DNA of 64,000 nt from Mariprofundaceae bacterium (GCA_050301755.1 JBNKZS010000002.1:8534-72533), one strand, 5' to 3'; counted from the stretch's first letter, positions 1-64,000 are shown. Program-made: numbers and translations. The notes: generated from the letters alone by a model not told the origin.

Positions 1-214
1 TGGCATTCAGCGCTATAAAGGTCTGGGTGAGATGGATCCTGAACAACTTTGGGAAACCACCATGGATGCCAATGTTCGTACCCTGCTTCAGGTTACCCTT
101 GAAGATGTGGTGATGGCCGATGAGACCTTCTCCACTCTGATGGGAGATGCGGTAGAACCACGCCGTAAATTTATTCAGGACAATGCGCTGAAGGTGAAGA
201 ATCTCGATGTCTAA
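1..214 (+). CDS. gyrB: DNA gyrase subunit B, C-terminal fragment (5' end outside window)
   Basis: Frame 2 is open from the window edge and reads [22 protein letters not shown]...[17 protein letters not shown], the conserved GyrB C-terminal tail. Confidence 0.85.
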
Positions 215-1268
215 TGATACTGTGAAAACAAAACAGACACTGACATATGCTGATGCCGGTGTTGATATTGATGCCGGAAATGCCTTTGTCGGTCGTATTA
301 AACATGCGGTCAATTCAACCATGCGGCCTGAAGTTCTTTCAGGTCTCGGCGGTTTCGGTGGCCTGTTTAAACCCGACTTCTCCGGTATGGAGGAGCCGGT
401 TCTGGTCTCAGGTACCGATGGCGTCGGTACGAAGCTGTTGCTATTGCAGCAACATGACCGTCCACATGTCGCCGGGATCGATGCGGTGGCCATGTGTGTA
501 AATGATCTTGCAGCACTTGGTGCCACGCCACTTTTCTTTCTCGACTATCTGGCAACAGGAAGCCTGAAGGGCGAAACACTTGCCGGAGTGGTCGAGGGAA
601 TTGCCGATGCATGCCGCACCTGTGAATGCTCGCTGGTGGGTGGTGAGACGGCCGAGATGCCCGGCATGTATGCTCCGGGCCATTACGATATCGGTGGTTT
701 CTGTGTTGGTGTGGTGGATCGTCCGAAAATGGTTGATGGAAGCCGGATTGCTGCCGGCGATGTGATCGTCGGTGTTGCCTCCAATGGACCCCACTCCAAC
801 GGCTTCTCCATGGTGCGCAAACTTCTCGAACTGGGCGAAGCCGACCTCAATAACGACACTCTCTCCGATGGCCGCAAAGCGATCGAGGGTGTGCTCTCTC
901 CGACACGCCTCTATGTCCCTTCTGTCAACACGTTGATGAAGAGCAATATTGAGATTCACGGATTTTCACATATTACCGGTGGCGGCATGTTCGATAACTT
1001 CGAACGACTGCTGACAGAGGATCTTGCTGTGACGATAGATGTCGGCAGCTGGCCGGTTCCACCGGTCTTTGAATATCTGCTCGGTTTTGCCAATGTCGAA
1101 CGCGATGAGCGTTATCGCACCTTTAACATGGGTATCGGTTTTGCCGTGATTCTTCCCGAGTCCGAAGCGGTAAAAGCAGAAGCCGTGCTGAAAGAGGCGG
1201 GAGAAACGACCTATCGGATCGGTTCCGTTCACAAGCGTGCTGGCGAACCGGTTACCCTGATCGGCTGA
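207..1268 (+). CDS. purM: Phosphoribosylformylglycinamidine cyclo-ligase (AIR synthetase)
   Basis: 353-aa ORF with PurM signatures ([25 protein letters not shown]). The start overlaps the gyrB stop by 8 nt. Confidence 0.95.
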
Positions 1269-1293
1269 TTCAAAGGGAACCTTTGTAGCAGGT

Positions 1294-1917
1294 ATGAATT
1301 CCAAAGCCGTTGCAGTGATGGTCTCCGGACGCGGGAGTAATCTCAAGGTAATCCTTGAGTCGGTTGCTCGTGGTGAATGTCCGGTGGAAGTGAAACTGGT
1401 CATCTCCGACAGGGGCGATGCTGAAGCACTGGAGATCGCTCGTCAGGCGGGCGTTCCACATGTCATCCACATTAACCCGAAAAATTTCGAGAACCGTGAA
1501 CAGTTTGATGCCGAGTGTGCCGATCTGCTCGATAAACATGGTTGCCAGTGGATTGTACTGGCCGGTTATATGCGGATTCTCTCATCCTCTTTCGTTCGTC
1601 GTTTTCGTGGGCGTATTATCAATATCCACCCATCCCTTCTACCCTCCTTCGCAGGTGCCAAAGCAGTCGAGGATGCGCTCGAATATGGCGTGAAGGTTTC
1701 CGGCTGCACGGTACACTTGGTCGACGAAGTACTTGATGGAGGGGCGATTCTGGCGCAGTCCGTGGTTCCCGTATTTGATCTTGATACCCGCGAGAGCCTG
1801 CATGCCCGGATTCAGGTCGAGGAGCATAAGCTCTATCCGGCCACGCTTGCCCGCATGGCCAATGAAGGCTTTGATATCGAGGGTCGAAAGGTAATCTGGA
1901 AAACCACCCGGCTTTAA
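1294..1917 (+). CDS. purN: Phosphoribosylglycinamide formyltransferase
   Basis: 207 aa with GART motifs (VMVSGRGSNL, NIHPSLLP, GCTVHLV). Sits directly downstream of purM. Confidence 0.93.
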   Translation: MNSKAVAVMVSGRGSNLKVILESVARGECPVEVKLVISDRGDAEALEIARQAGVPHVIHINPKNFENREQFDAECADLLDKHGCQWIVLAGYMRILSSSFVRRFRGRIINIHPSLLPSFAGAKAVEDALEYGVKVSGCTVHLVDEVLDGGAILAQSVVPVFDLDTRESLHARIQVEEHKLYPATLARMANEGFDIEGRKVIWKTTRL

Positions 1918-2751
1918 TCAGAAGGTATCTCCACTCTGCTTCATGCGTTCATAGAAGAAGTTGGTGGCTTCAACAAAACCGTCAATGCTTCCACAATCAA
2001 AACGACGCCCCTCAAAGCGATAGGCGATGACATTACCCTGGGCAGCCTGCTGTTGCAGAGCGTCTGTAATCTGAACCTCGCCTCCCGCGCCCGGTGGGGT
2101 GCTCCGAATGATATCGAAGATATCGGGTGTAAGAATATAACGACCAATGATGGCCAGATTGGATGGCGCCTGCTCGGGATCGGGCTTCTCTACCATCATC
2201 TCGACACGGGTATGACGATCATCAATGGGTTGTCCGCAGACAATACCGTACTTGTTTACATCCTCACGTGGGACCTCTTCCACAGCCACCACACTGCATT
2301 GATATTTTTCATAAACCCTGAGCATTTGCGACATGATACCTTCATCACCGACACAGAGGTCGTCGGCCAGAATCACTCCGAATGGTTCGTGACCAATAAT
2401 GGTGCCGCCGGTAAGAATGGCATCTCCCAGTCCACGCATATGAACCTGTCTTGTATAGGAGTAGGTACACTCGTTAATAAGACCTCGGATCGACTCCAGG
2501 CGCTCCTCCCGGCTGGTACCCCTGAGCTGATCTTCAAGTTCATAGACGATGTCAAAGTGATCCTCAATGGCTCGCTTGTTTCGACCGGTCACCATGGCGA
2601 TATCCATCATTCCGGCTTCAGCAGCTTCCTCAACGCCGTACTGAATCAGCGGCTTGGTAAGAATCGGCAGCATCTCCTTTGGCTGGGCCTTGGTGGCCGG
2701 TAGAAAGCGGGTGCCGTAACCGGCAACGGGAAAAAGACATTTTCTAATCAT
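1918..2751 (-). CDS. galU: UTP-glucose-1-phosphate uridylyltransferase
   Basis: 277 aa with the N-terminal nucleotidyltransferase motif FPVAGYGTRFLPATKAQPKEMLP. Last gene of the sucrose string. Confidence 0.92.
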   Translation of the reverse strand: MIRKCLFPVAGYGTRFLPATKAQPKEMLPILTKPLIQYGVEEAAEAGMMDIAMVTGRNKRAIEDHFDIVYELEDQLRGTSREERLESIRGLINECTYSYTRQVHMRGLGDAILTGGTIIGHEPFGVILADDLCVGDEGIMSQMLRVYEKYQCSVVAVEEVPREDVNKYGIVCGQPIDDRHTRVEMMVEKPDPEQAPSNLAIIGRYILTPDIFDIIRSTPPGAGGEVQITDALQQQAAQGNVIAYRFEGRRFDCGSIDGFVEATNFFYERMKQSGDTF

Positions 2752-2773
2752 TTAATCACCCCAATAAACATTA

Positions 2774-4729
2774 TTATTCAGCCAGCCAGTAGAAACCGTA
2801 GGCGGGAATCGCCAACTGGTCATTAAAAATTGGTGGGCTTTCACCCGTACACAGGTCTTTAATCTGACCAAGTTTAAAGAAGCCCATCTTGCGCAGCATC
2901 TCCAGATCGAGATGTTGCGGTATCGCATCAAAGTTGCCAACGACCAGAACGCGTGAAGATCTGTTTCGATGATCAAAATGGGCATAAGCCAGCAGGTGCG
3001 GGTTGTTCACATCGAGCAGTTCGCGACTGTTAAAATCGGCAAAGGCGGCAATCTCCTTGCGTACAGCAATCAATTTTTTCAGTGAAGTAAAGATTCGGTA
3101 TTCGATACTTCCGGGCTGATTTCTCAGCTCGGCCTTATCCCAGTCGATCGATGGGCGATGAATCCAGCGGCTATCCTGAAGTTTATGGTTATCCTCCTGA
3201 TAGTCGTAGCTGTTAAGTGTGCCGATCTCATCACCGTAGTAGAGCAGTGGAATACCGCCGAAGGATAGAATCATACTGTTAAGCAGGAGAATGATATTGA
3301 TAGCTGCATCAATAGCATGCTCATCGCCCGATTCAAGAGCACTCTCCAGACCGACAAGAGAAGCCAGTGTACCCGAGATGCGTGCATCGCCCGTCTTTTC
3401 ATTCTGCGCAAACGGGCGGCCTCGCGCCGGCGAATTGGCATAATGGCCGGTATAGTAATCGACAAGAAAGCGACGATGGGCGGCCGGTTCGTAGCCGGCA
3501 AGGTGAATATCGGTATCGTCGAAACCGAGCCCGATATCGTCATGACAGCGGATGTAGTTCAGCCATGTGGCCCGCTCCAGCTTGTCCGGCAGGCTCTTGA
3601 TACCGCGATAGAGGAGTTCGGCCTTTTTGGTGGCCACGGCATCCCAGAGCAGAGCCATATAGGTGGCGTTGTAGGCGATCTCGCACTCTTTGGCATTGAT
3701 CGCATCTTCACCGAAGTATTTGGTGACTTCAACAGGTGCCACGATTGCTTCGGCAATGAAGAGTACGCCGGGAGCTGTCACCTGGCAGCAATCCTTGAGC
3801 AGTTGCAGAATCAGGTGGGCCTCTCTTTCGTTCTGGCAGGTACTGCCGATCTTTTTCCACAGAAAGGCGACTGCATCAAGGCGCAGAATATCGGCTCCGT
3901 GGTTGGCCCAGAAGAGAATGATGTCGAGCATTTCGATCAGTACGGATGGGTTGCTGTAGTTCAGGTCCCATTGGTAACTATTGAAGGATGTCATCACCCA
4001 CTTGCCCATTGTTTCATCCCAGGTGAAATTACCAGGTGAGGTCTCGGGGAAGATTTCCGGCATCGTCTCTTCGAACATGTCGGGCATATCCCGGTTGTCG
4101 AAAACGTAATAGTAATCCTGATATTGTTTCTCGCCACGCCGGGCGCGCTGTGCCCACTCATGCTCATCGGAGGTGTGATTGAGAACCACATCAAGGGTGA
4201 GCAACATCTCCCGCTTATGCATGGTGTCTGAGAGCGCATCGATATCTTCCAGCGTGCCAATCCGCTCATCAATCCGCCGGAAATCCCGTACGGCATAGCC
4301 GCCATCGCTTCTGCCCGGCGGGCAGTCGAGAACAGGCATTACATGCACCATGTTAATGCCGAGCTCCTGAAGATAGTGCAGCTTTGATTTCAGGCCATGC
4401 AGATCTCCGGCAAAGCCATCGCTGTAGAGGGCCATACCGACCCACTGCTGGCTGAGGAACCAGTTATGATCGTCTTCGCGTTCAAGATCGATTGCCCTCA
4501 ACTCATCGGAACGGGCTATGTACTGATGCGCCATTGTCTCCACCAACTTCTGCATCTGCTCTTTGAAATCAGGCCTGCCTCCATAAAGCAGTTCGAACAG
4601 GGAGTGAATGGCGTAGAAGTTCGCTCCGAGTCGGGTATAGAAGTAGCGCATCTTGGGCTGCTTGATGATCTCCGGATCAAGCTTGATCAGAATCTCATTG
4701 AGAAGCGAATGTGAAACCTGTTCATACAT
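2774..4729 (-). CDS. Amylosucrase-type GH13 alpha-glucan/sucrose glucosyltransferase
   Basis: 651 aa with GH13 catalytic-core motifs (DVVLNH, ILRLDAVAF, FIAEA, IRCHDD) and an amylosucrase-like N-terminal helical region (FYTRLGANF...LYG). Confidence 0.8.
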   Translation of the reverse strand: MYEQVSHSLLNEILIKLDPEIIKQPKMRYFYTRLGANFYAIHSLFELLYGGRPDFKEQMQKLVETMAHQYIARSDELRAIDLEREDDHNWFLSQQWVGMALYSDGFAGDLHGLKSKLHYLQELGINMVHVMPVLDCPPGRSDGGYAVRDFRRIDERIGTLEDIDALSDTMHKREMLLTLDVVLNHTSDEHEWAQRARRGEKQYQDYYYVFDNRDMPDMFEETMPEIFPETSPGNFTWDETMGKWVMTSFNSYQWDLNYSNPSVLIEMLDIILFWANHGADILRLDAVAFLWKKIGSTCQNEREAHLILQLLKDCCQVTAPGVLFIAEAIVAPVEVTKYFGEDAINAKECEIAYNATYMALLWDAVATKKAELLYRGIKSLPDKLERATWLNYIRCHDDIGLGFDDTDIHLAGYEPAAHRRFLVDYYTGHYANSPARGRPFAQNEKTGDARISGTLASLVGLESALESGDEHAIDAAINIILLLNSMILSFGGIPLLYYGDEIGTLNSYDYQEDNHKLQDSRWIHRPSIDWDKAELRNQPGSIEYRIFTSLKKLIAVRKEIAAFADFNSRELLDVNNPHLLAYAHFDHRNRSSRVLVVGNFDAIPQHLDLEMLRKMGFFKLGQIKDLCTGESPPIFNDQLAIPAYGFYWLAE

Positions 4730-4733
4730 ATGG

Positions 4734-5630
4734 TTAGTCCTTTAACCCCCATGCGCGGGTAAACTGTTGATAAAACGACCTCTCCCGGGAAGTGGCGCCA
4801 CGAATGCCGACAATGCCACTGGCAAAAGCTTGCGCCCGCCGCATCGTCAACTCAAGCGGCCAGCCCAGCAGCTGCCCTGCCAGCAGTACGCTACAGAAGG
4901 CATCACCTGCCCCGACTGTATCGGTAATAGCTGAGAGTTGTTCGGGGACAACGGAAATACGGGCTCCATCTCTCGTTGAGATTGCCGTCGCTCCTTGCTC
5001 CCCACCGGTTAGGAAAATCTGTTCGGAGACATGTTCGCGAAGCAGGTCCACTCTTTCGAGCTGGCTTTCGATCTCCGGATAGATGTCAGCCAGTTCATCC
5101 TGGTTCAGCTTGATCCGGTCTGCACCCTCAAGCATTGAGAGGACCGTATCGCGTTGCCACCAGGGTGGGCGCAGATTGATATCAACCATAAGGCCGTCGG
5201 CATGTTGCTCCCTGATCTGGCGCAGGGCGTTTGCCGAATGCTCATGACGCAGAGCCAGAGAACCGTGATAGAGCAGCCAATGGCCATGTAGCGGGGGCAG
5301 CTGGGAGGCATCGATAAAATCATAGGCCACCCAGTCGACGATCTCGTAGGAGGGCTCGCCGGAGTTGATCGTTACCTGCACGGTGCCGGTGACATGCTCG
5401 TTATCATGTTGCAGGCCGTTGCAATCCATTCCCCACCCCTGCATGGCACGTTCGATTTCATCTCCCAGTTCGTCATTTCCGATTCGGGAGACCATCAGCG
5501 GCTTCAGGCCGAAGGCGTGCAGGTGCCAGGCTACGTTGAAGGGCGCGCCACCCAGTACCACGGAGCCGTCGGGAAAGTGATCGAAGAGCACTTCACCAAA
5601 AATAAGCGGGCGTATCTCTATCTCTCTCAT
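4734..5630 (-). CDS. Fructokinase (PfkB-family carbohydrate kinase)
   Basis: 298 aa with the PfkB C-terminal motif DTVGAGDAF. Lies between the amylosucrase and the sucrose-phosphate phosphatase. Confidence 0.8.
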   Translation of the reverse strand: MREIEIRPLIFGEVLFDHFPDGSVVLGGAPFNVAWHLHAFGLKPLMVSRIGNDELGDEIERAMQGWGMDCNGLQHDNEHVTGTVQVTINSGEPSYEIVDWVAYDFIDASQLPPLHGHWLLYHGSLALRHEHSANALRQIREQHADGLMVDINLRPPWWQRDTVLSMLEGADRIKLNQDELADIYPEIESQLERVDLLREHVSEQIFLTGGEQGATAISTRDGARISVVPEQLSAITDTVGAGDAFCSVLLAGQLLGWPLELTMRRAQAFASGIVGIRGATSRERSFYQQFTRAWGLKD

Positions 5631-6460
5631 GTCTGCAGCGCTTTGATAAGTGGCAGAATTTCCGGCCGATAGTGGGCGATACCCTCCAGAATTCCGGCAC
5701 TGTAATTGCCGTTCATGCCCAGGAAATTGCCTTTTGCAATATAGAGGTTATCGGGGGATGCACTTTTTACGGCAGCTCGAACCTCCTGATCCGCATTGGC
5801 AACCAGAACCGACTGTACAGGGCTGAGCAGAACATCAAGATCATTGCCGCTGTCACCGGCAAAAACGGTTTGCTGTAGATCGAACGACTGCTGCTGCATA
5901 AGAAAGTTGATCGCATGCAGCTTGTTGGCACTGGCTGGAAGAATATCCAGTAGTCCGACATGTTGAATTTCATCAATGCTCCATATCAGATTGGCCCGGA
6001 TCTGCGCATGTTCCAGATGCGACTGCATGTCGGAGATGATGGCCAAATGGTTCATCTGCATGGGTAGATAATAACTCAGTTTATGGGTGTTCTGTTTCGC
6101 TTCTTCCTGAAGCTGCAAGTCAGGGTAAGCCGTCAGCAGGGCGTGCAGTGAGTTGTGGGATTTCCCCTGCCAATCGCCGCCAATCTCATCATCCCATGCC
6201 TGCCATTGCTGCCACCCGTCTGATCCCTGTCGATAGATGGTAGAACCGACATCTGCCAAAATAAAATCGGGTGTGGGAAGTTGGTAATCATCCATCGCCT
6301 GCTCGATCAATGCCAGGTGGCGGCCGGAGACATAGGCCAGTTTGATGTCGCTGTTTTGTATCAGCCGAGCAAAGAGGTCTCGCGCATAAGGTGTTTCCGG
6401 CTGATCGCCGTTAGGTATCAGCGTCCGATCCAGATCAGTACATAACAGTAATCTGTTCAT
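5627..6460 (-). CDS. spp: Sucrose-6F-phosphate phosphohydrolase (HAD-IIB)
   Basis: 277 aa with HAD motif I DLDRT and motif IV GDSGND. It has 4-nt overlaps with both neighbours. Confidence 0.75.
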   Translation of the reverse strand: MNRLLLCTDLDRTLIPNGDQPETPYARDLFARLIQNSDIKLAYVSGRHLALIEQAMDDYQLPTPDFILADVGSTIYRQGSDGWQQWQAWDDEIGGDWQGKSHNSLHALLTAYPDLQLQEEAKQNTHKLSYYLPMQMNHLAIISDMQSHLEHAQIRANLIWSIDEIQHVGLLDILPASANKLHAINFLMQQQSFDLQQTVFAGDSGNDLDVLLSPVQSVLVANADQEVRAAVKSASPDNLYIAKGNFLGMNGNYSAGILEGIAHYRPEILPLIKALQT

Positions 6461-8607
6461 GCGGCCGGATGCTGGATGCTATTGAAGAAGTCGTAGTGTT
6501 CGGCTGCCTCGATAATGCCGGCCGCGAAAGCGCGCTCGGCAAAATAGATGTTCTCGATATCAGCCAGTTCAGAGAGTTCCTCCTCGTGACGGTTGCCGAC
6601 AACAACGGCGCGGGTATTGCCTCTCATCATATCCTCATCAGCTCCGGAACCGCCGGCGACAAGCATGTTTTCCAGAGGAAGGCCAAGTTGTTCGGCAGCC
6701 CAGCGAAGGGCAAACCCCTTGGATGCCCTGTGGGGAATCACATCGAGAAACTGGCCGTGTGAGAAGATTACATTGACCGACTGTTCATGTTGCAACAGAT
6801 ACCGGTTGATCTCCTGAATATCAGGGGCGACAGCGGGATCAATGTAGTAACTGATCTTATAGGGCGTCTGGTTGCTCTTCGGTTGCATCTCAAGGCCGGG
6901 AATATCTGCAAGCAGATCGACAAGTTCACGGCGTTGCCAGTGATGGTTGATATGCCTGCTCCAGACAGAGTCCCGGGTAAGATTGGGAGCATAATAGATT
7001 GCCGTTCCCAAGCTGGTGATCAGCAGGTCAGGCTGGGGTATCTTCTGTTTTCGAATGACGCTTAGGGCGCTCTCCAGGTTGCGCCCCGTAGCTATGGCAA
7101 AACTGACCTGTTTACGATGCTTCTTCAGCATGGAGGTAAAGTCGGCAAGTGATTCAGGGTCGCCTAGCAGGTTTTGATCCAGGTCCGTGATAATGGCCGC
7201 ATCGCGGTAGAGAACCGGCCTGCGGCTCAGTTCCATCCTCTTGATCGGTTCACTCTGCTCAATCAGAGGTTTAATAACATCGAGGTACTTCTCAACATGG
7301 GCTTGCCAGGAGTAGTGGCGGGTCACCCCTTTGATGCCGTTGCCGGCATAGGTTTTCCATAGCTTCTTATCTTCAAGGACTTCAATAAGGGTTTCGGCTA
7401 TCGCCTCTTTATCCAGCGGGTCGACAAGCCGGCCGTTTTCACAGTTGCCTATGATATCAATCGGGCCACCATCTTCGGTGGCCACAATCGGAGCACCGCA
7501 TGCTGCAGCTTCGATCAGGGTTAATCCGAAAGGCTCCGTCAGGGCAGGATTGATAAAGATACCTTTGGAGAGAGCGGTCAGGCGGTAGAGTTGAGACACC
7601 TCATCGGCTTTGTGGTGTTTTGGGAAGGCTGCTTTTCCGTAGAGGTCATACTGATCAATGGTCATCAGGATCGAGGTCAACACCTCCTGGGCACCTGCAT
7701 CCATATCATTGATGTCATCACGGTTACCGGCAATGACAACGAGGTTGGCCAGTTTCTGAAGCTTTGGCGATTGCCCGTATGCCTCCACCAGTGTGGTGAT
7801 ATTTTTTCGCGGATCGGGTCTGGATAGCGCAAGGATGATCGGTTTTTCCGGATTAACCAGAAAGCGTTTGAGCTCACTGGCGATATGGCTTTCGGGCTCA
7901 TCGCCGAGTGGAGGATGAAACTTCTTTAGATCGGTGCCGGGAGGGACAACGCGCATCTGATCCGGCTGATAGTAGTCGTAGACAGCATACTGCTCCTCAA
8001 TCTCCTGGTTGGTACTCACCACCACTCTCGAAGCGGCACCGAGCGTTCTCTCTTCTGCATCAATGCGACGACTCATGTTGTAGGTGTTTTCGATCTCCTC
8101 ACGAGATACACCGCTGGCCAACAGACGTTTTCGCTTACTTCGACCCAGCGAGTGGCCGGTATGCACCAGTGGCACCCCTAGCAGGTTGGAGAGTTGGATG
8201 CCGATGTAGCCGGCATCGGCATAGTGGCTGTGGATGATATGGGGTGTCTGCGGTTGTTCATGGATATAAGCCAGCGCATTATCGGAGAAGGTCTCCAGTG
8301 AGTCCCACAGCTGTTCCTTGGGCAGGTATCCCGGTTCACCACACTCAATACGGATGATATTTGCCTTTTCGGAGATGGATTCGACGGGCTCGCCGTAATC
8401 CGGACTTAGATTCGGATCGACTACTCTTCGGGTAAGCAGGTCAACGCGCCCTACTTCATCCCTTTCGGCCAGGGCTCGGGCAAGCTCAAGCACATATTTG
8501 GTCTGACCACCGGTATCAGCATCGCGGCCAAGTTCAAGGTTCTCGCCCCGGATCAATCCATGCGGACTGACCAGAACGATATAGAGATGTCGAAATTGAG
8601 AATTCAT
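6457..8607 (-). CDS. sps: Sucrose-phosphate synthase (GT-B glycosyltransferase fused to an SPP-like HAD domain)
   Basis: 716 aa. The N-terminal glycosyltransferase has HGLIRG...DTGGQTKYV and EPFGLTLIEAAACGAPIVAT. The C-terminal HAD-like domain has TDLDQN and GGSGADEDM. Confidence 0.85.
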   Translation of the reverse strand: MNSQFRHLYIVLVSPHGLIRGENLELGRDADTGGQTKYVLELARALAERDEVGRVDLLTRRVVDPNLSPDYGEPVESISEKANIIRIECGEPGYLPKEQLWDSLETFSDNALAYIHEQPQTPHIIHSHYADAGYIGIQLSNLLGVPLVHTGHSLGRSKRKRLLASGVSREEIENTYNMSRRIDAEERTLGAASRVVVSTNQEIEEQYAVYDYYQPDQMRVVPPGTDLKKFHPPLGDEPESHIASELKRFLVNPEKPIILALSRPDPRKNITTLVEAYGQSPKLQKLANLVVIAGNRDDINDMDAGAQEVLTSILMTIDQYDLYGKAAFPKHHKADEVSQLYRLTALSKGIFINPALTEPFGLTLIEAAACGAPIVATEDGGPIDIIGNCENGRLVDPLDKEAIAETLIEVLEDKKLWKTYAGNGIKGVTRHYSWQAHVEKYLDVIKPLIEQSEPIKRMELSRRPVLYRDAAIITDLDQNLLGDPESLADFTSMLKKHRKQVSFAIATGRNLESALSVIRKQKIPQPDLLITSLGTAIYYAPNLTRDSVWSRHINHHWQRRELVDLLADIPGLEMQPKSNQTPYKISYYIDPAVAPDIQEINRYLLQHEQSVNVIFSHGQFLDVIPHRASKGFALRWAAEQLGLPLENMLVAGGSGADEDMMRGNTRAVVVGNRHEEELSELADIENIYFAERAFAAGIIEAAEHYDFFNSIQHPAA

Positions 8608-8799
8608 GATTGCTGCTTACCCGTTAACCTATGATTCATAGACCATTGTAGCAGAAAGACACGGGAGCCTGTCAGTTCCGCAGTATTGGCAACAGGCAGA
8701 CAAGATAGAAAGCGGCCTGCTTCCTTTGTTTCCAGAGAGTTTCCGGTAAGCATTGGCGTCGACCCTAGTAGGCTGTGCTTATAATTCAAGGTGGCATCG

Positions 8800-8828
8800 A
8801 AAAGCGGATTGTATGAATGACCGCTTTT
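8800..8828 (-). terminator. Candidate hairpin terminator downstream of the DUF924 gene
   Basis: AAAAGCGG-13 nt-CCGCTTTT inverted repeat 24 nt past the stop. The U-run lies partly inside the stem, so support is weak. Confidence 0.35.
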
Positions 8829-8851
8829 GGCCGAAAGCAGACATTCGTTAA

Positions 8852-9406
8852 TTAGAAAGATGATCCGGGTTGTTTAAGAAATTCGATCTCTTCCAGCGTG
8901 GAGGCGCGGCCAAGGATTTCGTTGCGATGCGGATAGCGGCCAAAACGATCAATGATCGCTTTGTGTTTGAGTTCAAATTCAAACTGGTATTCGGAACCCG
9001 GTTGGGAAAAGAGCTCAACCGCCCACTCATGCACTTTGACTGACTCGCTATGCATATAGGGCATGTAGAAGAAGGAGCGCTTTTCGAATGCCACCTGTTG
9101 ATCAGCAGCAATCCGAATCGCCTCCTGTGCCAAAACCAATGCCATCGGATCGCAGGCAAAGGCGAGCGGACTATCGCGGTAGACGTTGCGGGAGAACTGA
9201 TCGAGCACAATAATCTCTGCCAGCCGACCATCAGCTGTTCTGCGCCAGCTTTCAAGTTCACCCAGCGATGCAGCCCGGTGTGTTGTGCCGAACCGAGCCC
9301 CGATCTCCCGATCAAGGTCGAGATCTTTTTTAAACCACTGTATGGGCTCAAGCTCTTCGAACCAGAATCGGATAATATCTTCAGGGGTGGCAACGGGTTC
9401 AGACAT
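8852..9406 (-). CDS. DUF924 family protein
   Basis: 184 aa with the family-typical segments FWF..., LDQFSRNVYR and RYPHRNEILGR. Confidence 0.85.
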   Translation of the reverse strand: MSEPVATPEDIIRFWFEELEPIQWFKKDLDLDREIGARFGTTHRAASLGELESWRRTADGRLAEIIVLDQFSRNVYRDSPLAFACDPMALVLAQEAIRIAADQQVAFEKRSFFYMPYMHSESVKVHEWAVELFSQPGSEYQFEFELKHKAIIDRFGRYPHRNEILGRASTLEEIEFLKQPGSSF

Positions 9407-9457
9407 ACAACCAACATAGGGATGGGCATCGTTTTGTGCAATAAAACAGGTATATTT

Positions 9458-9537
9458 ATTCCAAAGAATATATAAGCATTCCTAATGATGTATCAATATT
9501 CTTTAGAATGTATTTGTATTCCTTAGAATGTTAAACT
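9458..9537. promoter_or_regulatory. Four tandem 20-bp repeats, each starting with an ATTCnnnnGAAT-type palindrome (operator-like array)
   Basis: Units begin at 9458, 9478, 9498 and 9518. They read ATTCCAAAGAATATATAAGC / ATTCCTAATGATGTATCAAT / ATTCTTTAGAATGTATTTGT / ATTCCTTAGAATGTTAAACT. The array lies in the divergent DUF924-marR intergenic region. Confidence 0.6.
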
Positions 9538-9568
9538 AACCTTTTCCTATACGAGAGGTGCGAAACCG

Positions 9569-10000
9569 ATGAGTAACCGCTCCCGAAACCTGGGACTGCT
9601 AGTCAAAGCTGTGCATACAGCTGAGCTGAATCTGTCTGTCATACTCAGCCGTTCATTAGCCCCGATAGGCATTAACCGCTCTCAACTCTCTGTCCTCGCC
9701 CGTTTTTCAGTTCAACCCAATAAGAGCCAGACCATTACATCATTGGTTGCAGGTGTGGATATGAACCAGCCGGCTGTTACCAAGATTGTCACGGTGCTGA
9801 TCGAAAGAGGCTGGCTCATTACCGAGACCGATACGACAGATGCTCGCAAGAAGTCTCTGAAAATCACACCCGAGGGACTGGGAACGGTAATCAAGGCCTA
9901 TGGACTGTTAACACCGGCTATTGATGATGCTTGCGAGGGATTAAGTGATGAAGAGGTTAGCCAGCTTCAGGTTTTACTGGGCCGCCTTAATTCCGGTTAA
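9569..10000 (+). CDS. MarR-family transcriptional regulator
   Basis: 143 aa with a winged-helix region typical of MarR (QLSVLARF, ITSLVAGVDMNQPAVTKIVTVLIERGWL, DARKKSLKITPEG). Confidence 0.85.
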   Translation: MSNRSRNLGLLVKAVHTAELNLSVILSRSLAPIGINRSQLSVLARFSVQPNKSQTITSLVAGVDMNQPAVTKIVTVLIERGWLITETDTTDARKKSLKITPEGLGTVIKAYGLLTPAIDDACEGLSDEEVSQLQVLLGRLNSG

Positions 10001-10142
10001 CTGCTACGGGTGAATGGCAGCCCATGCTCCATATTTTAGCAACCTGGAGAGAAGCACGATCAACAGGCTGAAGAGTCCGGCCACTAAAATCAGATGAAAG
10101 TGTAGCAAAAAGCGGATCATCCTCTGCTATGCTCTGCAACAT

Positions 10143-10946
10143 ATGTTTGATCTAGGTTATGAGATGATTCTGTACGGTTTTGCCATAGGTGTATTGGCCG
10201 GAGCTATTGCGGGAACCCTGGCAGGAGTGGCCGGAATCGGCGGCGGTTTGATCTACGTGCCGGTTTTTTATCTGACGATTCCGGGTGATCAGGAGAATCT
10301 ATCCATTCACATCATGGCGAGCCTTGTCGCGGTGGCTTTAACCGGGTATTTCTCGGCTCGTGCGCACTGGCGACTCGGCCATTTACACAGGCCGGCATTC
10401 AGGCTGCTGTTGCCAGGCCTGATTATCGGAGCAGTCCTTGGTTTATGGAGTACGCTAAAAATACCGGAGGCGATCATTCTGTTCTCAATGGCACTGCTGG
10501 ATGCATGGATCGCATGGGATTACGGACGAGAACAAACGGTCAAGAGGGATATGCCGCTTGCTTTTCTGTCCGGGCCCATTGGATACATCTCCGGTGCATT
10601 GGGTATCGGCGGCGGAACCATGCTGGTTCCCGTTATGAGGCGGTCGCTGGCACTAAGGGAAGCGGTCGGTACGTCGGCCGCATGCGGAATGGTGATGGCT
10701 TTGGCAGCAGTGATCGTGAATCTGTTGATGGAGTCTGCTTGGATTGAACTGATAAGCGGACAGCTTCATTTTATCATAGCAGCGTTGACCGGAATAGGAG
10801 TTATTATTCCTAAGACATCAGGGTGGTCTGCCAGACTGCATGCGTTGCTACAGGAGCAGGTGATGCAGCGGGTATTGAAGGGAGTGTTTACGGTGCTGTC
10901 GATATCGCTCTTTATTGCAGGAGTGCTATCGATTCAATCGCTTTAA
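10143..10946 (+). CDS. TauE/SafE-family anion exporter-like membrane protein
   Basis: 267 aa and polytopic. It carries the duplicated Gly-rich segments GIGGGLIYVP and GIGGGTMLVP. Confidence 0.8.
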   Translation: MFDLGYEMILYGFAIGVLAGAIAGTLAGVAGIGGGLIYVPVFYLTIPGDQENLSIHIMASLVAVALTGYFSARAHWRLGHLHRPAFRLLLPGLIIGAVLGLWSTLKIPEAIILFSMALLDAWIAWDYGREQTVKRDMPLAFLSGPIGYISGALGIGGGTMLVPVMRRSLALREAVGTSAACGMVMALAAVIVNLLMESAWIELISGQLHFIIAALTGIGVIIPKTSGWSARLHALLQEQVMQRVLKGVFTVLSISLFIAGVLSIQSL

Positions 10947-12046
10947 GCCAGAGGGCTACCGGGCCGTTGCCACGGAATCTTATCTCTGGACTCGATAGCC
11001 ACACGCATAACAATCCCGAGAGCTGCCAACATGGTGACAAGAGCCGAGCCGCCATAACTGATGAAGGGAAGCGGAACTCCCACGACCGGCAACATACCGG
11101 AAACCATGCCGATATTGACGAAGATGTAGAGCATAAAAATCGAGGCGATGCCAAGGCAGAGAAGCGAGCCGAAACGGGAGTGTGCACGCGATGCAATGAC
11201 AAGGATGCGCGAAACAAGCACGGCATAGAGTGCAAGAAGAATCAGTACGGCAACCAGCCCCCCCTCTTCAGCCAGCACGGCAAAGATAAAGTCGGTATGC
11301 TGTTCGGGAAGAAAGTGAAGTCGGGCCTGGGTGCCTTCAAGAAAGCCCTTGCCGAACAGGCCGCCCGAGCCGATGGCAATACCTGATTGGATCACATGGT
11401 ACCCTGCTCCAAGGGGATCCGATTGCGGATCCAGAAAACTGATAACGCGGGTTTTCTGATAATCGTGCATATTGCTCCATAAGAGATAGAGGCAAACCGG
11501 ACTGACAGCCAATGCTGAAAACACCCAGCGCCAGCGGATGCCGGAAGCGAGAAGCATCGATGCGGCAGCAAGCAGCAAGACAAGCGCCGTACCAAGATCG
11601 GGCTGGATCACAATCAACGCAGCCGGAACAACGGCCATCACCGCTGAAACAGAGAAATTGGTCAAATTCGATGGCTCACGCGATGCAAACCAGTGAGCCA
11701 TCAACATAACCAGCGCCCATTTCATCAGTTCGGAGGGTTGCAGGTAGATAAAGCCGAGATTTAACCAGCGTCTGGCCCCCATCTGCACATCACCAATCAT
11801 CGGAATTAGCAGGAGACAGATCAGGGCGAAAAGATAGAGAGGCCAGGTCATCAAGCCAAGCATGCGCAGAGGAACAAAGCAGATGCTTAAAAAAATCACC
11901 AAACCAACAAGCCAGAAGAGGTTCTGTTTCTGCCAGATAGTGATATCACCATGATGAACGGCTGCATAAAGTGTAAAGGTGCCGAGAATTGCCAGGGAGA
12001 AGAGGCCAAAGAGCAGAATCGCATCCATCTTAAAAAGCGTATTCAT
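10943..12046 (-). CDS. rodA: Rod shape-determining SEDS protein RodA
   Basis: 367-aa FtsW/RodA-type polytopic protein. It overlaps the mrdA stop by 4 nt. Confidence 0.93.
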   Translation of the reverse strand: MNTLFKMDAILLFGLFSLAILGTFTLYAAVHHGDITIWQKQNLFWLVGLVIFLSICFVPLRMLGLMTWPLYLFALICLLLIPMIGDVQMGARRWLNLGFIYLQPSELMKWALVMLMAHWFASREPSNLTNFSVSAVMAVVPAALIVIQPDLGTALVLLLAAASMLLASGIRWRWVFSALAVSPVCLYLLWSNMHDYQKTRVISFLDPQSDPLGAGYHVIQSGIAIGSGGLFGKGFLEGTQARLHFLPEQHTDFIFAVLAEEGGLVAVLILLALYAVLVSRILVIASRAHSRFGSLLCLGIASIFMLYIFVNIGMVSGMLPVVGVPLPFISYGGSALVTMLAALGIVMRVAIESRDKIPWQRPGSPLA

Positions 12047-13869
12047 GGCGCTTCACTCTCCTTTGCTTTTGTCGCCATCTCCAATTCCGCCTCTTTTTTT
12101 GCCAGTTGCTTCACAATGGCTGCCGCTACGGGGGCAGCATCACTTCCTCCGTGACCGCCGTGTTCGACAAAGATCGCAAAGGCTACCTTGGGGTTATCAT
12201 AGGGAGCATAGCCCATAAACCAGGCATGATCCTTGTGGCGATCAAGTTCAGGTACTTTATTTTCCTCTTCCTCATCATCCTGAGCCATGGCAATGACCTG
12301 AGCCGTACCGGTTTTGCCCGCAATAGGCCATTTAGCCCAGTTCAATGACCAGTGAGCCGTACCTTTTGGTTCAGCAATGACATCCCGCATGGCCCGGCGA
12401 ATTTTGGAGAGGTGTTCCGGATCAACATCTATGTTTCGCACCAGCACAGGATCGCTGTTGGCAAGGAGGGTGGGCGTTAATACTTTACCTCCATTCGCGA
12501 TGGCTGCAGCAAAGCGGGCCATTTGCAAAGGCGTTACGGTCGTTGAGCCCTGACCGATGGCGGTAATCATGGTTTCACCACGGTACCATGAGCGTATCTT
12601 TCCGCTCTTCAACTGTTGTTCCGGGGAAGGTAATGCCCCGCGTGCTTCTGGCGTAAGAATAATTCCGGTCTGCTCACCAAAGCCCCAGAGCCGCGCCTCT
12701 TCTGTGAGTCGCTGCATGCCTAACTGGTCGCCCAGTTCATAAAAGTAGACGTCACACGAGCGGACAATACTCTTATGAAGAGTGACATGGTCGTGCCCTT
12801 CTCGACGCCAGCAGCGAAGATTCCTGTCAGCCAGCTCGAGATAGCCGGGGCAATTGGTACTGCCCGTTGCAAGTGGTTCGTGGTGACGCAAACCGGCCAG
12901 GCCGGTGATAATCTTAAGCGTTGATGCGGGTGGATAGGCAGCCTGTGTTGTACGGTTAAGAAGAGGTTTGCGGAAGTCGTTGAGCCATGACTGCCACTTT
13001 TCATGTTCAAGGCCGGTAATGAAGTGATTGGTATTAAAACCCGGCTGACTGAGAAGCGTCAGCAGTTCGCCGCTATGTACGTCCATGACCACGACGGCGC
13101 CCGTACGTTTTCCAAGCGCCCTGGAAGCGGCCTGTTGTAATTCGACATCTATACTGAGTGTGACATCCCTGCCGATTTCTGGAGGGGTCTGTTTTAGAAC
13201 GGCTACACGACGACCTTTGGCATCAATCTCCTCCTGTTGCGAACCCGGCTTTCCGTGCAGAACTTTTTCGTAGACCTTTTCCAGCCCGCTTCTCCCGACA
13301 TTTTCAGTGCGTAGATAGCCAGCCTGTAAATCTTTCGGTCCGGCCAGCGACAGGTAACCGATTACATGGGAAGTTAACTGATCATAGGGGTAGTAACGAT
13401 GGGTGCCGGCGAGCACATCCACTCCGGAGAGGTGATGCAGTCGAGCTGTAATCGGAGCCACATCACTCCAGGGAAGCTTATCGGCCAGTAGAACCGGCCG
13501 GTCACTTCTAGCCTTGTCAATGCGCTTGCGGATATGTGCAAGTTGCGAATCGGGCCACTGCATAAGCTGTTGAAGTGTGGTGAGTGTCGCATCGATATTT
13601 TCGATTCGTTCGGGAATGACCTGAATCTTGTAGGAGATATGGTTGAGGGCCAGACCAATACCATTGCGATCCGTGATAATGCCACGGGTCGGAAGTACGG
13701 GAACAATGTTGATGCGGTTCTTGTTAGCTTGCAGCAGCAGGCCTTCATGTTCGTAAAGCTGCAGATCAACCAGGCGGATGAAAAGCAGCAGCAACAGAAT
13801 CGCCATGGTGATTTGAAAGAGAAGCATGCGCCCATCAAAGCGCTGTCTTACATCAATGTGATTTTGCAT
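12043..13869 (-). CDS. mrdA: Penicillin-binding protein 2 (elongasome transpeptidase)
   Basis: Transpeptidase motifs STLK and KTGTAQ. The longest ORF starts at GTG 13902. ATG 13869 (MQNHIDVRQRF...) gives an N-terminus of typical PBP2 length. Confidence 0.92.
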   Translation of the reverse strand: MQNHIDVRQRFDGRMLLFQITMAILLLLLFIRLVDLQLYEHEGLLLQANKNRINIVPVLPTRGIITDRNGIGLALNHISYKIQVIPERIENIDATLTTLQQLMQWPDSQLAHIRKRIDKARSDRPVLLADKLPWSDVAPITARLHHLSGVDVLAGTHRYYPYDQLTSHVIGYLSLAGPKDLQAGYLRTENVGRSGLEKVYEKVLHGKPGSQQEEIDAKGRRVAVLKQTPPEIGRDVTLSIDVELQQAASRALGKRTGAVVVMDVHSGELLTLLSQPGFNTNHFITGLEHEKWQSWLNDFRKPLLNRTTQAAYPPASTLKIITGLAGLRHHEPLATGSTNCPGYLELADRNLRCWRREGHDHVTLHKSIVRSCDVYFYELGDQLGMQRLTEEARLWGFGEQTGIILTPEARGALPSPEQQLKSGKIRSWYRGETMITAIGQGSTTVTPLQMARFAAAIANGGKVLTPTLLANSDPVLVRNIDVDPEHLSKIRRAMRDVIAEPKGTAHWSLNWAKWPIAGKTGTAQVIAMAQDDEEEENKVPELDRHKDHAWFMGYAPYDNPKVAFAIFVEHGGHGGSDAAPVAAAIVKQLAKKEAELEMATKAKESEAP

Positions 13870-14257
13870 AGCTTCGGGCAAGAAAGTGCCAGACAAAAAC
13901 ACAGAGGCATATGGTCAGAATCCACTGTGGAATCGACCAGCCTGACCAGAGCAGCGGAGCCAGTCCCAACAACATCAGAAGCAGTCGCTGAGGCAAGCCG
14001 GCTCCGAGGCGGGCATCGAAACGGGTAAGAAGAAACGGTAAAATAGCAATCACAGGAAGGCAGACCAGAGATGACCAGTGCAGGGCGAGGTCGTGAATCC
14101 AGAATCCTGGCAGGACCCATGGCCAGTTTCCACGCTGTGCAAGCACCGATGCCAACAGAAACGCCGCACTCCAGTCCGGTTGCAGCACAAGGCCTGCCAG
14201 ACTGAGATTGAGCATGATGCCGAGCAGTGACATCAGTAAAATAGATGGGGGAATCAT
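13853..14257 (-). CDS. mreD: Rod shape-determining protein MreD
   Basis: 134-aa polytopic protein in the canonical position between mreC and mrdA. Confidence 0.8.
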   Translation of the reverse strand: MIPPSILLMSLLGIMLNLSLAGLVLQPDWSAAFLLASVLAQRGNWPWVLPGFWIHDLALHWSSLVCLPVIAILPFLLTRFDARLGAGLPQRLLLMLLGLAPLLWSGWSIPQWILTICLCVFVWHFLARSYAKSH

Positions 14258-15048
14258 TCGGCGGCTTTATCGACGGCAGAGGCGATGGCTAGCCAACTCT
14301 CCCTTTTCCAGTGGGCAACCGGAACCGCATCGACCTGAGCGAAAATCTGGCCCGCGACAGGCCTGACCCGGGTAACTCGAGCTACAGGAAGACCTGGCGG
14401 AAAAATGCCGCCGGCACCACTTGTCTGCAAGACATCCCCGACGTGAGGCGTCTCTTCAATGGGAACAAAATCAACTGAAAGGCGATCTCCTTCACCACGG
14501 ACAAGGGCTGCCAGCGAACTGCCCGGCATGGTTACGGGGACGGCAATCGAGGCATCAAGAATAGTTCGAACCACGGCCGACCCAGTTTTAGCCTGAGCGA
14601 CCAGGCCGACAACACCACCGCTGGAGACCACCACATCATCCATTTTGGCTTGATGCACAAGCAGGATCAGTCGCTGGCTCATTTTATCGGGACTGCGCCC
14701 CTGTACTTTCGCGGCGTGCCAGTGATAACCCTGGAGTTGCTGGATGCTTAGAAGCGAACGAAGCTGCCTGTTCTCTTCCCGGAGGCTGGTGACCTCCTGA
14801 ATCAGGGAAGACTGTTTTTCCAGTTGAAGCGCGGCCTGCTGATAGTCAGCTTGAAGTTGCCGGTTATCGTCAAACCAGAGGCTGAACCCCTGCCACCATC
14901 GGCCCGGAGCCTGCAGGGCTGACATCAAGGGCGCCATGCCGAGATTGAGGCGTTGGCCAACAGGGAGCTGTGTCAGGGTAACGAGAAGAGCCAGTAGCAG
15001 GCCGAGCCATGCCAGGAGTCGTAGTGACGAACCTCTTTTCGACACCAA
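14254..15048 (-). CDS. mreC: Rod shape-determining protein MreC
   Basis: 264 aa with an N-terminal TM segment, a coiled-coil region (LQLEKQSSLIQEVTSLREENRQL) and a C-terminal beta domain. Abuts mreB. Confidence 0.9.
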   Translation of the reverse strand: MVSKRGSSLRLLAWLGLLLALLVTLTQLPVGQRLNLGMAPLMSALQAPGRWWQGFSLWFDDNRQLQADYQQAALQLEKQSSLIQEVTSLREENRQLRSLLSIQQLQGYHWHAAKVQGRSPDKMSQRLILLVHQAKMDDVVVSSGGVVGLVAQAKTGSAVVRTILDASIAVPVTMPGSSLAALVRGEGDRLSVDFVPIEETPHVGDVLQTSGAGGIFPPGLPVARVTRVRPVAGQIFAQVDAVPVAHWKRESWLAIASAVDKAAE

Positions 15049-16092
<1,044 letters not shown>

Positions 16093-16207
16093 TTACCTGA
16101 ACGTTGAAAGACTTAGTTCGCGAGCATAGTTGTAGGATACCTTCAGGTAAAGAGAACAACTATGTTTATTATGGTTATGAGGGCGATACAAACTTATTGA
16201 ACAGGGA

Positions 16208-16315
16208 TCAAGCGCTGATGGTAGATGCGATTAACAGACAGGCCAAGGCGATCACCAGATAGGCTTTGAATGTCAGTTTTGAGTAGCGGTGTGGCGTCGA
16301 ATAAGTTGCGTACAT
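16208..16315 (-). CDS. Candidate 35-aa single-pass membrane protein
   Basis: ATG at 16315 is preceded by AAGGAGA with a 5-nt spacer. The product is MYATYSTPHRYSKLTFKAYLVIALACLLIASTISA, with a hydrophobic C-terminal half. I recognise no family. Confidence 0.35.
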   Translation of the reverse strand: MYATYSTPHRYSKLTFKAYLVIALACLLIASTISA

Positions 16316-16376
16316 GGGTATCTCCTTCAAGCAGGAGCAACGATAGAAGCGGGTGGAGTGGAAAATGTGTTTCAGG

Positions 16377-16808
16377 TCACGATGGAAACGATTGTCCCAA
16401 TAGATGCAGTTGAATCCGACGACGCATGGCGTGTTGTCTGTGTTCGTACAGATAGACACCCTGCCAGATACCGAGCGCCAATCGTCCACCGCTTACCGGG
16501 ACATTCAGAGAGACCTGAGTGAGTGCCATGCGAATGTGTGCAGGCATATCATCCGGCCCTTCAGCACGGTGGCGAAACATCGGGTCGCCATCAGGGACGA
16601 GTTTTGTGAAAAAGGCCTCCATGTCACGAAGCACATCGGGATCGGCATTCTCCTGAATGATCAGTGAACAACTGGTGTGTTGGAGAAAGAGATTTAGCAT
16701 GCCTGTCTCAATACCGCTTTCTGAAACCCACTTCTGAATCTCACCGGTGATGTTGGTGAAGCCACGGCCTTGATTATGAATGGACATGTTATGCTGTAGT
16801 TGTTTCAT
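16377..16808 (-). CDS. YjbQ/UPF0047 family protein (secondary thiamine-phosphate synthase-like)
   Basis: 143 aa with the family-typical layout (FTNITGEI..., HTSCSLIIQENADPDV, DDMPAHI). Confidence 0.85.
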   Translation of the reverse strand: MKQLQHNMSIHNQGRGFTNITGEIQKWVSESGIETGMLNLFLQHTSCSLIIQENADPDVLRDMEAFFTKLVPDGDPMFRHRAEGPDDMPAHIRMALTQVSLNVPVSGGRLALGIWQGVYLYEHRQHAMRRRIQLHLLGQSFPS

Positions 16809-17563
16809 GATACCTCCAGCCAGACCGGCGCATGATCCGAGGGACGCTCTTTGCCGCGTTCATCTGCATGTACGCCCCCCCCTTTCAATATCAGCGAATC
16901 CGTGGTCAACAGATGGTCGATACGGATTCCCCAGCCACGGCGGAATGCATTCATCCGATAGTCCCACCAGCTGTGCATCGGCTCCTCCGGGTGCAGGGCA
17001 CGTATGGAATCGGTCAGCCCCAAGGCGAGAAACGATTGATACATCTCCCGTTCACGATCCGAGCACATGATCTTTCCCTGCCAGCGCCCGGGGTTATGTA
17101 CATCGATGTCTGCCGGAGCGATATTGAAATCCCCAAGCACGACCAGTTTCTCATATGTCTCGAGTTGTACGGAAAGGTATTCTCGAAAGGCATGCAGCCA
17201 GCGGAACTTATAGTCGTACTTCTCCGAGCCTACCTCCTGCCCATTGGGAATATAGATGTTAACAATCCGAATTCCATCAATGGTTGCAGCCAGCACTCGT
17301 CGCTGCGGATCATCAAAGGCGGACATCTCCGTTTCGATTCCGCTAGCAGGGGTTTTGCTGACAATGGCAACACCGTTATAGGTCTTTTGCCCGGAAAAAC
17401 AGACCTCGTATCCGGCAGCCTCGATTTCCCCTTTTGGGAACTTCTCGTCCGGCAGTTTGGTCTCCTGCAGGGCCACAATGTCCGGTTGATGTTTGTTCAG
17501 ATATTCGAGCAGGTGGGGCAAGCGAACGTTGAGGGAGTTAACATTCCAGGTCACGATCTTCAT
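16805..17563 (-). CDS. xthA: Exodeoxyribonuclease III
   Basis: 252 aa starting MKIVTWNVNSL and ending with SDHAPV. ExoIII/AP-endonuclease family. Confidence 0.93.
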   Translation of the reverse strand: MKIVTWNVNSLNVRLPHLLEYLNKHQPDIVALQETKLPDEKFPKGEIEAAGYEVCFSGQKTYNGVAIVSKTPASGIETEMSAFDDPQRRVLAATIDGIRIVNIYIPNGQEVGSEKYDYKFRWLHAFREYLSVQLETYEKLVVLGDFNIAPADIDVHNPGRWQGKIMCSDREREMYQSFLALGLTDSIRALHPEEPMHSWWDYRMNAFRRGWGIRIDHLLTTDSLILKGGGVHADERGKERPSDHAPVWLEVS

Positions 17564-17679
17564 GCGAGGATCATGAAGTAATCAGCTCATATACACAACA
17601 TGTAGTTTATGGGTTTAAGTTAAACCATATATGTGCGATAATTAACCTTGAGGCGTTTGAAACATAGAGGAGGCTAACG

Positions 17680-17895
17680 ATGAACCCATTTAGGGCAAAG
17701 CGTGTTGCCGACCAGTTCGCGACAGTCGGCACATTTCAAGTGACCAGCAAGCTCTATGGTGTTGTTGTGAGTTATCGTGGGTATCAGGCCTATTTCGATG
17801 AGGAGTCGAAACTATGGCCCTACATGTTCCACATTGCTCATGCCGAACATCAGGAGGCAGCAGTGGCTGAGGTAGAAGCGAAGCTTTTCGCCTGA
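17680..17895 (+). CDS. Hypothetical 71-aa protein (paralog A)
   Basis: GAGGAGG Shine-Dalgarno sequence 6 nt upstream of the ATG. It aligns without gaps to the ORF at 18292, with 29 of 71 residues identical. Confidence 0.55.
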   Translation: MNPFRAKRVADQFATVGTFQVTSKLYGVVVSYRGYQAYFDEESKLWPYMFHIAHAEHQEAAVAEVEAKLFA

Positions 17896-17976
17896 TCCGA
17901 AAGCGCACAGGGTAATTTTTCACATTTCTTTCCGTTCAACCCGGGCTAGCTTCTTTTGCCTGAAAGGAGAGCGGCT

Positions 17977-18195
17977 ATGAAATCAATCTGGATACTATCA
18001 ACGATCACATTGTTGGCGTTGAGCAGCTGCGGTGACACTGTCGACAGCCTGGCCGAAGATTCCGAGCGTCGGAATCAGATTCTGAAGGCTTGTGCCGATA
18101 TGGGAGCGGCCTCTCAGGATGATGAACTCTGCCGTATGGCAGCCAGAGCTCAGGTTGAGGCTGCCAAGCGCTCTATTAAGGGAGCGTTTGAGTGA
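17977..18195 (+). CDS. Small lipoprotein (72 aa)
   Basis: AAGGAGAG precedes ATG 17977. It has a signal peptide with lipobox LLALSS-C. The mature part contains two further Cys (ILKAC...DELC). It is loosely reminiscent of EexN/TrbK-type small lipoproteins. Confidence 0.6.
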   Translation: MKSIWILSTITLLALSSCGDTVDSLAEDSERRNQILKACADMGAASQDDELCRMAARAQVEAAKRSIKGAFE

Positions 18196-18291
18196 ACAAT
18201 ATAATTTGAGAGGATCCAGGTGAGTCGCATCACATCATGTTGTTGATGAGTCATGAAGAGTGACAGCACATCACAACAGAGGAGACGCCCT

Positions 18292-18507
18292 ATGAATCTG
18301 TTCCGTGCCAAAAAAATTGCCGAGGCCTTTTCTCAAGTAGGCGGTTTTAGCGTAGAAAACAGTTTCGGTGCTTTGAGTGTCGAATACTTGGGCCATAAGG
18401 CCTGTTTCTTTCAGGAAGACAACTTCTGGTCATTTATTTTCAATGTTGCCCGTGCCAGCCATGAAGAGGGGCCGGTTGCAAGAATCGAGTCCCAACTGAC
18501 CGCTTAA
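18292..18507 (+). CDS. Hypothetical 71-aa protein (paralog B)
   Basis: The internal ATG of ORF 18253-18507 is preceded by AGGAGA. This start gives a 71-aa product colinear with the ORF at 17680. Confidence 0.55.
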   Translation: MNLFRAKKIAEAFSQVGGFSVENSFGALSVEYLGHKACFFQEDNFWSFIFNVARASHEEGPVARIESQLTA

Positions 18508-18529
18508 TAGCCAACCGGCACCACACTTA

Positions 18530-18565
18530 AGCCCGGCACTTTCCATGGAAGGCCGGGCTTTTTTA
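18530..18565 (+). terminator. Rho-independent terminator
   Basis: AGCCCGGC...GCCGGGCT stem, with an inner TTCCATGGAA palindrome, followed by TTTTTT. It sits between the convergent paralog B and kinase genes. Confidence 0.6.
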
Positions 18566-21079
18566 TAGGCCCTTCATTACCCGTTTAATAGCTCGCTTCA
18601 TTGAGTCGCCCGACGTATAACGTTTTTCCGGATTCTTCTGCATCGCCTTATCAAGAATACCGCGAACGCTGGCCGGAATCTCTGGTCTGATCTTGCAGAT
18701 ATCGGGATGCTTCTCGCTTATGATTTGATAGGAGAGCGTGGCAATAGAGTCTCCGTCAAAGGGGCGTTGACCTGTCAGCAGGACGAACATGGTTGAGCCC
18801 AACGAGAAGAGGTCAGATCGGCCATCCACCTTCTGTCCGGACATCTGCTCCGGCGACATGAAGCTTGGTGTGCCCAGGATGACACCTGTTTTAGTGCTGC
18901 TGTTGGAAGTGATACGGGCAATGCCGAAATCAGCAATTTTGAGCACTTTCGTTTTCGGGTGATACATCAGATTGCCCGGCTTGATGTCACGATGAACCAC
19001 ATCCTGCTCATGCGCATAACCAAGGGCTCCGGCAATTTCAGCGACAATTTCAAGCACAGTTTCAATCGGCAGGAGCATATTCTTGGTGGCATAGGTACTC
19101 AGGGCGATACCGTCGACAAACTCCATGGCGATATAGGAGAGGTCGTGCTCTTCACCGGCATCGTAGATGGTGACGATGTTGGGATGATTCAGGCGGCCGG
19201 CGGCTGCTGCTTCGTGAAAGAAGCGTTTACGCACATCCTTGAGCTCTCCTTCATCGAACTCCTGAGTCAAAGCCAGCGTTTTAATGGCAACGATTCGATC
19301 GATGGTCGGATCGCGACCGAGATAGACGACACCCATGGCCCCTTTGCCGATCTCTTTTTCTACCACATAACGGCCAAGTGTCGGAGCGTGTTCCATGCCG
19401 TCCATAAGGAGTGAGGATGAAGCATGAGAGCCGCTTCGAAGCATGACATTCTGCTCCAGCTTATCGGCCTTGGTGCGACGGGAAGCGACATCCCTGAATC
19501 CTGGACGGCGTGAAAGAATATAGTCGTAAGCGGTTGCGGCCTTGCCGAACTGGCGTTTGCGTTCGAAGTCGAAGGCCAGGTTGTATATCAGATCCAGATT
19601 TCCGTCGTTGACCGGGAGATTGCGAAAACAGGCCATCGCTTTATCAAGCATTCCCTGCTCCTGATAGGACATGCCGAGCTCGCGATTGGTGTGGGCCGAA
19701 CTGGCCATATGTTCCATATGCTGGGAGTCGTAAATGCGTCTGGCAGTGAAGATGATATGACCGAGCAGCAGCATGAGCGCCGGAACAGCCGTCTGCAGCC
19801 AGCTCTGAGTGGCAACCATCAGGTACTGGTTGGCGCCAAGTAGAAGAATCAGCATGATCAGTGTGACCAGGGCAGCGGGCAGCACGCGCATGCGGGGAAC
19901 GGCGAGAGCCAGGTAGAGCGCAAAAAAGAGCAGTAGTCCCATCTCAACCCATAGATAGGAGAGCGGGCGGGTATAGTAGTCGTGGTCGATGATGCTGGCG
20001 ATGGCCTGGCCGGTGAGCTCCAGTCTGTCGATACGCCCGATCGGCGTAATGTGGCCGGGCCCTTCATCAAGACCGATGAGAACAATTTTATCGCGAAGAT
20101 TCAGTTTGTCGGGTTCCATCTGCAGCAGGTCGTTAGCCATGAACTGCTTGAAGGGCGAACGCCCCCCTTCCGGAACATAATAGCCGATATTGAGTTGCAT
20201 TCCCGGTGTGGTCCGGATGATTTGGTCGCCGAGCGTAATGGAGTCATGCAGGTTGATACCGATATGACGGGCTTTTCCGGTAATGACACGGTCGGCAACC
20301 AGCAGTGCCAGAGAAGGGAAATAGTTGCCATCCGATAGCGTGACCAGCGGAACACTGCGAACGATTTTATCCTGAATATCGACATATTCGACATGTCCTA
20401 CGCCGGAAGATTTTCGTGAAAAGTCGGGAATCGGTAAGCGGAAAGGCCGGTCGACAAGGGCTGTCAGGTCATCGGCAGGTGCGATCAATCGCGAGGTCAG
20501 CGAGAGTTTGTTGGATTCCACATCGCGAATGCGGAAAACCTTGATCAGCCTGGCCTCCTCTTCGGGATCTTCGCTATCGGCGCCCGGCTCCATGGCCAGA
20601 AAGATACTGCGTGTTTTCTTGATAGCGCTTACCAGCTTGCTATCGGCGTTCATATCATCCATGGCCCGTTTTGTAATATCGCGCAGCTTTGCAGCATCGT
20701 TACGATTCAGGTCGCTTTTCGCCAGTGCTTCAAGCTCCTCGAAATAGGCTGCACCCGGCACGGGCTGGCTCGAGGATAGGGGCAACATCAGTGCGACCGA
20801 CTGGGGCCGTCCGGCGGCAACGGCGTCGAGCAGGCCGGCCAGCTTCTGGCGCAGGCTGAAACGTTGATCCGGCTCCTTAGATGGCCGCGACGCCATGCGA
20901 ATGATGACAATATCTTTGGTTGCGCCGGCAACGCGAGGCCCGAAGCCCTGACTCTTGTCGTAGAGGATTCCCTCGAGTTGTTCAAACAGATTGAGATGGA
21001 GCGCCTTGCCTCCGGCAAAGAGAGTCAGCAGTACGAGGGCGGTAAACCACCCCTGTTTGATAAAGTTCAGGCGATGCAT
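18563..21079 (-). CDS. CHASE2 sensor / TPR / Ser-Thr protein kinase
   Basis: 838 aa. It has an N-terminal signal-anchor and a large extracytoplasmic domain, then three or more TM helices and TPR-like repeats. The C-terminal Hanks kinase has GKGAMGVVY, VAIK, HRDIKPGN, DFG and SPE. Confidence 0.85.
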   Translation of the reverse strand: MHRLNFIKQGWFTALVLLTLFAGGKALHLNLFEQLEGILYDKSQGFGPRVAGATKDIVIIRMASRPSKEPDQRFSLRQKLAGLLDAVAAGRPQSVALMLPLSSSQPVPGAAYFEELEALAKSDLNRNDAAKLRDITKRAMDDMNADSKLVSAIKKTRSIFLAMEPGADSEDPEEEARLIKVFRIRDVESNKLSLTSRLIAPADDLTALVDRPFRLPIPDFSRKSSGVGHVEYVDIQDKIVRSVPLVTLSDGNYFPSLALLVADRVITGKARHIGINLHDSITLGDQIIRTTPGMQLNIGYYVPEGGRSPFKQFMANDLLQMEPDKLNLRDKIVLIGLDEGPGHITPIGRIDRLELTGQAIASIIDHDYYTRPLSYLWVEMGLLLFFALYLALAVPRMRVLPAALVTLIMLILLLGANQYLMVATQSWLQTAVPALMLLLGHIIFTARRIYDSQHMEHMASSAHTNRELGMSYQEQGMLDKAMACFRNLPVNDGNLDLIYNLAFDFERKRQFGKAATAYDYILSRRPGFRDVASRRTKADKLEQNVMLRSGSHASSSLLMDGMEHAPTLGRYVVEKEIGKGAMGVVYLGRDPTIDRIVAIKTLALTQEFDEGELKDVRKRFFHEAAAAGRLNHPNIVTIYDAGEEHDLSYIAMEFVDGIALSTYATKNMLLPIETVLEIVAEIAGALGYAHEQDVVHRDIKPGNLMYHPKTKVLKIADFGIARITSNSSTKTGVILGTPSFMSPEQMSGQKVDGRSDLFSLGSTMFVLLTGQRPFDGDSIATLSYQIISEKHPDICKIRPEIPASVRGILDKAMQKNPEKRYTSGDSMKRAIKRVMKGL

Positions 21080-21224
21080 GGAAAGGCCAACCCTGTCGCA
21101 GGGGCGACATTGTTAAAGTGATCTGGCGAACAAAAAAGCCCTTCGTTGAATGACCCCATCGGATCAAGTGTAAGTAGAACTTTGCCGGAGCGGCAATAGC
21201 GGATGTGATGGTGCTCGGACATCA

Positions 21225-22025
21225 TCAGTTCGGCTGCTTTCGAAGGAGGTATAGCATCCAGCCGACGCCGACCACGATCATGCCGGAAGAGAGCAGCATG
21301 CCCATCGTGACCGGGCCAAAGAGAAAGCCCAACTGTTCATCGGGTTGGCGGAAGTTTTCACAGAAGATCCGGGCGATGGCGTAGCCGGTCAGGAATATGG
21401 CTGCGCGCATCCCTTGTGGCCATGGCTTTTTGCGGGTCAACCAGAGGATCAGAAAGAGCAACACCCCTTCAAGCAGCATCTCATAGAGCTGGCTGGGGTG
21501 ACGCGGCTCGGATCCGGCACCGGGGAAGATCATGCCCCATGGAATATCGGAGCCGGCGGGGATCACGCGGCCCCAGAGCTCGCCATTGATAAAGTTGCCC
21601 ATGCGGCCGAAGGCGAGGCCTAACGGGGCGACGATGAAAAAACGATCCATAAGCAGCATCAGCGGCAAGGTGTGTTTTTTGCAGTACCACCAACCGGCAA
21701 GAATCGGACCGATCAGGCCACCGTGGAAGCTCATTCCACCCTGCCAGACGTAGAAGATTTCGATCGGATGCGAGCTGTAGTAGCCGAAGTTATAGAAAAG
21801 GATGTAGCCCAGCCGGCCGCCGAGGATGACACCGAGAATCAGGGCAGTGAAGAGCCCTTCAAACTGTTCCGGTTTAACGGAAACGTTCCATGCGCCCTGC
21901 TCAATGAGCTGCTTTTTGGTCAGCTGCCAGGCCAGGAAAAAGCCGATCACATACATCAGGCCATACCAATGGACGGCCAATGGTCCAACCTGTAGCGCTA
22001 CGGGATCAATTTGCGGTGCGAGCAT
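21225..22025 (-). CDS. lgt: Prolipoprotein diacylglyceryl transferase
   Basis: 266 aa with HWYGLMYVIGF and GRMGNFINGELWG motifs. Confidence 0.93.
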   Translation of the reverse strand: MLAPQIDPVALQVGPLAVHWYGLMYVIGFFLAWQLTKKQLIEQGAWNVSVKPEQFEGLFTALILGVILGGRLGYILFYNFGYYSSHPIEIFYVWQGGMSFHGGLIGPILAGWWYCKKHTLPLMLLMDRFFIVAPLGLAFGRMGNFINGELWGRVIPAGSDIPWGMIFPGAGSEPRHPSQLYEMLLEGVLLFLILWLTRKKPWPQGMRAAIFLTGYAIARIFCENFRQPDEQLGFLFGPVTMGMLLSSGMIVVGVGWMLYLLRKQPN

Positions 22026-22034
22026 GCGGCGACC

Positions 22035-22814
22035 TTACCAGACCATCCATAGGAGCAAACCACCAAAGATGATGCGATAGATACCGAAGGCGACAAAGGT
22101 GAAACGTTGCAGGAAGCTGAGCAGCAGTTTCATCGTGGCGTAGGCGGAGATGAAGGCGACAACGAATCCTGCGAGCAGTGGCATCAGCATGTCACCGCTG
22201 AACTCCTGCCAGTGTTTGAGCAGGTCGTAACCACTGGCGGCCAGCATCACCGGCAGCGCCAGAAGGAATGAGAATTCGGCACTGGTTTTACGATCCAGGC
22301 CGACAATCATGGCCCCGATGATCGATGCGCCGGCGCGGCTGGTGCCTGGGATCAGGGCAAAGACCTGTGCAATGCCGATCCACAATGCCTGCTTGTAGCC
22401 AACTTCTTCAACATCAGTCGTGGTATAGACTTTATTTCGTTGCAAAAACTCAACCAGCAGAAAGATCAGGCCGCCGACAATGAACATGATGGCAACAATA
22501 TCGGTGGTGAACATCGCCTTGATCTGTTTATGGAAGAGGAAGCCAACGGCACCGACAGGAATAAAGGCGAGAGCCACCTTCTGCCACAGGGCGATATGGG
22601 CAAGCGATATTTTGTCCCGGTAAGTGGCGGTCACAGCCAGAATGGCTGCGAGCTGAATGATCACCTCGAAGGCTTTGTTGTCTTCGGTCTGTGAAAGGCC
22701 GAGCCACTCACTTGCCACGATCAGGTGGCCGGTGGAGGAGATGGGAAGAAACTCGGTAACCCCTTCGATAATGCCGAGAATAATGGCTTGAATGATGTCC
22801 ATGCTGGTATGCAA
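22035..22814 (-). CDS. uppP: Undecaprenyl-diphosphate phosphatase
   Basis: 259 aa with [11 protein letters not shown] and [10 protein letters not shown] motifs. Confidence 0.93.
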
Positions 22815-22900
22815 CCCTCCGTAGGTGTGGCCACTCTACGGCTTGCCGGGACGATGCCAATGGTTTTAACTGTTGCCATCTGACTCTTTGGGGGAAGTTT

Positions 22901-24718
22901 ATGAAAGCCTTTTTTGCCGGATTGATGCGCTGGATAGACCGGGTTCGCCGGATTGTTATCAACGGCTTTGTGCTGTTGTTCCTGATCATTTTCATCAGTG
23001 CGCTGTTTGCCTCCAAGCCGGAGGTTCCGGAGCATGCTGTCCTCGTGATCAAGCCCGAAGGGAGAGTGGTGGAACAGCTGGTGCGACCCAATGCCGATTC
23101 ATTTCCATTTTCGCTCCCGGATAAAGATCAGGTGCTGATCAAAGATATCCATCGTGCGCTTGAGCTGGCCAGGGACGATCCGAAGATTGAACTGGTTCGA
23201 CTTGAACTTGATAAGTTGCAGCCAACACCGCTGGCCAAACTACAGGATCTCCGCCGGGCTATCGAACTGTTCAAAACCAGCGGTAAGCCGGTGATTGCAT
23301 CGGGACATGCTTATAGTCAGTCGCAGTATTATCTGGCAGCAACGGCGGACAGGGTTTATCTGCACCCGCTGGGCATGATCGAGCTGACCGGCTTTGCTCT
23401 TTATCAGAACTATTTCAAATCAGCCCTGGATAAGCTGAATGTCGACATTCACCTCTTCCGAGCCGGAGAGTACAAGTCCGCAGGCGAACCGCTGGTAAGA
23501 GATAACATGTCTGCGGCCGCCCGGGAGGCCAACAAAGCATGGCTGGGCACCTTATGGGAAGCTTACAAGACAGATGTTGCAGTCATGCGTAAGATCAAGG
23601 CTGAACGGATTCAGACCATTCTTGATTCACCTGCCAAATTCCTTGCAGAGCATGACGGGAGTCTGGGTCGTTTGATGAAGGCGGAGGGCCTGGTGGATGA
23701 GCTGGCCGATCTTCATGATGCAGATAGTTATATCAGTTCGCTGCTGGATCAAAAACGCTATAAGGATGTTGCGACCATCGGCCTCAAGTCCTACCTGAAG
23801 GCTAGCGATGTTGTCATTCCAGAATCACCAAGCAGTAATCTGATCGGCGTGCTTACGGCCAGTGGCCCGATTGTGAATGGTAAGCAGCCATCAGGTACGA
23901 TTGGCGGTGATACCGTTGCCGGCCTGCTTCGCGACGCTCGTCATGATGAACGGATCAAGGCGGTGGTGCTGCGTATTGATTCGCCGGGTGGTAGTGCGCT
24001 GGCTTCCGAGGTGATTCGCAAAGAGGTCGAACGGGTGAAAGAGGCGGGTAAGCCGGTTGTTGTCTCTATGGGCAGTGTTGCCGCCTCCGGCGGCTACTGG
24101 ATTGCGACATCTGCCGACGAGATATGGGCTCAGCCGACCACCATTACCGGCTCGATCGGTGTCTTCGGCCTTATGGCAGGTATGGACCGGAGCCTGAATA
24201 CCCTGGGTATTCATACCGATGGTTTGGGGACCACCTCCATTGCCGGAGGGCTGCGTTCGGACAGGCCGCTTAGTCCGGAGCTGGCAAAAATGTTTCAGAT
24301 GGGCGTGGATGATGTATACCGCGAATTTATTGCTCATGTCTCTGAAGGGCGAAAGATGGATTCCGCTCGTGCCGATCAGTTGGCTCAGGGCCGTGTCTGG
24401 AGTGGTATCGATGCCAAAGAGATCGGTCTTGTCGATGAACTGGGTGACTTGCAAGAGGCCGTAAAAGCGGCGGCCAAACGTGCCGGGGTCGAGAATGATT
24501 TTCGGAAAGTATCCATTGAACCGAAAATGGATTTCGCCGAATTCTTTATGGAGAATCTCCTGAGTGATCTCGACACATGGTTCGGCAATTCGGTTATGAC
24601 AGTCGTTTCCGCCTCACCCCTGGCGAAGGCATGGATAGATGGTATCAACGGATTGGAGATGTTGATTCGCTTCAATGATCCGAAACAGGTCTATGCCTAT
24701 AGTGAACTTCCCTACTAA
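22901..24718 (+). CDS. sppA: Signal peptide peptidase SppA, 67K type
   Basis: 605 aa with an N-terminal TM segment and two S49 repeats. It carries the catalytic-region motif SMGSVAASGGYWIA. Confidence 0.9.
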   Translation: MKAFFAGLMRWIDRVRRIVINGFVLLFLIIFISALFASKPEVPEHAVLVIKPEGRVVEQLVRPNADSFPFSLPDKDQVLIKDIHRALELARDDPKIELVRLELDKLQPTPLAKLQDLRRAIELFKTSGKPVIASGHAYSQSQYYLAATADRVYLHPLGMIELTGFALYQNYFKSALDKLNVDIHLFRAGEYKSAGEPLVRDNMSAAAREANKAWLGTLWEAYKTDVAVMRKIKAERIQTILDSPAKFLAEHDGSLGRLMKAEGLVDELADLHDADSYISSLLDQKRYKDVATIGLKSYLKASDVVIPESPSSNLIGVLTASGPIVNGKQPSGTIGGDTVAGLLRDARHDERIKAVVLRIDSPGGSALASEVIRKEVERVKEAGKPVVVSMGSVAASGGYWIATSADEIWAQPTTITGSIGVFGLMAGMDRSLNTLGIHTDGLGTTSIAGGLRSDRPLSPELAKMFQMGVDDVYREFIAHVSEGRKMDSARADQLAQGRVWSGIDAKEIGLVDELGDLQEAVKAAAKRAGVENDFRKVSIEPKMDFAEFFMENLLSDLDTWFGNSVMTVVSASPLAKAWIDGINGLEMLIRFNDPKQVYAYSELPY

Positions 24719-24733
24719 AGAGGAGTTGACTGA

Positions 24734-25828
24734 TCACTTGGCGCAGGTAACACGATTGCGGCCGTTCTCCTTGGAGTTATAGAGCGCCTGATCAGCCCGC
24801 TTCAGAAGTTGCGTTGCTTCATTCTGGTCGCTTTTGGGATCGCTCTCATGCCAGGCAACAACACCGAGGCTGATGGTGATAGCGGTCATCTGCTGCCGGC
24901 CATGTTCAAAGGTGTGCTGGGCGATGCTCTCGCGAATGCGCTCGGCCAGTTGGGAGGCCCCTTTAAGGGATGTTCGCGGAAGCAGGATGGTAAACTCCTC
25001 ACCGCCATATCGGAAAAGGTAGTCACAATCGCGTAACATCAGACGTACGGCTTGAACCAGCTGCTTTAAGACAGCGTCACCGGCGTCGTGACCCCGATCA
25101 TCATTGATCTGTTTGAAGTGATCAATGTCGAACATGACCAGTGAAAAGGTGGCGCCGTAGCGTTCGGTCAGGCGATGCTCCTGCATGAGAAGCTGATTGA
25201 AATAGCGGCGATTATAGGCGCCTGTCAGGGCATCGGTGATAGCGATCTGCTCCAGCTCCCTGTTCATGTCTTCCAGTGCAGCTGTGCGTTCTGCTACCTT
25301 TTTTTCCAGCAGTGCATTGGCCTCTTCCATCTGCTGGTTAAGTTGCGCATTGTGAATGGCAACGGTCGCCTGAGATGCCATTGCCCGAATCAGTGTTTCA
25401 TCCTCTTTGTTGAAGGGCTCGACACGTGAACGCATGGCCTGAATGACACCATAGAGTTGCCCGGCTCCATCCAGTAGAGGGACACAGAGCATGGAGCGGA
25501 CGGGATAGGGTGTTGATTCGCCTTCGACCTTGGCAAGGTAGAGGCGGGAGTCGAGCTGGGCATCTTCGATGTTCAGAAGTTCCTTGTTGCGGGCGACCCA
25601 CCCTATCACACCTTGGTCCATGGGAACTTTCAGCTCTTTTTCGTGAATGCCCTGCGCCACTTTTGACTGCAGGCAGTTCTCATCCCCATTGACCAGAAAG
25701 AGGCTGGTTCGGTCGGCTTTGATAAGGTGGCTGGTCTGCTCAATGATGAGGTTGAGGAGCCGATCGAGATTTCGTTCGGAGCTTAACTGCGTTGCAATAT
25801 CGAGCAGGCGTTCAATGGCAAGCATCAT
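24734..25828 (-). CDS. GAF domain-containing diguanylate cyclase
   Basis: 364 aa with an N-terminal GAF domain, a coiled linker, and a GGDEF domain with an intact RYGGEEF active site. Confidence 0.88.
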   Translation of the reverse strand: MMLAIERLLDIATQLSSERNLDRLLNLIIEQTSHLIKADRTSLFLVNGDENCLQSKVAQGIHEKELKVPMDQGVIGWVARNKELLNIEDAQLDSRLYLAKVEGESTPYPVRSMLCVPLLDGAGQLYGVIQAMRSRVEPFNKEDETLIRAMASQATVAIHNAQLNQQMEEANALLEKKVAERTAALEDMNRELEQIAITDALTGAYNRRYFNQLLMQEHRLTERYGATFSLVMFDIDHFKQINDDRGHDAGDAVLKQLVQAVRLMLRDCDYLFRYGGEEFTILLPRTSLKGASQLAERIRESIAQHTFEHGRQQMTAITISLGVVAWHESDPKSDQNEATQLLKRADQALYNSKENGRNRVTCAK

Positions 25829-25899
25829 CTCTCCTCTCTGTACCGCTTATTAAAGCACTCAATCCGGTTTATATAAAGGGAATGGGATAAACCAGGCTG

Positions 25900-25928
25900 A
25901 AAAAAAACGCCCCGGCGTTACCGGGGCG
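25900..25928 (-). terminator. Rho-independent terminator of the SRPBCC gene
   Basis: On the minus strand: CGCCCCGG-TAACG-CCGGGGCG followed by TTTTTTTT. Confidence 0.7.
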
Positions 25929-25951
25929 CAGTATCTGGCGTCTGGATGGGG

Positions 25952-26398
25952 TCAAGCCCCGGCTTCCATAAGCTCTTTAAGGTTGGCGAAATCCATCTCC
26001 AGTTCCCGTTTGGCGATGTGCCCGACAACGGGGGATGCCACCTTGAAAAAACGGCCGACATCAACACTCAGTGTACGATGAATGACAGTGCCGTCTCCAT
26101 TGGCTTCAAACTTCATCGACGTTGCCATCGGGAAGGGCCCTTTTGTACTTTTCGCCGCCCAGTAACTGCCATCTTCACTATGTTCGGTAACGATCCAGTC
26201 CTGTTCAATCACCCTGCCGAGAAATTTTTCTTTCATATGGTAAACCGTTCCGACGTTGGGTTCGCCTGGAGTCATCTTTTCCGATTCCAGTACCGATGTC
26301 TGCCACATCGGATCGTTATTACAATCATCGACAAAGGCGATGACATCGGCCATCGGCCGATTGATGGTGATACTAACTTCAAGATTACTTAATGGCAT
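25952..26398 (-). CDS. SRPBCC (START/polyketide-cyclase-like) family protein
   Basis: About 148 aa. ATG 26398 is preceded by GGAGGGAGG. Its size and pattern fit SRPBCC ligand-binding proteins. The family call is from memory. Confidence 0.7.
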   Translation of the reverse strand: MPLSNLEVSITINRPMADVIAFVDDCNNDPMWQTSVLESEKMTPGEPNVGTVYHMKEKFLGRVIEQDWIVTEHSEDGSYWAAKSTKGPFPMATSMKFEANGDGTVIHRTLSVDVGRFFKVASPVVGHIAKRELEMDFANLKELMEAGA

Positions 26399-26534
26399 GG
26401 CGCCTCCCTCCATTAACCGGTGTCCACTATAGTGCGCGACGACGGCACGGCTTGTGCGATTCCGTTCATCAGTTTACTCCGCAGTATATATGACCGGTTG
26501 AACGATCGTAAACTCGCCTCGGAATGGGGAGATG

Positions 26535-26570
26535 AAAAGGGCCGCCACACGATGATCAATGGGCAGCCCT
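26535..26570 (-). terminator. Candidate terminator of dapD
   Basis: Minus strand: GGGCTGCC...GGCGGCCC imperfect stem followed by TTTTC. The U-run is short. Confidence 0.4.
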
Positions 26571-26592
26571 CTTAAAATCGAATAGGATTGAC

Positions 26593-27414
26593 TTATTCGC
26601 GCAGCAGTTCGGTGATGCCGGTTTTGGAGCGAGTCTTCTCATCCACCTTCTTCACAATCACGGCACAGTAGAGGTTCGGTCCCCCGTTCTTGCCCGGCAT
26701 GGAACCGGAAACCACAACAGAGTATGGCGGTACTTCACCATAGTAGGTTTCACCGGTTTCTCGGTCGTAGATACGAGTCGATTTACCAATGTAAACGCCC
26801 ATGGAGATCACCGAACCTTCACGAACAATAACACCCTCTACAACTTCGGAGCGGGCACCAATGAAGCAGTTGTCCTCAATAATGGTCGGAGTGGCCTGCA
26901 GCGGTTCAAGTACGCCACCGATGCCAACGCCGCCGGAGAGGTGAACATTCTTGCCGATCTGGGCGCATGATCCGACGGTCGACCAGGTATCCACCATGGT
27001 GCCTTCATCGACATAGGCGCCGATGTTGACATAGGAAGGCATCAGCACGGTCTTCGGCGCAATATAGGCCCCCTTACGTACTGTCGCAGGAGGTACCACG
27101 CGCATACCGCCCTTGCGAAACATATCTTCGCCCCAATTGGCGAACTTCTGCGGTACCTTGTCGAAATAGTTGGTGGAAGCGCCGCCAATCACCTGATTGT
27201 CATGTAGCTTGAAGTAGAGAAGAACGGCTTTCTTCAACCATTCATTGGTAACCCATGTGCCGTTGCTGTCACGCTCGGCAACTCGAACGCCACCATCATC
27301 CAGCAGTTGAATGGATCGCTCAATAGCTTCACGAACTTCGGTTTCAACGTTGGACATGTTCCATCCGTCGCGGTTGTCCCAGGCTGATTCAATAACTTCT
27401 TGCAGGTGATTCAT
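26593..27414 (-). CDS. dapD: Tetrahydrodipicolinate N-succinyltransferase
   Basis: 273 aa with a left-handed beta-helix hexapeptide region and a DapD-type N-terminal domain. Confidence 0.95.
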
Positions 27415-27482
27415 ACAGGCTCCATAACTTTAAAAACTGATGGAGCTGAAGCTAACCTTCGGTGCCGGAACTTCAACATATG

Positions 27483-27504
27483 GATGAAGGGCTAGCCCTT
27501 CATC
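27483..27504. repeat. Perfect 22-nt palindrome GATGAAGGGCTAGCCCTTCATC
   Basis: The two 11-nt arms are exact reverse complements. It lies in the divergent dapD / M14-peptidase intergenic region. Confidence 0.8.
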
Positions 27505-27588
27505 AAATGATTATCGGCATCGGATCAAATAGCACTTGCCAGTCTCAGTCTTGTCGGAAGATGATGCGCCCATTAGCGAGGTATCACA

Positions 27589-28719
27589 ATGCAGGTAGCT
27601 ATGCCTGATGCTCCTTTCGATTTTACCGTCTTTTCTTCCGACTATGTCTCGGCCCGGGCTGCTTTTTTACATGCGACCGACAAATGTGGAGCAATACTTT
27701 CAACCTATTCTCATCCGTTTACTGGCCCTGATGGCGAGGCACTGGCGACCGATACGGTATGGCTAGGGCCCAGGGATGCGGAACGGGTGTTAGTATTACT
27801 TTCTGCTACACATGGTGTAGAGGGCTTTTGCGGTTCTGCTGCTCAGGTTGATTGGCTCAGGCTCTATTCTGACAAGAAAGATACACTCCCGGAAGGGATT
27901 GCCTTGCTCATCATCCATGCACTCAACCCGCACGGTTTTGCCTGGCTGCGCCGGGTCACCGAGCAAGGGGTTGATCTTAATCGCAATTTTGTCGATTTCT
28001 CACAGCCCACCCCCGAAAATGACGGTTATGTGGAGCTTGCAGCCTCGATTATCCCAGGCAACTTGAGACACGAGACGCTCAAGATGGCGGATGCGAAGCT
28101 GAGGGAGTATGCCGAATTTCATGGTCAGGTTGCGTTCGAGGCGGCGCTATCTGGTGGACAGTTTACCCATGCAGACGGCCTCTTTTACGGGGGGGTGGAA
28201 CCGACCTGGTCGCGTCTCACTACGGAGGCGATAGTTAAGGATTTCCGGTTGCATGAGCGCCGACGGGTCGCGGTTCTGGATTTTCACACCGGTCTCGGGC
28301 CTTTCGGATACGGTGAGCCGATCTGCGATCACTTTCCCGGTACCCTCGGCCTTGCACTTTCCCGTAAATGGTACGGGCAATCCGTGACAGAACCGGCTAT
28401 CGGAACCTCCAGTTCGGTAGCCAAAACGGGGCTTTCCGATTATGGCTGGCAGAAGATGCTTGGTGATGTCGTGGTCTTCATTGCTCTGGAGTTCGGCACC
28501 TATCCGTTCGATAATATGATACGTGTTCTTCGCGGCGATCACTGGCTTCATGCACAGGGGTCGGTTGATTGGCATGCAGAACAGACGCAGTCCATCAAAG
28601 CCGAAATACGAAGACACTTCTATCCTGCCACTCGCGACTGGCAGCAGATGATCCTATTCCGTACCCGCCAGTGTATTTCTCAGGCGCTTGATGGACTTGC
28701 TCTGGAGATCGGCAGTTAA
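27589..28719 (+). CDS. M14-family zinc carboxypeptidase-like protein (DUF2817-type)
   Basis: 376 aa with the zinc motif HGVE (HxxE), NPHG, DLNRNF and a downstream LDFHTG histidine. No signal peptide is evident. Confidence 0.75.
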   Translation: MQVAMPDAPFDFTVFSSDYVSARAAFLHATDKCGAILSTYSHPFTGPDGEALATDTVWLGPRDAERVLVLLSATHGVEGFCGSAAQVDWLRLYSDKKDTLPEGIALLIIHALNPHGFAWLRRVTEQGVDLNRNFVDFSQPTPENDGYVELAASIIPGNLRHETLKMADAKLREYAEFHGQVAFEAALSGGQFTHADGLFYGGVEPTWSRLTTEAIVKDFRLHERRRVAVLDFHTGLGPFGYGEPICDHFPGTLGLALSRKWYGQSVTEPAIGTSSSVAKTGLSDYGWQKMLGDVVVFIALEFGTYPFDNMIRVLRGDHWLHAQGSVDWHAEQTQSIKAEIRRHFYPATRDWQQMILFRTRQCISQALDGLALEIGS

Positions 28720-28789
28720 GCTTTAGCCTTTTCGATTTGTGTCGATGAACGTAACCTCTCTGTTTTCGAAGCAAAGAGGAGTATAACTG

Positions 28790-29647
28790 ATGGCGACCGG
28801 TATTCTGGTGATTCTCGATGATGTACTGACCATGACCAAGGTGGCAGCAAAGAATACAGCCGGGATTCTCGGTGATGACCTTGCTGTCAACGCCGAGAAG
28901 GCGACCGGCTTTATGGCTTCTCGGGAGCTGCCGGTGATCTGGGCGATCACCAAGGGCTCCTTTATCAACAAACTGATCATATTGCCATTTGCCTTTCTGC
29001 TCAGTGCTTTTGCGCCGTGGTTGATTGTTCCGGTTCTGCTGCTTGGTGGTACCTACCTCTGCTTCGAGGGTGCCGAGAAGGTGGCGGAGTGGATTTTCGA
29101 ACATGAGCATGAACACATTGCAGCTGAGGATAGCGATGACCCTGCAGAGATTCTCGCGCAGGAGGCAGGCAAGATCAAAGCTGCGATCCGTACCGATTTC
29201 ATCCTCTCCATCGAGATTGTTGTGATTGCACTGGGGAGTGTTGTTGAAGCCACCCTGATCAAGCAGATCATCGTGGTCAGCGCCATCGCCGTACTGGCAA
29301 CCATCGGGGTGTACGGGATCGTCGCGATGTTGGTGCGAATGGACGATGCCGGCATTCATTTGCTGGGTCGTGCCGGTGGCCGGACTGATTCGGCTGCGAA
29401 GATGATGGCGATAACCGGAAGGGTGCTGGTGGCCTCTCTGCCAAGACTTATTGCGCTACTCGGTGTTGTCGGAACGGTTGCCATGCTGCTGGTCGGTGGC
29501 GGCATCTATGTGCACAACCTTCCGTTCGTACACCATGCGCTCGACTTCATGCCATGGCTTCTGGCTGATTTTGTCGCCGGATTGATCGTCGGTGCGGTGA
29601 TTCTGGGGTTGCTTCAGCTGAAAGGCGCCTTTTTTCCCAAGGCTTGA
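28790..29647 (+). CDS. DUF808 (YedI-like) inner-membrane protein
   Basis: 285 aa starting MATGILVILDDV...TKVAAKNTAGILGDDLAVNAEKATGF, followed by several TM helices. Confidence 0.8.
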   Translation: MATGILVILDDVLTMTKVAAKNTAGILGDDLAVNAEKATGFMASRELPVIWAITKGSFINKLIILPFAFLLSAFAPWLIVPVLLLGGTYLCFEGAEKVAEWIFEHEHEHIAAEDSDDPAEILAQEAGKIKAAIRTDFILSIEIVVIALGSVVEATLIKQIIVVSAIAVLATIGVYGIVAMLVRMDDAGIHLLGRAGGRTDSAAKMMAITGRVLVASLPRLIALLGVVGTVAMLLVGGGIYVHNLPFVHHALDFMPWLLADFVAGLIVGAVILGLLQLKGAFFPKA

Positions 29648-29683
29648 TTACTCCCCCTCCATTGATTCAAAGGTGAGCGACAT

Positions 29684-31177
29684 TCAGCTGTATCGTGAGG
29701 CCTCGATGCGCCGGATGAACTCCTGCGTGATTTGAGTGTAAAGCTCGTTTTTCAATACTTTGTCTTCAACTCCATGGTCGATACTGGGATTATCGTTTAT
29801 CTCAATCACAAAAACGCCTTGATCCGTCTCTTTCAGGTCGACGCCGTAGAGGCTGCTGCCGATCAGGTCCGCCGCCTTGATGGCGGTCTCAACCACATGT
29901 GACGGAGCCTTTTCAACAGGCATGGTTTCAAAACCGCCGTAGGTGGCCGTGCCATCTCCCTTGTGATTGACGATCTGCCAGTGGCCGCGCGATGCTCGGT
30001 ACTGGCAGGCATAGAGTGGCCTCCCATTGAGAATGCCGATGCGCCAGTCGTAAGCCGTATACATGAACTCCTGTGCCAGAATCAGGCGGGAGTTACCGAA
30101 CAGGTTGGTGGCAGCCTCCCTTACCTGTTCTTTGTTACTGGCTTTGACCATGCCTCGCGAAAAGCAACCATCCGGAATCTTCAACACCATCGGATAGCCG
30201 ATCTGCTCCTCCAGCATGCTGATGGCGAGATCATCGAAGGTGGCCCGATTCAGCGGAATGGTCAGCGGTGTCGGCAGGTTATGGGTATTGAGTCGCTCCC
30301 ACATGTAAACCTTGTTGGTACAGCGAAGGATGGATTTGGAGTCATCTATCACCGGAATCCCTTCGGCCTCCGCCTTACGGGCAAAGCGGAAGGTGTGATT
30401 GTCCAGAGCCGTGGTTTCACGCAGAAAAAGAGCATCGAACTCCGAAATTCGGTGGTAATCCCTGGCCTGAATAAGCTCGACATCCATGCGTAGTGCCTTG
30501 CCAGCTTTGATGAAGCGGTGAATCGCCGCTTCATTGGAGGGAGGCATCTTTTCATGGGGATTAACCAGAATGGCGAGATCATACACGGCCGGCTTGCGAC
30601 TGCTCCGTTTGCGCTCCGAAAGCCGGGTGTAGTGTCGAATGCTTTGCTCAAAAAATGCTGCCAGTTCACCTTTAACCTTATCCAGTCCGAGCGGCCGGAT
30701 CGACTTGATCTCCCAGCTTTTTCCTTTTACCAGACGCATCCTGATCAGCGGGTAGCGGAAGAGATCAAACAGTTCAGAAGCCAGCTTGCTGAATCGATGA
30801 TCGTCAGCCTGTCCGAAAAAGATATGCAGAGTGAAAGCATCTTCCGGTGGTTCGCTTAGTCGCTGGATGGTTTTGTATAGCAACAGATTCAGTTCGGGTA
30901 AGGCAAAGGCATAGAGGCTACGCCGTGACAGGTCCAGAATATCGGCAACGGTTGGCATGGGCAGGTCATTGCGAGCTTCTGCCAGCAGGGAGCTGTAATA
31001 CCCTGCACTCAGATAGGAGTAGCGACGGCAGAGGTTGATGATACGCATCGGCCGCTTTTGCGGACGTGTCCAGCGCGTTAGATATTCGTCAGCTTCGAGG
31101 ATACGGAGCCCCTCAATATCCCATTTCCAGTCAGCTTCGCGGTCAACAACAACGGTGTGTCGAGGGTTAAGACTCAT
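29684..31177 (-). CDS. RimK-family ATP-grasp ligase with a ~200-aa N-terminal extension
   Basis: 497 aa. The C-terminal ~290 aa are ATP-grasp (VLKIPDGCFSRGM, DWRIGILNG, GVDLKETDQGVFVIEINDNP). The N-terminal region is unassigned. The start overlaps the upstream stop in an ATGA arrangement. Confidence 0.8.
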   Translation of the reverse strand: MSLNPRHTVVVDREADWKWDIEGLRILEADEYLTRWTRPQKRPMRIINLCRRYSYLSAGYYSSLLAEARNDLPMPTVADILDLSRRSLYAFALPELNLLLYKTIQRLSEPPEDAFTLHIFFGQADDHRFSKLASELFDLFRYPLIRMRLVKGKSWEIKSIRPLGLDKVKGELAAFFEQSIRHYTRLSERKRSSRKPAVYDLAILVNPHEKMPPSNEAAIHRFIKAGKALRMDVELIQARDYHRISEFDALFLRETTALDNHTFRFARKAEAEGIPVIDDSKSILRCTNKVYMWERLNTHNLPTPLTIPLNRATFDDLAISMLEEQIGYPMVLKIPDGCFSRGMVKASNKEQVREAATNLFGNSRLILAQEFMYTAYDWRIGILNGRPLYACQYRASRGHWQIVNHKGDGTATYGGFETMPVEKAPSHVVETAIKAADLIGSSLYGVDLKETDQGVFVIEINDNPSIDHGVEDKVLKNELYTQITQEFIRRIEASRYS

Positions 31178-32277
31178 GCCTTCTCTTCTCTTTTCTCAAT
31201 CAATATTGCCGCGTACTGGCGGCTTTTACCATAACGGGTCATGCGCTCAAATTCGGCACGTGGAATAGGGATGCCGATACAGGTGGTTTTGGTCTCTCCC
31301 TCTGCCGCATCGACATAGGGTTCGTTAAAATAGATAAAACGTTCATCGAATCCGCTTATGACGACCCAGTGCGGGGATTTGTCACCGGTTAGTCGGTAAG
31401 AGCTGATCAGGATGATGGGAATCGCCCCTTTTCGGAAATGTTTCTCCATTTCCTCAGAAGTTAGTGGTCGGTCACGCATGCGGATGTCGGATCGGCCGAT
31501 CTCACGGATAAAGTCTTTCTGCACGACACGGATCACCTCGCGTTTCTCCTCACTGCGTACCGATTCTACAAACATCTCAGGGTCTTTGCGTACGAAGAGC
31601 GATACTTTGTAACCGCGTTGATGAGCCGATAAGGCGAGGCCATAGGGACTGCAGCCGCCATGTCCGGAGGTCATGAAGATACTGGTTGCCTCACGCCAGA
31701 GCCTGAGTTCAAGGATTCGGTCGAGTTTCAGTTTCGGTGAAAGGGCTTTCATTGCCATCATCAGGCAGGCCGGGCCGCAGGTGAACTCTAGCGTTTGCGG
31801 GTAGAACGGAACCGGTGAATTTTTGGCAGTCAGGTGCGGGACCAGCTCTTTCTCAAAACGAATTGCATCACCATGGTCCTCATAATAATCGGCTACGGTC
31901 GCGAATTCGCGATAGTTGAAGGCACGGTAAAGTGCTTGAGCACTTACATTCTTGGTGTGTACTTCCAGCCGCATGGAGACCATGCCACGGGCCAGAGCGA
32001 TCTTCTCTGCCGCTGCAATCAGGGATTTTCCTGTTCCCTTTCCTTGATAGTTCGGATCTACGGCCAAGGAATAAAGGCGGGCAATGGATGTGTTTCGGTG
32101 GAAAAGCACCATGATATAACCGAAGAGAGTATTTTGACTCTCTTCGACGAGTGTTACCGCATGGCCACGGGTCAGCAGATAACGAAAATTCCGTTCAGAG
32201 AGCCGGTCAATATCGAAACAGCGGTTTTCGATTTCAGTAAGGGCCGGAATGTCAGCGGATACGGCTGTGCGGATCAT
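31174..32277 (-). CDS. GNAT N-acetyltransferase fused to a C39-like cysteine peptidase domain
   Basis: 367 aa. The RimI-like GNAT half has the acetyl-CoA motif YQGKGTGKSL. The C-terminal half has FTCGPACLMMAM (candidate catalytic Cys) and SPHWVVISG (candidate His). Confidence 0.8.
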   Translation of the reverse strand: MIRTAVSADIPALTEIENRCFDIDRLSERNFRYLLTRGHAVTLVEESQNTLFGYIMVLFHRNTSIARLYSLAVDPNYQGKGTGKSLIAAAEKIALARGMVSMRLEVHTKNVSAQALYRAFNYREFATVADYYEDHGDAIRFEKELVPHLTAKNSPVPFYPQTLEFTCGPACLMMAMKALSPKLKLDRILELRLWREATSIFMTSGHGGCSPYGLALSAHQRGYKVSLFVRKDPEMFVESVRSEEKREVIRVVQKDFIREIGRSDIRMRDRPLTSEEMEKHFRKGAIPIILISSYRLTGDKSPHWVVISGFDERFIYFNEPYVDAAEGETKTTCIGIPIPRAEFERMTRYGKSRQYAAILIEKREEKA

Positions 32278-32368
32278 CAGGGTTTGATGCGATGTATAAA
32301 GGGGTTAACCATGCGCAATTCTATATTCCGCACATGGTTAACTGTAAATCAAATTTTACAGGGGTGTG

Positions 32369-33568
32369 TTAAAGTACAATCTCCTCTGGGCGCGCATGGC
32401 TGAGGAACTCCTGATTAGACATGGTCAGACCGTAGGCTCCAGCCAGTCCGAAGATAGCTATATCGCCGATGTCCGCAGCTTCGACATAAATATCATTGGC
32501 CAGCTTGTCGGCACTGGTACACAAGGGGCCGCCGAAGTAAACCTGTTCCCTTGCTACGGACTCCTGCCCGTCAAACAGTCTGGCATCGTGCATGCGGACA
32601 ATGGCCAGCGGATGGTTAATGGAAAGGGCTGCGGGCCTGCGGAAATGGTTGATGCCTCCGGCACAGACGACCTGCTTCTTCCCGCGACTCTCTTTGATAT
32701 CGAGAATCTCAGTGCAGAAAAACCCAGAGTCGGCAGCCAGATAGCGGCCCAGTTCCAGTACAAAGTGGCGGCCTTCAAAACCGTACCTGGCAATCATGTC
32801 AGCCAGGCCATCGGCATAGGCCTGAGGGTCGAAGTCATGTCCTTCTTCGAGGTAATCGACGCCGAACCCGCCACCAAAATCGATAATGTCACAGCTGACA
32901 CCGGTATATCCTGCTTCGATCTTTTTCGTCAGGTCAAAGACCAGTTCGCAGTTTTTCAGCAGGTCTCCCACGTTCAGTACGCCGGATGCGGCATAGACAT
33001 GCAAACCACGGAAGTTGAGATGCTCCAGAGCCAGTATCTGAGGTAGAGCCTCATCCAGCTTCTCTTCATCAATTCCGAACTTCTTGCTACCGCCGGAGAA
33101 GGTGGTTTGCGCTTCGTGGATATCGAAGTTTGCATTGATGCGCAGCAGCACATCCATCTGCTTGCCCGCCTCTGCACAGATTGCATTGAGGCGATGGGCT
33201 TCGGCAAGTGATTCGATGTGCACAGTGCGTACACCGTTTTGAACACTCCAGCGCAGCTCTTCCGGCGACTTTCCCGGACCGGTATAGATCAATCGATTGG
33301 CGGAAAAGCCTGCAGCTACAGCACGCTCGGCTTCGCCAAGACTGGCAATTTCGATGCCGACAGCCCCTGCTTCAAGGGCCGCAGCCAGAAAGGCCGGGTG
33401 CGGATTGGCTTTCATGGCGTAAAAGACTTCCAACCCCGCCGGCATGATAGAGACAAGGTGACCGATCTTCTCGCGCATCGGAGCGGTGTCGTAGATATAG
33501 CAGTTGACTGTTTTGCCAATTTCGGCCCGGCGACGGATTTCGGCTTCGATATGTGTTGGAATATTCAT
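32369..33568 (-). CDS. Type III PLP-dependent decarboxylase (Orn/DAP/Arg decarboxylase family; LysA-like)
   Basis: 399 aa with the PLP-lysine motif FYAMKANP, GGGFGV, and the C-terminal GPLCTSADKL motif. It lies 2 nt downstream of dapC. Confidence 0.75.
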   Translation of the reverse strand: MNIPTHIEAEIRRRAEIGKTVNCYIYDTAPMREKIGHLVSIMPAGLEVFYAMKANPHPAFLAAALEAGAVGIEIASLGEAERAVAAGFSANRLIYTGPGKSPEELRWSVQNGVRTVHIESLAEAHRLNAICAEAGKQMDVLLRINANFDIHEAQTTFSGGSKKFGIDEEKLDEALPQILALEHLNFRGLHVYAASGVLNVGDLLKNCELVFDLTKKIEAGYTGVSCDIIDFGGGFGVDYLEEGHDFDPQAYADGLADMIARYGFEGRHFVLELGRYLAADSGFFCTEILDIKESRGKKQVVCAGGINHFRRPAALSINHPLAIVRMHDARLFDGQESVAREQVYFGGPLCTSADKLANDIYVEAADIGDIAIFGLAGAYGLTMSNQEFLSHARPEEIVL

Positions 33569-33570
33569 GG

Positions 33571-34773
33571 TTAAACTCTGACGGCTTTGAGTCTTTTGGC
33601 CAGTTCTGCAGCTTTTTCCGGACCATCCACGAGAGCAGCCCGCACGTAACCTGTACCCGGATTGATGCCATCGGCGTCATTTGCGCCCAGATAGGAGCCG
33701 GGAAGCACGGTTACATGCTGTTGCTCCCATGCAGCCAGCGCGAACGTCTCTTCGCTTCCTTTGGCCTCGCCCACCTTCAGCCATACGAAGAAGGAGCCTT
33801 CCGGGATATCACCACCATAGACGTCGAAAAATGCCTTCAGGCTATCGCGATAAACTGCCAGATGGCGTTGGACGTGGACTTCATCCGACCAGGCAGCAGC
33901 AGCAACAGCCTGCAGTGGTAATGGTGTGGCAGGGCCGGTATAGCTACGTAGTTTGGAGAAGCGTTTCAGCAACTTCGCATCACCCGCAATCAGTCCGGAG
34001 CGCATGCCCGGAAGGGCCGAGCGTTTGGAAAGAGAGTTCATGACGATACAGCGGGCATAGTCATTGCGACCAAGCCTCTGTGCCACCTCAAGGAGTCCGA
34101 GAGGTTTTTTCTGCCAGTAGATCTCCGAGTAGCACTCGTCGGAAACAATGGAAAAATCGTAGCGATCAGCCAATTCAAGCAGCTTGCGATAATATGCCTC
34201 ATCAGCAATCCACCCAGTTGGATTCGATGGTGAGCAGACATAAACCAGGGCCGTTTTCTGCCATACATGCTCAGGCACAACGTCCAAATCAGGGGCAAAG
34301 CCGCTTGCTTCCGTACAGGGCAGGAAGAAGGGTCGAGCCCCCGCAGTATAGGCCGCTCCCAGATAGATCTGGTACATTGGGTTGGGCATCAGTACATAAG
34401 GTTTTGGTTCTGCCTCGGGATTGATCAGCGCATGGGCGATGGCGAAGAGCGATTCGCGAGTGCCATTGGCCGAAAGTACCTGTGTAGCAGGATCGACTTG
34501 TTCCAGTCCGTAGCGTCGTTTAAGCCAGGCCGCGATTGCACTCTTCAGTTCAGGTCCGCCAACTGTTGACGGGTACTTGGAGAAGCCGGATATATTGTTG
34601 TTCAGTGTGTCTGCCACAAAATCGGGAAGTGGCAGGCGCGGTTCACCGGCACCGGCATCAATATGGTTAAGGTCACGGTTGGCAGTGCGGTCTTCAAACA
34701 GCTTTTTCAGTCGTTCAAACGGATAGGCACCCAGCATATCAAGCCGGGGCTGCAAAAGTTTGTCAGCGCTCAT
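33571..34773 (-). CDS. dapC: Succinyldiaminopimelate aminotransferase (beta/gamma-proteobacterial DapC type)
   Basis: 400 aa with the N-terminus LDMLGAYPFERLKKLF and the PLP-lysine motif SLSKRSALPGMRSG. Confidence 0.8.
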   Translation of the reverse strand: MSADKLLQPRLDMLGAYPFERLKKLFEDRTANRDLNHIDAGAGEPRLPLPDFVADTLNNNISGFSKYPSTVGGPELKSAIAAWLKRRYGLEQVDPATQVLSANGTRESLFAIAHALINPEAEPKPYVLMPNPMYQIYLGAAYTAGARPFFLPCTEASGFAPDLDVVPEHVWQKTALVYVCSPSNPTGWIADEAYYRKLLELADRYDFSIVSDECYSEIYWQKKPLGLLEVAQRLGRNDYARCIVMNSLSKRSALPGMRSGLIAGDAKLLKRFSKLRSYTGPATPLPLQAVAAAAWSDEVHVQRHLAVYRDSLKAFFDVYGGDIPEGSFFVWLKVGEAKGSEETFALAAWEQQHVTVLPGSYLGANDADGINPGTGYVRAALVDGPEKAAELAKRLKAVRV

Positions 34774-34777
34774 CTGT

Positions 34778-35197
34778 TTACTCGAATTCTAGTTGTGAAC
34801 GGGCACGGATCGTTTCGCTCCATTCGCCAAAACGTCCGAGGACATCAATAGCACGAATCCGGAAAGCGTATTCAAGCTCTCCCCCTCTCAGGTTAATGAA
34901 CTTGGTCAGGACCGGCTTGTCAAAGTTTTTGGCCTTTGGTGAAGACTCGGCGTATCGACGCCAGAAGCCCGGGCAGTCGCAGTGCGGATCAATTTCGGCC
35001 CGGTCAATCTGGATGCCGATGCCGTAACTACCACCCGCCAGTTTCAGGTCAACTTGGAGAGTGTTACCAGAGATAGAGTGGCTGATTTCAGTAATGGATG
35101 GAGGCGCATCATTCACAATCGGTTGCGGAGGCTCTTTGCGACCACAGCCGGAAAAGAGAAGTGCTGAAACAGCAAGAATAAGAAGAACTTTGCGCAT
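34778..35197 (-). CDS. Lipoprotein with an LptM-like N-terminus and an FN3-like C-terminal domain
   Basis: 139 aa with lipobox LLFSG-C followed by GRKEPPQP. The C-terminus, YAFRIRAIDVLGRFGEWSETIR, resembles an FN3 fold. Confidence 0.65.
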   Translation of the reverse strand: MRKVLLILAVSALLFSGCGRKEPPQPIVNDAPPSITEISHSISGNTLQVDLKLAGGSYGIGIQIDRAEIDPHCDCPGFWRRYAESSPKAKNFDKPVLTKFINLRGGELEYAFRIRAIDVLGRFGEWSETIRARSQLEFE

Positions 35198-35200
35198 GAT

Positions 35201-36595
35201 TTATGACTCCGACTTTATAGCTTCAAATAGTGCTTTCCAGGCAGCGCACTGTTGCCGTACCTGCTCAGGGGCGGTGCCGCCGATATGGTTGCGAGCAGCA
35301 ACACAGGACTCAACAGAGAGCTGTTGAACCATCTCGGCAGTCAGCCGCGAATCGATGGACTGGCATGTTGCATGATCCATCTCATGCAGTTCACAGCCGG
35401 CCTTGATGCAGTGGCCAACAGACTTGCCGACAATCTCATGGGCTTCACGGAAGGGAACGCCGGCACGTACTAGCGCATCGGCAAGATCCGTGGCTGTCGA
35501 AAAGCCGGAGGCGGCCGCTTTCAGCATGGCTGCTTTGTTGACCTTGATGCCCGGTAACATGTCACCGAAGACACGCAGGCTTCCTTCCAGATTGTCGAAG
35601 GCATCGAAAACCGCGCCCTTGTCTTCCTGCATGTCCTTGTTATAGGCCAGCGGCAGGCTTTTGACGGTGGTCAGCATGGCAACAAGCCCGCCAATGATGC
35701 GGCCGGTCTTGCCGCGAACCAGCTCCGGCATGTCAGGGTTCTTTTTCTGCGGCATAATGGATGAACCGGTACAGAAGGCATCCGGAAGGTCGACAAAGCT
35801 GAACTGTGAACTCATCCAGAGGATCAGCTCTTCGGAAAAGCGTGAGAGATGAACGGCGCAGATCGAACATGCTGCCAGCAACTCCATAATAAAATCACGG
35901 TCGGACACGGCATCCAGCGAGTTGGTGCAGGGGCCGTTGAAACCGAGCATTTCGGCTGTCTGGAAGCGGTTGATGTCGAAGGTGGTGCCGGCCAGGGCAG
36001 CCGAGCCGAGAGGTGACTGGTTCATCCGTTCACGGGCATCGAAGAAGCGGTCCATGTCGCGCTCGAACATCTCAACATAGGCAAGTAGATGGTGGCCGAA
36101 GGTGACCGGCTGGGCTGTCTGCAGATGGGTAAAACCGGGCATGATCGTATCGGCATGGGTTTCGGCCAGATTGACCAAAACGGCCTGCAGGGTGTGAATG
36201 CGGGCAATGACATCATCCGTTCTTCTGCGCAGATAGAGGCGGGTATCGGTTGCCACCTGGTCATTTCTCGAACGGGCGGTATGCAGTTTTTTGCCGGCAT
36301 CGCCGATGCGATCGGTCAGGCGCTTTTCAATGTTCATGTGCACATCTTCAAGTTCAATGGTGAACTCGAATTCGCCGCGTTCGATCTCCGCTTCGATCTC
36401 CTGCAGTCCGCTAATGATGGATGAGAGCTCTTCGTCGGTCAGAATGCCTTGTGCATTGAGCATGGTGGCATGGGCCCGGGAACCGGCAATATCTACGGCA
36501 TACATGCGGGCATCGACATCAATGGATGCATTGAAAGCTTCTACAAAGCTGTCGGTCGGGGCATCAAATCGCCCACCCCAGGGTTTATCAGACAT
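35201..36595 (-). CDS. argH: Argininosuccinate lyase
   Basis: 464 aa with the fumarate-lyase signature [12 protein letters not shown]. Confidence 0.96.
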
Positions 36596-36799
36596 GTCAG
36601 GACTCCAGATTCAGCCGTGCCTTTGCTGGCAACGAGGGCAACTATAACGGCAAGGAGTAGGTTCGGAAATGAGCATGATAAAAGAGAGATTGAATTGAGG
36701 GGATGAACTTTGCAGAGAAATCCTATATTCTGCGCCGCCCTTTGCGTATATCGGGTGGTTTTAGAGCCAGAAAAATGCGCCACTTTCCAGTTTATTTGA

Positions 36800-37828
<1,029 letters not shown>

Positions 37829-37907
37829 TTGGTTGGAAGCGGCCGCGGGCACATGCCCTTGGCGAATGGTGAAACCGCATGCTCCTGTGCGGAATAAAAG
37901 CTTAAAA

Positions 37908-37933
37908 GGGCGGCCTTCGGGTCGCCCTTTTTT
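37908..37933 (+). terminator. Rho-independent terminator of ilvC
   Basis: GGGCGGCC-TTCG-GGTCGCCC stem followed by TTTTTT. Confidence 0.6.
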
Positions 37934-38023
37934 ATTGGCGTAAAAATAACCCTAATATTGTTATTGACAAACTGCCGCCAGTCATAACAATTACTCATTA
38001 TATTATCATATAAGGAGACTCTA

Positions 38024-38380
38024 ATGAAAAAGGCTTTGATGATCGCAGCGGCAGCTGCATTCGTAGTTGGCGGATTCACCTCTACCGCGATGGCTGGACC
38101 GGAAGGCAAGTGTAAAGGGTGCCACACCTTTGAGCAGGGTGGCAAAAACAAGACCGGCCCGAACCTTTTCGGCATCATGGGCAAACAGATGGGCTCTGTG
38201 GATGGTTTCAGCTATGGCAGCTATCTGGCCGGCAAGCCGGGAACCTGGGATGAAGCATCCATGCGTGCCTGGCTCAAAGACTCCAAGGCAGTCGCAGGTG
38301 GCGATACCAAGATGCCTAACCAGAAGCTCGACGGTGCTAAAGCGGATAAGGTGATCGCATTCCTGAATGGGCTGAAGTAA
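38024..38380 (+). CDS. Monohaem class I cytochrome c (copy A)
   Basis: 118 aa with a signal peptide, the haem motif CKGCH, and TKMPNQ as the presumed axial Met. AAGGAGA Shine-Dalgarno sequence upstream. Confidence 0.9.
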   Translation: MKKALMIAAAAAFVVGGFTSTAMAGPEGKCKGCHTFEQGGKNKTGPNLFGIMGKQMGSVDGFSYGSYLAGKPGTWDEASMRAWLKDSKAVAGGDTKMPNQKLDGAKADKVIAFLNGLK

Positions 38381-38401
38381 TCAATATCAACTTTAGTATT
38401 C

Positions 38402-38432
38402 AAAAAAGGCGGCCAATAGGTCGCCTTTTTTT
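38402..38432. terminator. Bidirectional-looking terminator between cytochrome c copy A and the convergent dioxygenase-like gene
   Basis: AAAAAA-GGCGGCC-AATA-GGTCGCC-TTTTTTT. Confidence 0.6.
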
Positions 38433-38484
38433 GTTTGAGGTTGATGGTGGCTGTAACGCTTGTCGGTCAAGCTCTTCCAATCAC

Positions 38485-38823
38485 TCAGCTCTTTTCTCCA
38501 AAGATAGCGAGATCTAGCGACTCCATCTTTCCCATCCAAAGAGTGTATTCCGTGTGATCTTTCAGGTCATTGCCGGTGTTGGCATGGATAAGGATGGTGA
38601 GCCCCTGTCGATTTAGCGACAGCCAGGGAACCACTTCGCCGAACAGTTCGGTCGGGAGTGTTAGCTGGCAACTCCAGCAAGGGTGCGGGCCGACAGCCTG
38701 TTTATGCTTGTGACCAACCGGCAGGTTAAACCTCCGACCCGCCTCATCACAAAGCTTTGATGCCTGTTCAAAACAGGATGCATCGTAGTAGACATGCACA
38801 TGGAAACTCTGGATGGCGGTCAT
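38485..38823 (-). CDS. DOPA 4,5-dioxygenase-family small protein
   Basis: 112 aa with the N-terminal FHVHVYYD pattern typical of this family. The call is from memory. It overlaps the upstream gene by 4 nt. Confidence 0.65.
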   Translation of the reverse strand: MTAIQSFHVHVYYDASCFEQASKLCDEAGRRFNLPVGHKHKQAVGPHPCWSCQLTLPTELFGEVVPWLSLNRQGLTILIHANTGNDLKDHTEYTLWMGKMESLDLAIFGEKS

Positions 38824-39296
38824 GATTTCTTCTCCAGCTGCGCCAATATGTTATGCCAGTTGCCTGCAGCAACGGTTCTGGCAGAGGCGAAGCCACCCAC
38901 CCAATAGATAAAGGATGGTTTTAGCCTGAAAAGCCTGAAGTCAGAGAAGGCAAAAAGCGGTTCAGCATCCGGAATGGCTTCGATATAAACTGACTTTACC
39001 GTGGCGTACTCATTATCGGGCACCGCTGCCATGCTTCCCTGTAAAGAGATTCTGGGCAGGGAAAGAGGCGAGTCGACAGCGGATTCCGGTTTGCAGATCA
39101 TGAAACCGACCTTCGGATGATCGCTAATATTGGCGGTATGGCGGGCAAGCTTGGAGAGATGGAGAATGATATGGCCCTGATGGAGGGCGAAGGGCGCCAT
39201 GGAGACTTCAGGGCCTGTTTTTCCGGTTGTGGCAAGCGAACCGGTTTGACACTGAAGTAGAAGCGTCTTGATCTCGGATTCGAAGGTTTTACACAT
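38820..39296 (-). CDS. Pyridoxamine 5'-phosphate oxidase-like (FMN-binding split-barrel / HutZ-like) protein
   Basis: 158 aa. The pattern (TGSLATT...EVSMAPFAL...LHLSKLARHT) fits the PNPOx-like fold. Its ATG shares one nucleotide with the smpB stop (TGATG). Confidence 0.6.
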   Translation of the reverse strand: MCKTFESEIKTLLLQCQTGSLATTGKTGPEVSMAPFALHQGHIILHLSKLARHTANISDHPKVGFMICKPESAVDSPLSLPRISLQGSMAAVPDNEYATVKSVYIEAIPDAEPLFAFSDFRLFRLKPSFIYWVGGFASARTVAAGNWHNILAQLEKKS

Positions 39297-39736
39297 CAGG
39301 CCTTGTAACGGCGTTGAAGGTCGCGCTTTATATCTTTCTCTTTTTTATCCTGACGTTTGTCATAAAGCTTCTTGCCCTTGGCAAGGCCGACCTCAAGCTT
39401 GGCAAAGCCGCGCTCATTAAAATAGAGCTTGAGCGGCACGAGGGTAAGCCCCTTCTCCTTGAGCTTGCCAATGAGGCGAAGCAGCTCCTTTTTATGCATT
39501 AACAGTTCACGTGAACGTGCCGGTTCTGCCGGGTTATTCATGGCGGCGGGTTTATAGGGGCTGATGTGGCAGCCGATCAGTAACATTTTTTCATTACGGA
39601 TAATGCAGTGGGCTTCAGCCAGGTTGGCCTGGCCGGCGCGAATCGATTTTACTTCAGGTCCGGCAAGGATGATGCCCACCTCATAGGTTTCCAGAATGTG
39701 GTACTCATGCCTTGCGCGGCGATTGATGATGGCCAT
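39296..39736 (-). CDS. smpB: SsrA-binding protein
   Basis: 146 aa with the conserved SmpB segments NRRARHEYHILE, KKELLRLIGK and the basic C-terminal tail. Confidence 0.95.
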   Translation of the reverse strand: MAIINRRARHEYHILETYEVGIILAGPEVKSIRAGQANLAEAHCIIRNEKMLLIGCHISPYKPAAMNNPAEPARSRELLMHKKELLRLIGKLKEKGLTLVPLKLYFNERGFAKLEVGLAKGKKLYDKRQDKKEKDIKRDLQRRYKA

Positions 39737-39791
39737 CAGCGCAGGCTATCGGTCGGATGCAGGGCTGTTAACAGTTATTGTGATAACGGGC

Positions 39792-40187
39792 CTAGCGAAG
39801 CACCCGGCCCATCGCCTGACTATGCAGGTGTGATGCAAACAGGCGATTGGATGAACTGATTTTGTGGATGGTTTCAATCGGAAATTTGTAGGTAAGAACG
39901 GGGCCTCTGGCAGTGACATCGGCAATAGGGGCACCAAGTCCGGCAATCGAGACTTCGCCGATCAGGTCACCGGAAGAGAGCTCGGCAATCGTGACGCCAT
40001 AGGACTTGATGTGGACAGAGCCTCTGGCAATAAAGAAAAGAAAGTGATTCAGGCCGCCTTCTCGAATGAGGTAGTCACCTTTGCGGTAGTCCTGGATGAC
40101 GGTTGAATCGCAGAGTTGCTGAAGCTCGCTGTGAGTGAGCGGTGCAAAACAGTGCAGTGATTTCAAATCTTCCGGCTTGATGGGCAT
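39792..40187 (-). CDS. Cyclic nucleotide-binding domain protein
   Basis: About 131 aa from ATG 40187. The longer GTG start at 40274 lies inside a terminator hairpin. The cNMP-binding beta-barrel pattern is present (GDYLIREGG...FFIARGSV...GDLIGE). Confidence 0.7.
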   Translation of the reverse strand: MPIKPEDLKSLHCFAPLTHSELQQLCDSTVIQDYRKGDYLIREGGLNHFLFFIARGSVHIKSYGVTIAELSSGDLIGEVSIAGLGAPIADVTARGPVLTYKFPIETIHKISSSNRLFASHLHSQAMGRVLR

Positions 40188-40249
40188 GGTTGCATCATAA
40201 GCAATGTCTGTAACAATCGCTTGTGACCGGGAACACACTTTCGGTGTCC

Positions 40250-40277
40250 AAAAAAAAGGCGGCCCGAAGGCCACCTT
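40250..40277 (-). terminator. Rho-independent terminator of cytochrome c copy B
   Basis: Minus strand: AGGTGGCC-TTCG-GGCCGCCT followed by a U-run of 8. Confidence 0.6.
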
Positions 40278-40302
40278 TGAAATCAGTTCGAAAACCGGGT
40301 TC

Positions 40303-40677
40303 TTACTTAAGACCGTTCAGGAATTCCATCACCTTGTCAGCTTTGCCGCCGTCCAGCTTCTGGTTAGGCATCTTGGTAGAGTGGCCTGCCGCTTTAGCTA
40401 CACCTTTTGAATCCTTGATCCAGGCACGCAGAGATGCATCATCCCAAACAGCGCCAGCTGCATTCTGAGCCTGCAGGTAACCACCATATTTGAAGCCATC
40501 AACGGAACCCTGGGTACGGCCAACAATGCCGAACAGGTTAGGGCCAGTCTTGTTTTTGCCACCCTGCTTAAAGGTGTGGCATGCTTTACACTTGCCTTCC
40601 GGGCCAGCGATAGCGGTAGAAGCGAATCCGCCTACTACAAATGCAGCTGCTGCTGCGATCATCAAAGTTTTTTTCAT
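40303..40677 (-). CDS. Monohaem class I cytochrome c (copy B)
   Basis: 124 aa with a signal peptide, CKACH and TKMPNQ. The N-terminal third is nearly identical to copy A. Confidence 0.9.
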   Translation of the reverse strand: MKKTLMIAAAAAFVVGGFASTAIAGPEGKCKACHTFKQGGKNKTGPNLFGIVGRTQGSVDGFKYGGYLQAQNAAGAVWDDASLRAWIKDSKGVAKAAGHSTKMPNQKLDGGKADKVMEFLNGLK

Positions 40678-40822
40678 GAAAAACTCCTCCTCTAGTGAAT
40701 TGGAGGCGACTTGCTACAGGAAGTCGTCCTAGGGTGCAACGATATAGATTAAAAAAAATTAATCGTAGTGGAACATCGGCCCCCTAGGGGGTGGAATCCG
40801 CCCCCCAAGCGACGCTGTCTTC

Positions 40823-43420
40823 TTAAGGTGTCGAAATCATTAAGGAATTCCCATCGGAATCTACGGTGATAGCGGAGCCCGGAAGGGCCTTACCGGAAAT
40901 AAGCAGCTTGGCCACGGGGGTTTCAATCTCCTGTTGGATGAATCGCTTCAGCGGCCTGGCGCCGAATACGGGGTCATACCCTTCGCGAGCCAGGAGTGCC
41001 CTGGCCGTATCACTGATGGTCAGATCGACCTGTTGCAGCGCCAGCCTCTCCTTCAGCGATGCAAGCAACAGTTCGGCAATCTTCTCAATCTGAGCCAGGG
41101 CCAGCGGCGCAAAGAGCACCGTGTCATCAACACGATTCAAAAACTCCGGCCGGAAATGGGCGTGTAACTCGTCGGTAATCATTTTGCGGGCATGCTCCGT
41201 GATGTTTCCATGCTCATCGACTCCATCCATCAGGTATGGGCTGCCGATATTGCTGGTCATGATCACTACGGTATTCTGGAAATTGACGGTACGCCCCTGA
41301 CTGTCGGTCAGGCGCCCATCATCGAGTAGCTGTAACAGGACATTGAAAACGTCCGGATGTGCCTTCTCAATCTCATCAAAGAGCAGCACGCAGTAAGGTT
41401 TGCGGCGAACGGCTTCGGTGAGTTGCCCACCCTCTTCAAAGCCGATGTATCCCGGAGGCGCGCCAAGCAGTCTTGAGACAGCGTGCTTCTCCATATATTC
41501 GCTCATGTCGATACGTACCATGTTGTCTTCCGAATCAAACAGGCTGGCGGCCAGTGTTTTGGCAAGTTCTGTTTTACCGACACCGGTCGGGCCAAGAAAG
41601 ATGAATGAGCCAATGGGGCGTTTGGGATCTTTAATGCCTGCACGAGCCCGGAGCACCGCATTGGCCACACTGTCGACAGCCTCATCCTGTCCAATGACAC
41701 GTTCATGCAATACGTCGGCAAGACGCAGCAGTTTTTCACGTTCGCCCTCCATGAGGCGGGTCACGGGGATGCCTGTCCAGCGAGCAACCACCTGAGCGAT
41801 CTCCTCTTCGGTCACCTCCTCCTGCAGCATTGAAGTCTCATCTTTGCCGGACGACTCCAGCGAAGCCAGCTCTTTCTCCAGGGCCGGGAGTACTCCATGC
41901 CTGAGCTCGGCAACCTTGTTCAGGTCATAAGCGCGTTCGGCCGTCTCGATCTCCAGACGGGTTTGCTCGATCTTTTCCCGAAGGGCCTGCACTTGGCCGA
42001 TGGAGGCCTTCTCCTTGTCCCACTGCGCACGCATGGCGTCCCGTCGCTCTTTCAGCTCGACCAGCTCCTGGCGCAGGGACTCCAGACGCTCCTGGCTGGC
42101 AGCATCCTTCTCTTTCTTCAGGGCTGTCTCTTCAATCTCAAGGCGCATGGCACGACGGGTGATTTCGTCCAGTTCCGCCGGCATCGAGTCGATTTCGGTA
42201 CGAATGGAGGCGCACGCCTCATCAACCAGGTCGATGGCCTTGTCGGGAAGAAAACGATCGGAAATATAACGATCGGAGAGGGTTGCCGCGGCGACAATGG
42301 CAGCATCCTGAATACGTACGCCGTGGTGTACTTCAAAGCGCTCTCTCAGTCCGCGCAGGATGGAGATGGTATCCTCAACATCCGGAGCATCGACGACAAT
42401 CGGCTGGAACCGACGTTCCAGTGCCGCATCTTTCTCAATGTGCTGGCGATACTCATCCAGCGTTGTGGCACCGATACAGTGCAGTTCGCCACGTGCAAGC
42501 ATCGGCTTGAGCATATTGCCGGCATCGGATGAACCTTCGGTCTTGCCGGCGCCGACAATGGTATGCAGCTCATCAATGAAGAGGATGATGCGCCCTTCCG
42601 ACTCCTTGATCTCCTTAAGAACAGCCTTCAGCCGCTCTTCGAACTCACCCCGGTATTTGGCTCCGGCCATCAGGGCTGTCATATCAAGGGAGAAAACGGT
42701 TCGCTGTTTCAATCCTTCCGGCACATCACCATTCAAAATGCGTTGAGCCAGTCCTTCGGCAATGGCGGTTTTACCAACCCCCGGTTCGCCGATCAGAACA
42801 GGATTGTTCTTGGTTTTTCTTGAAAGAATACGGATGACGCTGCGAATCTCGCTATCGCGTCCGATCACCGGATCAAGTTTGCCATTACGTGTCATCTCGA
42901 CGAGATCGGTGCCGTATTTCTCCAGTGCCTCGTAAGTGCTCTCAGGCGAGTCATTGGTGATACGTTGATGGCCACGCACCGACTCAACAGCCTGAAGAAA
43001 TTTATTGCGGTTGATACCCGCCTTTTTGAGGGCCCGGCCCGAGGCGGTCGTGTCCCCTTCAGCGATAAGCGCCAGAATAATATGCTCGACGGAGATATAT
43101 TCGTCTTTCATAGCCGCGGCTTCATCGCCGGCTTTGACCATGAGCTGATTCAAGCGCTGTGTGATATAGACCTTACCCGCTTCAGATGAGCCGCCTGAGA
43201 CACGTGGCAGTTTGGAGAGAGCGTGCTGGATATCAGCGGCGATCGATGTAACGGATGCACCGGTGCGTTCAATCAATCGCGGAGCAAGGCCGTCACTTTG
43301 TGCAAGCAGTTCGGCAAAGAGGTGTTCCCCATCCACCTCCTGGTGTGACAAGCGTGCGGCCAGTGGCTGCGCAGATTGCATTGCTTCCCTGACTTTCACC
43401 GTTGTTTTATTCATATCCAT
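40823..43420 (-). CDS. clpB: ATP-dependent disaggregase ClpB
   Basis: 865 aa with two AAA+ modules ([16 protein letters not shown]) and a long coiled-coil middle domain. Confidence 0.97.
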
Positions 43421-43491
43421 CCAGGCAACCTCAATTTCATTGCGTGCTGCAGGCCATCAAATGGCATAAGCGAGCATCTCTATTATGAACT

Positions 43492-43520
43492 ATGTGGGGT
43501 CGAAGTGTGGCTTTTTCAAG
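43492..43520 (-). promoter_or_regulatory. Sigma-32 (heat-shock)-type promoter upstream of clpB
   Basis: Minus strand: CTTGAAA-14 nt-CCCCACAT, about 70 nt upstream of the clpB ATG. The consensus is CTTGAAA-N13-17-CCCCATnT. Confidence 0.55.
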
Positions 43521-43531
43521 CCGGGGCTTGA

Positions 43532-43918
43532 TTAAGGTTGCTCTACAACAATTACTGAGACCTTGGCAGAGCCAACAGGATTGGAGTTGGCCATCTCCAC
43601 AATCAGGTCAAACTTTCCATTGGGATTGTCAAAAGGAAGGTGGAATTCATGGTCTCCGATACTATAGCTGCGCTGTTGCTTGATCTCCTGCTCCAGATCC
43701 TCCTCGGCACGCAGAATGCGGAATGTAAGCGGGCCAATGGCATCGGAGACCAGTGTGACCTGATACTTGCCGGGTCGATTGGGAAGGTTGAAAAACTCGC
43801 GCATATTCTGGAAGGCAGGGATCGAGACATCACGATAGTAGAGATAGTTCTTCTCTTCAGCTGCCTGCAGGGGCATGGCAGCCGATATGAGCAGGAACGT
43901 CAACAGAATTCGAATCAT
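43532..43918 (-). CDS. Exported hypothetical protein (128 aa)
   Basis: Signal peptide MIRILLTFLLISAAMPLQA-AEE. It overlaps the response-regulator stop by 4 nt. I recognise no family. Confidence 0.6.
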   Translation of the reverse strand: MIRILLTFLLISAAMPLQAAEEKNYLYYRDVSIPAFQNMREFFNLPNRPGKYQVTLVSDAIGPLTFRILRAEEDLEQEIKQQRSYSIGDHEFHLPFDNPNGKFDLIVEMANSNPVGSAKVSVIVVEQP

Positions 43919-45333
43919 GACTCTTCCTGCGTATCAACATCATACTTATCGCAGAGATAGCGCATTTTATCCTTGGCTCGGTCACCGAAACCCAACCAGC
44001 GACCGGCACGAGCCTTGATATGGCCGTTTCTCTCCAGAGCCGTAAGCAGCAGCTGTTTCTCAAAGGCGGCGACGGCCTGCTCGCCTTTGATACCTGTCTC
44101 TGGAAGCTGGTGGAACCACTGCTCGAGCAGGTCCTCGGACTCATTTGGCACATGAGGGCCGGCCAGTGAGGGAAGATTCTCAATGGTCTCTTCCTGCGCC
44201 AGAACAACAGCCCGTTCAATGACATTTTCCAGTTCCCGCACGTTTCCAGGCCAGCTATAGCGCTGCATCTGCTCCAATACCTGGTCAGAGAAACCCTCGA
44301 TATGTTTGCCACAGGCAAGCCCTTTCTGCATCAGGATCTCTCCTGCCAACAGCTCCAGGTCTTCCAGATGCTCTCTCAGGGGCAACGCTTCTATCTCCAC
44401 GACGTGAATCCTGTAGTAGAGATCATCGCGAAACTCACCGCTGCTGACCAGCTGCTCAAGATCGGCCTTGGTGGAACAGATCAGCCGCACATCGGAACAG
44501 ATGACCGACTCACCGCCGAGGCGGGAGAATTCGCCTTCTTGAAGAACCCGCAACAGTTTGGCCTGGAGGTCCAGCGACAAATCACCGATCTCGTCTAAAA
44601 AGATGGTGCCGCCGTCAGCCAATTCAAAACGCCCGACTTTTTTGGCAAGCGCCCCGGTAAAGGCCCCTTTTTCATGTCCGAACAGTTCGGACTCCAGATG
44701 TTCGGCACTCATCGCCGCACAATTGATCGCGATAAAGGGTTCGTTGGCGCGCGGGCTTTCCGCATGCAACCGTCTGGCAATCAACTCCTTTCCGGTGCCG
44801 GTTTCACCTCGGATCAGAACGGTCGACGGGGTTGGGGCCACCTGAGAGATCAAGTTTTTCAGCTCCTGCATCGGTTCGGACTCACCGAGCAACTCCGAGC
44901 CCATGCGAACATCCAGTGCTCGTTGCAGCTCCTGCTCACGCAGCTGCTGCCAGCGTGCCTCCATGGCGCGATCAATGGTGTCCTGCACTTCATCCGGATC
45001 GAATGGTTTGCCGAAGAAGTCCAGCGCTCCATCCTTGCGTGCACGCACCGCAATGGCATGTTCATCATGACCGGTAATAACGACGACAGGTGTATCCGGG
45101 CTCTCTTTTTTCAGCTTGAGCAGATAGGCCATGCCGATTTCAGGGTTGTCCGGTTCGGGAGGAAGGGCCAGATCGAGCACAACCAGATCGACGCGGTTGG
45201 CTGAGAGAGCCGCATCGGCCTTATCAAGGTCACCTGCTTCCAGCACCTGATACTGATCTTTAAGCAGTAGTTTCAGGTTGAGTCGATTGATCTCGTTGTC
45301 ATCAACTACCAGTACCGTACGTTGAATCTTCAT
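43915..45333 (-). CDS. Sigma-54-dependent response regulator (NtrC family)
   Basis: Receiver domain (VLVVDDN...LVVLDLALPP), AAA+ activator (GETGTGKE, ESELFGHEKGAFTGA) and a C-terminal HTH. ATG 45333 forms an ATGA overlap with the kinase stop. The longer ORF starts at 45372. Confidence 0.9.
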   Translation of the reverse strand: MKIQRTVLVVDDNEINRLNLKLLLKDQYQVLEAGDLDKADAALSANRVDLVVLDLALPPEPDNPEIGMAYLLKLKKESPDTPVVVITGHDEHAIAVRARKDGALDFFGKPFDPDEVQDTIDRAMEARWQQLREQELQRALDVRMGSELLGESEPMQELKNLISQVAPTPSTVLIRGETGTGKELIARRLHAESPRANEPFIAINCAAMSAEHLESELFGHEKGAFTGALAKKVGRFELADGGTIFLDEIGDLSLDLQAKLLRVLQEGEFSRLGGESVICSDVRLICSTKADLEQLVSSGEFRDDLYYRIHVVEIEALPLREHLEDLELLAGEILMQKGLACGKHIEGFSDQVLEQMQRYSWPGNVRELENVIERAVVLAQEETIENLPSLAGPHVPNESEDLLEQWFHQLPETGIKGEQAVAAFEKQLLLTALERNGHIKARAGRWLGFGDRAKDKMRYLCDKYDVDTQEES

Positions 45334-46499
45334 GACTTCACTCCCGTATCTTTGTTCAGCTGACTCTGCCATAACGGCAGTTTGACGATGAAGGTGGAAC
45401 CTTTCCCCTCACCTTCGCTTTCAGCTGCAATGGTTCCCCGATGCGCCTCAATGATCCGCTTGCTGAGGTAGAGGCCGATACCGAGACCGCTCTCCTTGCT
45501 GGTGGCGAAGAGGCGGAAAAGTCGCTGTTTCATAAAGGCTTCAGGTATGCCCTGGCCACTGTCACGGACACGCACTTCGATCATGCCGCCGACCTGTGTT
45601 GTGTCGACATAGATATCGCCCTGTTTTTTCATCGCCTGTACCGCATTATCAAAGAGGTTCTCAAAGACCCCTTGCAGCATGGCATTATCAGCAGCAGCAG
45701 CTGGAAGCGCCGGCAGATGCTCATGCACGGTGATGCCTTCCGGCCAGAGGCGGTCATGAATGCTCTTTTTCAACAGGCCGGAAACATCGCATGGCACGAG
45801 TGTCGGATGGATCGGCGCCTGTGGATCGGCCATGCGTTGCATCAGTGTCTGCATGCGTCCGACAACCTTGCGAATCGAAGCGATTAACCGGGATGTATCT
45901 TCGGCATCAAGTTTTCCCGAACCGATATGGTGGGCCAGAAAGGAGAGGTCGTGCAGGCGGTTTTTCAGATCGTGGGAGTGAAGCTGGCTGGTCATGCGGG
46001 AGAGCGAGTCCAGACGAGCATCCTGAACCTGATTGTGAGAGAGGCGTGCATGCTCAAGGCTCATGGCGGCAAATCGTGAGAGGCTGGTCAGGCTTCGCAG
46101 CTCTTCATCGTCCGTGGCCCAGCCATCCGTCCGCGGTCCGAGGTGAAGCCAGGCAATGCCTTCGCGTCTCTCAATGGGAAGAACCAGTTCATAACCTTTT
46201 GAGATGGCCCCTTCAGGTGCCGGCGGCGGTGTTTCCGCCGGATAACAGAACACTTTGCCTTCTTCGCCGATGCGTTCATCCAGTGCCGCATGCGAGCGAT
46301 GACAGATTTCACAGATGCGCTCCATCAGCGCGGTCTCGATATTCTCAATCGGCAGATCGGCAAGGTCACCTGCACCGAGTGCCCGAATGGCGGCCAGCGT
46401 ATCCAGATGCCGCTTGAAAAAGAGCTTATCCACGGTCAGCTGAAGGCGGTGCACAAACGGCGAGAAAAAGAGTACAGCAACGATAGCAGCCAGAACCAT
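45330..46499 (-). CDS. Sensor histidine kinase (GAF-like input; N-terminus uncertain)
   Basis: H-box LHSHDLKNRL. HATPase_c motifs NLFDNAVQAM, DSGQGIP and GLGIGLYL. The frame stays open for 79 codons upstream of ATG 46499 and encodes another TM-like segment. Confidence 0.85.
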   Translation of the reverse strand: MVLAAIVAVLFFSPFVHRLQLTVDKLFFKRHLDTLAAIRALGAGDLADLPIENIETALMERICEICHRSHAALDERIGEEGKVFCYPAETPPPAPEGAISKGYELVLPIERREGIAWLHLGPRTDGWATDDEELRSLTSLSRFAAMSLEHARLSHNQVQDARLDSLSRMTSQLHSHDLKNRLHDLSFLAHHIGSGKLDAEDTSRLIASIRKVVGRMQTLMQRMADPQAPIHPTLVPCDVSGLLKKSIHDRLWPEGITVHEHLPALPAAAADNAMLQGVFENLFDNAVQAMKKQGDIYVDTTQVGGMIEVRVRDSGQGIPEAFMKQRLFRLFATSKESGLGIGLYLSKRIIEAHRGTIAAESEGEGKGSTFIVKLPLWQSQLNKDTGVKS

Positions 46500-46678
46500 G
46501 GCCCACAGAGATACGGCCCTGCCCGTCAGGGTAAAGACCAGTGATTCGGATAGAATCAGGGCAATGAAAAAGAGCGCCAGTGCCGAGAGGGAGGCGATAA
46601 AATAGGCAGCAGAGTGAAGAATTCGCCTGTAGGCAAAAAACAGGCGATCCCGGAAACTAAGCGTGTTCAGGGTTCTGA

Positions 46679-47572
46679 TCAGGCCAGCTCCAACGTTTCG
46701 ACATCCGATTCGAATCCGAGCATCACGGTTCTCAGGTCATCAAGTTCGCCATTGGAAAGCGGCGTCAAAGGCAGGCGCAGTTCATTGGCCATCCAGCCAA
46801 GCAGCGAACATGCTGCCTTCACCGGCATCGGATTGCTCTGTACAAACATCGCATCAGTCAGGTCCTGCAAAGCAAAATGAGCCTTGCGGGCAATGTCGAG
46901 GTTGCCGTTGCGCATCGCTTCGGTGAGCTGGCGCATGGTTCTCGGCGCAATGTTTGAGACCACAGAGATGACGCCGGCACCACCCAGCTGCATGAATGGC
47001 AACACGGTCGCATCATCGCCGGAGAAGAAGTTCATTTTATCGCCGCAGGCCATGTAGGTGCGGGTCAGTTGGGCCATATCGGCCGTTGCATCCTTGATAC
47101 CGATGATGTTGGGCACTTCGGCAAGGCGCGCGACAGTGCCGGGCAGAATGTTGGAGTTGGTCCGGCCCGGTACATTGTAGATGATCTGTGGCAGGTGCAC
47201 TGCTTCAGCGACAGCCCTGTAATGCTGATAGATGCCCTCTTGTGTCGGCTTGTTGTAGTAGGGCGAGATCAGCAGGGCGGCATCGGCTCCCAGCGCCTTG
47301 GCCGACTGGGTCAGTTCGATGGACTCTGCTGTATTGTTGCTTCCGGTTCCGGCAATCACAGGAATGCGTCCGTTCACATGTTGTACGGTAATATCGATCA
47401 GATGCTTGTGCTCGGCAAAGGAGAGGGTTGCTGCTTCACCGGTAGTGCCTGCAGGGATAACGGCATCCACACCGGCCTCAATCTGGCGATCCAGATGAGC
47501 GCGAAACGCCTCTTCATCGATTTTCCCATTCGCAAATGGGGTGACCAGAGCGGTCATGGTGCCATGAAACAT
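46679..47572 (-). CDS. dapA: 4-hydroxy-tetrahydrodipicolinate synthase
   Basis: 297 aa with the DapA pattern (GTMTALVTPF, GTTGEA, active-site Lys region IIGIKDATAD). Confidence 0.95.
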   Translation of the reverse strand: MFHGTMTALVTPFANGKIDEEAFRAHLDRQIEAGVDAVIPAGTTGEAATLSFAEHKHLIDITVQHVNGRIPVIAGTGSNNTAESIELTQSAKALGADAALLISPYYNKPTQEGIYQHYRAVAEAVHLPQIIYNVPGRTNSNILPGTVARLAEVPNIIGIKDATADMAQLTRTYMACGDKMNFFSGDDATVLPFMQLGGAGVISVVSNIAPRTMRQLTEAMRNGNLDIARKAHFALQDLTDAMFVQSNPMPVKAACSLLGWMANELRLPLTPLSNGELDDLRTVMLGFESDVETLELA

Positions 47573-47695
47573 GTCAGCCTCCGTACAGGCGCTACTATAG
47601 CCGTTAATTGGTCAGGAAAAAGGGGAATCTATTCCGTCTCCGAATCGGCCTGCTATGATAGTTACAGGCACCCCGGATGAAGAGAGGAGTGTGAT

Positions 47696-48064
47696 ATGTT
47701 GAATGTATCCATACATGAAGATGATGGCATGGCCGTACTTGAACCGCATGGCGCACTGACAAAGAGGGATTTCGAGGCGGCAGCAGCCATGATTGATCCG
47801 TTTATCGAGAGGCACGGAAAGCTGAACGGGGTGATGATTCACTCCAAAGAGTTTCCCGGCTGGGACTCCTTTGCCGCCATGCTTACCCACCTGAGGTTTG
47901 TGCGGGATCATCACACCAGAGTGGCACGGGTGGCGATGGTGACCGACTCGATGCTGGGTGATCTGGCCGAAGTGCTGACCGGCCATTTTGTTCAGGCCGA
48001 GGTCAAACATTTCCGGTTTAACGAGTTCAAGCAGGCAAGGATCTGGGTTCTCGGGCTTGGCTGA
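47696..48064 (+). CDS. STAS/SEC14-like (SpoIIAA-like, DUF3478-type) protein
   Basis: 122 aa with the pattern LEPHGALTKRDFE...HGKLNGVMIHSKEFPGWDSF...VARVAMVTD. The family call is from memory. Confidence 0.65.
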   Translation: MLNVSIHEDDGMAVLEPHGALTKRDFEAAAAMIDPFIERHGKLNGVMIHSKEFPGWDSFAAMLTHLRFVRDHHTRVARVAMVTDSMLGDLAEVLTGHFVQAEVKHFRFNEFKQARIWVLGLG

Positions 48065-48404
48065 GGTTCATCTTCAGAAGTCGCTGGCGGTATGGAGAAC
48101 TGCTGAATTCAAAACAGTCCTCAAGCATGAGCTTGAGCTGCTGGATATTACGCAGCTACCACTTGTCCAGGGGATGACACAGGGTTCGGTGCCTGTTGAT
48201 GGGAGCGTGGAAGTGATGGTCCTGAACACCTCCGAAACAGATGATTCAGTACAGGCCAAGGTGGGGGTTTTCTATCAAAGCATCATCGCCGGCTGCAGTT
48301 GTTCCGATGATCCGAGCCCGACGGATCTTTGCAATGAGCATTGCGAGCTTCAATTGGAGATCAACAAATCAACAGCTAAAACAAACATAAGCCTTATAAA
48401 TTAA
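48057..48404 (+). CDS. Hypothetical Cys-rich small protein (start uncertain)
   Basis: In-frame TTG at 48057 overlaps the STAS stop by 8 nt. The alternatives are TTG 47988 and ATG 48174. The C-terminal part contains GCSCSDD...LCNEHC. Confidence 0.4.
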   Translation: MAEVHLQKSLAVWRTAEFKTVLKHELELLDITQLPLVQGMTQGSVPVDGSVEVMVLNTSETDDSVQAKVGVFYQSIIAGCSCSDDPSPTDLCNEHCELQLEINKSTAKTNISLIN

Positions 48405-48431
48405 AGGACTTCTTTTTGCCTTGTAAGAAAT

Positions 48432-48875
48432 TCAGAATTTGGTTTGACTGATAGCGGCAGCGATTTTTGCTGCCTGGGCTTCATTGAATTGAATCTCTTC
48501 CAAAGAAAATGGATCCTCACGGGCAATCATGCTGGTAAAGTTGAGGGTTCCCCAGACCGTGTCATCCACAATGATAGGTGAGCTGATATACATTTCACAA
48601 GGGATAAACCTGTAAAGCGGATGGAGGCACAGTCCAACAACACCATCAACCTCCGTAATCGCAACCGTTTTTTGCTTTTCATAAACTTCTCTGCAATAAA
48701 CAGCTTGCAAATCGAACTTTGCACCTACCTTAGGGGTTCCATTAGTTGAGTCGATGGCAAATATTTCATATGTACCATCAATGATGCGACTGGTGATGCC
48801 CACCATGGCATCAAACTTTTCTCTTCCTTCCCGTGTGATGTCTGTGCAAACAGCTCTTAATCCAGATAGTTCCAT
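48432..48875 (-). CDS. Stand-alone GAF domain protein
   Basis: 147 aa and GAF-like (GITSRIIDGTYEIFAI...PLYRFIPCEMYISSPIIVDDTVWGTLNF). The gene and its flanks are low in G+C. Confidence 0.65.
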   Translation of the reverse strand: MELSGLRAVCTDITREGREKFDAMVGITSRIIDGTYEIFAIDSTNGTPKVGAKFDLQAVYCREVYEKQKTVAITEVDGVVGLCLHPLYRFIPCEMYISSPIIVDDTVWGTLNFTSMIAREDPFSLEEIQFNEAQAAKIAAAISQTKF

Positions 48876-48937
48876 GTAACGACCTAATAATAGAAATAAC
48901 TGTTATTTATCATAAATGTGATCTCAAATATATGATT

Positions 48938-49915
48938 TTATGCATTGACCATGCGGCGGGAGGATGGAACATCCACCTTCTCTTCAGCGCGAAGGCCGAG
49001 CTTCTCGAACAGGGCCTTATCGGCATCGGCCTCCTTGTTTCCGGCAGTAAGAAGTTTCTCACCGTAGAAGATCGAGTTGGCGCCGGCGAGGAAGCAGAGC
49101 GCCTGCATCTCTTCGCTCATCGCTTCACGACCTGCGGAGAGGCGCACATGTGAACCCGGCATGGTGATGCGGGAGACGGCGATGGTGCGGATGAACTCGA
49201 ACTTGTCGAGATCGTCGAGGCTCTCCATCGGAGTACCTTCGATCTTGATCAGCATGTTGATCGGCACCGATTCGGGGTGCGGATTCATACGGGCAAGCTG
49301 GGCTACAAGGCCGGCACGATGGCGACGGTTTTCGCCCATGCCGACAATGCCGCCGCAGCAGATGCTCATGCCCTGAGACCGCACATGCTTCAGGGTATCC
49401 AGACGCTCCTCGTAGGTGCGGGTGGAGATGATCTCTTTATAGTATTCAGGATCGGTGTCGAGGTTGTGGTTGTAGTAGTCCAGCCCCGCCTCTTTCAGTT
49501 TGCCGGCCTGCTCTTCGGTGAGCATGCCCAGTGTGGCACAGGTCTCCATACCCATATCACGAACTTCGCTGACCATGTCGCAGACGATCTCGAAAGCACG
49601 GCCTTTCGGTTCACGCCATGCGGCACCCATGCAGAAACGGGTGGCGCCCTTCTCCTTGGCGGCGCGGGCGTTGGCCAGCACCTCCTCCTTGGCCATCAGC
49701 AGCTCTTTCTCAAGGCCTGTCTCGTAACGGGAGCTCTGCGGGCAGTATTTACAATCCTCGGGGCAGCCGCCGGTCTTGATGGAGAGGAGAGTGGAGAGCT
49801 GAATCTCGTTGGCGTCGAAATGGGCACGATGCGCCTGCTGCGCACGGAACATCAGGTCGTTGAACGGAAGTTCAAACAGCTCTGCAATTTCATCAACACT
49901 CCAGTCGTAACGCAT
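48938..49915 (-). CDS. bioB: Biotin synthase
   Basis: Radical-SAM motif [14 protein letters not shown] 49915 is preceded by GAGGAAG and aligns with the usual BioB N-terminus. The longest ORF starts at 49969. Confidence 0.93.
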
Positions 49916-49989
49916 GGCATCTTCCTCGTCTCGTAAACTTGATGGCGGCATATGGTAAACGGATGTCACCCATGGCGCAAAAAATAGGA

Positions 49990-51659
<1,670 letters not shown>

Positions 51660-51660
<1 letters not shown>

Positions 51661-51929
51661 CAGGACTCTTCCCCGAAGCGATCGTTAACAAGTTGTTCAA
51701 TGGCCTCCAGCGCCTCTTCAGCATCGTCACCTTCGGCCTTCAGCATAAGGTCGGTTCCCTTGCAGGCGGCCAACATCATGATACCCATAATGCTCTTGGC
51801 GTTTACCTCCATATTCTCTTTGATCAGCATGATTTCGCTGCTGAAGGCTCCCGCTTTCGAGACCAGTTTTGCCGATGCCCGGGCATGCAGACCGAGTTTG
51901 TTACAGATATGAATTTTGCGTTCAGGCAT
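51660..51929 (-). CDS. ptsH: Phosphocarrier protein HPr
   Basis: 89 aa from ATG 51929. It has the His-15 motif NKLGLHARA and the Ser-46 region AKSIMGIMML. Its stop shares 1 nt with the ptsI start codon. Confidence 0.85.
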
Positions 51930-52371
51930 CTGGACGCCTCGCAGCATCACTTTTATTCCAGTTTGACCCATGCTGTTCAAGATAGTCGGAGGCCAGACAG
52001 ATGTATTGTTGGCCGGCAACAGCAACATCCCGGGCAAGTGTTTTGATGTCCGGACTCTCCTGACGCATGGAGAGAGCCTTGATCAGAGCCGGAAGATTGA
52101 AGCCGGAAAGCACTTCGACTCTGGAGGGTTCGGCGCAGCTCAGTGCCACGTTGCATGGCGTGCCTCCGAACATGTCGGCAAGTATGAAGACACCGTCACC
52201 CGTGTCGGTCTGGCGAATCATTTTGGCTAGCTCATCCTGAAGCTGATCAGGCCTGTCCGAATTTTCGACATCAAGCGTGGCGATCAACGGCTGTTTACCG
52301 AGCACATGTTCAGCAGCCTCCAGCATCTCTGCGGCAATTCGGGCATGGGCAATGAGAACAATTCCTATCAA
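51922..52371 (-). CDS. PTS EIIA component, mannose/fructose family
   Basis: 149 aa starting MIGIVLIAHARIA..., the EIIA-Man fold pattern (DMFGGTPCN). It overlaps the HPr start by 8 nt. Confidence 0.85.
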   Translation of the reverse strand: MIGIVLIAHARIAAEMLEAAEHVLGKQPLIATLDVENSDRPDQLQDELAKMIRQTDTGDGVFILADMFGGTPCNVALSCAEPSRVEVLSGFNLPALIKALSMRQESPDIKTLARDVAVAGQQYICLASDYLEQHGSNWNKSDAARRPDA

Positions 52372-52390
52372 CGATAACTCCTGATCATGA

Positions 52391-53251
52391 TTACACCTTC
52401 GGCGCCAGCTCTCTGTGTTTTATCACAGGAGAGGCTAGCCCCTGGCCACGAATCCATGCATTCATTCGTTCAGCCATGTAGACAGAGCGATGACGGCCTC
52501 CACTGCAACCAAAGGCAAGTGTAAAATAACGCTTCCGCTCCTTTTGCAGGCGTGGCCAGATAAACTGTAACCAGTCACGCAGCCACTTTTCGGCTTCGTC
52601 CACATCGGGCGTGGCGGCAAAAAAATCCTGCACCGGCTTGTCACGTCCGGTCAATGCTGCGAGTTCCGGGATATAGTGAGGGTTGGGAAGGAAGCGCATG
52701 TCGATAACCATATCGGCAGAAGGTGGAAGCCCTCGCTGATAGCTGAACGAGATGATGGAGCATACAATTTCGTGTTGACGAAGATCCATTTCGTTATGAC
52801 TGCGCCAGAATGATTCGACCAGGTCAGCCAGTTCATAAGGATTGAGATTACTGCTGTTAAGAACAATGTCTGATTGTTCACGGAGCGGGTCAAGTGCTTT
52901 GCGTTCGGCATCAATGGTGTTGGTCAGTTCTTTGGCGGAACTGAAGGGGTGTTTGCGGCGCAGGGTGGAGAAGCGGCGCAGCAGGACCTCATCATCGGCG
53001 TCAATGAATATCAGCTGCCACTCGTTTTCATTTCGGGCTTTTGCAAGCTCGTTATAGAGCATGTCCGGGCTCTCGCTGCTGCGGATGTCGACACAGACAG
53101 CCGCGTGCTTCTGCAGTTTCTCGGCCCGCTCTGCCCAATCAGATAACATTTCAGCGGGGAGATTGTCGGTGCAGAAAAAGCCCAGGTCTTCGAGCGCATG
53201 CAGGGCCGTACTTTTTCCTGCGCCGGAGAGTCCGGAAATCATCAGCAGCAT
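52391..53251 (-). CDS. rapZ: RNase adapter protein RapZ
   Basis: 286 aa with Walker A GLSGAGKS and the C-terminal conserved region CSGGRHRSV. Confidence 0.92.
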   Translation of the reverse strand: MLLMISGLSGAGKSTALHALEDLGFFCTDNLPAEMLSDWAERAEKLQKHAAVCVDIRSSESPDMLYNELAKARNENEWQLIFIDADDEVLLRRFSTLRRKHPFSSAKELTNTIDAERKALDPLREQSDIVLNSSNLNPYELADLVESFWRSHNEMDLRQHEIVCSIISFSYQRGLPPSADMVIDMRFLPNPHYIPELAALTGRDKPVQDFFAATPDVDEAEKWLRDWLQFIWPRLQKERKRYFTLAFGCSGGRHRSVYMAERMNAWIRGQGLASPVIKHRELAPKV

Positions 53252-53287
53252 TCGGAAAGATCACCCTGTATCAAATCGTTGAGGCCA

Positions 53288-54244
53288 TTAATCATGCGTG
53301 CCGCTCCCCTGGCGTATGCGCTCTTCCAGGGCTTCGGTGAATGACTTGTTGCTATCCAGGCCCCGCTGCTTCAACAGCTGGTTACGTGTTGCCACCTCAA
53401 TGAGAACAGCCAGCGAACGGCCGGGACGGATGGGAATGCGAATCTTGGGCAGCGAAACGCCATTGAGCTTGATCCTGTTCTCTTCGCCAAGAATACGATC
53501 CTCCTCCTTGATCTTCTCCCAGGTGACCACTTCGATGACCAGTCGCAGCCGCTTGGTGTCAGTAATCGCCGCAGCGCCATAGAGATCACGGATGTTGAGA
53601 ATGCCGAGACCGCGAATCTCCATATGATATTTCAGCGATTCGGGACTCTTGCCCACAAGCACTTCTGACCCCTGTCGGATCAGTTCGACCATATCATCGG
53701 AAATCAACCGGTGACCACGTTCGATCAACTCCAGTGCAATTTCACTTTTGCCGATGCCGCTGGCACCGGTGAGCAGGACTCCCATGCCGAAAATGTCCAT
53801 GTAGACGCCGTGCTGGAAGACACTCGGAGCAAGGCGTTTGGAGAGATAGAGCATCATGTCGGTCATGAATACCGAGGATTTCAGATCGGTGATAATGAGG
53901 GGTGTATCGGTTCGGGTCGCCGCTTCGACGATGATGTCCGGAGGCGACTGGTCGCCGGTGATGACAACACCGGCCAGACGCAGGTCGAACACATCATTAA
54001 CCACGCGGCGCTGTTCATCCTCGGACTTGGTTTCCAGATAGTGGAGTTCGGTCTGGCCGATTACCTGCAGCCTGTAATCACTCAGGTTTTCCAGAAAGCC
54101 GGCAAAGGCGAGTGAAGGTTTCTGCATACGTGGGTGATCAATGTATCGATAGAGGCCCTTCTCACCTGTGATCAGTCGCATGTTCAGGGCTTCACTGCGT
54201 TCTTCGAGCAGCTCACCGAGAGTAATGCGGGGCGCTTGCGTCAT
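53288..54244 (-). CDS. hprK: HPr kinase/phosphorylase
   Basis: 318 aa with the P-loop GASGIGKSE and the signature LEIRGLGILNIRDLYG-like segment (MEIRGLGILNIRDLYG). Confidence 0.93.
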   Translation of the reverse strand: MTQAPRITLGELLEERSEALNMRLITGEKGLYRYIDHPRMQKPSLAFAGFLENLSDYRLQVIGQTELHYLETKSEDEQRRVVNDVFDLRLAGVVITGDQSPPDIIVEAATRTDTPLIITDLKSSVFMTDMMLYLSKRLAPSVFQHGVYMDIFGMGVLLTGASGIGKSEIALELIERGHRLISDDMVELIRQGSEVLVGKSPESLKYHMEIRGLGILNIRDLYGAAAITDTKRLRLVIEVVTWEKIKEEDRILGEENRIKLNGVSLPKIRIPIRPGRSLAVLIEVATRNQLLKQRGLDSNKSFTEALEERIRQGSGTHD

Positions 54245-54246
54245 GA

Positions 54247-54693
54247 TTACTGGAGGTTTGTTTCCGCAAATATCTCGGATATCGATTCAGGATTGTCGGC
54301 CTGCATGATGGCATTCCGTATTTGTTCCTGTTGAAGCACGCGCGCCAGTTTTGCCAGCAGCTCGAGATGAGTGCGATCTTCGTCGTCGGGAACCAGAAGA
54401 AGAATAACGATATGAACCGGATTCCCATCAATGGCATCAAATTCAATGCCTGTATTGTGCCTTACCAGTGCGACTATCGGGTGATTCAGATCCGGCATGC
54501 GACCATGGGGTATTGCTACCCCGTGGCCGATACCGGTGCTACCCAGATGTTCCCGGGCCATGACAACCTCTAATACCCGATCCGGATCCAGTGCCGAAAG
54601 CGAGTTTGCCATCTCTGTCAGCAGCGCACGTTTGCTGCTGGCGGTCGAGTCGGGCAATACCCGTTCAGGCGGGATCAGGGTTGGCGATTCCAT
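54247..54693 (-). CDS. ptsN: PTS EIIA-Ntr nitrogen regulatory protein
   Basis: 148 aa with the phosphorylatable-His motif GIGHGVAIPHGR. Confidence 0.9.
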   Translation of the reverse strand: MESPTLIPPERVLPDSTASSKRALLTEMANSLSALDPDRVLEVVMAREHLGSTGIGHGVAIPHGRMPDLNHPIVALVRHNTGIEFDAIDGNPVHIVILLLVPDDEDRTHLELLAKLARVLQQEQIRNAIMQADNPESISEIFAETNLQ

Positions 54694-54717
54694 GGATGAC
54701 TCCGGGACCTCTCTTGC

Positions 54718-55284
54718 TTAAGCGTCTGGCTCAATCCAGCTCAGTGTTCCGTCAGCACGACGATACAGCGCGTTAAGTGTATCAGTCTCGATGTTGGTAA
54801 AGAAGAAAACATTCTGACTTTCATTCAATTCCAACTGCATGACCGCTTCATCAACACTCATCGGCAGTGCATCAATATGCTCATGATTCACGATGCTTGG
54901 AGCCTGATCTTCAGTTAGCTCCTCCACATCACGAGCAAGATCAAGCACGCGGTGAGAGACCTTGATTTCACGACCCACACGTTTGCCATGCTGGCTGCCG
55001 TGTCTGTGCAGCTTTGAGCGGTAGCGCTTGAGCTGACGATTAAGTTTATCCACAACACCATCAATGGAGGCGTACATATCTTCTGTCTCATGGCCACCGT
55101 GAATGTTGATGCCGTTCGCCTGCATGTTCACTTCGCAGCGTTGACGGAACTTCTCCACCGATAGCACCACATGCACATCGACCACATGGTCGAAGGAGTG
55201 CTTCAGGTGCTGGAGCTTGTCATGGACATAGTTTTTGAGTGGATCTGTTAGCTCCACATGACGCCCTGTAATGGATACTTGCAT
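54718..55284 (-). CDS. hpf: Ribosome hibernation promoting factor (long form)
   Basis: 188 aa with an S30AE N-terminal domain (MQVSITGRHVELTD) and a C-terminal dimerisation domain. Confidence 0.92.
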   Translation of the reverse strand: MQVSITGRHVELTDPLKNYVHDKLQHLKHSFDHVVDVHVVLSVEKFRQRCEVNMQANGINIHGGHETEDMYASIDGVVDKLNRQLKRYRSKLHRHGSQHGKRVGREIKVSHRVLDLARDVEELTEDQAPSIVNHEHIDALPMSVDEAVMQLELNESQNVFFFTNIETDTLNALYRRADGTLSWIEPDA

Positions 55285-55383
55285 TATATACCTCCGCTTT
55301 TCTTCAAAATCCAGACATCGCTTCCTTGCGATGCCGTGCGGGAATCACTCCCGACTTTATGACCACAGTGTGATCAATCCTTG

Positions 55384-56817
55384 TCATGGCGCATGGGATA
55401 CGCCAGCTAAATCTTTCTTCTCTCTTCGCTGAGCAAGGCGGGCTTTGCCATCACGTCGGCGTTGACTGCTCGGTGGCAGACCAACCTGCTCACGATATTT
55501 CGCCACAGTGCGTCGTGCAATCTCTATGCCTTCGGCCTGTAAACGGTCGGCAATTGCCTGATCCGAGATCGGTTTGCCCATCGGTTCGGATTCAATCAGC
55601 GCTTTTACGCGCTGCTGCACGCGATAGACCGAAATCGTACCGCCGCCACGGGTTGGCAGGCCGGCGGAAAAGAAGCGGCGCATCTCGATCAGGCCGAGCG
55701 GTGTTTCGGCATATTTACCATTGGTGACTCGTGAGATAGTCGATTCATGCAGGCCAACCTCTTCGGCAACGTCCTGAAGCGTGAGTGGTTTCAACCCGAG
55801 AATACCGTGTTCAAGAAAGGCGCGTTGCCGTTTGGCCAGGCACATACCGACCTTCATCAGCGTTTCACTGCGCTGATCCAGCGCATAGAGAAGCCACTTG
55901 GCCTCCTGCATGGCGTTGTCCATGAATTCGCTGTCGGAGCCCGTCCACTCATGGCCATCCCATTGGTTGCTGATACGTAGTGTACGACGTGTGGAGCTTG
56001 GAACCTCCACCTCAATGTCCTTGTTGCTACGCCGAAAAATGATTTCAGGGCGGACATAGATGTTGGTCTCTCCATGCAGGCCGTGGCCGGGAAATGGATC
56101 AAGTCTGCGCATTCTGGCCTTAGCCTGATCCAGTTCATCAAACGTGCAGCCGAGGGTTTTTGCCAATACGTCATCCGGCTGGAAAAGGGCTTCAGCGTGG
56201 TGGAGAAGCATGCGGCGCACCAGTTTTGAGGCGTCGTCATTCTCGGTCAGCTGCAGTAACAGGCACTCGGTTAGATCCTGGGCACCGATACCTGCCGGCT
56301 CAAGCTCCTGAACAACGGATTCGAGCACAATCATTACCTGTTCGGGCGTAGTGTCCATCATGGTTGCAATCTCTTGAGGGTCGGAGCGGAAATAGCCGTC
56401 ATCTTCCAGTGAATCGACAATGACATGGGCAATGGCATGTTCCTGTTCACTCATCGGTTGTTGATCAATCTGCTCATGCAGGGAGTCACTCAGGCTCTGC
56501 TCCTCCTGCCATTGCTGTTCGCGATCGGGTAGCGAGTCTCTTGCCGCAGCGTTGTACATGGTCTCCCAACGATCATCACCATGCTCACGCCAATCCTCTT
56601 CGTACTCGGATTCGCTTTTGCCTTCAGAGTTTTCGAGAGCGGGCGTTTCCTGTTCATGCTCAAGCAGCGGATTGCTTTCAAGACACTCTTCCAGATAAGC
56701 CTCAAGCTCAATGGAGTTCATAGCCAGAACCTTCAGGCTCTGGGTCAGTTGCGGGGTAAGGGCAAGGCGCTGCCCAAGTTTTTGTGCGAGTTTGGTTTGT
56801 ACGTGTGCTCCGGCCAT
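55384..56817 (-). CDS. rpoN: RNA polymerase sigma-54 factor
   Basis: 477 aa with an acidic region II, an HTH and the RpoN box ARRTVAKYR. Confidence 0.96.
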   Translation of the reverse strand: MAGAHVQTKLAQKLGQRLALTPQLTQSLKVLAMNSIELEAYLEECLESNPLLEHEQETPALENSEGKSESEYEEDWREHGDDRWETMYNAAARDSLPDREQQWQEEQSLSDSLHEQIDQQPMSEQEHAIAHVIVDSLEDDGYFRSDPQEIATMMDTTPEQVMIVLESVVQELEPAGIGAQDLTECLLLQLTENDDASKLVRRMLLHHAEALFQPDDVLAKTLGCTFDELDQAKARMRRLDPFPGHGLHGETNIYVRPEIIFRRSNKDIEVEVPSSTRRTLRISNQWDGHEWTGSDSEFMDNAMQEAKWLLYALDQRSETLMKVGMCLAKRQRAFLEHGILGLKPLTLQDVAEEVGLHESTISRVTNGKYAETPLGLIEMRRFFSAGLPTRGGGTISVYRVQQRVKALIESEPMGKPISDQAIADRLQAEGIEIARRTVAKYREQVGLPPSSQRRRDGKARLAQRREKKDLAGVSHAP

Positions 56818-56938
56818 TTAGTGAATCACACTGCCGGGGGAAATCGGGAACAGCTCTTTGAGGCTGACTTCAGAAACAGATTTATACATCCGTAATAGAT
56901 TTATATACCAGATTCAGCGATGGCACAAGTTGCGAGTC

Positions 56939-57259
56939 TTATTGCTTCAGCGGAGCAAGAAGCTCAGCCAGTTCACCCGACTCGTGCATCTCGGTGACAA
57001 TGTCGCATCCACCGATAAACTCGCCTTTTACATAGAGTTGGGGAATGGTCGGCCAGTCGGTATAACTCTTGATGCCTTCACGGATAGCAGGATCAAGAAG
57101 TACATTGACGGACGCATAAGAGACACCTTGCTGCTCGAGGATGGCCGCGACACGCTGGGAAAAGCCGCATTGCGGGAATTGCGGCGTACCTTTCATGAAT
57201 AGAACAATGTCCTGTTCATGGACAAGGTTATCAATCAGCTGGTGAACGCTATCGGTCAT
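56939..57259 (-). CDS. grxD: Monothiol glutaredoxin (Grx4 family)
   Basis: 106 aa with the CGFS active site. Confidence 0.92.
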   Translation of the reverse strand: MTDSVHQLIDNLVHEQDIVLFMKGTPQFPQCGFSQRVAAILEQQGVSYASVNVLLDPAIREGIKSYTDWPTIPQLYVKGEFIGGCDIVTEMHESGELAELLAPLKQ

Positions 57260-57269
57260 AGTAAATCCT

Positions 57270-57503
57270 TTATTTTGCGCGTGTTTTCAGGGCAAGAGCG
57301 TGTACGGCTTCGCGCATATTGTCACCGAGGGCCGCGTAGACCATCTGGTGCTGGGCAACCCGAGACTTACCGGAAAAACCCGGCCAGACAACCTCCATCT
57401 CGAAATGGTCATCGCCCGAGTAGAGTTTTACATCTACTTGCGCATCCGGAAGCTGCGCAAGTACAAGCTCGCGTAGATGGTCGGGGGTGATGTCAGTTGC
57501 CAT
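57270..57503 (-). CDS. BolA/IbaG-family protein
   Basis: 77 aa with the BolA-like pattern (FSGKSRVAQHQMVYAAL). It is adjacent to grxD, its usual partner. Confidence 0.85.
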   Translation of the reverse strand: MATDITPDHLRELVLAQLPDAQVDVKLYSGDDHFEMEVVWPGFSGKSRVAQHQMVYAALGDNMREAVHALALKTRAK

Positions 57504-57535
57504 GTTGCCTCAATTCTTCGTTTGTTGCCGGAAAT

Positions 57536-57612
57536 TGGTGGGCCCACCAGGACTCGAACCTGGAACCAACCGGTTATGAGCCGGTAGCGCTAACCAATTG
57601 CGCCATGGGCCC
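57536..57612 (-). tRNA. tRNA with CAT anticodon (elongator Met or lysidine-modified Ile2; not initiator)
   Basis: The reverse complement is GGGCCCATGGCGCAATTGGTTAGCGCTACCGGCTCATAACCGGTTGGTTCCAGGTTCGAGTCCTGGTGGGCCCACCA. This folds as a 77-nt cloverleaf with an encoded CCA. The anticodon stem ACCGG/CCGGT lacks the initiator GGG/CCC. Confidence 0.9.
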
Positions 57613-57705
57613 GGAGCGCTGCACAATACTGCGATACCTTTTGCTAGGCAAACCCAAGTCACATAGGGTGCACCAACTTAAAAGAGACAGTGATACTAAA
57701 AAATT

Positions 57706-59013
57706 ATGAAATTCAATGAACTAAACCTTGCCGAACCCCTACTGCGAGCGATCGACGATCTCGGTTTTACCGAGCTTACAGCAGTCCAGCAGACCGCTTT
57801 GCCGATGACGCTGGCTGGAAAGGATGTTGCCGGTCAGGGAAGAACTGGAACAGGCAAAACAGCCACATTCCTGATCACCACGCTTAACCGGCTGCTGACC
57901 GAACCGCCCAAAGAGGGGCGCAACGTCAAGCATCCACGTGCCCTGGTGATAGCACCGACACGTGAGCTGGTGGTGCAGATTTCCGACGATGCAAAAAACC
58001 TGATCAAGTACAGCGACCTGAAGTTGCACACCGTTTTCGGTGGCGTCGACTATGAGAAGCAGCGCCTTGCCTTTGATGAGGGCGTCGACATTCTGGTTGG
58101 AACACCGGGCCGCCTGATCGATTACCTGAAAAAGAACTGCTATTCGCTGAGCAAGTGCGAGATGCTGGTTATTGATGAGGCTGATCGCATGTTCGATCTC
58201 GGCTTTATCAAGGATCTGCGCTTCATGCTGCGCCGCCTGCCGAAATATGATGAGCGTCAGTCGCTGATGTTCTCCGCCACACTCTCGCATCGGGTGCTTG
58301 AGCTTGCTTATGAGCATATGAATGACCCGGTGAAGCTGCGTGCCGAAGAGGGAAGCCTTACTGCCGACGGCATTGAGGAGTCGATGTACCACACGGCTAT
58401 GGAGGAGAAGTTTCCTCTGCTCGTTCATATTCTACGTGAACAGCATGTGGAGCGCGGCGTGATCTTTATCAATCAGAAGCGTACCGGGGAAAAGGTGGCC
58501 CGTAATCTGGCCCGCTACGGCTTTGCCGTAGGCATTCTCTCCGGCGATGTGCGTCAGAAAAAACGCATGCGAATCCTGGAAGATTTCAGTGCCGGCAAAT
58601 TGCACTTGCTGGTGGCGACCGATGTGGCCAGTCGCGGGCTGCACATTGATGGCGTTACCCATGTTTTCAACTACGACCTTCCCGACGATGCAGAGAACTA
58701 TGTGCATCGAATCGGCCGTACGGCACGCGCCGGGGCCAAGGGTGTTGCCGTATCATTTGCCTGTGAGCACTTCTGTTTCGGTGTTCCCGATATTGAAGCC
58801 TATATCAAGCGCTCCATTCCACTGATGCGTATTGAGCCCGAGTGGCTTGAGATCGGTGACCCGGTGAATCCGGATGCGGTTGCTGAAGGGCTGGGCAAAG
58901 AGGATCGTGAACAGCCTCGCAACAATGGCGATAAGGGCAAGCCGAGACGCCCGGGTGGCAGTGGCGGCAATCGCCGCAGACGTCCCGGTGGTAACAGGCC
59001 GAAGCGCGCCTGA
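57706..59013 (+). CDS. rhlB: DEAD-box ATP-dependent RNA helicase, RhlB-like
   Basis: 435 aa with Q motif, GTGKT, DEAD, SAT and HRIGRTAR. The Arg/Gly-rich C-terminal tail and several segments (GRLIDY, DEADRMFDLGFIKD) match RhlB. Confidence 0.8.
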   Translation: MKFNELNLAEPLLRAIDDLGFTELTAVQQTALPMTLAGKDVAGQGRTGTGKTATFLITTLNRLLTEPPKEGRNVKHPRALVIAPTRELVVQISDDAKNLIKYSDLKLHTVFGGVDYEKQRLAFDEGVDILVGTPGRLIDYLKKNCYSLSKCEMLVIDEADRMFDLGFIKDLRFMLRRLPKYDERQSLMFSATLSHRVLELAYEHMNDPVKLRAEEGSLTADGIEESMYHTAMEEKFPLLVHILREQHVERGVIFINQKRTGEKVARNLARYGFAVGILSGDVRQKKRMRILEDFSAGKLHLLVATDVASRGLHIDGVTHVFNYDLPDDAENYVHRIGRTARAGAKGVAVSFACEHFCFGVPDIEAYIKRSIPLMRIEPEWLEIGDPVNPDAVAEGLGKEDREQPRNNGDKGKPRRPGGSGGNRRRRPGGNRPKRA

Positions 59014-59024
59014 CAGGGTCGACC

Positions 59025-59816
59025 ATGCCTCTGCTTGCCCATATCACTGACACACATCTCTTTGCTGATCCTGATGGTCAGCTAAAGGGGCTTTCCACAC
59101 GTGACAGTTTTCTGGCAGTGACGGCCAAAGCATGTGAAATGCACTCTGACTGTGATGCCATCATTTTGGGTGGCGACCTTTCTCAGGATCAGTCCAAAGA
59201 TGCCTATCGTTCGATTGCCCGGGTGATGCTGGATTGCGATGCTCCGGTCCATGCCATTGTCGGCAACCATGACGATCCTGCAGTCATGGAAGAGGCTCTC
59301 AATCCCACGGTTCGTTTTAAGCACAACACCTCTGCATTCCGGATAGGCAATTGGCAGATTGTGCTGCTCAACAGCCAAGATGCCGGAATGGTCTCCGGGC
59401 GTGTCTCTGAGGCAGACCTTGAAAAGCTTGATGCGTTAATGGCTGAAGGTAGAGATCTTCATCAGCTGATTGTCATGCATCATCACCCTGTCCCGGTTGG
59501 CAGTGCATGGATAGATAAGATCATGGTCACAAACAGCGCTGATTTCTGGAAAGTGGCAGACCGCCATGCCTCGCTTCGAGGGGTTCTCTTCGGCCATGTG
59601 CATCAGGAGTATGACACGATGCGCGACAATGTTCGCTTGCTGGGAAGCCCGTCTACAACCGTCCAGTTCAAACCCGGCGAAGATGATTTCCTGATGGATG
59701 GCCTCTCTCCCGGCTATCGCTGGCTTAAGCTGCTTGATGACGGTTCGATCGAAACCGGTGTTGAACGCATTGAGGGGTTCATTCCCGACGACCTTTTAGA
59801 CCTTACTGGTTATTGA
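59025..59816 (+). CDS. cpdA: 3',5'-cyclic-nucleotide phosphodiesterase (CpdA-type metallophosphoesterase)
   Basis: 263 aa with the motifs HITDTH, GGDLSQD, GNHD, MHHHP and GHVH. Confidence 0.8.
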   Translation: MPLLAHITDTHLFADPDGQLKGLSTRDSFLAVTAKACEMHSDCDAIILGGDLSQDQSKDAYRSIARVMLDCDAPVHAIVGNHDDPAVMEEALNPTVRFKHNTSAFRIGNWQIVLLNSQDAGMVSGRVSEADLEKLDALMAEGRDLHQLIVMHHHPVPVGSAWIDKIMVTNSADFWKVADRHASLRGVLFGHVHQEYDTMRDNVRLLGSPSTTVQFKPGEDDFLMDGLSPGYRWLKLLDDGSIETGVERIEGFIPDDLLDLTGY

Positions 59817-59884
59817 TCCGCAATAAGTTTTAATTTCTGGGCAGCCAATGACTGCTGTTGGCCGAAAGAAGACGTTTTTTTTAA

Positions 59885-60997
59885 TTAATCGATCGTTCTT
59901 AGAGCGAAAGAGAGCGCTTCGCCTGGGTCATCACCGGTGCAGAAGACGGTGTGCCAGACACAACTTTCAAGATCACGTTGCGGCATCAGCAGGACGTCGC
60001 CGGGCTTGAGGATATAGCCGTAACCACGGTCAAACAGATGTTTGATGAACTCCGGACAACGATCCATCAGTGCTTCGGAAAGCTCATGGTCAAACTCATC
60101 CATGTGCGCTGAGAGTGCGGCACGATCTTCAGCCAGTTCACGCAGGGCATTCTGTGCATCGATGTCCGGTAATACCTTGGCCAGAGCCGCCTCCGATTCG
60201 GGCAGCGCCAGAAAGGCCTGAATCTCATCAATCAGCACGGGCTTGGCCATGGCCAGCCAGCCGGTAGAGCCGCTCATCTGGGCAAATACAACACCGAGGT
60301 GCCCGCGCTCCACGTCATGGTGCATCTGAGCCCCGCCGTTGGGAGCGTTGAAGTAGATGATACGTTCGGTGTAGGCGGGCCTGGAACCGACCATCTCCGC
60401 CAGCAGCATGTTGAGCTCCGGGTGTTCGGTGATAGCGGCCGATTCAGGGAAGATGGCATCGGTTAGTTCCGATGCGAGCATCTGCCGCTCCGGATCGGCT
60501 GCCACGTCCTCATACCCCTCCATGCCGAAGGAGAAACGGAAGCGCATGGATGCATCGTTGTCATCGAATGAGAGCCACGATGCCTTGCACCACAAATCCT
60601 CTCCGATCACCTCTCCATCCTTCTCGGCATCGAAAAAGAGCTTCTCAATACACTGCTCGTCGTGCTCTTCGAAAACAGCGGAGAGAAGAGGGAACTTCGG
60701 ATTCAGGCGGGAGGCATAGGGTTCGGCTTCGATCTGAGGAGCGATCTCTTCACCCTTGAGTGTCCGCTCCATCAGCTTGTGCGATTGCTCGAGATCGGCA
60801 CTGTAGCGATCTATCACATCAGAGAGGATGTCGGGCAGCATGATGGCTTCATCATGGTTCCATTTGGCTTTAACGGTAGCTGCATCGGGCATGGAGGGGC
60901 GTTCATCTTCGCTGATCCAGCCCAGTTCAAAGCCACGGCGGAGGAGCTCATGTCGCGTGGGATCGTTATCTGAACCGCTGAACCATTGAATCGCCAT
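59885..60997 (-). CDS. Hypothetical acidic protein with a cupin/JmjC-like C-terminal half
   Basis: 370 aa. It has a candidate HxD...H triad: MHHDVERGH and GDVLLMP...VWHTVF. I recognise no family. Confidence 0.55.
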   Translation of the reverse strand: MAIQWFSGSDNDPTRHELLRRGFELGWISEDERPSMPDAATVKAKWNHDEAIMLPDILSDVIDRYSADLEQSHKLMERTLKGEEIAPQIEAEPYASRLNPKFPLLSAVFEEHDEQCIEKLFFDAEKDGEVIGEDLWCKASWLSFDDNDASMRFRFSFGMEGYEDVAADPERQMLASELTDAIFPESAAITEHPELNMLLAEMVGSRPAYTERIIYFNAPNGGAQMHHDVERGHLGVVFAQMSGSTGWLAMAKPVLIDEIQAFLALPESEAALAKVLPDIDAQNALRELAEDRAALSAHMDEFDHELSEALMDRCPEFIKHLFDRGYGYILKPGDVLLMPQRDLESCVWHTVFCTGDDPGEALSFALRTID

Positions 60998-61103
60998 GTT
61001 GAATCACCTGCCCTTTATATTCGCGTCAGGAATCCTGCCAGTCGTATGAAATTCCGGCCAATAAAAGATCGTTCTGATCTCAGGGAGTCGGGAACAGGCC
61101 GGG

Positions 61104-61706
61104 TTAGTCCGATGATTTCTTCATGCCGATGAGCTGGAAAAGCTCAAGGCGGGAGGATGGGTTTTTAAGGAAGGCGCCGGTCAGCTTCGAGGTGGTGGTC
61201 CAGGAGTTCGATTTCTGGATGCCGCGATGGCACATGCAGAAGTGTTGGCACTGGATAATGACAGCCACACCTTTCGGATTGAGTACCTCTTCAATCGCAT
61301 TGGCGATCTGCATGGTCAGCTTCTCCTGCACCTGCAGGCGCTTGGCATAACCCTCGGCCACACGTGCCAGCTTGGAGAGGCCGACAACGCGGTCTCTCGG
61401 GATATAGGCGATGTGTGCCTTGCCGACGAACGGCACCATGTGATGTTCGCAGTGGCTGTGGATATCGATGTCGGAGACAAGCACCACCTCGTCGTAGCCC
61501 TCAACCTCTTCGAAGGTCTTCAGCAGGTGGTCGCGCGGATCCTCTTTGTAGCCGGCGAAGTGTTCGTGCATGGCGGCCAGCACACGGGCCGGAGTCTCCT
61601 GCAGCCCTTCACGTTCAGGATCATCACCCAGATATTTCAGCAGTCCGCGGACATGCTTCATCGCTTCGATGTTTTCGGGATCGGTGATGTCGAAATCTTC
61701 GGTCAT
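61104..61706 (-). CDS. folE: GTP cyclohydrolase I (FolE type)
   Basis: About 200 aa from ATG 61706, with the zinc motif CEHHMVPF. The longest ORF starts at TTG 61769. Confidence 0.9.
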   Translation of the reverse strand: MTEDFDITDPENIEAMKHVRGLLKYLGDDPEREGLQETPARVLAAMHEHFAGYKEDPRDHLLKTFEEVEGYDEVVLVSDIDIHSHCEHHMVPFVGKAHIAYIPRDRVVGLSKLARVAEGYAKRLQVQEKLTMQIANAIEEVLNPKGVAVIIQCQHFCMCHRGIQKSNSWTTTSKLTGAFLKNPSSRLELFQLIGMKKSSD

Positions 61707-61800
61707 GAGGAACTCCCTTCGGCGAACTTGCCGCCACATTACTCCATCTGGCAAGGTTGCAAAACCCAAAGTTCATAGGGTTAGTGTCCAGGAGAGAGAT

Positions 61801-62391
61801 TTGATTACAGTTGATCTGCTTCGCCATGGCGAGCTTGAGGGTGGTGTGAAGTATCGCGGGCGGGTCGATGATCCGCTGACGGCAGCTGGCCGTTTGGAGA
61901 TGGAAGGTGTCTGGGATCGTGTTAAAGGCGGGGTTGACCTTATTATCTCCTCACCGTTGAGCCGTTGTCACGGTCCTGCCTCCGAGTGGGCGAAAGAGGC
62001 GGGTATCAAATGTGTTAGTGATGAGCGTATTGCCGAGATGCACTACGGCGAGTGGGAGGGGCTGACCCCGGAGGAGATCATGATGCGTTATCCGGGGATT
62101 CTGGAGAGGTGGCGAGCCGACCCTGAAAGTGTTCAGGTGCCGGGGGGCGAAAGTGTTTTGCAGCTGCACGATCGCATTGCATCGTTCTGGTCGAATCTGT
62201 GTGAAGTCCATGATGGAAAGCACCTTCTGGTGGTCGCCCACTCCGGCTCTTTGCGTATGCTCATTGCCCATCTGCTGAATGCACCGATCATCGCGACACG
62301 TCACATGCAGATGCCATACGCCTGCTGGAGTCGGGCGGCATATGATGCTTGCGCGAGCCGGTTAATCTTTCACAACCGGCCTTTCGAATGA
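61801..62391 (+). CDS. Histidine phosphatase family protein (CobC/GpmB-like)
   Basis: TTG 61801 is preceded by AGGAGAG. The N-terminus has the LLRHGE catalytic motif, with the second His in VAHSG. The annotated longer ORF (61570) runs antisense through folE. Confidence 0.75.
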   Translation: MITVDLLRHGELEGGVKYRGRVDDPLTAAGRLEMEGVWDRVKGGVDLIISSPLSRCHGPASEWAKEAGIKCVSDERIAEMHYGEWEGLTPEEIMMRYPGILERWRADPESVQVPGGESVLQLHDRIASFWSNLCEVHDGKHLLVVAHSGSLRMLIAHLLNAPIIATRHMQMPYACWSRAAYDACASRLIFHNRPFE

Positions 62392-62443
62392 CTGTTTTCG
62401 GCTGAAAGAGGAGATGCGGTTGTCAGTAAACGGTAACCCGGGC

Positions 62444-63325
62444 TCAGGCGAACTCGGGCAACAGGCTTGATTCGAAGACAGGGCCGTCGACACAGACGCG
62501 GCGATACTTCTCTTCACCCTCTTCAACGGTTTTGACCACGCAACCGGCGCAGCCGCCGATGCCGCAGGCCATATGCTCTTCAAGGCTGAGGTAGGCGGGA
62601 ATGCCGAATTCGCGACCGACCTTTGCCACGGCATGCAGCATCGGATGCGGGCCGCAGGAGAGCAGCACACAACGGGCACGATCCGCCTCGTTCAAGGCGG
62701 CCAGATAGTCGCGGGCGAGATTCGGGACATGTCCTTCATAACAGCCGTAGAGCCCCGCATTGGAGGCAAGGCGCGATGCGATGCCGCGCTCCTCCAGTGA
62801 GGCGATACCGAGAATGGCATTGCCGCCAACACCGGGAAGAATCGCCGTGCTCGGTTTCAGTGCAAACGGGAACTCGACTTCGGAACCGGCAAAGACCACC
62901 GTCGGTGCTTTACCGCGCAGGGCCATGGCGCAGAAGATCATCGGCGGAATGCCGACGCCACCGCCAATCAGGACATAACGCTTACTGGTATCGGTAAGAT
63001 CGAACGGACGGCCGATAGGACCGAGCATCGGCATGGTTTCGCCGACCTTGCGTTCACGCAGCAGGCGGGTGCCCTCGCCGATCGCCTTGATCAGCAGATC
63101 CACCGTCCCCTTTTCGGGGTCGGTCAGCATGATGGAGATCGGGCGACGCATCGGACGTTCATCGGAAACGCGAAGATGCACGAACTGGCCAGGCAGTGCC
63201 GCGGCCGCTGTTTTCGGTGCGCGTACGCGCATGACAAACTGGTCGCCGGGATGGCTTACATTGGCAAGAATCTCGGCGCTCTCTTCAAAAATCGTATTGC
63301 GGCCCTTTGTTACAGTGTTACTCAT
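62444..63325 (-). CDS. PyrK-like FAD/NAD-binding electron-transfer subunit with a C-terminal 2Fe-2S motif
   Basis: RRPISI FAD motif, GGGVGIPP, and the Cys cluster CGIGGCAGC...C. The start is uncertain (63325, 63337 or 63352), and all three options overlap the pyrC 3' end. Confidence 0.8.
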   Translation of the reverse strand: MSNTVTKGRNTIFEESAEILANVSHPGDQFVMRVRAPKTAAAALPGQFVHLRVSDERPMRRPISIMLTDPEKGTVDLLIKAIGEGTRLLRERKVGETMPMLGPIGRPFDLTDTSKRYVLIGGGVGIPPMIFCAMALRGKAPTVVFAGSEVEFPFALKPSTAILPGVGGNAILGIASLEERGIASRLASNAGLYGCYEGHVPNLARDYLAALNEADRARCVLLSCGPHPMLHAVAKVGREFGIPAYLSLEEHMACGIGGCAGCVVKTVEEGEEKYRRVCVDGPVFESSLLPEFA

Positions 63326-64000
63326 GGATGGTTCCATTCTCGAAGACAACACGGCCGGCCTTGATGGTGTGGGTCACCTGTCCGGTCATCTGTTTGCCGT
63401 GCCATGGGGTGTTTTTACCTTTCGATACCATCTTCTCGCGATCGACGGTCCATGTCGCTTCAGGATCGAAGATGGCGACATCGGCCTCGGTACCGACACT
63501 CAGGGTGCCTGAGCTCAGGCCGAGAAGTCGGGCCGGATTGCAGGTCATCTTGGCAATCAGGTCACTCATTGAGAGTACGCCGCCGCGAACCAGGTCGAGC
63601 GATACCGGCAGCATGGTCTCCAGTCCGACAATGCCGAAGGCTGCACAGGAGAGGCCGCAGCGTTTGTCATCCTCATGATGCGGTGCGTGGTCGGTGGCGA
63701 TCACTTCGATGGTACCGTCGCGAAGGCCCTCGATCACCGCCAGGCGGTCCGCTTCGGTGCGCAGTGGCGGGCTCATTTTGGCATCGACGTTGAAGCCGAG
63801 CACCTCCTCTTCGGTCAGGGCAAAGTGGTGGGGTGCCGCTTCAGTCGTCACCTTCAGCCCCTCGGCCCTGGCGTCACGTATCATCTGCACCCCGCGCTGG
63901 GAGGAGATGTGGGCGACGTGATAACGGGCATCGGCACGGCGGGTGAGCATGATGTCACGGGCGATCATGGAGTCTTCGCCTTCGACCGGCATCCCCTTCA
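63318..64000 (-). CDS. pyrC: Dihydroorotase (partial; N-terminus outside window)
   Basis: The frame is open to the window edge. It carries the amidohydrolase motif VIATDHAPHHEDDK and a C-terminal beta-sandwich. Confidence 0.88.
   Translation of the reverse strand, partial: KGMPVEGEDSMIARDIMLTRRADARYHVAHISSQRGVQMIRDARAEGLKVTTEAAPHHFALTEEEVLGFNVDAKMSPPLRTEADRLAVIEGLRDGTIEVIATDHAPHHEDDKRCGLSCAAFGIVGLETMLPVSLDLVRGGVLSMSDLIAKMTCNPARLLGLSSGTLSVGTEADVAIFDPEATWTVDREKMVSKGKNTPWHGKQMTGQVTHTIKAGRVVFENGTIHE

Follow-up and report, generated by a model that had tools for sequence, protein, structure and literature searches.

A conserved GNAT-DUF3335 and RLAN-RimK-type ligase gene pair with a possible role in making an N-acetylated glutamyl peptide

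The 64,000-nucleotide stretch of Mariprofundaceae DNA analysed here (the window) contains two overlapping genes, one encoding an acetyltransferase fused to a papain-fold domain and the other a RimK-type ATP-grasp ligase with an additional N-terminal domain, and comparison with homologous sequences supports the view that they form one functional unit. By analogy with known systems we tentatively propose, with a probability of roughly 0.4, that the unit would N-acetylate a short acidic peptide and glutamylate its C-terminus at the expense of ATP, while two hydrolases trim the product. The architecture is already catalogued, through the Pfam families RLAN (PF14401) and DUF3335 (PF11814) and through the NCBI names ‘RimK family protein’ and ‘GNAT family N-acetyltransferase/peptidase C39 family protein’, whose bearers are 54-90% identical to the window proteins. 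This catalogued pair is identical to ours in domain architecture and gene pairing, while the window copy adds a DUF2817 gene nearby, with an unrelated DUF808 gene standing between it and the pair. Iyer, Abhiman, Burroughs and Aravind reportedly made a computational prediction of this gene pair and architecture in 2009. PMC10318531 discusses the DUF3335-GNAT fusion, citing Iyer et al. 2009. Our search of the literature on RLAN, the DUF names, the NCBI names and RimK combined with GNAT found no experimental study. An earlier sequence-only reading of this DNA knew of no characterised member with this exact architecture, and indeed we found none, but the architecture itself was already on record. 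Klebsiella CfmP, also considered, is a TupA-like enzyme unrelated to the pair.

Both genes lie on the minus strand, a detail absent from the sequence-only reading, which had correctly placed open reading frames of 367 and 497 aa. The first, at 31174..32277, is the GNAT-DUF3335 (C39-like papain-fold) fusion gene, called from the open reading frame, Pfam matches (PF00583 and PF11814) and an AF2 model; the second, at 29684..31177, is the RLAN-RimK-type ligase gene, called from the open reading frame, Pfam and NCBIfam matches and an AF2 model. The proposed ATGA stop/start overlap, a translational coupling arrangement, can be read directly at 31174..31177 on the minus strand, and the purine-rich GAGAAGG lies just upstream of it. 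The ligase is 100% identical to a public protein (P0001), and in the public collection the exact window proteins are unnamed entries. Upstream of the fusion gene, a 91-bp spacer holds a stable hairpin (32304..32342, minus strand; a 13-nt inverted repeat, 92% complementary, with an RNA MFE of -22.5 kcal/mol and z of -4.3), a predicted feature that may bound the transcription unit. A promoter scan of 29500-32500 returned 0 sigma-70-like sites, and terminator-like matches in the same interval did not exceed shuffle expectation.

The case for a functional unit comes from the breadth and constancy of the association. The genes and their motifs far exceed what chance could produce. The two homologue searches gave 6872 and 5455 matches at E<=1e-5, and relatives occur in at least 597 species genomes. 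Across the 80 loci from other species that were kept for comparison, the GNAT gene adjoins the ligase in 78, spanning Zeta-, Alpha- and Gammaproteobacteria and others, in two orientations (33 co-directional, 45 divergent). Some organisms go further and encode GNAT, RLAN and ATP-grasp in a single chain (P0308, P0367) or GNAT joined to RLAN (P0284, P0302, P0339). The overlap, the adjacency and the fusions together tie the RLAN-ligase to a GNAT gene, often one of the GNAT-papain-like type, and the co-occurrence that the sequence-only reading needed is borne out. That reading had also joined three activities, to acetylate, ligate and cleave. The acetylase and ligase core stands, but cleavage falls outside the obligatory core because 25 of the 80 loci have a GNAT gene lacking the C39 half; the GNAT is C39-fused in 52 and split from C39 in 1, and about two-thirds of lineages thus carry the papain-fold domain on the acetyltransferase. 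Beyond the pair, de novo clustering of neighbours in the 80 loci recovered only lineage-specific synteny; the Pseudomonas neighbours, for example, are a CorA-like protein, a PLP enzyme, a glucose dehydrogenase and an Asp/Asn hydroxylase, and share no common theme. When 580 small intergenic ORFs were clustered in search of a precursor or LysW-like carrier, none was common to more than 4 loci, and those common to up to 4 were all from Pseudomonas.

The same comparison bears on the gene directly upstream of the pair in the window, an Orn/DAP-family PLP decarboxylase (32369-33568). A trio of ATP-grasp, decarboxylase and papain-like enzymes works jointly in CTA and butirosin biosynthesis (PMC7183216), and the adjacency could suggest a thiotemplated pathway of the butirosin/closthioamide kind. 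We find this scarcely credible: the closest relative (L001) has no such decarboxylase, and the only match among the 80 loci (L067) is weak (27% identity, 54 bits) and lies about 1 kb past the ligase on the opposite strand, an arrangement unlike that of the window. There is no carrier protein (PCP) gene, the strong hairpin separates the decarboxylase from the pair, and the flanking dapC, dapD and argH indicate a housekeeping LysA-like enzyme. With neither decarboxylase nor carrier protein conserved alongside the pair, a Cta/Btr-type pathway is effectively refuted.

The ligase begins with a region that the sequence-only reading, which put it at about 200 aa, could not assign, and which is in fact the curated Pfam family RLAN (aa 1-195, 30593..31177, minus strand; Pfam match at aa 30-178, E 4.3e-42, 143.8 bits against a threshold of 25). 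The rest had been taken as about 290 aa of RimK-type ATP-grasp and proves to be a complete three-domain RimK/LysX-type module of about 300 aa (aa ~196-497, 29687..30592, minus strand), identified by profile matches and Foldseek, with PF08443 at 36.6 bits against a gathering score of 21. All 81 aligned homologues keep this layout, RLAN and then ATP-grasp. The RLAN family numbers only 687 representative clusters, and its invariant positions here are N48, Y55, G59-Y60-Y61, S63, R69, P75, F121-G122, P143 and W155. Profile comparison with the PDB gave RLAN no solved relative, matching only the GNAT and ligase columns carried along from fusions, and the Foldseek matches listed for the ligase model (AF2, pLDDT 82.3) were ATP-grasp proteins only, with none for RLAN. 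It is probably a substrate- or partner-binding domain. The ligase module aligns by profile with LysX (3vpd), RimK (5zct/4iwx/7qys) and ArgX, ATP/Mg residues included, and superposes on RimK/LysX/ArgX over about 310 columns at a TM of about 0.8. K333, Q369-E370, D447, E459 and N461 are conserved and aligned with LysX; the ATP Lys and the Mg Asp/Glu/Asn place the enzyme in the RimK/LysX clade of the ATP-grasp superfamily, and the full predicted catalytic set (K333, D447, E459, N461) is kept.

The GNAT half (aa 1-150, 31828..32277, minus strand) is of RimI/NAT type by TIGR01575, phmmer against the PDB, Foldseek and conservation. Acetyltransf_1 (PF00583) matches at aa 12-121 with E 2.8e-16, three GNAT Pfam models in all exceed threshold in the fusion protein, and its AF2 model has a pLDDT of 89.4 and a pTM of 0.79. 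The quoted YQGKGTGKSL is real and contains the acetyl-CoA motif Q78xxG81xG83 (32029-32046, minus strand), which together with the GNAT fold identifies an acyltransferase; because that motif is retained, the domain would be an acyl-CoA transferase rather than a ligase of the Fem type. In BLASTP with an approximate E. coli RimI query (29% identity), the motif lines up with that of RimI, and RimI E103/N108/Y115 align with E105 (31963-31965, minus strand), N110 and Y117 (31927-31929, minus strand). Matches by phmmer were VipF-like, RimI and Ard1, and Foldseek gave a TM of 0.84-0.91 to RimI/Ard1/CBU0801. Key residues are conserved in at least 95% of 53 fusions, and the NAT-type YY...DA loop (Y131, Y132, D134, A138) is invariant in the GNAT homologues. 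This loop contacts the peptide backbone in NATs, and its conservation suits a substrate with a peptide or protein N-terminus more than it does a free amino acid. The domain is thus predicted to be a RimI/NAT-type, acetyl-CoA-dependent N-alpha-acetyltransferase with its catalytic set intact.

Some annotations go further, calling these proteins ‘ribosomal-protein-alanine acetyltransferase’ and ‘ribosomal protein S6 modification protein’, as though housekeeping RimI and RimK orthologues had become neighbours by chance. This is highly improbable, since every equivalog cut-off is missed: the GNAT scores 75.8 bits against 86.4 for TIGR01575 rimI and 42.4 against 173 for PRK09491, which, given its RimI-like fold and catalytic residues, makes it NAT-like rather than a RimI orthologue, and the ligase scores 40.6 against 331 for PRK10446 and 85.9 against 143.4 for TIGR00768 rimK_fam. 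At 497 aa, with an extra domain and about 20% identity to RimK structures, it also departs from the RimK equivalog, which has about 300 aa and no extra domain. A plain S6-modifying RimK, the outcome that would have undone the sequence-only reading, is excluded by these scores and by RLAN; the C39 domain and the strict co-conservation of the pair, sometimes as a fusion, also weigh against chance neighbours.

The other half of the fusion (aa 156-360, 31198..31812, minus strand) is a DUF3335/C39-like cysteine peptidase domain (PF11814, E 3.4e-84, 281.9 bits against a threshold of 25; PF13529, E 4.2e-6). Its candidate catalytic residues, all on the minus strand, are Q161 (31795-31797), C167 (31777-31779) and H303 (31369-31371), with an acid at H+16, E319 (31321-31323), that is Asp in most homologues; D323 and the invariant loop SGHGGC (aa 204-209) also belong to the domain. 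The quoted FTCGP and SPHW are real and contain C167 and H303, respectively. Across sets of 40, 53 and 22 sequences Q161, C167 and H303 are invariant and position 319 is always D/E, which keeps the C39 spacing of Gln at Cys-6 and acid at His+16, and the PHW..DP segment aligns with BtrH-like 9quz (E 0.013) and with the double-Gly C39 structure 6mpz (E 0.27). The candidate Cys and His therefore do correspond to catalytic positions, as the sequence-only reading required, and the papain-fold domain is, judged by its residues, catalytically intact. Foldseek matches listed for the fusion-protein model were to GNAT proteins only, with none for the C39 half.

The BtrH-like structure 9quz, the best solved match to the DUF3335 profile, is probably CtaG, a protein that HHpred connects to PF11814 and that has been proven to act as a ligase (PMC7183216, PMC12865890). 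The CtaD/CtaF/CtaG and BtrJ/BtrK/BtrH systems likewise combine an ATP-grasp with a DUF3335-related papain-fold enzyme, with the His/Asp motif aligned (PMC7183216). The DUF3335 domain could accordingly be an amide-forming transacylase or transpeptidase of the CtaG/BtrH or phytochelatin synthase type, which would polymerise or transfer the ligase product, rather than a hydrolase; this would be a variant of either the peptide or the protein-terminus reading. We consider it quite unlikely: the BtrH-like match is both local and weak, and CtaG and BtrH require carrier-protein thioesters whereas no carrier gene is linked at the loci. The Cta and Btr systems also differ from the pair in that the decarboxylase is not conserved with it and its ATP-grasp is of a different (RimK) clade. 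The weak match to 6mpz raises another option, as C39 relatives remove double-glycine leaders and a protease-GNAT fusion hints at cleavage followed by capping: the C39-like domain would cut the leader of a RiPP-like precursor encoded elsewhere, the GNAT would acetylate the N-terminus so exposed and the ligase would add Glu or form another amide. This seems very unlikely. PF03412, the canonical bacteriocin-processing type, is not matched by the fusion protein, whose C39 half matches only PF11814 and PF13529; across the 80 loci the surroundings of the pair conserve no small precursor ORF, no transporter (ABC exporter) and no further RiPP gene, and a third of the systems have no peptidase.

A further putative hydrolase is encoded nearby. 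The DUF2817 gene (27589..28719, plus strand; PF10994, E 2.1e-111) has H75xxE78, DLNRNF (N131, R132), H233 and E301 invariant in 5 sequences, which we take to be the M14 HxxE and H zinc ligands, the NR carboxylate-binding motif and the catalytic Glu of an M14-like metallocarboxypeptidase. Its profile finds REP34, MpaA and carboxypeptidase N in the PDB, weakly (E 0.05-1.7), while the single sequence finds no PDB match and, against Pfam at E<=10, matches itself only and no M14 family. It adjoins the pair in 5 of 81 genome loci and accompanies it in 11 of 29 metagenome DUF2817 loci (flanks >=1.5 kb), in three gene orders, and is a facultative third component. Such a putative M14-like partner, whose NRN motif would bind a carboxylate, suggests that the product ends in a free C-terminal carboxylate.

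Under the peptide reading that we favour, the ligase would activate the C-terminal alpha-carboxylate as an acyl-phosphate and then add L-glutamate, as, to our knowledge, every characterised RimK-family enzyme does; glutamate as the added residue is assumed from that family knowledge. The GNAT would cap the alpha-amino end of the same short peptide, giving an N-acetylated alpha-glutamyl oligopeptide made from free amino acids by the logic of NAT8L with RIMKLA and of Ngg. This product would be shortened, held to a certain size or recycled by the papain-fold domain and the M14-like enzyme, which would attack it internally and at its C-terminus, comparably to what RimB does for RimK. In the NAAG (NAT8L with RIMKLA/B) and NAGGN (Ngg) systems a GNAT and an ATP-grasp enzyme likewise act in sequence to give an N-acetylated dipeptide ending in Glu/Gln, and NAA is turned over by M14-related aspartoacylase-type hydrolases. 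A small substrate common to both would lead one to expect consecutive enzymes fused in one chain, and Ngg, the one characterised GNAT and ATP-grasp fusion known to us, makes an N-acetyl dipeptide and is joined in the manner of P0308 and P0367. The absence of a substrate gene nearby, with only the pair genes conserved, also speaks for a product made from free amino acids. The resemblance has limits: our GNAT resembles RimI/NAT enzymes, the NAAG and NAGGN systems lack RLAN and C39 domains, the Ngg model TIGR03103 does not match the ligase and is faint on the GNAT protein (23.9 against 569), and no AsnO-type amidotransferase is a conserved neighbour in the 80 loci. A protease fused to an N-terminal acetyltransferase also most simply suggests ‘cleave, then cap the new N-terminus’, which runs against a small peptide.

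The nearest structural relatives of both enzymes act on proteins as well (RimI, Ard1 and Naa50; RimK on RpsF; LysX and ArgX on LysW), and this speaks for the main rival, protein-terminus modification, which is possible but somewhat unlikely. The ligase would add Glu to a C-terminal tail, an N-terminus within that protein or its complex would be acetylated by the GNAT, processing or erasure would fall to the papain-fold domain and M14-like carboxypeptidase, and RLAN would dock the target. S6 and S18 are the substrates of RimK and RimI, and the S6:S18 heterodimer is an obvious candidate, although any protein encoded elsewhere could serve. The NAT-type loop and the additional 190-aa RLAN, as a docking domain, suit this rival, as does the established pairing of RimK with a dedicated Glu-removing protease, RimB (PMC11957791). 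In that writer/eraser system, too, the ligase has a RimK-type fold with ATP/Mg residues kept and a genetically paired peptidase, and fusions occur in both, as ligase-protease hybrids there (PMC11957791) and GNAT-ligase chains here; it differs in that our ligase is distant (~20% identity, below RimK family cut-offs) and carries RLAN, its partner peptidase is papain-fold/M14-like instead of retropepsin-like, and the GNAT partner is obligatory. In both sequence and structure, LysX and ArgX rank with the closest matches to the ligase module, but it scores 81.5 against 275.6 for LysX_arch, no LysW-like small protein is linked, and that system has neither a GNAT nor a peptidase as partner. Several observations tell against a protein target: none of the 80 loci links a target gene, approximate queries for rpsF, rpsR and their paralogues found none across the window, 25 of the 80 loci do without the C39 half, and one-chain fusion of both writers is easier to reconcile with one small substrate. 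Pseudomonas already has canonical RimK with RimA/B (PMC4741518, PMC10092738), and a second S6 system would therefore be redundant there.

A bolder form of the protein-terminus reading is a reversible bacterial ‘tail code’, which we regard as unlikely, in which an NAT-type acetylase and a glutamylase would write terminal marks and a Cys peptidase and metallocarboxypeptidase would erase them; its target, as part of that joint and equally uncertain proposal, would be a conserved protein or complex such as ribosomal S6:S18. The eukaryotic tubulin tail code uses the same four enzyme superfamilies, an ATP-grasp ligase, a papain-like/transglutaminase-like Cys peptidase, an M14 carboxypeptidase and a GNAT, a parallel that also favours the protein-terminus reading in general. 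The likeness to TTL/TTLL, vasohibin, CCP and alpha-TAT1 is one of toolkit only, without orthology. If true, such a code would be a prokaryotic counterpart of the tubulin TTLL/vasohibin/CCP/alpha-TAT1 system and would span hundreds of proteobacterial species, Pseudomonas and Azospirillum included.

Overall, the window offers no new architecture; its value lies in showing the system cleanly and compactly, optional carboxypeptidase included. The pair is among the more widespread conserved enzyme pairs of Proteobacteria for which we found no experiment, and its carriers include the genetically tractable Pseudomonas fluorescens, P. chlororaphis, P. simiae and Azospirillum brasilense. With every predicted active site preserved and the two writers joined in some organisms, the system must presumably have a definite product, which would be a novel N-acetylated acidic peptide metabolite or else a post-translational tail modification, likewise new, that comes with erasers of its own. 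In both cases the repertoire of RimK-type ligases would grow, and RLAN, DUF3335 and DUF2817 would gain functions.

The pair consists of two minus-strand ORFs, a 367-aa GNAT-DUF3335 fusion (31174..32277) and a 497-aa RLAN-ATP-grasp ligase (29684..31177), joined at 31174-31177 (minus strand) by an ATGA in which the upstream stop overlaps the downstream start. Both the coordinates and the overlap agree with the earlier, sequence-only reading of this locus. A purine-rich GAGAAGG lies a few bases 5' of the overlap, and together they form a classic translational-coupling layout. The best named homologues point to a Zetaproteobacterium of the Mariprofundaceae as the source of the window. In the fusion protein, Pfam places Acetyltransf_1 at residues 12-121 (E 2.8e-16) and DUF3335, the ‘Peptidase_C39 like family’, at residues 156-360 (E 3.4e-84), with Peptidase_C39_2 matching more weakly than DUF3335. 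The N-terminal ~200 residues of the ligase, which the sequence-only reading had been unable to assign, turn out to hold a curated family, RLAN (‘RimK-like ATPgrasp N-terminal domain’, PF14401; residues 30-178, E 4.3e-42), and the remainder of the protein is a RimK-type ATP-grasp.

This architecture is already catalogued. Pfam holds both RLAN and DUF3335, the product names ‘RimK family protein’ and ‘GNAT family N-acetyltransferase/peptidase C39 family protein’ are in use at NCBI, and a 2023 classification of papain-like enzymes (PMC10318531) states, with reference to Iyer et al. 2009 (Mol Biosyst 5:1636), that DUF3335 frequently occurs fused to GNAT. Because these sources cover the domain layout, the window copy is not a new architecture; it is a further member of a family for which we found no characterised example, our literature search having returned no experimental work on any member. 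Neither protein reaches the cut-off of a characterised NCBIfam equivalog. The GNAT-C39 protein scores 75.8 bits against rimI (cut-off 86.4), and the ligase scores 85.9 against rimK_fam (143.4), 81.5 against LysX (275.6), 67.2 against MptN (350) and 40.6 against the S6--Glu ligase model PRK10446 (331), while the Ngg model TIGR03103 gives 23.9 (569) on the GNAT-C39 protein. With its PRK10446 and rimK_fam scores and the extra RLAN domain, the ligase is not the plain RimK orthologue that the sequence-only reading had named as a possible objection. Whole RimK, LysX and ArgX chains superpose on the C-terminal ~300 residues of a confident AlphaFold2 model (pLDDT 82.3) over ~310 columns at a TM of ~0.8 in Foldseek, which indicates that the ATP-grasp module is complete and that RLAN is an additional domain.

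Relatives of the ligase are widespread, with 6872 proteins at E<=1e-5 among the scored candidates and at least 597 GTDB species genomes encoding one, including many Pseudomonas, Azospirillum, Xanthomonadales, Chromatiales, Methylophaga, Marinobacter and Hahella. A GNAT gene adjoins the ligase in 78 of the 80 loci kept (the exceptions are locus L047 and a 2.9-kb contig), so the co-occurrence in other genomes on which the sequence-only reading depended is borne out. The GNAT gene precedes the ligase co-directionally in 33 loci and is divergent from it in 45. In 52 loci it is fused to DUF3335, and in one the fusion is split into two ORFs; the remaining 25, among them Xanthomonadales, P. nitroreducens and two P. 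fluorescens strains, have a free-standing GNAT of ~150-250 aa. In the split case, a Halobacteriovoraceae MAG (L042:8746-9886), the GNAT and C39 halves are two overlapping ORFs, which could mean a truly split gene, a frameshift or an error of assembly. Searching with RLAN alone recovered only 687 clusters at E<=0.001 among 1.84 billion representatives, almost all of them proteins of ~490 aa that carry RLAN N-terminally. Among these public relatives, P0308 (636 aa) and P0367 (646 aa) are single GNAT-RLAN-ATP-grasp chains, and P0284, P0302 and P0339 are GNAT-RLAN chains, all five lacking the C39 domain. These are Rosetta-stone fusions of the window's two genes, and with the adjacency in 78/80 loci they argue that acetyltransferase and ligase are one functional unit, to which the peptidase half is a frequent yet dispensable addition.

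The active sites of both proteins are retained. In BLASTP against E. coli RimI, GNAT residues E105, N110 and Y117 align on RimI E103, N108 and Y115, and Q78xxG81xG83 aligns on the acetyl-CoA motif; these residues, along with a NAT-type loop (Y131-Y132...D134...A138), show little or no variation across 40 and 53 homologues. The fusion protein is modelled confidently (pLDDT 89.4, pTM 0.79), and RimI, archaeal Ard1 and Coxiella CBU0801 superpose on its GNAT half at target-normalised TM 0.84-0.91. In the ligase, K333, Q369-E370, D447, E459 and N461 are conserved and align with LysX ATP/Mg residues. In homologue alignments of the papain-fold half, Q161 lies six residues N-terminal to C167, H303 never varies, and position 319 (His+16) always holds an acidic residue, Asp in most homologues but Glu in the window protein. 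This is the spacing of C39 peptidases. When a profile was built from 22 DUF3335 domains, its PHW...DP segment fell on the catalytic His/Asp of BtrH-like structures (E 0.013), the matched structure probably being CtaG, which serves as the papain-like ligase in closthioamide biosynthesis (PMC12865890); the profile's match to a double-glycine C39 domain was weaker. Given the spacing and the His/Asp alignment, the Cys and His that the sequence-only reading had picked out do line up with catalytic residues. GNAT and ATP-grasp matches masked the DUF3335 and RLAN parts in the Foldseek tables, and sequence searches gave no significant match to a solved structure for either part. An SGHGGC loop at residues 204-209 (window 31651-31668; H206, C209) is kept in at least 95% of 53 fusion proteins and is the only segment of the AlphaFold2 fusion model at low confidence (pLDDT <50); it might serve as a mobile lid or provide a second reactive site.

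An optional third component is the adjoining DUF2817 gene (27589-28719, plus strand), which also adjoins the pair in loci L001, L018, L041 and L062. De novo clustering of the loci kept returned no other neighbour conserved across taxa, and no common theme was found among neighbours shared within Pseudomonas. Among 80 metagenome loci sampled around DUF2817, 29 extend 1.5 kb or more to each side of it, and 11 of these have the pair next to it, in three gene orders. DUF2817 has invariant HxxE (HGVE) and DLNRNF motifs, a second His (H233) and a Glu (E301), which we take to be the zinc ligands, carboxylate-binding Asn-Arg and catalytic Glu of M14 carboxypeptidases, and its profile gives weak, consistent M14 matches to REP34, MpaA and carboxypeptidase N (E 0.05-1.7). 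In the closest relative, L081, DUF2817 is linked to dapD. An unrelated DUF808 (YedI-like) membrane-protein gene (28790-29647, plus strand) sits between DUF2817 and the ligase in the window, an arrangement that none of the other 80 genome loci shows; in L062 a DUF808 match lies ~7 kb away from the ligase.

Directly upstream of the GNAT-C39 gene lies an Orn/DAP-family decarboxylase (32369-33568, minus strand), and ATP-grasp, decarboxylase and papain-like ligase together would recall a butirosin/closthioamide-like trio (PMC7183216). We reject this, since a weak decarboxylase match occurs in just 1 of 80 loci, there beyond the ligase and on the opposite strand; no carrier protein for such a trio was found at the pair. 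The decarboxylase scores highest against the exosortase-A-associated decarboxylase model (284, cut-off 478) and 238 against lysA (298). With dapC-like (33571-34773), dapD (26593-27414) and argH (35201-36595) genes around it, it is most simply a housekeeping LysA-like gene, and these genes place the module among Lys/Arg biosynthesis functions, a context not conserved elsewhere. The decarboxylase is set apart from the GNAT-C39 gene by a stable hairpin of 13-14 perfect-looking bp in the spacer between them (32278-32368; hairpin GTTAACCATGCGC / GCACATGGTTAAC at 32304-32342; z -4.3 against shuffles, RNA MFE -22.5 kcal/mol), perhaps the terminator of the gene upstream or else an operator palindrome. 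By eye, an ORF at 24734-25828 (minus strand) combines a GAF-like N-terminal part with a GGEEF motif (RYGGEEFTILL) behind it, and it probably encodes a diguanylate cyclase. No conserved small ORF was found in the pair's surroundings, and this speaks against a RiPP precursor or LysW-like carrier encoded nearby.

The unit comprises two writers with intact active sites, nearly always together, and two optional hydrolases. Enzymes of the RimK family (RimK, MptN, CofF, RIMKLA/B, LysX/ArgX) join an ATP-activated carboxylate to the alpha-amine of Glu or a close analogue, and RimI/NAT-type GNATs acetylate peptide N-terminal alpha-amines. At a probability of roughly 0.4, the most likely reading has the pair working on both ends of a single short acidic peptide, itself assembled from free amino acids. 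The ligase would extend the peptide and the GNAT would cap its other end, giving an N-acetylated alpha-glutamyl oligopeptide by the same logic as NAT8L+RIMKLA and the fused enzyme Ngg. The main rival, which we hold to be somewhat less likely, is that the pair modifies protein termini. In its favour are the protein substrates of both writers' nearest relatives, the retained NAT peptide-binding loop and an RLAN that could serve for docking; an obvious candidate target would be the S6:S18 heterodimer, on which RimK and RimI act. The single-chain fusions and the lack of a linked substrate gene favour the acidic peptide. Trimming or recycling of that peptide would fall to the papain-fold domain and the M14-like enzyme, in the way that RimB serves RimK (PMC11957791). 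The papain-fold domain could act either by hydrolysis or by transfer, the latter being the mode of CtaG.

What deserves attention here is the whole family, not the window copy as such. The family is widespread, compact and, to judge from its conserved residues, catalytically intact, and it is amenable to direct testing in Pseudomonas or by heterologous expression.
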